Positions 1 through 30,000 of a stretch of DNA of 30,000 nt are shown one piece after another (positions within the stretch are counted from its first letter, which is position 1; each line of letters opens with the position of its first letter). This DNA comes from Prodigiosinella aquatilis (GTDB taxonomy: Bacteria > Pseudomonadota > Gammaproteobacteria > Enterobacterales > Enterobacteriaceae). The position numbers were made by a program, and so were the translations under genes. Where the stretch lies: positions 3,049,621 to 3,079,620 of the forward strand of contig CP128857.1 of the NCBI GenBank assembly GCA_030388725.1, read 5' to 3'. The notes under the pieces are model-generated. The model was not told where the DNA came from, did not search any database, and was given only the letters and a program-made list of their open reading frames with translations.

Positions 1-524
1 ATGGTCCAGCCAATGGCCTGCCAAACGGTCACAATAATAACCGCCACCATCGCGCTATTGCCGTTTTCCAGCCAGGGAATCGGGGCAATGTGCATCCTGG
101 TGAGTAGCTGGTTGGCCAAACCGTTCTTGGTTTCGAACACCCAAGACCACACAATTGAAACCGCCACGGTTGGCGTGATCCACGGCGAGAAAATGACGGC
201 CCGGTAAAACTGACTGCCGGCAAATTTCTTATGCAACAACAGGGCAAACATCAATCCGAGGACCACGGTTGGAATGACCACGCCCAGCGCGAACCAGAAG
301 GTATTGAGCAACGCCTGATGAAAACCGCTGTCTTCCAGCATGTACTGATAATTATCAAAACCAACGTAATGATAATGAGGCGAGATATAGTCCCAATCAG
401 TAAAACTGATATAGACACTCCAGCCAAAAGGAATCAGCCAGAAAGTCAGCAGCGGCACCATCAAAGGCGCGATAAATATCAGCACCCTGATCTTCACCGT
501 CAATGATTGAAAATTTATCTTCAT
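1..524 (-). CDS. Sugar-type ABC transporter permease (MalF/UgpA-like), N-terminal part; the 3' end lies beyond the left window edge
   Basis: Absent from the ORF track because no stop lies inside the window. Hand translation of the minus strand from the ATG at 524-522 gives MKINFQSLTVKIRVLIFIAPLMVPLLTFWLIPFGWSVYISFTDWDYISPHYHYVGFDNYQYMLEDSGFHQALLNTFWFALGVVIPTVVLGLMFALLLHKKFAGSQFYRAVIFSPWITPTVAVSIVWSWVFETKNGLANQLL..., open to position 1. The alternating hydrophobic helices and N-terminal loop are typical of binding-protein-dependent carbohydrate permeases. There is no clear SD, so the start is provisional. Confidence 0.7.
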   Translation of the reverse strand, partial: MKINFQSLTVKIRVLIFIAPLMVPLLTFWLIPFGWSVYISFTDWDYISPHYHYVGFDNYQYMLEDSGFHQALLNTFWFALGVVIPTVVLGLMFALLLHKKFAGSQFYRAVIFSPWITPTVAVSIVWSWVFETKNGLANQLLTRMHIAPIPWLENGNSAMVAVIIVTVWQAIGWT

Positions 525-674
525 GGGACGCGCTGCTGTTGTTATGTGTTGGGCATATCCTATGCAGCCTCTATGACAGACTTGTTTGTCGTGACGTTAT
601 ATTTTCCAATACCAGTCATAAGATTTTATTGGGGGATGATGGTGTGAGGATCAGAAACTATAGGGGGGAATTGA

Positions 675-1541
675 CTAATTTTGCTGATGTAACCAGTCGC
701 AGAAAAAGTTCACTTTGGCATCCCGCTTGTTGGCCGTGATCAGATAATGACCGGACTCTGAAGGCATCGAACCCGGTAACGCTTCAACCACATACCCGGC
801 CTGCAAATCTCGCGCCGCGACAAGCGAACGCACCAGTAGTATCCCAATCCCCTGCTTTACCGCTTCCAGGGCATGCAGAGAGTTACTTAATTCCAACTGA
901 ATATTGGGGGCGACAGGCACCATCTTGTTATGTGCCAACCATTGCATCCAGCTCTCTTCATAGCCTTTAACCTGAATGGCCGGTAATGAAGACAAGTCGC
1001 CTTTTGATAACGCTTCGGCATGCAGGGCTTTAAAGCAAGGTGAGCACACCATCAGCCATGACTCCTGAAACAACCGCTCAGCACGGGTATGTTCAGTTTC
1101 GATAAAACCGTTGGTAATTTCCACGTCGGCATCAGTACAAGGTTCACGGGACGGCCAATCCACCAGGGTGAGATCCAGACGGATAAAAGGGAACTTGGTA
1201 ATAAAATCGTTAAGGTTGGGGATCAGCCAGTTATGGCCAATGGAATGGTTGGCCTTAACGCGCAAAACATCAGGTTGTTGCTTACCAAACAGCACTTCCG
1301 TCTGTAGCCGCAAGTGCTGCAAGGAGCCAGTCACCACCGGCAGGTATTGCTGGGCCACCGCCGTCAATACCACACCTCGCTGGCTACGCTCAAACAGGGC
1401 GCAGTCGAGATAATCCTCCAGGCTTTTCAACTGCTGGCTCACGGCGGCCTGGGTGACATGCAGCTCTCTGGCCGCCGCGCCAATAGAACCCAATTTCGCG
1501 ACCGTCTCAAAAGCCACCAACGCACGTAATGACGGTAACAT
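675..1541 (-). CDS. LysR-family transcriptional regulator
   Basis: 288-aa track ORF. The N-terminal wHTH LRALVAFETVAKLGSIGAAARELHVTQAAVSQQLKSLE is the LysR signature. Length and C-terminal co-inducer domain are typical (GcvA/AmpR-like subgroup). Confidence 0.9.
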   Translation of the reverse strand: MLPSLRALVAFETVAKLGSIGAAARELHVTQAAVSQQLKSLEDYLDCALFERSQRGVVLTAVAQQYLPVVTGSLQHLRLQTEVLFGKQQPDVLRVKANHSIGHNWLIPNLNDFITKFPFIRLDLTLVDWPSREPCTDADVEITNGFIETEHTRAERLFQESWLMVCSPCFKALHAEALSKGDLSSLPAIQVKGYEESWMQWLAHNKMVPVAPNIQLELSNSLHALEAVKQGIGILLVRSLVAARDLQAGYVVEALPGSMPSESGHYLITANKRDAKVNFFCDWLHQQN

Positions 1542-1799
1542 GTTTTTTCCCCTTATAAAAAAGCAGGGTAATTCAGCGCACTGATACTCTGATTACCAGC
1601 AGAAAGTAAGATGGATAAAACAATATCCTGTCAATCCAGGCAAATATATAAACACCCTTTCATGACAAATTGGGTATCCGCAGTTCTGAAAGAACAGTCA
1701 CAGCCATATATGTCAGTCTTCACAACTGAATAGCCAGTATCAGTATTGCATGCAGTCCTCTTTCATCTGTATGCGGACATGGTCTAAAGTGGACATGGT

Positions 1800-2112
1800 C
1801 TAAAAAGCACTGCGCCATAATCCATGCTGACTACAATAACAAAAAGCGCAAAAACCGCGCTTACAATTGAACTTGCAGCGCTTGCCCTTACAGACGGCGC
1901 GGTCGCAATAGACCTTGCACATCGGCGCCGACAAACGCATCGGCAAACCGTTATCACACTCCCAGGCCACGCGGTAAACGAAGTTTTTCATATTCTGGAT
2001 TTTGATGACCATTTGGGTCAGTTTGAGTTGAATCATCTGGAACTGGCCGATAGTCTTTTCAAACTGAACACGCTGGTTGGCATAGCGGGCCACATCCTCG
2101 AAGGCGCAATAT
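1800..2112 (-). pseudogene. Remnant of a CaiA/YdiO-like acyl-CoA dehydrogenase (internal ~70-codon fragment only)
   Basis: Track ORF 1800..2093 begins MARYANQRVQFEKTIGQFQMIQLKLTQMVIKIQNMKNFVYRVAWECDNGLPMRLSAPMCKVYCDRA. This aligns colinearly with residues ~255-325 of the intact YdiO in this window (AAKYANQRIQFGKPIGHNQMIQEKLALMAIKIENMRNMVLKVAWQADMHQSLRTSAALCKLYCARTA). Similarity continues upstream of the ATG (..CAFEDV, to ~2112) and is lost after ..CDRA, where a cysteine-rich nonsense tail follows. The N-terminal ~250 and C-terminal ~55 residues are missing. Confidence 0.75.
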
Positions 2113-2157
2113 ATAACCGGGTATCCGTTTTAAAGCCGGAACAAAAAGGGAATCATA

Positions 2158-2633
2158 ATGACTACCACCATTCCTGCTTATGCGCTTTATGGCGAACAAT
2201 TTGAATTGAGCTGGGAGAATTTCTTCAATGTGGAACGTCTATCTTTCCGTTCCAGAACATTGGATTGGAAAGTGTCTTCCCACGTACACGAATCCTTACT
2301 GCAATTGCTACTTATCCAGCAAGGGGACGTTGACGTCCTGTTGAATTATACCCGTTTCAACGCTCATGCGCCGTGTCTCATTCTGGTGACCAGCGTGAAC
2401 TGGTCTATACCGCCAAAACCATCAAGCAACTGGCAGCGGCACTGGGGTTCAATGATGAAGCCTATTTTACACGTTTCTTTCACAAACATGTCGGCGTCAG
2501 TCCCACACAATTTCGTGAGTTGGCCGTGCGGAAGATTGTTTTATCAGAGACTATCCCCGATGTCTCGGCCACCGATGGTCTTAAAAGCGGCTTTGCTGAC
2601 GCAGAAGGATCACAACCGATAGCGCTCGCGTAA
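2158..2633 (+). pseudogene. AraC-family regulator with an internal deletion and frameshift
   Basis: Frame 1 (2158..) encodes a cupin-type N-terminus (MTTTIPAYALYGEQFELSWENFF...HVHESLLQLLLIQQGDVDVLLNYTRFNAHAPCLILV), then nonsense. Frame 3 (from ~2390 to 2633) encodes only the last AraC HTH (ELVYTAKTIKQLAAALGFNDEAYFTRFFHKHVGVSPTQFRE). The ~150 residues normally between these parts are absent, and the two parts are out of frame. Confidence 0.7.
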
Positions 2634-2741
2634 TGAGGAAGTCAGTACGCCGGTTTTCGCAGAATATTCTCCGGCGCCAGTATATCGGCGTCGGAGATAA
2701 ATGACGTCAGACCATATCGAACAGCTACCCATCAGCCCATT

Positions 2742-4433
2742 TCATAGGGACAGCAAGGAACCCGGCGTCATCGAACTTGCCGTCGCTGGCTCGCCAGATG
2801 TTACCGGCGTCAACCCGAGGCGCTGGATAATATCTTGTCGCAGCAAATATTTCTTGATTTTCCCTGATGCAGTGCGGGGAAGCTTATCCACCACGACCAG
2901 ATATTCAGGATATTTATACTTGGCGACGCGCTTACGGCTGAAGAAGGCGATGACGTCCTCCAACGTTAACTTGTGGGAAGGTTCTTTCAACACCACATAC
3001 GCACAAGAACGCTCGCCCAAACGTTCGTCCGGCATCGCGACGATGCCCGCCTCGCGCACGTATGGATGTTCCAGCAGAATCTCTTCCACTTCGCGGCTGC
3101 TGATATTCTCACCACCACGGACAATGATATCTTTCTTCCGGCCAGTGATTTTGATGTACCCCTCCTCATCCATTCGACAGAGGTCACCGCTGTAGTACCA
3201 ACCGTCATCATCCAGCGCTCGAGCAGTCAGTTCGGGTTCATCCAGATATCCCATGAAGACATTGGGGCCACGGGAGGCTTCCTCACCTTCTTCACCACGA
3301 GGAACCAGCGAGCGATCTTTACTGACGACTTTGATTTCGACACCGGGAGCGGCGATACCATCAGTATTGATCACGCGGGACAGCGGATCGTCGAGCTTAA
3401 CGACAGCATGGGGCGAGCTTTCCGTCGCGCCGTAGACGCTCAACAATTTGATGCCGACCTGTAGACAATCGCGGGTGATTTTTTTCGGGATAGTGGTACC
3501 GCCGCACAGAAAGAAACGCAGTGAAGACAGGTCATAATGCTGTTGTTGTACTGTGCATAACAAGTCATAGACAAACGGGGTTGCTCCCATGACGCAAGTA
3601 CATTTTTCCCGTACCAGTAAGGTGAGGCAATGCACCGGGTTAAAAATATCCAGCAGCACACTGCGGGCGCCGATGAGAAACGGTGCGGTAACGCCATGCA
3701 AAAAGCCGGTGGCATGAGCCAGCGGCGCGGGCATCAATATCGTATCCAGCCAACTCAGATTCAATGTTGCGCAATAGGCGCGTTCGCTGGCCAGGATATT
3801 GTTATGAGTAAGCATAACGCCCTTGGGAACCCCTTCCGTACCGGAAGTAAACAACACCGCTGCCAGTTGATCGCCATGCACCTTGATCGGATATTCCAGC
3901 GGTGGATAGTCTTGCAACACCTGACTGAGCGACGTGACCGAGAGAGCGGGAGCGAGTTTATCAACCACCACCACCTGTTCCAGATACGGGAGTTGGCAAC
4001 GAAGAGGCGTAATCATCTCCATCGGGCAGGTATTCTTGAATTTCGTCGGCACGAACAATACGCGGGCCTGGCTCTTATTGAGCGTCCAGATGAGTTCCGT
4101 CTCACGGTAAGCAGGCAACAGGGGAACCGAAACAGCACCGGTTTTCAGACAGGCCAGGTAAATCAGCGTGAATTCACACCAGCCGGGGAGTTGAAAAGCA
4201 ACCCGGTCTCCTGGCTGAATGCCGCAGGCCAGCAGATAAGTAGCCAGACATCCTGCCGCGCGATCCAGTTCGGCATACGTATATGAGGCTCCCTGATTAT
4301 CAATAACGGCGTTTTTTTCGGGAGCCGCTTTCACCGCCTGATGCCAGTAGTCGGCGAGTGAGGCATCTCCCCAGTAACCTTGTTGTCGATATAATTCCCT
4401 GCGTGCAGCGTTGAATTTTATTGTGACAGTCAT
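2742..4433 (-). CDS. fadK: Short-chain acyl-CoA synthetase (AMP-forming), FadK/YdiD
   Basis: 563 aa with AMP-binding motifs LFTSGTEGVPKGVMLTHNN and GYIKITGRKKDIIVRGGENIS. Long stretches match E. coli FadK as I remember it (YRQQGYWGDASLADYW, AFQLPGWCEFT.IYLACLK, SRGPNVFMGYLDEPELTARALD, FFSRKRVAKYKYPE). It occupies the same position at the end of the ydiQRST cluster. Confidence 0.9.
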   Translation of the reverse strand: MTVTIKFNAARRELYRQQGYWGDASLADYWHQAVKAAPEKNAVIDNQGASYTYAELDRAAGCLATYLLACGIQPGDRVAFQLPGWCEFTLIYLACLKTGAVSVPLLPAYRETELIWTLNKSQARVLFVPTKFKNTCPMEMITPLRCQLPYLEQVVVVDKLAPALSVTSLSQVLQDYPPLEYPIKVHGDQLAAVLFTSGTEGVPKGVMLTHNNILASERAYCATLNLSWLDTILMPAPLAHATGFLHGVTAPFLIGARSVLLDIFNPVHCLTLLVREKCTCVMGATPFVYDLLCTVQQQHYDLSSLRFFLCGGTTIPKKITRDCLQVGIKLLSVYGATESSPHAVVKLDDPLSRVINTDGIAAPGVEIKVVSKDRSLVPRGEEGEEASRGPNVFMGYLDEPELTARALDDDGWYYSGDLCRMDEEGYIKITGRKKDIIVRGGENISSREVEEILLEHPYVREAGIVAMPDERLGERSCAYVVLKEPSHKLTLEDVIAFFSRKRVAKYKYPEYLVVVDKLPRTASGKIKKYLLRQDIIQRLGLTPVTSGEPATASSMTPGSLLSL

Positions 4434-4589
4434 TGGTTTTACTCAGTTATAAACAGTCCTTCCACCGCGTAATGCCATGCGCTCAACCCAATGATCGGGA
4501 GAGAAATACCGGCGGTTCCCAAAGAAATGTCTCACGCCTGGATTCCACCCTGTATCCCGCATTTACGTGAAGGCATAACGTGGCACTGC

Positions 4590-4615
4590 GCCGTATCGAC
4601 AATCGACGATACGGC
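4590..4615. other. Perfect 9-bp stem / 8-nt loop inverted repeat in the ydiT-fadK spacer
   Basis: GCCGTATCG (4590-4598), acaatcga, CGATACGGC (4607-4615). A second small hairpin, TCCGCtttccgGCGGA, lies just after the ydiT stop. Neither is followed by a U-tract on the minus strand, so function is unknown (RNA processing, stability or attenuation). Confidence 0.45.
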
Positions 4616-4667
4616 GGACAATACCTATCCTCTTTATCGAGGGACGTCCGCTTTCCGGCGGAGAGAA

Positions 4668-4961
4668 TTAGCCGAAACGGAACTCAATGCCAAAGGTGCC
4701 CTGCGGATATTCCCATTTCTTGAGGATCGTATCGCCGCACAGCACTCGACACGTGCCGCATTCCAGACATCCCGCATAGTCAAAGTGAATATTGCCTTCG
4801 CTGTCCTGCTTGTAGAGACCTGCCGGGCAGGCGTTAATCAACTTGCGGAATTGTTCCCTATCCGGATCATCGGCCAGGACAATATGCGGGTTGCTTTCGT
4901 CCACCCGGAACTTGTTAACCCCCAGTTTCACGTCCACATTTACCGTATTTTCACTGCTCAT
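4668..4961 (-). CDS. ydiT: Ferredoxin-like protein, FixX/YdiT family
   Basis: 97 aa with cysteine cluster CPAGLY...GCLECGTCRVLC. Its start overlaps the ydiS stop (ATGA coupling). It is syntenic with E. coli ydiT. Confidence 0.88.
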   Translation of the reverse strand: MSSENTVNVDVKLGVNKFRVDESNPHIVLADDPDREQFRKLINACPAGLYKQDSEGNIHFDYAGCLECGTCRVLCGDTILKKWEYPQGTFGIEFRFG

Positions 4962-6247
4962 AGCGCACTCGCCCCCTTGATGCCATCCTTCAGCAGATTC
5001 ATCAGCCCGACCTGTTTGGCCCGGCGCAATATTTTCGATCGCACGGGTTGGCTGGGGCTGCCATCAATAATGAACATATCGGTCATGATATCGGCGATCA
5101 TCCGCGGATATTGGGTAAACATGCGCGGATTTTCCATCATCGCTGGCACCTTGCGATAGCGGTGCATATCCTGTAGCACAAAACTTTGCTCCAGTGTTTT
5201 CCGGTAACGCATCAATTGGTTGGCGGAAAAGTCCTGATGGTGTTTCGCGTCGATAGCGGTCAGGGCGGCGGCTTCCGCTGAAGCGATAGCCAAGTCCATA
5301 CCCCGCACGGTGTAACCCAGATTCAGGCAGAGTCCCGCGGCATCCCCGACAATCATGACGCCGTCATCCACCAGTTGCGGCACCATCTCCAGACCACCTT
5401 CCGGCACCATGTGCGCAGAATATTCCAGCATGGTTCCGCCCTGAATAAGCGGACGAATAGCGGGATGCTGTTTAAAATCCTCCAGCATCTGCGGTACGCT
5501 TTTGGTAGCATGCGCCATGTCGCCCAACCCGCAGACCAGTCCCAGCGAGACAGAATCCCGATTGGTATAAAGGAATCCGCCGCCCATCAGACCGTTAGAC
5601 GGCGAACCAGCGAATAGCCAGGCAGCCCCCTCGCCAGCAGGAAGGTTAAAACGGTCCTCTATCAGGGATGGCGACAGGGATATCAGTTCTTTCACGCCGA
5701 CAGCATAATGATGAGGCGCTGATATCGGCACCATTCCAATAGAACGGCCAAGAAGCGAGTTAACGCCGTCGGCCAGAATAACGATGTTGGACTCCAGCGA
5801 CTCCTCACCGGCCTGTACACCAATCACCCGATTACCATCCCTGAGCAGCGAATCGACCCGGACACCAGGGATAAACTGCACACCAGCCTCTTCCGCTTTT
5901 TCCATCAGCCAGGGGTCGAACCGGTTACGCAGTACGGTGTAAGAGGCTTTCAATGGTATATCCGGTTGCTCGCTATGGAAATCCAATGTGACGGCGCTTT
6001 CATCGGTGAGAAACGAGATCTTCTCTTTGGTGACTTTGCGCTCGACAGGCGCTTCTTGCGCAAAGCCCGGCATGATTTTTTCCAGACTGTGTGCATACAG
6101 ACGCCCGCCGGTCATATTTTTACTACCCGCAGTGTTGCCACGTTCAATGACCAAAACATCCAGCCCGGCTTTCGCCATGACATAACCCGCCACACAACCG
6201 GCTACGCCAGCGCCGACCACGATGGCATCAAATTTTTCTTCCGACAT
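4958..6247 (-). CDS. ydiS: FAD-dependent ETF-quinone-type oxidoreductase, FixC/YdiS family
   Basis: 429 aa with an N-terminal dinucleotide-binding motif DAIVVGAGVAGCVAGYVMAKAG. An SD (GGGAG) lies upstream. It sits between ydiR and ydiT. Confidence 0.9.
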   Translation of the reverse strand: MSEEKFDAIVVGAGVAGCVAGYVMAKAGLDVLVIERGNTAGSKNMTGGRLYAHSLEKIMPGFAQEAPVERKVTKEKISFLTDESAVTLDFHSEQPDIPLKASYTVLRNRFDPWLMEKAEEAGVQFIPGVRVDSLLRDGNRVIGVQAGEESLESNIVILADGVNSLLGRSIGMVPISAPHHYAVGVKELISLSPSLIEDRFNLPAGEGAAWLFAGSPSNGLMGGGFLYTNRDSVSLGLVCGLGDMAHATKSVPQMLEDFKQHPAIRPLIQGGTMLEYSAHMVPEGGLEMVPQLVDDGVMIVGDAAGLCLNLGYTVRGMDLAIASAEAAALTAIDAKHHQDFSANQLMRYRKTLEQSFVLQDMHRYRKVPAMMENPRMFTQYPRMIADIMTDMFIIDGSPSQPVRSKILRRAKQVGLMNLLKDGIKGASAL

Positions 6248-6356
6248 GATTTCGGCTCCCTATCCCGCCACGATATCCGTCATCTTCTACGTTGCAGACG
6301 TCTTCACTTCCTGCAATGCGTAATCAATTCGATATAACGTGGCGGGATTTGTGTCA

Positions 6357-7310
6357 TTAACGGGTCAAGTGCTCAATAAGGGCGGGAACCACTTTATAGA
6401 TGTCCCCAACCAGGCCATAGTCGGCATATTTGAAAATAGGCGCATTCTTGTCTTTATTGATGGCGACGATGGTTTTAGCACCGTTGCCCCCAACCATATG
6501 CTGAATCTGGCCGGAAATACCCAGCATCAGATAGAGATCGGACTTCAGCAGCACCCCGGACACGCCGATGTAACGTTCACGTTCCATCCAGTGTTCACCT
6601 TCCGCGATCGGACGGGAACAACCGACTTCCGCCCCGATCGCCGTCGCCAGTTCCTGTACCATGCGCAGGTCATCCTGAGAGACCAGGCCACGGCCCACAC
6701 CAACGACACGTTTGGCTTTACTCAAGTCGACACTGCTCAAGGATTTGGCACGACGCTCTTTACACAAAATTTCCTGACGTGGCGTGACATAAGCGGCCTG
6801 ATAGACGGGGCAGTCATGGGAAGGATTAGCCGCGATAGGTTCTATTACACCGGACGCCAGAGTGATAATGGCGATCGGTGTGTTGATTTTTTCACTACCG
6901 AATGCCAGCCCCCCGTACATACGGTGTTCGACACGTGTGCCTTCATCGCTGACCGTTAATGACGTAACGTCGTTAACCACTGCCGCATCAAGCAAGATAC
7001 TCAATCTGGCGGCCAACGCTTTACCACGTTTCGTCGCGGATAGCAGAATCAGTGTAACGGACCGAGACTGAGCGGCTGGTTTCTCCACAATGGAAGCCAC
7101 GGTTTCAGCATAGTTTTCTATACGCTGCTGAGCGGACTTTTCCCCCAGCACATAAAGCATATCCGCACCCAGCGACTTAACGTCAGGCACAGTATCAGCA
7201 TCCTGTACCAGTACGTTGACATGTTCACCCCACTGGCGTGCGCCAGCCAACAATTCGGCGTAGCGATCGATATTGTCGCTGAACACCCATACATTGGTTA
7301 ATTTACTCAT
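6357..7310 (-). CDS. ydiR: Electron transfer flavoprotein alpha subunit, FixB/YdiR family
   Basis: 317 aa with the C-terminal FAD-binding ETF-alpha region (VGVGRG...YIGVSGVLLKSDLYLMLGISGQIQHMVG...IVAINKD..APIF). An SD (GGAGAA) precedes the ATG at 7310. Confidence 0.9.
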   Translation of the reverse strand: MSKLTNVWVFSDNIDRYAELLAGARQWGEHVNVLVQDADTVPDVKSLGADMLYVLGEKSAQQRIENYAETVASIVEKPAAQSRSVTLILLSATKRGKALAARLSILLDAAVVNDVTSLTVSDEGTRVEHRMYGGLAFGSEKINTPIAIITLASGVIEPIAANPSHDCPVYQAAYVTPRQEILCKERRAKSLSSVDLSKAKRVVGVGRGLVSQDDLRMVQELATAIGAEVGCSRPIAEGEHWMERERYIGVSGVLLKSDLYLMLGISGQIQHMVGGNGAKTIVAINKDKNAPIFKYADYGLVGDIYKVVPALIEHLTR

Positions 7311-7332
7311 GATGATTTTTCTCCATCCCGGG

Positions 7333-8097
7333 TTAGTTCAGCACTTTTTTCAGGTGTTCCGCCAATTCGCTAATCGCTTCTGGCGCATCACTTTCAATGA
7401 TGATGTGTTTACGCTCTGCCTGCGGTGGCACATGGATATGGGTCAGTTCGGTAAAAGGCGGCGTTGGCGTCCAGCCAATATCGGCGGCCTTCCACTGCGT
7501 TACCGGTTTTTTCCCGGCGCCGAGGATAGCTTTCATCGACGGAACTTTGGGAACATTAATATCTGAAGTAACACAGAGCACCGCCGGAAGCGGTAATTCC
7601 AGAATTTCCACTTCATCTTCCAGGGTACGTTCAGCCAGAATATGGTTATCAACCACCTGAATATTGCTGACGGCATTAACAGTGGGAAGTTGCAACATTT
7701 CGCCGACAAGCAAGCCGACCTGTTGGGCATATAGATCGCCTGAACCTTCGCCAAACAGTATGAGATCGAAGCCGATTTTACTGGCGGCGGCAGCCAACGC
7801 TGCGGCGGTATCTTTAGGGAGCGAGTGTTCCAGATATGTATCCTGAACCAGGTAAAGCGCATGTGGACCGCGTGACAATACGTCTTTACGCACCTTGGTA
7901 TTTTCCAGTAACTTGCCGCCCGCACTGAGCGCCATGACCTGACCATCAGTGCCGGCCAGTTGGGTGGCCGCTTCGATGGCATTCAGGTCAAACTGACTGA
8001 TTTTGGCATCAGCGCGATCAAAATTGAGCGTCCGCTCTGCGGTAACCACAATGTCTTGCTCTTCGGGTACCAGCTTGAAGCAGGTTATAATTTTCAT
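7333..8097 (-). CDS. ydiQ: Electron transfer flavoprotein beta subunit, FixA/YdiQ family
   Basis: The track ORF starts at 8115. I prefer the ATG at 8097 (MKIITCFKLVPEEQD...), which has a GGAGA SD 5 nt upstream. The fold pattern is ETF-beta and the gene is followed by ydiR. Confidence 0.88.
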   Translation of the reverse strand: MKIITCFKLVPEEQDIVVTAERTLNFDRADAKISQFDLNAIEAATQLAGTDGQVMALSAGGKLLENTKVRKDVLSRGPHALYLVQDTYLEHSLPKDTAAALAAAASKIGFDLILFGEGSGDLYAQQVGLLVGEMLQLPTVNAVSNIQVVDNHILAERTLEDEVEILELPLPAVLCVTSDINVPKVPSMKAILGAGKKPVTQWKAADIGWTPTPPFTELTHIHVPPQAERKHIIIESDAPEAISELAEHLKKVLN

Positions 8098-8848
8098 GGT
8101 ATCTCCTATCGGCAATAACAGATATTTGAATTAATGATGAAAGTTTGCATACCTGAATGGTAATGACGCAACAGGCTAATACAACAATTCAGAGAGATGC
8201 CAATCGCTGGCAATAAAGGAAAAGGAGATACTTTTTGTTGATTCATATTTTTCCCCGGTTAAAAATATATATCCACTTAATATATGAAGTAAGTTTCTTT
8301 ACTTCCCTAATGGCAGTTTCTTAGATAAAAATCATTTATCCCACGTATCTCAAGGAAGTAGACAAAATTCATGGTGATATATTGATACGGCTCCGAAGAA
8401 AAAACGACATGATAATATGTTTTAGTTACCAACTATCTTGCAAAAAAAGCGTTATCTAACACAATCCGGTAGCTATTTATTTTTATCCCACCCGATAAAT
8501 TGATGCATAAAATAAGGAAAATATTAAACACGAGACTAATGCGCCAAAAAAGATAAAAAAACAAGATGTGACGCACATCATAAATATGATTATTTCTGTT
8601 GAAAAAAACATTATTAAATTCAGTTAAAAATGAAATTACGTTCATATTGTAAATTCAATGTGTCAAATATGTATATTATTGATTAGCTCAATGTGTAGAC
8701 CAGAACCAATAAATTGATTAATTTCTGTAACAGTGACATGTTTTATAGTACGTCTGGATCGGCGTACTATCTTGCATGACATACAAACAATCTTGTTTTC
8801 GTGCGCCAGGTTCATGTTATAACTATCTTCGCTTACTATATATATCTT

Positions 8849-8965
8849 AAATAATTCGAGTTACAGAAAGGCAACAACCGGGCCAATACTCAAGCAATAG
8901 CATAGTAAATAAGTAAGTAAGCGACTGGGCAGCCAACGCTTCTGCGACGTGAAGCATGAGGTATG
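8849..8965. repeat. Degenerate ERIC-like intergenic repeat
   Basis: AAATAATTCGAGTTACAGAAAGGCAACA...GTAAGTAAGCGACTGGGCAGCCAACGCTTCTGCGACGTGAAGCATGAGGTATG parallels both arms of the canonical copy at 9933..10059, but the centre is diverged. Confidence 0.5.
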
Positions 8966-9017
8966 TCGTGCCACTCAATGGTTGGCTCAGACCTTACGGT
9001 TCAATGTGGAGGTAGTC

Positions 9018-9929
9018 ATGTATCAACGCTGGTTTGACAATAAAACGAATGCCATATTCGAAAATGGACTGACACCTAAACTCTCTCGATATGTTATTAG
9101 CGACGATCCCAATTGGGAATCCGGTCATCATGTACATGAAGTGGAAACCGAACTGATCTATGTAAAAAAAGGGCTTGTCAATCTGACGATTGATTCATCG
9201 AACTATATTGCTCAGGAGGGCGACATTATTGTCATCGAACGCGGTTGTTTGCACTCCGTGGCTTCTGATGCCACATTACCCGCAACGACCTATACCTGTG
9301 CAGTTTATGATTTCAAGATTACGGGTCTTGAGGAAAATAGGATAATGCAGCCAAACTCATGTCCTATTGTTTCAATAGCAAAAAATAAAAATGTTATAAA
9401 AAATATTTTCCATGAAATCAGTATGTTATTACCTCAGCAAATGAATGGTCTCTCATCACCAGTCTATGATGCATTTGGTTATGTTCTCACCGTCATGTTT
9501 TATGAGAACTTCAAGAGTGCGTATAGAACTGACTCAGGACATATAATAAAAGATGTACTGGTAAAAGACATCCTGGTTTATTTAAACAACAATTACAGAG
9601 AAAAAATCACCTTAGATCAACTCGCAAAAAAATTCCGTGCCAGCGTCAGCTATATCTGCCATGAATTCACCAAAGAGTACCATATATCACCAATAAACTA
9701 TGTTATTAAACGCCGAATCACGGAAGCGAAGTTTTCGTTAACTAACACAGAATTATGCCTGAATGAAATTTCTTTCAGGGTCGGATATGAGAATGTCGAT
9801 CACTTCACAAAATTATTTATTCGGCATGTGGGTTGTTCTCCTTCTGAATACAAAAAACAGTTCAAAAACGATCTCAATGGGCTGGAATATATAACAGAGT
9901 TTGGCGAACGCCCAGAAGTGTTAATTTAA
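9018..9929 (+). CDS. ydiP: AraC-family transcriptional regulator (cupin N-domain plus double HTH)
   Basis: The track ORF begins at a GTG at 8949 inside the ERIC-like repeat. The ATG at 9018 has a GGAGG SD at 9008-9012 and gives 303 aa. The C-terminus is ITLDQLAKKFRASVSYICHEFTKEYHISPINYVIKRRITEAKFSL...ISFRVGYENVDHFTKLFIRHVGCSPSEYKK. It is the only plus-strand gene inside the ydi cluster, as ydiP is in E. coli. The symbol is assigned by synteny. Confidence 0.75.
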   Translation: MYQRWFDNKTNAIFENGLTPKLSRYVISDDPNWESGHHVHEVETELIYVKKGLVNLTIDSSNYIAQEGDIIVIERGCLHSVASDATLPATTYTCAVYDFKITGLEENRIMQPNSCPIVSIAKNKNVIKNIFHEISMLLPQQMNGLSSPVYDAFGYVLTVMFYENFKSAYRTDSGHIIKDVLVKDILVYLNNNYREKITLDQLAKKFRASVSYICHEFTKEYHISPINYVIKRRITEAKFSLTNTELCLNEISFRVGYENVDHFTKLFIRHVGCSPSEYKKQFKNDLNGLEYITEFGERPEVLI

Positions 9930-9932
9930 GTT

Positions 9933-10059
9933 TATACCCCAAATAATTCGAGTTGCAGGAAGGCGGAAAGAGAGTGAATCCCGAGGAGCTTACTCAGGTA
10001 AGTGATTCGGGTGAACGAACGCCGCCAACACACCTGCAACTTGAAGTATGGCGGGTATA
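9933..10059. repeat. ERIC (enterobacterial repetitive intergenic consensus) element, full length ~127 bp
   Basis: TATACCCCAAATAATTCGAGTTGCAGGAAGGCGGAAAGAGAGTGAATCCCGAGGAGCTTACTCAGGTAAGTGATTCGGGTGAACGAACGCCGCCAACACACCTGCAACTTGAAGTATGGCGGGTATA. It contains the ERIC core GTGAATCCC.AGGAGCTTAC...GTAAGTGA..GGGTGA and terminal inverted arms. It lies between the convergent genes ydiP and ydiO. Confidence 0.85.
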
Positions 10060-10206
10060 GTGATAGATATTCCAATGCTAATATCACCCCCGACCTTTCT
10101 CTGCGAAAGGGAAACCGGGGAATCTATTAATAGTAAAACGCCTGAATTTCTCAGTAATTTGAACCCGTTCACCTCATCGGGGATGAACGGGGATGGCCCA
10201 ATACGA

Positions 10207-11358
10207 CTACTTATTCTGATAATCTTTCAGAATCTGGCGCCCGGCAATATAGATCATGATTTCATCGGTGCCACCGCCAATTCGTTCACAACGAACATCG
10301 CGCCAGAAGCGGGAAACGCGGGCATCATCCGTATAACCCAATCCACCCATGATCTGAATTGCGTCATCAATCACTTCAAGCGCGGTACGCGCACAATACA
10401 ATTTACAGAGTGCGGCACTGGTTCGTAATGATTGATGCATATCGGCTTGCCATGCCACTTTCAATACCATGTTGCGCATGTTTTCGATTTTTATCGCCAT
10501 TAAAGCCAGTTTTTCCTGAATCATCTGGTTATGGCCGATAGGTTTGCCAAACTGAATGCGCTGGTTGGCATATTTGGCCGCATCTTCAAATGCACACTCG
10601 GCAAAACCGGTACTGCGGGCAGCATTGATAAGACGTTCCATTTCAAAGTTATACATTACATTCAGAAAACCCATGCCCTCTTCACCGACCATGTCGCTTT
10701 CATCAACCTCGACATTATCCAGATAGACTTCACAGGTGCTCAGCATATGCCAGCCAATTTTATGCAACGGGTTGATTTTGATGCCTGGACTGTTCGATTC
10801 TACCCACCAAAGCGTGAACGCTTTTTTCGGATCTTTTGGTTCAGGATCCCGCGCCAGCACCAACATGTAAGGGTATTCTTTGGCTCCGGTAATAAAAGTC
10901 TTCTGACCATTCAAATACACTTTGCCGTTCTTGCGAGTGTAGGTTGTTGTCGCGCTATTGTTGTCTGACCCGGCACCAGGTTCAGTGAGTGCCAGCGCAT
11001 AAGCCGGGTCGCCGGTGGCCAATGTGCTTTCCGCCGTTTTCCGCAATTGTTCTGGCGAACCGAACCTTCTCATACTGTGAATACATTGCCCGTTGGTGAT
11101 CAAAAATGCGGGAGCACCACATTTTGAGACTTCCATCAACGCAAGCATCTGTGTCACATAATCAGCCGGAATACCATTATATTCCTCTGGCACACCTAAT
11201 AGAGAAATACCATTGTCAGATAACGCCTTCATGAATTCTTTGGGATAAGTTCCCGTTTGGTCGCATGTTCTGAAATATTCTTCAGGAAAATTATTGGTAA
11301 TAAGTTCCCGAATACTTGCCAACAGCAACTCTTGTTCTTCGGTTAAACCAAAGTCCAT
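10207..11358 (-). CDS. ydiO: Acyl-CoA dehydrogenase (CaiA-like), YdiO
   Basis: 383 aa. It shows acyl-CoA dehydrogenase family features (ALTEPGAGSD, ...QRIQFGKPIG..QMIQ.KLA.M, C-terminal GGTDEIMIYIAGRQIL). An AGGAG SD is present. It lies directly downstream of ydiF. Confidence 0.9.
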   Translation of the reverse strand: MDFGLTEEQELLLASIRELITNNFPEEYFRTCDQTGTYPKEFMKALSDNGISLLGVPEEYNGIPADYVTQMLALMEVSKCGAPAFLITNGQCIHSMRRFGSPEQLRKTAESTLATGDPAYALALTEPGAGSDNNSATTTYTRKNGKVYLNGQKTFITGAKEYPYMLVLARDPEPKDPKKAFTLWWVESNSPGIKINPLHKIGWHMLSTCEVYLDNVEVDESDMVGEEGMGFLNVMYNFEMERLINAARSTGFAECAFEDAAKYANQRIQFGKPIGHNQMIQEKLALMAIKIENMRNMVLKVAWQADMHQSLRTSAALCKLYCARTALEVIDDAIQIMGGLGYTDDARVSRFWRDVRCERIGGGTDEIMIYIAGRQILKDYQNK

Positions 11359-11372
11359 ATTCTGTACTCCTA

Positions 11373-12968
11373 TTATTTATCTACTTCAGGTAAAACAAAT
11401 CCCATGACTTTGTCATAAAACATTCTTTCATCCATCAGTTTCAAGTCACTGGATATGATTGGCTTGAAGTCCATTTGAGATAGAATATCTTTTTCCAGAT
11501 CAACACCGGGCGCAATTTCAATCAAATGTAATCCATCTTCTTTTAACGTAAATACCGCGCGTTCAGTGATATAGCGAACATCCAGCCCACGCTTCAACGC
11601 TATTTTTCCACTGAATGTTATTTCTGGTATCTCTTTTATAAATTTTTTGACTTTCCCTTCCTGAACAATTTTTAGTTTTCCTTCACTAACTTCTGTTTTT
11701 AAGCTACCCGCCGTCAATGTTCCGCAGAATATAATTTTCTTCGACGTCGCACTGATATCAATAAACCCGCCCGTGCCCATAATTTTCCCATTGAATTTAT
11801 GAACACCGACATTACCGTGCTGGTCTATTTCAGCAAAACTTAAATAACAGACATCCAGTCCACCACCATGATAGAAGTCAAACTGGGAGGTCATATCCAG
11901 AATAGCGCGGGTATTAACATTAGCGCCGAAAGCGACCCCCTGAGTGGTAATGCCGCCAATAGGGCCGGTTTCTACCGTCAATACGAAGTCATCAGCACAG
12001 CCCTCCTCTCTGGCAACCAGACCAATGCCGTCAGCAATACCAACGCCTACGTTTCCCACGGCCCCTTTGCGCATTTCAAACAACGCACGCCGTGCAACCA
12101 GTTTGCGCTGATTCAGTGGAATATCCATTCTGGTACTGTCGTCAAGCACAAAATCACCAGAAATAAACCGATTAACGGGCGCACCGCCATAAAGCTGCGT
12201 CTGAGCCGAATCGACAACCACAATATCGACAAGGTAGCCAGGGATCCTGACTGATTTGGGATGAAGCGTCGCTTTCTTGACCATCTTCTGCACTTGCATC
12301 ATCACAATACCGCCATTGTTATGCACGGCTTGCGCGATCACTAACGCGTCCAGATACATCACTTCATCTTCAAACGAGGCATAACCTTCGCTATCACATG
12401 TCGTGGCGCGGATAAAGGCAACATTAGGTGCGATGGCCTTATAGAAGAGATACTCCTGATTGTCGATTTCAATCAGTTTGATCAACTCTTCTTTGGTCAC
12501 TTCATTGAGCTTCCCGCCTTGCTGTCGTGGGTCAACAAACGTACCGATACCGATATCGCTCAAAACGCCGGGTTGATGGGCGGCTGAAGCCCGGATAGTC
12601 TGCGTCAAAACACCTTGCGGGTAGTTATAGGCGATAATCTTGTTTTGTTCGGCCAACTCGGAAATACGTGGCGATTGCCCCCAATGGCCGCAAAGCGCCC
12701 ATCTCACCAAACCTTCCTGGGCCAGTGGACTAATTCCTTTTTCTGCCCGGTCACCCAACCCCGTTGGGCTGATTAAAGAAAGATTTCGAGGCGATTGTGT
12801 ATTTTTATAACGTTCAGATAAAGCCGTAATTAATGTTGTAGCTTCAAGAATGCCGCCACCAGCCCCCAGGACACAAAGTGTGGCTTCATTCGGAATATAT
12901 TTCACAGCGTCTTCAGCAGACAACACCGGGACTCTGCCATTAATTTTTTCCGGTTTTTCCAGTTTCAT
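11373..12968 (-). CDS. ydiF: Fused-subunit family I CoA-transferase (acetate/short-chain acyl-CoA transferase), YdiF
   Basis: 531 aa, the same length as E. coli YdiF as I recall. It is a single-chain alpha+beta CoA-transferase. An AGGAG SD is present and the position is syntenic. Confidence 0.88.
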   Translation of the reverse strand: MKLEKPEKINGRVPVLSAEDAVKYIPNEATLCVLGAGGGILEATTLITALSERYKNTQSPRNLSLISPTGLGDRAEKGISPLAQEGLVRWALCGHWGQSPRISELAEQNKIIAYNYPQGVLTQTIRASAAHQPGVLSDIGIGTFVDPRQQGGKLNEVTKEELIKLIEIDNQEYLFYKAIAPNVAFIRATTCDSEGYASFEDEVMYLDALVIAQAVHNNGGIVMMQVQKMVKKATLHPKSVRIPGYLVDIVVVDSAQTQLYGGAPVNRFISGDFVLDDSTRMDIPLNQRKLVARRALFEMRKGAVGNVGVGIADGIGLVAREEGCADDFVLTVETGPIGGITTQGVAFGANVNTRAILDMTSQFDFYHGGGLDVCYLSFAEIDQHGNVGVHKFNGKIMGTGGFIDISATSKKIIFCGTLTAGSLKTEVSEGKLKIVQEGKVKKFIKEIPEITFSGKIALKRGLDVRYITERAVFTLKEDGLHLIEIAPGVDLEKDILSQMDFKPIISSDLKLMDERMFYDKVMGFVLPEVDK

Positions 12969-13056
12969 AGGTGCTCCTAATCATGATCGAGTTTATTTTT
13001 CTCAATCACCTAAAAATATAAGACACTTCACTACAGCTTAAATAACTGAAATAATC

Positions 13057-13183
13057 TATACCCGTCATACTTCAAGTTGCTGGTGTGTTGGCTGCGCTCG
13101 TTCACCCGAATCATTTATCTGAATAAGCTCATCGGGATTTACTCTCTTGCCGCCTTCCTGCAACTCGAATTATTTTGGGTATA
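13057..13183. repeat. ERIC element, full length, inverted relative to the copy at 9933..10059
   Basis: TATACCCGTCATACTTCAAGTTGCTGGTGTGTTGGCTGCGCTCGTTCACCCGAATCATTTATCTGAATAAGCTCATCGGGATTTACTCTCTTGCCGCCTTCCTGCAACTCGAATTATTTTGGGTATA is the reverse complement of the ERIC pattern. The track ORF 13077..13289 lies inside it and is spurious. Confidence 0.85.
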
Positions 13184-13354
13184 TATAGCCACGAAAAATG
13201 TTATAAAAGTGCCTACCATTTACTTAAATGATTATTTTATACACCCAATAAACCATCTATTGCAGGACATTAATACACCTACAGACTGAGTGACCATATA
13301 TATCTATCCAAGAACCACGAAGGTTCTCGAATAAATATTCGACCACAGATTGTT

Positions 13355-14113
13355 TTATGACTGATGTAATATATTTAAAACCGTTCTTAATTCTTTAATT
13401 GCTATCTGCCCAGGAGCAGACGCTTTTTTCAATGCTCCGAATGTTGCTGCTGACCCAAAGACTTCACCCGATAAGCGAGAAATAATACCGGATTGCGACA
13501 TAGACATCGTAATAATGGGGCGATCCGCATATTTTTCACTCATTTCCAGTGTGGCTGACAGCAACGTCACCACATCGGTCTTGTTCTGTGGCATCAGGGC
13601 GATTTTGGGAATGTCCGCTCCCAACGTCTGCATTTTGCACAAACGCTTGATAATTTCGTCTTTAGGCGGCGTTTTATGAAAGTCATGGTTGGACATAATG
13701 ACTTTCACCCCTTTGGCGTGAGCATGTTCTATTGTGGCACTCACCAGTTGATCGCCGGTAAACAGCTCCAGGTCAATCATATCCACCAGACCGCTATCAA
13801 TAACCGCTTTATTCAGGGAAATGTATTCATCGGGCGCGATGCTTTTTTCACCCCCTTCTTTTGCGGTACGGAAGGTAAAGAGGATCGGTTTGTCGTGAAT
13901 AATACTCCGGAGTTTGCGGGCGGCATCGATAACGCTATCGATATGTTTCACATCATCAAAATGATCAATACGCCATTCCAGGATATCAAAGTCAAAATCT
14001 TTGTAATATTGCGCTTCCGACTCAACCAGTGGCCCATTTTTTCCCATTAATGACACAATGATTTTCGGCGCGCCTTCACCTATTACCAGATTTTTCACGG
14101 TTACGGTTTTCAT
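13355..14113 (-). CDS. aroD: 3-dehydroquinate dehydratase, type I
   Basis: 252 aa, the same as E. coli AroD. Motifs are [29 protein letters not shown] and the Schiff-base lysine context DIPKIALMP. Confidence 0.92.
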
Positions 14114-14271
14114 TCTTTTCCCTTACATTAATGCGTTATGGTAGACATCAGCCAGTGTGAACACGAACAACACCCAGATAATGTTGCTGGCAACCTGGAC
14201 GAGTAGTGGCCCGTTCCGTTCAGGTCCCATACTGTAGCGACTGGCAACATAAAATAATCCAAACCGGATTA

Positions 14272-15138
14272 CTATGCGTTAAACCCCATGGCCTTTTTAA
14301 TATATTCCAACGGAAAATCTTTCCCCGTCCAAAGTTTAAACTGTTCTGCGCCTTGCCATAATAACATTCCATAGCCATCGACCGTTTTACAGCCGGCATC
14401 CATTGCCATTTGCAATAGCTTGGTGATATGCGGGTTGTAAACGCACTCGGAAACCAGCAAGTCTGGACGCAACATCGATTTGTCACTGACGATACATTCA
14501 TTTTCCAGCGGTTTCATACCCAATTTCGTACCATTGGTCAAAATATCCGCGCTGGCAATGGCATCGGCAAACACTTTCTGGTCAGCCAGATCATGAACCG
14601 TAATAGTACAATCAGTGTTGTCATTCACCCGTTTTGCAAAGGCAACCGCTTTTTCATAGAACTCATCCTTGCGGTTAAACAACATGATTTCCTTAATTCC
14701 TTCGATTGCAGCCTGGGCGCCGATAGCCGTAGATGCGCCGCCAGCGCCGACCAACACCATTTTCTTACCTTTAATATCAAAGCCGCTTTCTTTGATAGCC
14801 CGGATATGCCCGGTACCGTCGGTGTTATAGCCGGTAAGATAACCATCATCGTTCACAATGGTATTGATGGCGCCCACCAGTTTGGCGGCTGGGGTTAACT
14901 CATTCACATACTCACAAGCCAGTTGCTTATTCGGCATGGAAACACCGGTACCACGCATTTTTAACGCCTTCAGCCCTTCGATTGCTTTGCCAAAACGCGT
15001 ATTGTCAACTTCGAAAGCCATATAGGTATAAGGTAAGCCAACTTTTTCCAGTGCCTTATTCTGCATTTCAGGTGATAAACTGTGTCTGATGGGGTAAGCC
15101 ATTAATCCAATCAGTTCATATTTTGCAGTTACATCCAT
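14272..15138 (-). CDS. ydiB: Quinate/shikimate 5-dehydrogenase (NAD(P)), YdiB
   Basis: 288 aa. Shikimate dehydrogenase family motifs are [22 protein letters not shown] and GAGGAST. It lies adjacent to aroD, as in E. coli. An AGGAG SD is present. Confidence 0.9.
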
Positions 15139-15212
15139 TAGAAACTCCTTAATTTATTCTCTCAATTTAACGCAAAGTTCATTAAAAACGTATTTCTCAT
15201 ACAATGCGTTAT

Positions 15213-16481
15213 TTATAAATGCAGTGGTTTTCTGTCTTCTTTTCTTATTATAAAAAAGCGCTCTCCCAACCGCACATCATTAGCTGGTATATTGAATATT
15301 TTATAGTAACGAACAAAAACAATTATCGCGGTGATAAAGGCTAATATAGCGAATGCGACATCCAGTAATATAATGTAATTCAATCCGATTTCTGATAAAT
15401 ACCCAGTAATCAGTGGAATAAGGAAGTTTGACAACCCGCCCATCAACATATAGAGGCTCGTCACCCTGGCCTTACTTTTTGGGAAGAATTCGGACATGAC
15501 GGAAACGCCGAGTTGCAGCAACCCACCGGCGGCGGAGAAACCAATGATGAAGGAACCAACATTACAGACGAGCGATGATGGATACAGATAGATCACGATA
15601 CCGGCAGCTACGGCTAATCCAGAATTGAACACATTAGCCCAAACGGGACGGACCATTCTTTTTAACAGCAAGGCAAAAACGAACACGCACACTAACGAGC
15701 CTATACTGTAGTAAGAGATTGTTTTCAATGCGTCAGCTTCTGCCATACCCGCATAGGCCATTGCATATTTGGGCATCCAGACAACAATCACATAAAACGT
15801 TGAGAATATGGCGACACCAAACACAATTGAGGCGACCCCTTCAAGCCATGCCAGCGGCTTTTGGTTCATCTGTGGCAAGTCTTTGGTAATATTGGCGTCA
15901 ACCAGCTGGCTGGGGAACTTACTCTTAAGCAGTAGTAACGTGACAAAGATAAATAGAATACCTGGGATGATGATACCGTAGCCATACCAAATATGATTCA
16001 CCAGTAAATAACCGACTAATAACGGATAGAACATCTGACCGAAAGAGACCATAGCTTTGATCAGAATGACCGCAGAACCGGATGTTTTGGGGTAACATTC
16101 CATTAATGCCGGGTATGCACCGGTATCCAATGCCGCATTCGCTACACCGACACAGACGGCCAGAATAAATGCAATGATCAAGTTAGGGCTGGCGGGAATA
16201 CCGAAGAAGAACACGATATATAAGATGACACCCAGCAGGATCACGAAACGTCTACCAAACTTGTCAGATATTACGCCGAAGAATAGGATACTGATCAGTC
16301 GACCCAATCCTATACCTGAAATCAGGTAGGCAATACCGGCATTATCGGTGCCAAACTTTGTGGCCAAAGGAGTCATATTCTGTGCCAAGGTAATGACACT
16401 GACGCCATGAAGAAAATAGCTCAGATATATACCTATGACAGCTAATAAAAATGGCGCATTGAAGGCCTTATTCTGGCTCAT
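15213..16481 (-). CDS. ydiN: MFS transporter (12-TM), YdiN-like
   Basis: 422 aa and hydrophobic throughout, with the MFS loop 2-3 motif GVISDKFGRR. A GGAGAA SD is present. It is syntenic with ydiN next to ydiB. Confidence 0.82.
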   Translation of the reverse strand: MSQNKAFNAPFLLAVIGIYLSYFLHGVSVITLAQNMTPLATKFGTDNAGIAYLISGIGLGRLISILFFGVISDKFGRRFVILLGVILYIVFFFGIPASPNLIIAFILAVCVGVANAALDTGAYPALMECYPKTSGSAVILIKAMVSFGQMFYPLLVGYLLVNHIWYGYGIIIPGILFIFVTLLLLKSKFPSQLVDANITKDLPQMNQKPLAWLEGVASIVFGVAIFSTFYVIVVWMPKYAMAYAGMAEADALKTISYYSIGSLVCVFVFALLLKRMVRPVWANVFNSGLAVAAGIVIYLYPSSLVCNVGSFIIGFSAAGGLLQLGVSVMSEFFPKSKARVTSLYMLMGGLSNFLIPLITGYLSEIGLNYIILLDVAFAILAFITAIIVFVRYYKIFNIPANDVRLGERFFIIRKEDRKPLHL

Positions 16482-17226
16482 TCTTTTCTCCGTTTATAGT
16501 TAATGTTTTTATTACTCATTTCCTGATGTCTTACTTCACATTTTTGTTCTTTATTTTTACTGACTTCATATATTTTATAAAATTCCACCAAATTAATATT
16601 CGTAGTTAATGTATAAAACAAAGGTAACAATTAATACGTAATATAAGGTTTTTATTGTCAATTTTATTGCACGCAGTCAAGGAAGGGAGTGCCGATCTTT
16701 GTTGAGGATTTGTTTGTTATTTTACAAAAAATAACACATTATACAGATGAAATACCATCTCGTGACACACCAGCATAATAAATAAATACTGAGAGATGGA
16801 TCAAATTTATTTTTTGTTCCCGAGTAAATAACATAAGTTTTTTTGTAAAATAGGCTAAGCAGGGGGAAAAATAACATTTTCAATGTAAACGAATAAGCAT
16901 CAGGCTGCATCTTTTAACTAACCGTGACACCCGATAGTAGACGATACTTACCTTTTTCATGTTTATGACAATTATCAATTAACAACTTAGCTACGTTTCT
17001 TCCCGGCATAAAGTGACAAGAGAACATGTTATATTGCATCACACCATAATAATTTTGCACACCGCGACAAGATAGTATGGTTTTTACTGCGATACTCATT
17101 GACTCCATGTAAGTAGGCCCACACGACATAATGTGATTTAATCAGCGACATCTTCCTCTCGCTTGCAGTATGTTGATATTGTCGGGCCACAAAAATACAC
17201 GCTTCACTAACTTCATGAGATGTAGA

Positions 17227-17637
<411 letters not shown>

Positions 17638-18027
17638 TTACTCCCTTGTTCCGGCATCGTCATCAGGTTCACCATCAAACAGCTTACCCTGCATCCGATC
17701 CAGTTCTTCTCTTTTTACCCGCTTCACCACGCTGTAGATCCACTGCAGCGAAACGCCAAACTTGCGGGCCAGTTCGTGATGGTTACGCCCGTCGAACTCC
17801 AGAAAGATTTCCCGGTCGCGCTGGCTAACCTTCCAGACCATGCCCATCGGGAAATACACGTTCTGCCCGCCCCAGACCTGCATCATGCGGTTGGCTACTG
17901 CCTCGCCGATTTGGTCAGCCACTGCGACGTCAATCACGATGATTTCACGCACCGTTGTAGCGGTATGCTGGGCAAGTTCAACCAGCAATTCAGGCCCCTT
18001 ACTGCGAAACTGGCTATAGTCGCTCAT
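17638..18027 (-). CDS. mor: Mor-family transcription activator (middle operon regulator)
   Basis: I take the ATG at 18027 (ATGA overlap with the upstream stop), giving 129 aa. The C-terminal pattern WGGQNVYFPMG...RDREIFLEFDGRNHHELARKFGVSLQWIYSVVKRVKR matches the Mu Mor/C family (GG..vYiP...RD..I...F.GrN..EL...yGvs...vY). Confidence 0.85.
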   Translation of the reverse strand: MSDYSQFRSKGPELLVELAQHTATTVREIIVIDVAVADQIGEAVANRMMQVWGGQNVYFPMGMVWKVSQRDREIFLEFDGRNHHELARKFGVSLQWIYSVVKRVKREELDRMQGKLFDGEPDDDAGTRE

Positions 18028-18452
18028 GATCGTTTCCCCGTTGTCCGGTAATGCCACTTTTTGAGCTTCTCAATAACACTGCTGGCCTGTTCCGAATTCA
18101 GCCAGCACAATCCGTCAACACCGGTTTCCCGTTTCACCCAACGTGCCAGCGAGAGTTCAGAACTGTCACGGATAACGCCCGCCGCAGCCATATCCAGCCA
18201 GAGAGCGCGTATTTTGCGGGACTGTGGATGGTTATCCAGCGCAATACCGGTTTTGGCGTTTCCGGCAGGCTTAACCCTGAATCCTTTCTTTTTCATGGAC
18301 TCCAGAACTTTGGTTAGCTGCGGAAGATCCATCCCTTTGGTTGAAGCCGTACCGGTTAACCCCTGCAGCATCTGGCGGTAGGTATCTTCATCCATCTGGA
18401 GGTCGCTGCGGGCAATATGGATGAGTTGAATAAGACGCTGTTTAGTCATCAT
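18024..18452 (-). CDS. gemA: GemA / Mu gp16-like protein (DUF1018)
   Basis: The start at 18452 (ATGATG) is preceded by AAGGAG. MMTKQRLIQLIHIARSDLQMDEDTYRQMLQGLTGTASTKGMDLPQLTKVLESMKKKGF is the DUF1018 pattern. It lies immediately upstream of mor, as in Mu. Confidence 0.7.
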   Translation of the reverse strand: MMTKQRLIQLIHIARSDLQMDEDTYRQMLQGLTGTASTKGMDLPQLTKVLESMKKKGFRVKPAGNAKTGIALDNHPQSRKIRALWLDMAAAGVIRDSSELSLARWVKRETGVDGLCWLNSEQASSVIEKLKKWHYRTTGKRS

Positions 18453-18657
18453 CGCAGCTCCTTCTACCTGCGCCACCGATATAATCGACATATAAAGGAA
18501 GCGCTACAGGCCAGCACAGGAACATAACGGCCCAACTGATCCAATGACTGGCTCCGGTGTAACGTGAATAAAACCCAGAGCGCCGGTGCAATTCAGCAGT
18601 ACACCAGCCCACAAAACCATACCAGAACAAGGCACAAACAATTGTTTCAGCGATCAT
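18442..18657 (-). CDS. Small two-TM membrane protein, unknown function
   Basis: The internal ATG at 18657 gives MIAETIVCALFWYGFVGWCTAELHRRSGFYSRYTGASHWISWAVMFLCWPVALPLYVDYIGG... (71 aa). It overlaps both neighbours by 11 nt, a tight operon arrangement. Confidence 0.5.
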   Translation of the reverse strand: MIAETIVCALFWYGFVGWCTAELHRRSGFYSRYTGASHWISWAVMFLCWPVALPLYVDYIGGAGRRSCDDD

Positions 18658-18877
18658 AATGAATCCCGCCCCAGTTAATATGAATGTTACGGGCCGTAAT
18701 AATTGGGTTGTTATTCCACCATGCACCTGACATGTAAATTTTTACCTGTTCGCGCCCGGCGATAACGCCAATTTGAATTCCCGGCCTGACATTCTTAAAA
18801 AAGGCGCGAGCAAAAAGGTATTTGACAGTTGTACGGCAAGGTTTTGACTCTTTCTTCTTGCGAAATAACATCATCAC
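18647..18877 (-). CDS. Hypothetical early protein (76 aa)
   Basis: Track ORF. Its start overlaps the upstream stop (ATGA). I recognise no motif. Confidence 0.45.
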   Translation of the reverse strand: MMMLFRKKKESKPCRTTVKYLFARAFFKNVRPGIQIGVIAGREQVKIYMSGAWWNNNPIITARNIHINWGGIHYDR

Positions 18878-19560
18878 TTCCCCCCCAGTTTCCGCTGTTC
18901 ATGTCCGTTTACTGGCTGGTGCAGCCTGATGTTCTCGCCTTCTCTGTAGCCAAGGTGGCGGGACATGTCTGCGTCACGTGATTTCCCGGCTTCACGGCCC
19001 ATGGTTGTACCTGATTCCGGGTATTTCTGCTCAAGCCAGAGTTTAGCCAGCTCCCGTTCCTCGCGGGACATAGCAAATAAATGAACTTCGCTGCGCACGG
19101 CCAGAACCCAGCCTTCGGCAAATTTGTCACCACGGCTGGTTTTGGTTTTGTTCTTGATCCTTTTATTCTGCTGGCCGATATAGCTTTTACGTGCCGCTAT
19201 TAATTGTCTGGCCAGCACCTCCCATGTGTATGAGGACAGTTCGACACGGTCTTTATTACCGTAAAAACCTACGCCGGGATTAAAACCAGAGTGAATAATA
19301 GACTTAACCCCAAATGCCGTCTGGATGATGTCCAGCAGTCCCAGCATATAGCGCGGGGGATTAACGCTGCCTGCGGCCCAGTAGCGACTGATGCTTTCAT
19401 CAATATCACTGAGTGCGAGGTCAGCCTGAGTGATGTTATAGGCCTGCATCAGCTTCTGGGCGCGTTGCAGGGCCAGCGCAGCTTCATGGGGATTGTCGGA
19501 TTTGGCCAGCGCCAGCAGTTTTTTTAACTTCTCCAGCACCTTTTCATTATTCTGCTGCAT
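18874..19560 (-). CDS. DUF2786-type phage/plasmid protein
   Basis: 228 aa. The N-terminus EKVLEKLKKLLALAKSDNPHEAALALQRAQKLMQAYNI is the characteristic DUF2786 helix pair. Confidence 0.65.
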   Translation of the reverse strand: MQQNNEKVLEKLKKLLALAKSDNPHEAALALQRAQKLMQAYNITQADLALSDIDESISRYWAAGSVNPPRYMLGLLDIIQTAFGVKSIIHSGFNPGVGFYGNKDRVELSSYTWEVLARQLIAARKSYIGQQNKRIKNKTKTSRGDKFAEGWVLAVRSEVHLFAMSREERELAKLWLEQKYPESGTTMGREAGKSRDADMSRHLGYREGENIRLHQPVNGHEQRKLGGK

Positions 19561-19780
19561 AAGTCACCCCCAGACGTTCGGCGAGGCGTTCCAGCTTTTG
19601 CTGCTTATGATAGTCAATCATCAGGCCCATTCCGTTGAGGCGGAACTGTTCAATCATGATTTCAACGTCAGCCAGTTCGGCGGCTTCTTCCATCAGCTTC
19701 AGAGCCTGTGCTTCAGGGCCAAAGGTTTTCAGGGCCAGACCGTATATAGTGGAGCGGTTATATAATTTCATGCCTTTCAT
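19547..19780 (-). CDS. Hypothetical early protein (77 aa), all-alpha
   Basis: The start is taken at 19780 (ATGA overlap with the upstream zinc-ribbon gene). The protein is MKGMKLYNRSTIYGLALKTFGPEAQALKLMEEAAELADVEIMIEQ... The EE..E...E pattern is faintly MazG-like, but I do not assert that. Confidence 0.45.
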   Translation of the reverse strand: MKGMKLYNRSTIYGLALKTFGPEAQALKLMEEAAELADVEIMIEQFRLNGMGLMIDYHKQQKLERLAERLGVTYAAE

Positions 19781-19965
19781 TGTTTCGCCTCGCAGGGGAT
19801 GAACTCCATGGCAGGGACTTCCACGTAGTAATGCTGGCTGCAGTGAGGGCATACCAGCGTGACGAGAACCGCAGGGACACGGTATTTACCGGAGGTAATG
19901 ACGCTGGCCTCGCTGAACTTCATGGTGGTAATGCCTTTCTGGCAGTTGGTACATTTGATGGACAT
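19777..19965 (-). CDS. Small zinc-ribbon protein (62 aa)
   Basis: It has two CxxC pairs: CTNC near the N-terminus and CPHC at residues ~39-42. A GAGGAA SD lies upstream. Confidence 0.55.
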   Translation of the reverse strand: MSIKCTNCQKGITTMKFSEASVITSGKYRVPAVLVTLVCPHCSQHYYVEVPAMEFIPCEAKQ

Positions 19966-20043
19966 GTTTAATTCCTCAAAGCTGTTTTCGGCGTGCAGAA
20001 ACCCACGGCGCTGACGCCGAAATAAAAAGAAATTGAATTAAAA

Positions 20044-20655
20044 TTAAATGGCAGCGATATCTAACGGGATATTAATTAGCTTCCCGTGTTTGTTTTTCTC
20101 TCGAAAATTAATATAGGTTTTGGACATGGCTACCTGCAGTGATTCCGATATCGCCTCCATCGCCCGGTTCCAGCGTTCGTCCTGAATTTTGACCCGGCGC
20201 AGGGAAAGAATACGCCCGGTGTTAAGCTGACCCTCTTTATCAACCTGGAAGGCATCACCGATGATGGCCCGCAGATTAGCGTTCGCGCCTTCAGACCACT
20301 CGGTGACGCACTCGTCAATCAGGTCTTTGGCTATCTGCAGCTCAGGCCCGAAAGTCAGGGTTTCCTGCACACGGATAGTGATTTGTTCACTGCCGTCAAA
20401 GCTGCTGAATGTTACGTTACCCTTGACCCCGCCGCGTGTTCTGCCGTACTTCTCAGCCACCAGGTCAAGCCAGGCATAGCACTCATCAAAAGCGCGCTGC
20501 TTGAAGTCGCTGAGGTCAGCACTTTTGACCTTAGCTGCCGCGACCTGCTCTTTGACAAAGGAATCCATCGCCAGATCGTAATCGGACACCTGCGCAACCG
20601 GCACCAGACGACCTTTACGGTCTTTCATATATTCGTCTTTATTTACTTCGCTCAT
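20044..20655 (-). CDS. DUF3164-like Mu-family early protein
   Basis: The start at 20655 (MSEVNKDEYMKDRKGRLVP...) has an AAGGTGA SD, giving 203 aa. The family assignment is from memory of DUF3164 proteins in B3/Mu-like phages. The longer track start at 20748 overlaps the upstream gene. Confidence 0.6.
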   Translation of the reverse strand: MSEVNKDEYMKDRKGRLVPVAQVSDYDLAMDSFVKEQVAAAKVKSADLSDFKQRAFDECYAWLDLVAEKYGRTRGGVKGNVTFSSFDGSEQITIRVQETLTFGPELQIAKDLIDECVTEWSEGANANLRAIIGDAFQVDKEGQLNTGRILSLRRVKIQDERWNRAMEAISESLQVAMSKTYINFREKNKHGKLINIPLDIAAI

Positions 20656-20671
20656 GTTGTTCACCTTATTG

Positions 20672-20941
20672 TTAATGTAATGACTCTGACCAGGTAATCC
20701 TGCAGCCATACAGTTCAAAGAAACCCTGACGAAAACGGCCTGAGCCATTGTGGCCGAAATGGGTATAGCTCGCTTTCCCCTGTTCCAGCAGGCGGAGGCA
20801 GTGACCGTTCTTAGCGATACGGATAACGGGCTTACTGCCTACAATCATGATGCTCTGAACTGTGCTGTTCATGGCATTCAGCGCTGTTATGGCAGACTGC
20901 AAATGATGCAGCTGTTGGTTGATATCAGTGATGGCCTTCAT
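20672..20941 (-). CDS. Hypothetical early protein (89 aa)
   Basis: Track ORF placed directly after the ATPase gene, starting 3 nt after its stop codon. No recognisable motif. Confidence 0.45.
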   Translation of the reverse strand: MKAITDINQQLHHLQSAITALNAMNSTVQSIMIVGSKPVIRIAKNGHCLRLLEQGKASYTHFGHNGSGRFRQGFFELYGCRITWSESLH

Positions 20942-20943
20942 TG

Positions 20944-22110
20944 TTACACTCCCTTAACCACGTCGGAGTTGACCTGCGGAACCCCGATTTCTGCAGCCAG
21001 ATTCATGGCAGCGATCGTCAGGTTACTGACGGCCAGCGGATACAGCAGGCTGACCAGACTCTTGCGGTTGCTGCCCAGATTGCTCAGGCGGGCGCGAATG
21101 GCGTCCACCGCGCTGGCGTCCATAACGTCGGCCAGCTGCTTACCGGCGCGTTGCAGCTTGAACGTCAGAAACTCTTCGAGGCTATTGTCCAGTGGCAGCA
21201 GTTCAACCACCTCGCAGCGCTGTACGACTTCACGTACCTCCATGTTGCGTTCGGAAAGCTTATCTGCCAGCTCCGGCTGGCCAATCAGCACGATGGACAG
21301 CAACCGTTTAAAACCGGACTCCAGCTCAAAGAAGCGTTTGAGGTGCTTCAGCGTCGGGATGGGCAGACTGTGAGCCTCCTCAATCACCAGAACGTGGCTG
21401 AAACCCGCCTGGCTGCTGTCTTTCAGGACGCGGTGCAACTGGCGGAAGCGGGCGTCCTGGCTGCGTTTGATGCTCTCCAGTGGTGCGATGGTGCTGATGA
21501 TGGCCTCGGCGATAGCTGCCGCCTTCAGGGTTTTGCCCTTCACGTCGTTGTCTTCCATGGCGATGATGTATGGCTCGATAACAATCACCGGCGCGTTCTC
21601 GCGGTTGACGCGTTCAATCAGGTCGCGGCGCAGCGTGGATTTACCCGCGCCGGACTCGCCGATAACCGCCAGAAAGCCACCGTGGCGGGCGGTCTGGAAC
21701 AGCGCCTCACGCACGTAGCGGATATCCGGTGTGGTGAACACATCGTCCGCGCCCTGCATGGCTTCATCGGCGAACGGGTCACGGAAAAGGCCAAACGCTT
21801 TTTTGGTTGCTGGAAATAACACCTGCTTTTTGAGTAACATGTTCTCTTCCTCACTGAGGTTGGTTTTATCGTTAGTACCCGCTGTACGGGGCGTGACAGC
21901 GCCCTGTGCAGCATCAAAACTCTTCGCTGTATCAATCCCCTGACTTTCCAGCCAGGACGCCAGACGCTGGCGCACATCTTCCGGACTGGTGCGGGGCCAT
22001 TCGTTATGGTTCACAATCTGGGCCAGCGTGGCCTCGGAAACGGCGACGGCTCTTGCCACCACCGCCTGCGGGATGCGGGCCTCTTTCAGTTGTTGCTTCA
22101 GTACCAGCAT
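20944..22110 (-). CDS. AAA ATPase, ExeA-like; positional analogue of Mu transposition protein B
   Basis: 388 aa with an N-terminal HTH (ARIPQAVVARAVAVSEATLAQIVN), Walker A VIGESGAGKST and Walker B HVLVIEEAH. It lies immediately downstream of the transposase. Confidence 0.8.
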   Translation of the reverse strand: MLVLKQQLKEARIPQAVVARAVAVSEATLAQIVNHNEWPRTSPEDVRQRLASWLESQGIDTAKSFDAAQGAVTPRTAGTNDKTNLSEEENMLLKKQVLFPATKKAFGLFRDPFADEAMQGADDVFTTPDIRYVREALFQTARHGGFLAVIGESGAGKSTLRRDLIERVNRENAPVIVIEPYIIAMEDNDVKGKTLKAAAIAEAIISTIAPLESIKRSQDARFRQLHRVLKDSSQAGFSHVLVIEEAHSLPIPTLKHLKRFFELESGFKRLLSIVLIGQPELADKLSERNMEVREVVQRCEVVELLPLDNSLEEFLTFKLQRAGKQLADVMDASAVDAIRARLSNLGSNRKSLVSLLYPLAVSNLTIAAMNLAAEIGVPQVNSDVVKGV

Positions 22111-22120
22111 GCCTTCCTCC

Positions 22121-23914
22121 TCAGTTACCGTTAACGATGCTGATAACGCTGTTGCAGGCCGGAGTGGTCAGGGTGACCATGACCTCATCCAGCGTGGCTT
22201 CCGGTACGCCATCCGGGTACTGCGCCGTTAACTGGCGGTAATGTTCCGGCGTCCAGGTGTGGCCGTTAGTGCTGAACTTCTCGCGCAGGGCTTTCGCGGC
22301 CTCCACATGGGTCAGCGGACGCTGCTCAATACGCGGCCCGCGCACGTCTGAAGCCTGTCCGCGCTTCGATAGGTAGGCAGGATGATTATCGCGCTCAATA
22401 TCCAGATAAGGGTTGAAGCGACCACCGAATGGCAGGGCTTTGTCTTTTTTCGCCGCGTCTGTCTCTTCCCGGCAGGCAGTGCCGTAGGTGTGCTGCTCCA
22501 CCTCATCGCGATTCGTCTGGGTAACGGTCTCCGGTAACAGGCGGTACTCCTCACCAATCACCGGCGCACTGGTGCTGTACTGCCAGAGTTCATCTTTCTG
22601 TATCGCGTTAATAACGTGGAAGGTTTCAAAACCTTCATCATTGATGATAACGACTCTGGCCTCCTCATCTGACCAGGGATTACGGGCAACCAGCACCTTG
22701 TCACCGACGAATACACCAGGAACGTCAGACACATCGTATTCCTTGCCTCTGAAAGGTACGCGCAACTTGCCGGTAACGGTGCGTTCTTCAGGTGCAGAGA
22801 TGGCCAGCTCCCTGCAGATTTCAGGTGCCGGGGCTTTTACCAGTTGTTCTTCGGTAATTCTCAACCAGGCATCGGTACGCGACATACTGTGGCGGCTGTG
22901 TATCGCCGTGCGGTTAAACTTCATGCGCCAGAGACGCGCCAGTCGGTTCAGTTCATCAATATCATCCACCCTGAGAAAGCGCAGGCCGCCCTCGAACTTG
23001 CGTTCGATGATGTCACGGGCCTTTTCCACAGAACCGGTGGCACGGGCGTTATGGACCTTATGCTGAATGGTGCGGATGCCCATAGCCCGGCACATATTGA
23101 GCAGTGAGGCCGAGACCAGCGCAGAGCCGGGGTCGGTAAACAGGATCTTCGGCACCCCGTGCAGTACGTCGGCGCTGCCGCGTTCCTGCATGGCATTAAT
23201 CATTACCTCCAGAAAGTTGACGGCGCTTTCACCACCGAAGCGGTACTCGACGTAAATCCAGCCTGTGGTGTGGTCGGTGATTTCAAATGACCACACGCGG
23301 TCATTAACGATACGGTCAAGGTTGCGGGGTTTGTTTTTGTTGAACTCTGCTGCGCTCATGACGCGCAGCCCGGTATCCCCCTTCGCCTTTTTGGCCGGAT
23401 TTTTGAGGTAATACAGCACGCAAATAGACGCATCCAGTTGCCAGACGTGGTTTGGGTACAAGCTGGCCAGCTCCAGCGCAGGAGATGGTGCCCGCAACTG
23501 GTCGGGGTGCATACGATGCTGGCGGAGGGCACGACTGATGGCGTCAATTGACAGCGGGAAAAATTCTCCGGTCTCAGTATCGGTTCGACCAGCAATAATC
23601 AGACCGTTATCGCGTAATCCGTCCACAATATCCTCCAGGCTGTAACCTTTTTTACCGTTACCGGGGCGCGGGGATGCCAGCCACGCCCCGGAGATGGTCA
23701 GCATCTCATCGTGGGTCAGTGTCGTTTTACCGGCATCGGAGCGCTGTTTGCGTGGTCTGCTCATCCGTACCCCTTTAAGCTTTTTCAGCAGGGTAGCGCG
23801 TGACATCTGTAGTTCTTCACACGCCGCCCGGTATACCGCCTCTTTTTCACCGTGTCCGGCTGCGTCAGCGGCGGCGGCTATGCTGACGAGCCGTTGCGTC
23901 AGCGCCGGATTCAT
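22121..23914 (-). CDS. Mu-type DDE transposase (MuA analogue)
   Basis: 597 aa with an N-terminal HTH region. The RNase-H-like core is suggested by HVWQLDASICVLYY, ILFTDPGSA and ...GSVEKARDIIERKFEG. The C-terminal part is a Mu-transposase-like beta barrel. It is paired with the ATPase gene. Confidence 0.85.
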   Translation of the reverse strand: MNPALTQRLVSIAAAADAAGHGEKEAVYRAACEELQMSRATLLKKLKGVRMSRPRKQRSDAGKTTLTHDEMLTISGAWLASPRPGNGKKGYSLEDIVDGLRDNGLIIAGRTDTETGEFFPLSIDAISRALRQHRMHPDQLRAPSPALELASLYPNHVWQLDASICVLYYLKNPAKKAKGDTGLRVMSAAEFNKNKPRNLDRIVNDRVWSFEITDHTTGWIYVEYRFGGESAVNFLEVMINAMQERGSADVLHGVPKILFTDPGSALVSASLLNMCRAMGIRTIQHKVHNARATGSVEKARDIIERKFEGGLRFLRVDDIDELNRLARLWRMKFNRTAIHSRHSMSRTDAWLRITEEQLVKAPAPEICRELAISAPEERTVTGKLRVPFRGKEYDVSDVPGVFVGDKVLVARNPWSDEEARVVIINDEGFETFHVINAIQKDELWQYSTSAPVIGEEYRLLPETVTQTNRDEVEQHTYGTACREETDAAKKDKALPFGGRFNPYLDIERDNHPAYLSKRGQASDVRGPRIEQRPLTHVEAAKALREKFSTNGHTWTPEHYRQLTAQYPDGVPEATLDEVMVTLTTPACNSVISIVNGN

Positions 23915-24264
23915 GAATCAGCCTTCGCTTTTTGTTGCCATTGCTTCCATTTCTCACTGTTCTCCTGAAGTTTCTCCGCAATCTCAACAGCCCGTTTGTT
24001 GGCAGAACGGCGATAGCGTTCGTTTTGGATATAGTGAATTTTTTCCAGAAGTAACGTTTCCATTACGGTGGCAAATGCAGGCGCATCGGGTGCTGAAATC
24101 CTGATTTCTCCAGTACTGGTCAGGATGCAGAATCCCGCCATCATGTCTGGTACAAGAGTGCATAGCGCGTGTCCAAGAACTTCCGGGCTATCCATGTAAA
24201 GGCTTTCCTGCGGTTCCCGTTCTCTTACTGGTGGTGTCAGATGTGAAGCGACCATGTTATTCAT
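23911..24264 (-). CDS. Hypothetical early protein (117 aa)
   Basis: Track ORF. It overlaps the transposase start by 4 nt and the upstream gene by 8 nt. Confidence 0.5.
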   Translation of the reverse strand: MNNMVASHLTPPVREREPQESLYMDSPEVLGHALCTLVPDMMAGFCILTSTGEIRISAPDAPAFATVMETLLLEKIHYIQNERYRRSANKRAVEIAEKLQENSEKWKQWQQKAKADS

Positions 24265-25186
24265 CCTCTTCCTGTGCTTCTTTCACCCAGTCCGGCATGC
24301 CGTCAATCTCGCGGAAGTCAGGCAGGTCAAACTGTTGACGCATGTCGACGACACGGGCTTCGATATCATCAAGCAACCCTGCCATAATGTGGGTGTGGCT
24401 GATGCCGGTACGTTCTGCGTGTTCGGCCAGTGCCTCAAAGCCGCATTTGAGGTTGATAAGAGCGCTGAGTACACCGCTTTTAAAACCAGTGGCTTCCGTT
24501 TCAAGCGCCTGACCTTCTTCATCGGGCGTCTCTGTTGTAGCGCGGCGCGTCAGCCTGGCCTTCAGCTCGTCAGTCTGGTCTTTGAGGGCGTTGATCTCAT
24601 CTTTCTTTTCGGCCAGCGTCTGGCGGCTGATTTCGAGGTCGGTTTTGAGGTCTTCTTTCTCTTTGGTGTGCTTGGCGATCATTTCTTCGGCCAGCTCCAG
24701 CAGGGCCGTTTTGTCGCCTTCTTTGGCCACTTCAATGAGGGCGCTTTTCTGGTCGTCCGGCAGGCGGCGGAACTGGCGCAGTTCGCGATAACCAATCCCC
24801 ATGCGGGACATGGAATCCAGGGCTTCTTCACCGAAGGCGGTAAGGTTGGCAATATCCAAATCTGCCTTATCAACGGATATTCCGAGAACATTACAAAACT
24901 CATCCCATGTGCCCGAAAACTCCGAACCGTTCGGTGTCTTCTTGCCCTTTAGATTGCGATATAGCTTGTTTTCTTTAACAAATGCCAGTTTAGAAGTCCG
25001 AACCGTTCGGGAAAATTGCTCAAATGCATCAGCCATCTGTGCCTGACCAAGAAGCTGATTCAGCAGATCACGTTCATCACTGAGTTGGCTGGTAACTGTC
25101 GCCATCAGATTTTGAGTGGCCTCCAGTTTGGGATTCAACTCCACGTCGGGTGCAAGTTCAGCAGGTTGTGATTTTGTGCGAGCCAT
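24257..25186 (-). CDS. Coiled-coil early protein (309 aa), unknown function
   Basis: An AAGGAG SD is present. The central heptad-rich segment is KEKEDLKTDLEISRQTLAEKKDEINALKDQTDELKARL, and the C-terminus is acidic. Confidence 0.6.
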   Translation of the reverse strand: MARTKSQPAELAPDVELNPKLEATQNLMATVTSQLSDERDLLNQLLGQAQMADAFEQFSRTVRTSKLAFVKENKLYRNLKGKKTPNGSEFSGTWDEFCNVLGISVDKADLDIANLTAFGEEALDSMSRMGIGYRELRQFRRLPDDQKSALIEVAKEGDKTALLELAEEMIAKHTKEKEDLKTDLEISRQTLAEKKDEINALKDQTDELKARLTRRATTETPDEEGQALETEATGFKSGVLSALINLKCGFEALAEHAERTGISHTHIMAGLLDDIEARVVDMRQQFDLPDFREIDGMPDWVKEAQEEDE

Positions 25187-25195
25187 TGTTACTCC

Positions 25196-25501
25196 TTAGC
25201 GGCTACCAGCCAGTACGCGCTGGTTAAGTTCGTCGATGCGCCCCTGTGCGCGGGACATTTCATTGTTATGGGCCATGGCAATCTGCAAAAGCTGTACACC
25301 TGGAGCAAAACGCCCGTTTTCAAGCTTGAGTGCCAGCCCCTCTTCGATAAGGGTATTGAGTGCCCGATTGATATTTGCCGGGGATTCACCCAGAGCCGAT
25401 GCCAGTTCACCGTTAGATACCCCATTAAGGGCGTGACCACGCAGTGCTTTAAGAACACGCAGAATGCGGGAGCCAGAACTGGATACATTTGCCTTACTCA
25501 T
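25196..25501 (-). CDS. Winged-HTH DNA-binding protein (IclR-N-like HTH)
   Basis: The start at 25501 (MSKANVSSSGSRILRVLKALRGHALNGVSNGELASALGESPANINRALNTLIEEGL...) has an AGGGGAA SD, giving 101 aa. Confidence 0.6.
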   Translation of the reverse strand: MSKANVSSSGSRILRVLKALRGHALNGVSNGELASALGESPANINRALNTLIEEGLALKLENGRFAPGVQLLQIAMAHNNEMSRAQGRIDELNQRVLAGSR

Positions 25502-25555
25502 GTCACATTCCCCTTTTTGCAATATGTGATAACCTTTTACGAAGACTTAAAATCA

Positions 25556-25744
25556 TCAGGCGGCCCGAGCTGTTGATTTAAGTCCCAGCTTCACGGCAAT
25601 TTCATGAGATTTACCGTAACGAGCTTTCGTCTGACCGTTGAGAACCCGGTAGACCTCGTAGCGGCTGTAGCCGTTTTCTTCTGCCCACTGGGTGAATGTG
25701 ATCCCTCGTTGGCGGAAGAGCGTTTTGACTTGATCTGCAGTCAT
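25556..25744 (-). CDS. Small HTH protein, Ner/Cro analogue (BcepMu gp16-like); first gene of the early operon
   Basis: 62 aa: MTADQVKTLFRQRGITFTQWAEENGYSRYEVYRVLNGQTKARYGKSHEIAVKLGLK. An AAGGAGA SD is present. It is divergent from the repressor across an operator-rich 81-bp spacer. Confidence 0.7.
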   Translation of the reverse strand: MTADQVKTLFRQRGITFTQWAEENGYSRYEVYRVLNGQTKARYGKSHEIAVKLGLKSTARAA

Positions 25745-25791
25745 CGTTGTCTCCTTGGTTGATACAACTATGTTTGTACTATGTGTGTTAG

Positions 25792-25820
25792 ATTATTGTC
25801 TAAAAAATTAGACAGAGCAA
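25792..25820 (-). promoter_or_regulatory. Candidate early promoter with the operator palindrome in its spacer
   Basis: On the minus strand: TTGCTC (25820-25815), a 17-nt spacer, then AATAAT (25797-25792). The spacer is exactly the palindrome TGTCTAA-AAAA-TTAGACA (25797-25814, plus-strand reading), and a third half-site TTAGA lies at 25788-25792. Confidence 0.45.
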
Positions 25821-25825
25821 GGTGT

Positions 25826-26191
25826 ATGTCCATTATTTTAGAAGAACTTCACGATCGTCTAGTTGAGGAATTAAAACGCGTCGGCCCTCAAACTGTTGCT
25901 AAGTTAACGGGCATATCTCGTGCGACGATTTACAACTGGATGGAAAAGGGCAATACGCCCTTAGATAAATTGGCTCTTTTGGATGCAGCGGGCATAGATG
26001 TTACTTACATACTTACTGGTCAGTGTGCTCCAGGGTCTATTGTAGAGAGACCTTCCTTAACAACCCGGCAGGCGGCGTTGTTGGATAACTATGAGCACTT
26101 AAATGATTCAGACAAAAAGGCTTTAGAGCGTACAGCCTTTGCGTTGGCGGAACAGGGAAAGGTGAGCAAAAAAACGAAAACAGCATCATGA
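25826..26191 (+). CDS. CI-type phage repressor (HTH), immunity repressor candidate
   Basis: The start is taken at 25826 (MSIILEELHDRL...). The HTH is VAKLTGISRATIYNWMEKGNTPLDKLALLDAAGIDVTYILTG, which resembles the phage CI-repressor HTH family. It is divergent from the early operon. Confidence 0.75.
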   Translation: MSIILEELHDRLVEELKRVGPQTVAKLTGISRATIYNWMEKGNTPLDKLALLDAAGIDVTYILTGQCAPGSIVERPSLTTRQAALLDNYEHLNDSDKKALERTAFALAEQGKVSKKTKTAS

Positions 26192-26248
26192 TATGCTCTG
26201 AATCTTTAATGCAGAATAAGCTGGATGTATAAGAAAAAGGAGACCAAC

Positions 26249-26821
26249 ATGGCGGGTATTCAGGTTATTGCAGGAAATTTCCCCAAGGGATGGGCAAGTT
26301 TTGGCTTTGGCACTATTGTCTTCGGTAAAAAACCTAAACAAGGCTTCCCTGATGCTATTGTGCTGAACCCGAAGGAAGAGCTGCTATCAATTGAAATTGC
26401 AGGCAGTGAGGTGGAAAGCCGCATAGGTAAGGCCGCAGGCACAGGTATTCTTGGTGGGCTAATATTTGGTGGCGCGGGTTTGGTCATTGGAGGCTTGCTT
26501 GGCGCAGCAGATAAGATAAAGAAGACCATAACATTTAAAGCGGCATTCACGGGAAATAGGCATCTTCTAGCTAAAACGGATGCAAAAACCTTTGTAAAGC
26601 TGCAGTCAATCGCTTTCGATAACGCAAATAATTTGCCTGTAACCGATAAGGTCCAGGTTCAAAATTTGGATGCTCCAGCTGAAAATCCATCGACTAAAGA
26701 ACCAGATTTATCCCCTTCTGTTACTGTAGCCAAGATGACATCTAAAGATAAGCTTGAGCTTGCGGTTGGCTTGGTCGTCATCACCTTAGTTGTCTGGGCA
26801 GTGATTCACTTCTTTTTTTAG
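26249..26821 (+). CDS. Two-TM glycine-zipper membrane protein, unknown function (190 aa)
   Basis: An AAGGAG SD lies 6 nt before the ATG at 26249. The central segment is GTGILGGLIFGGAGLVIGGLLGAA and the C-terminal TM is LELAVGLVVITLVVWAVIHFFF. It starts 57 bp after the repressor stop, with no intervening terminator that I can see. Confidence 0.7.
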   Translation: MAGIQVIAGNFPKGWASFGFGTIVFGKKPKQGFPDAIVLNPKEELLSIEIAGSEVESRIGKAAGTGILGGLIFGGAGLVIGGLLGAADKIKKTITFKAAFTGNRHLLAKTDAKTFVKLQSIAFDNANNLPVTDKVQVQNLDAPAENPSTKEPDLSPSVTVAKMTSKDKLELAVGLVVITLVVWAVIHFFF

Positions 26822-26919
26822 GAAAGTGCTTAAAAACACTTCCAGTTCTAATAGAAGTAAGGGCGATTTAAACCCGCGCTTGAGTATCATTTTTTACGCA
26901 TTAACGGTGTCACTGCTCA

Positions 26920-27195
26920 TCAACAACAGGAGCCTGATAGCAAGTTCGCATGGCTATTGGGATTGGCGCTGATGGTCAGTCTTATTTCTCCAATGAGTAT
27001 TCCTTTCAGCTTATTTTCAGGGAGCATTCGTGGCGTTTTCTCCACCTGCTCAAGCGCGGCCTGCATCTCTCTTATTGCCTCTGCCAGATTGTCGGCATTG
27101 ACGCTAAGTGTGTAGATTTTTGCTGCAGTTTCATACTCATCGCAGGTTATTCCCATTAAGTATGAGTGTTTGGGTTTATTAGTTGCTGAACTCAT
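26920..27195 (-). CDS. Small protein S1 (91 aa), paralogue of 28806..29063
   Basis: MSSATNKPKHSYLMGITCDEYETAAKIYTLSVNADNLAEAIREMQAALEQVEKTPRMLPENKLKGILIGEIRLTISANPNSHANLLSGSCC. It starts 12 nt after the methyltransferase stop. The core is near-identical to S2. Confidence 0.65.
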   Translation of the reverse strand: MSSATNKPKHSYLMGITCDEYETAAKIYTLSVNADNLAEAIREMQAALEQVEKTPRMLPENKLKGILIGEIRLTISANPNSHANLLSGSCC

Positions 27196-27207
27196 GTGTT
27201 TCTCCTT

Positions 27208-27972
27208 TCAGAAATTGCATATCACAAGTTCCTGGCGCGGTGATGACTTACCCGACAGGCTGTAGTTGATGCAAACGGTCTGGATGTTGAGGCCTTTGAA
27301 AGCCTGCCTCATCTCTGGGATATCGTTCACCGATATAATCATTTTCCCTTTGATACTCCGCGCCAGTTCCGACATGTGGATATAGTTCCCTATTGGAAAA
27401 TCCACGCCATAGCCCTCTGTTCCCCAGTACGGTGGATCACAGTAGAACAGCGTATGCGGGCGATCATAACGCTCTATGCACTGGTGCCAGTCCAGATGCT
27501 CTATCAGCGTTCTGGACAGGCGCAGGTGTGCCATCGACAGTTCTTCTTCGATGCGCAGGAGGTTAAAGCGCGGCGCACTTGTGGTGGAAGTTCCGAACGT
27601 GTGATCGGCGACCTTGCCTCCAAACGCCTGTTTCTGAAGGTAGTAGAACCGGGCCGCACGCTGTATATCAGTCAGTGTTTCTTCTGGCGTATCCTGCAAC
27701 CATTTGTAGATCTGGCGACTCACCAGCGCCCATTTAAACTGCCGGACAAACTCTTCCAGATGGTGTTTCACTACCCGGTATAAGTTCACGAGTTCCCCAT
27801 TGATATCGTTGATTACTTCGGTCTTGCTGGGGGTCTTGAGAAAATACAGAGCAGCTGCACCGCTGAATGGCTCTACATAACAGGTATGAGCTGGGAAAAG
27901 CGGCAAAATATGTTTGGCCAGACGGCGTTTACCGCCGATCCATGGAACGATGGGCAAAGATTGTTCTTTCAT
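27208..27972 (-). CDS. DNA N6-adenine methyltransferase, Dam (D12-class) family; no cognate endonuclease nearby
   Basis: 254 aa. Motifs are PWIGGKRRLAKHI, the AdoMet-binding motif YVEPFSGAAALYF and the catalytic DPPY (FYCDPPYWGTEGYG). Confidence 0.85.
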   Translation of the reverse strand: MKEQSLPIVPWIGGKRRLAKHILPLFPAHTCYVEPFSGAAALYFLKTPSKTEVINDINGELVNLYRVVKHHLEEFVRQFKWALVSRQIYKWLQDTPEETLTDIQRAARFYYLQKQAFGGKVADHTFGTSTTSAPRFNLLRIEEELSMAHLRLSRTLIEHLDWHQCIERYDRPHTLFYCDPPYWGTEGYGVDFPIGNYIHMSELARSIKGKMIISVNDIPEMRQAFKGLNIQTVCINYSLSGKSSPRQELVICNF

Positions 27973-28019
27973 TATCCGTAAGCCTTTTACAGTCAGTGAA
28001 AATATGGCAGGCTAGTCCG

Positions 28020-28031
28020 GTCTCGCGAGAC
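28020..28031. other. Perfect 12-bp palindrome GTCTCGCGAGAC in the methyltransferase upstream region
   Basis: Read directly from the sequence. It is nested within an outer inverted pair, CAGTCAG (27990-27996) and CTGACTG (28031-28037). Confidence 0.5.

Positions 28032-30000: not shown

Follow-up and report, generated by a model that had tools for sequence, protein, structure and literature searches.

A predicted PH-like protein with an inserted glycine-zipper hairpin encoded next to the repressor gene of a BcepMu-like prophage in Prodigiosinella aquatilis

The window (the whole 30,000-nt stretch of Prodigiosinella aquatilis DNA analysed here) contains host DNA from position 1 to ~16500, encoding LysR, acyl-CoA and ETF genes, aroD and an MFS transporter. 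A transposable prophage starts at ~17000 and extends rightwards. Its early operon is transcribed leftwards and comprises a ner-like gene, an IclR-type helix-turn-helix (HTH) gene, two unknown genes, a DDE transposase (23914-22121; 62 % identity to Escherichia phage PhiKM and Klebsiella phage KP12, 52 % to BcepMu gp09) and an ExeA/MuB-like gene. The repressor gene is transcribed rightwards, with the lysis and late genes farther right, which is the layout of BcepMu. Judged by its sequence and gene order, the element is a BcepMu-like (Mu-type) transposable prophage. The GC content of the repressor gene and of the 190-aa gene that follows it is 0.43–0.45, compared with 0.50–0.62 in the phage core genes.

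The repressor-type HTH gene (25826..26191, + strand; 121 aa; Phage_CI_repr PF07022, E value 1.3e-6) occupies the position of BcepMu gp17, which has been named the lysogenic repressor (PMC2628397), and points away from the early operon with its ner-like and transposase genes. Its product displays weak similarity to the gp17-type repressors of related prophages, and its start at 25826 matches the start annotated in E. coli AF22. Pfam searches detected no S24 autocleavage domain in the protein, suggesting that induction must take another route. The stretch that separates the ner-like early gene (− strand) from the repressor gene (+ strand), 25745..25825, is a divergent control region with operator-like repeats, namely tandem 11-mers (25767-25788) and the palindrome TGTCTAA-N4-TTAGACA (25797-25814), as well as the best promoter-like site on the + strand (TTGTCT-16-TATGTT, 25747-25774).

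Directly 3′ of the repressor gene lies a CDS of 190 aa, a member of phrog_12025 (26249..26821, + strand; stop codon TAG at 26819-26821). An in-frame ATG at 26225 lies 5′ of the Shine-Dalgarno sequence, and all homologues, near and remote, start at the equivalent of 26249 (N-termini such as MAGIQV, MAAVDIL and MAKIKV); we therefore favoured 26249 as the start codon. The intergenic gap (26192..26248, + strand) contains the Shine-Dalgarno sequence AAGGAG at 26237-26242, 6 nt 5′ of the ATG. An earlier note on this DNA had described a 57-bp spacing between the repressor stop and the ATG on the same strand, a strong Shine-Dalgarno sequence and a gap free of hairpins and U-tracts, and each of these points held up: the two genes end and begin at 26191 and 26249, respectively, no terminator-like site was found in the gap in a scan of 25400-27300, and a laxer scan of 26101-26300 (hairpin of −4 kcal/mol or lower, then at least five T in nine) likewise returned no hairpin with a T-run there. 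The note took a terminator or an independent late promoter in the gap as counting against its reading; neither a terminator nor a promoter was detected there, with promoter-like matches not exceeding 8/12, which was also the score of the best sigma-70-like match in 26000-26260. RNA folding of 26150-26290 was ordinary (z −1.0), and no Rfam match was returned for 24000-30000. The gene shows the layout of an immunity-region gene (same strand, directly 3′ of the repressor gene, no intervening terminator or promoter), and the sequence thus speaks well for co-transcription with the repressor. Downstream of the 190-aa gene, no canonical terminator was found on the + strand; a weak terminator-like double hairpin followed by TTTTT lies on the − strand at 26837..26875, between the two convergent genes, and probably ends the transcript of the Dam and 91-aa genes.

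The 190-aa gene is far beyond chance. Its product matches phrog_12025 over its full length (E value 2.6e-102; aa 1-190 on profile positions 1-193 of 193), homologues reach an E value of 1e-110, and a profile search of 1.84 billion representative proteins returned 441 family representatives (clusters at 50 % identity) at E ≤ 1e-3, 59 of them at E ≤ 1e-10. Profile searches had been proposed in the earlier note, and while the phrog_12025 match answers to them, other collections returned nothing: there was no Pfam match at E ≤ 0.01 for the protein and ten relatives in a copy of Pfam without PF27000, no NCBIfam match for the protein and its relatives, and no match for the protein and seven relatives among the 5027 models of PADLOC-DB v2 (systems up to 2023). 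A 95 %-identical homologue (P0001) has a precomputed assignment to PF27000.1, and close homologues carry PF27000; this accession is not mentioned in the literature searched. Among 50,697 records of sequenced phages, neither the locus (megablast) nor the protein, P0025 or a family consensus (all by tblastn) had a match, and a sequence profile search of the PDB gave only non-significant compositional matches (E ≥ 0.12; the ClyA hydrophobic tongue and the Fis1 tail). None of the annotated homologues bears a functional name, and the searched literature on PH-like or glycine-zipper prophage proteins contained no characterised family member. The family is catalogued; its architecture and breadth are without description in that literature.

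Family members occur on at least 161 IMG/VR viral contigs. Some copies lie in chromosomal, non-phage contexts, and integrase and recombinase neighbours were also seen. Weak IMG/VR matches located between tail-chaperone and tape-measure genes align over aa 46-117 only (35–40 % identity) and were not accepted as secure members. Most family representatives are 116-126 aa long and cover only profile positions 1-123, suggesting that the core of the protein is a sandwich plus hairpin and that the tail is an add-on. By this alignment, the conserved unit is what the earlier reader had called the N-domain, zipper and loop, taken together.

We built an AF2 model of aa 1-135 with 89 family sequences (pLDDT 76.4, pTM 0.61; strand blocks 86-92, hairpin ~50), the pLDDT being 37 when only ten close homologues were used. 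In the model, aa 1-57 and 88-127 form a single β-sandwich capped by a C-terminal helix. The first half (aa 1-57; 26249..26419, + strand; pLDDT 86-90) contributes strands 2-9, 14-19, 22-25, 37-39 and 45-55, while the second (aa 88-127; 26510..26629, + strand) contributes strands 92-100 and 104-111 and the capping helix 112-127, and, with KKTITFKA...R.LLA.TD.KTF.KLQ, shows the highest conservation in the family. Taking a PH-like fold to be a seven-stranded antiparallel β-sandwich with a C-terminal α-helical cap, the protein is predicted to be PH-like, with strands five and six separated by an insertion. The best Foldseek hit in the PDB was non-significant (E value 0.09), with a list consisting mostly of PH/PTB proteins (Sin1, Dok2, BTK, DAPP1 and SSRP1/Pob3), and the best viral structural match was an uncharacterised Pantoea phage protein (E value 3e-3). 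The Pfam profiles bPH_1 to bPH_6 did not match the protein or ten relatives at E ≤ 0.01, and hhalign of the family profile against one bPH_2 protein returned a probability of 0.4 %; the PH-like reading is not membership in any bPH Pfam family.

The insertion is a glycine-zipper helical hairpin (aa 59-87; 26423..26509, + strand) of two ~12-residue helices (59-72 and 74-86) joined by a turn that is GG in this clade and GP in most family members. Across 89 sequences, its apolar run has a median length of 28 residues. G74 is invariant (89/89) and is followed by Pro in 70/89 and by Gly in this clade, and G64, G66, G69, G77, G81 and G85 are conserved in 85–99 % of sequences. G77xxxG81xxxG85 and G66xxxG70xxxG74 are both present, with their glycines 85–100 % conserved, and these (G/A/S)xxxGxxxG repeats within an apolar helix constitute a glycine-zipper motif; the Pfam profiles Gly-zipper_Omp, Gly-zipper_OmpA, YMGG, 2TM and Rick_17kDa_Anti gave no match at E ≤ 0.01. 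The hydropathy of aa 62-87 peaks at 2.01 (19-residue Kyte-Doolittle window), and the hairpin is flanked on both sides by Lys/Arg-rich sequence. Arms of ~12 residues, ends that rejoin adjacent strands and the Lys/Arg flanks suggest that the hairpin lies on the cytoplasmic side, re-entrant or between subunits, and does not span the membrane.

A low-complexity, weakly conserved linker (aa 128-167; 26630..26749, + strand) leads to a C-terminal tail-anchor transmembrane (TM) helix (aa 168-190; 26750..26818, + strand), which ends in ...VVWAVIHFFF, is preceded by the Lys-rich KMTSKDK and has a Kyte-Doolittle peak of 2.61 over 19 residues. The earlier note had parsed the protein into a soluble N-domain, a GxxxG-rich helix, a loop, a linker and a C-terminal TM anchor. 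Its glycine-rich apolar segment, linker and anchor are all retained here, the first and last with the hydropathy peaks given above; the AF2 model, however, makes its N-domain and loop the two halves of one sandwich, and in place of a single TM helix parting two soluble regions it puts a hairpin inserted in the PH-like domain. All soluble parts of the protein are predicted to be cytoplasmic. The tails of relatives vary and comprise none at all, a TM anchor, SHOCT, SHOCT plus an anchor ending in HHFF (P0016), or longer extensions carrying tRNA_anti-like or DUF6030 domains. According to a published proposal, SHOCT-like domains tether intracellular domains to the inner leaflet (PMC11237479), and the bacterial PH domain bPH_2 is known to be partnered C-terminally by SHOCT (PMC3581485); the interchange of anchor and SHOCT is consistent with a sub-membrane location. 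Bacterial PH proteins of the bPH_2 YdbS/YdbT type are likewise small sandwiches held at the membrane via a helical hairpin and partnered by SHOCT, but their hairpin precedes the domain and consists of full TM helices, whereas here it is inserted and has arms of ~12 residues.

We then considered the genes that accompany family members elsewhere. The close family was sampled at thirteen IMG/VR loci, which fall into three types. Loci of the window type, encoding proteins with 95 % identity to that of the window, have the repressor gene, a 57-bp gap and the 190-aa-type gene. In the E. coli/Morganella type (72 % identity), a 153-aa HTH gene is followed by an overlapping 328-aa gp18-like gene, 85-90 bp, the 190-aa-type gene and a convergent gene. 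In the Burkholderia type (L015; 56 % identity, SHOCT tail), the order is a 152-aa HTH gene, a 325-aa gp18-like gene, 16 bp, the 190-aa-type gene, 55 bp and a holin gene. Beyond this sample, a remote Mu-like prophage (L018; 37 % identity, transposase 32 %) has a 141-aa HTH gene, 12 bp, the 190-aa-type gene, a GH108 endolysin and a holin. BcepMu gp17 (cI/cro-type repressor) has homologues in the HTH proteins of the E. coli/Morganella and Burkholderia types and of L018, and the order repressor, optional gp18-like gene and 190-aa-type gene, all on one strand, is common to four BcepMu-like lineages. A 33 %-identical non-phage copy lies 2 bp after a repressor with HTH_3 and Peptidase_S24 domains (LexA/CI type).

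Across 69 IMG/VR loci, the upstream gene was co-oriented in 55, lying within 100 bp in 43 of these 55, and the downstream gene was convergent in 40. Among 50 co-oriented upstream proteins, a set that includes four from other loci, 10 matched HTH_3 and 7 matched Peptidase_S24; other neighbours were an antirepressor, Mor, GemA, Arc, integrases, AbiEii and PIN. Repressor-like proteins make up about one-fifth of the upstream neighbours in IMG/VR, with other copies lying among tail genes or elsewhere, so that adjacency to a repressor gene is frequent but not universal.

The region between the repressor and lysis genes is a variable slot. It holds a 312-aa lipoprotein-like gene in E. coli GON1437, gp18-gp20 in BcepMu and two unknown genes, gp11-gp12, in KS10 (PMC2628397). 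The BcepMu and KS10 genes have the same genome position and strand as the 190-aa gene, and a gp18-like gene precedes the latter in two lineages; the slot occupants of these two phages are nevertheless unrelated to the 190-aa protein in sequence, with no tblastn match in 50,697 phage records. We considered BcepMu gp19 as a SLATT-type two-TM effector, for which Pfam gave no support. In the window, a convergent 91-aa gene and Dam, and further on a DUF2441 cassette, lie between the 190-aa gene and a holin-like gene at 29243 (53 % identity to its Burkholderia homologue). The 190-aa gene appears to be a moron-type accessory gene of the prophage's immunity region.

The reading that we tentatively favour, while giving it somewhat less than an even chance, is that of an accessory immunity gene that would be transcribed with the repressor and whose product would form a membrane oligomer shielding the lysogen from phages. 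The gene is most likely transcribed on the repressor mRNA, so that lysogens would make the protein, and its cytoplasm-facing PH-like sandwich would present the glycine-zipper hairpin from the loop between strands five and six. The hairpin arms, too short for the bilayer, would be immersed in the cytoplasmic leaflet or would pack several subunits against one another, while the flexible linker and the C-terminal tail anchor would keep the PH-like domain at the inner membrane. Such a membrane-embedded oligomer may protect the lysogen from incoming phages in one of two ways: it would stop phage DNA from crossing the inner membrane, in the manner of SieA/Imm, or it would make the membrane permeable on sensing an infection, in the manner of RexB. 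A role in superinfection exclusion or abortive infection is plausible, and we favour it because the gene sits in the variable accessory slot of the immunity region and is associated with the lysogeny module; the empty PADLOC search counts against it. Riders on the repressor transcript, such as Rex and Sie, are a classic source of prophage protection, and this is the class of gene expected in an immunity region.

Several known systems offer partial parallels. In lambda, the repressor gene is followed directly, on its own strand, by rexA and rexB, which are expressed in lysogens. The 190-aa gene resembles rexAB in its position 3′ of the repressor gene and its strand, but has no sequence or fold relation to it, and it encodes one protein with a PH-like domain, hairpin and tail anchor, whereas rexAB comprises two genes and RexB is multi-pass. 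Rex acts at the inner membrane against other phages (PMC11436027). P22 SieA, an inner-membrane protein made by the prophage, blocks DNA injection on its own (PMC10883804), and we judge its mechanism the most comparable to that proposed for the 190-aa protein; the likeness lies in the proposed action, as SieA has no detectable homology to the protein, has another architecture and is not linked to a repressor. Mu-like temperate phages of Pseudomonas also use small accessory proteins, D3112 gp05 and DMS3 Aqs1, to exclude superinfecting phages (PMC11436027), but these two are soluble and inhibit the pilus ATPase PilB, share no homology with the 190-aa protein and belong to other host and receptor biology.

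A more far-reaching version, which we regard as somewhat improbable, is that the PH-like domain with its inserted hairpin represents a widespread class of phage membrane effectors coupled to CI/LexA-type repressors, in which a ring of the ~118-aa unit, on an infection signal bound by its PH-like face, would insert the hairpins so as to breach or gate the inner membrane, or would close off the route by which DNA enters. PHb domains form oligomeric rings (PMC2817789). If the ring reading were true, many temperate phages would encode, in their immunity regions, a new immunity mechanism based on a single protein. The revised architecture is a testable model, with ~118 aa as the minimal construct.

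Expression of the gene need not depend on the repressor transcript. The leader of ~65 nt, consisting of the gap and the last ~25 nt of the repressor gene, is homologous to that of the 72 %-identical cassette; the homology begins ~65 nt 5′ of the ATG, within the final codons of the repressor gene, and includes a 22-nt indel. Because this leader travels with the cassette, it may hold an unrecognised promoter of its own, and the gene could be an autonomous moron driven by a weak or activator-dependent promoter. The leader shared by the window and the 72 % cassettes includes a TTTAAT hexamer (26205-26210), the E. coli/Morganella copy follows a different gene (gp18-like) at a distance of 85-90 bp, and many IMG/VR copies are not behind a repressor gene at all. 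However, TTTAAT is not accompanied by a −35 element, with 8/12 as the best promoter-like score in 26000-26260, and the gaps of 2, 12 and 16 bp found elsewhere are too small to hold a promoter outside the upstream gene. We consider autonomous expression unlikely; it would be compatible with each of the functions discussed here.

Quite unlikely, in our view, is a lysogenic-conversion factor acting on the host envelope, for example in bacteriocin tolerance or envelope stress, and unrelated to exclusion. A PH-like fold beside a membrane hairpin, together with SHOCT tails as in proteins linked to envelope stress (PMC11237479; PMC3581485), would suit such a factor, as would the family members in chromosomal non-phage contexts; yet the protein belongs by sequence to no bPH family, and the family is strongly biased towards phages or mobile elements, as shown by its IMG/VR contigs and its integrase and recombinase neighbours. 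Still less probable is a component of the lysogeny switch, that is, a membrane-tethered partner or sensor that would modulate the repressor, e.g. by sequestration or by coupling it to the state of the envelope. Linkage to CI/gp17-type or S24 repressors is kept down to 33–37 % identity, including at one non-phage locus, and the window repressor, lacking the S24 autocleavage domain, must be induced by some other route. Against this, repressor genes do not adjoin the majority of family members in IMG/VR, and close relatives of the prophage (E. coli GON1437, PhiKM and BcepMu) manage without the gene, which fits an accessory gene and not a core part of the switch. Least probable of all is a lysis-related membrane protein (holin, antiholin or regulator of lysis) made late, along with the lysis cassette. 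Glycine zippers are found in pinholins, and the gene stands with lysis genes on the same strand in L015 (55 bp upstream of the holin gene) and L018 (followed by the GH108 endolysin and holin), but it does so in these two alone. Convergent genes part it from the holin-like gene in the window and likewise in the E. coli/Morganella type, an endolysin was found in only 1/57 downstream neighbours in IMG/VR and a holin family in none, the non-phage copy lies behind an S24 repressor, and the repressor gene adjoins the lysis cassette in BcepMu-like genomes regardless.

Should the favoured role in phage exclusion prove true, the 190-aa protein would bring a new architecture to prophage protection and provide an annotation for hundreds of hypothetical proteins; should it have no effect on phages, its conserved linkage to repressors would still want an explanation.

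The exact protein is WP_290179666.1 of P. aquatilis, and its cluster at 90 % identity contains 56 member sequences. Members with at least 90 % identity occur on hundreds of contigs, the best-represented ones on 415, 179 and 46, in Enterobacter, Citrobacter, E. coli, Serratia and Cronobacter, and every one is annotated as 'hypothetical protein'. The whole locus was found in 1 of 5426 complete E. coli genomes, and a scan of species-representative genomes returned one locus; from these searches, the distribution of the locus is the pattern of a sporadic prophage gene. Salmonella is present only in the cluster of the adjacent repressor.

Comparison of the cassette leader (26165–26248) with that of the 72 %-identical E. 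coli/Morganella version (locus L008, 5925–6000) revealed a 22-nt indel within the leader and placed the onset of DNA homology within the final ~25 nt of the repressor gene in the window. As cassette homology therefore begins within the end of the repressor gene, the C-terminal codons and stop codon of the repressor may, judging from this alignment, have been brought in with the cassette.

A second variable gene family, similar to BcepMu gp18 (260–328 aa, coiled-coil with a C-terminal TM segment), occupies the slot at related loci L002 (3045–3983), L008 (4924–5910), the Burkholderia locus L015 (5007–5984) and L016 (5640–6422), and in several relatives these genes are translationally coupled to the repressor. 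The L002 occupant begins with a lipoprotein-like signal, and its likeness to the L008 protein is limited to the C-terminal part.

Upstream, the ner-like gene and the repressor are separated by an 81-bp divergent region (25745–25825) containing tandem 11-mers, ACTATGTTTGT and ACTATGTGTGT (25767–25788), and a perfect palindrome, TGTCTAA-N4-TTAGACA (25797–25814); on sequence grounds, both elements are candidate operators.

To the right of the glycine-zipper gene, a 203-nt direct repeat (26954–27156 and 28822–29024, 88 % identity) coincides with a pair of small, paralogous minus-strand genes of 91 aa (27195–26920) and 85 aa (29063–28806), which bracket a Dam-type methylase gene (27972–27208) and a DUF2441 gene (28071–28790). 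A second repeat, of 53 nt, is found at 28075–28127 and 29097–29149. In the E. coli AF22 relative, only the 91-aa gene and Dam stand ahead of the holin, so recombination at the repeat appears to have added the DUF2441 gene and the second small gene as an extra cassette. The annotation of E. coli AF22 treats the Dam methylase gene adjoining the locus (L001, 7706–8470) as a pseudogene interrupted by an internal stop, whereas the glycine-zipper gene there is intact.

The GC content falls to 0.34–0.35 at 16200–17200, the junction between a host MFS gene (16481–15213) and the first phage-side ORFs. This junction is probably one end of the prophage, whose opposite end falls beyond the window.

Some database copies of the glycine-zipper protein (P0008, P0009 and P0011) lack 11 or 16 residues of the zipper through in-frame deletion or show a frameshift just past it. 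Slippage on the GGN-rich repeats could account for these changes, as could assembly errors, or the copies could be loss-of-function alleles. Finally, in L020/L021 (5001–8613) one 117-aa family member has a divergent dGTPase-like HD/HD_assoc gene on one side and, on the other, a co-oriented gene for a 1057-aa DEAD/ResIII helicase, a neighbourhood that may represent a defence-island context.
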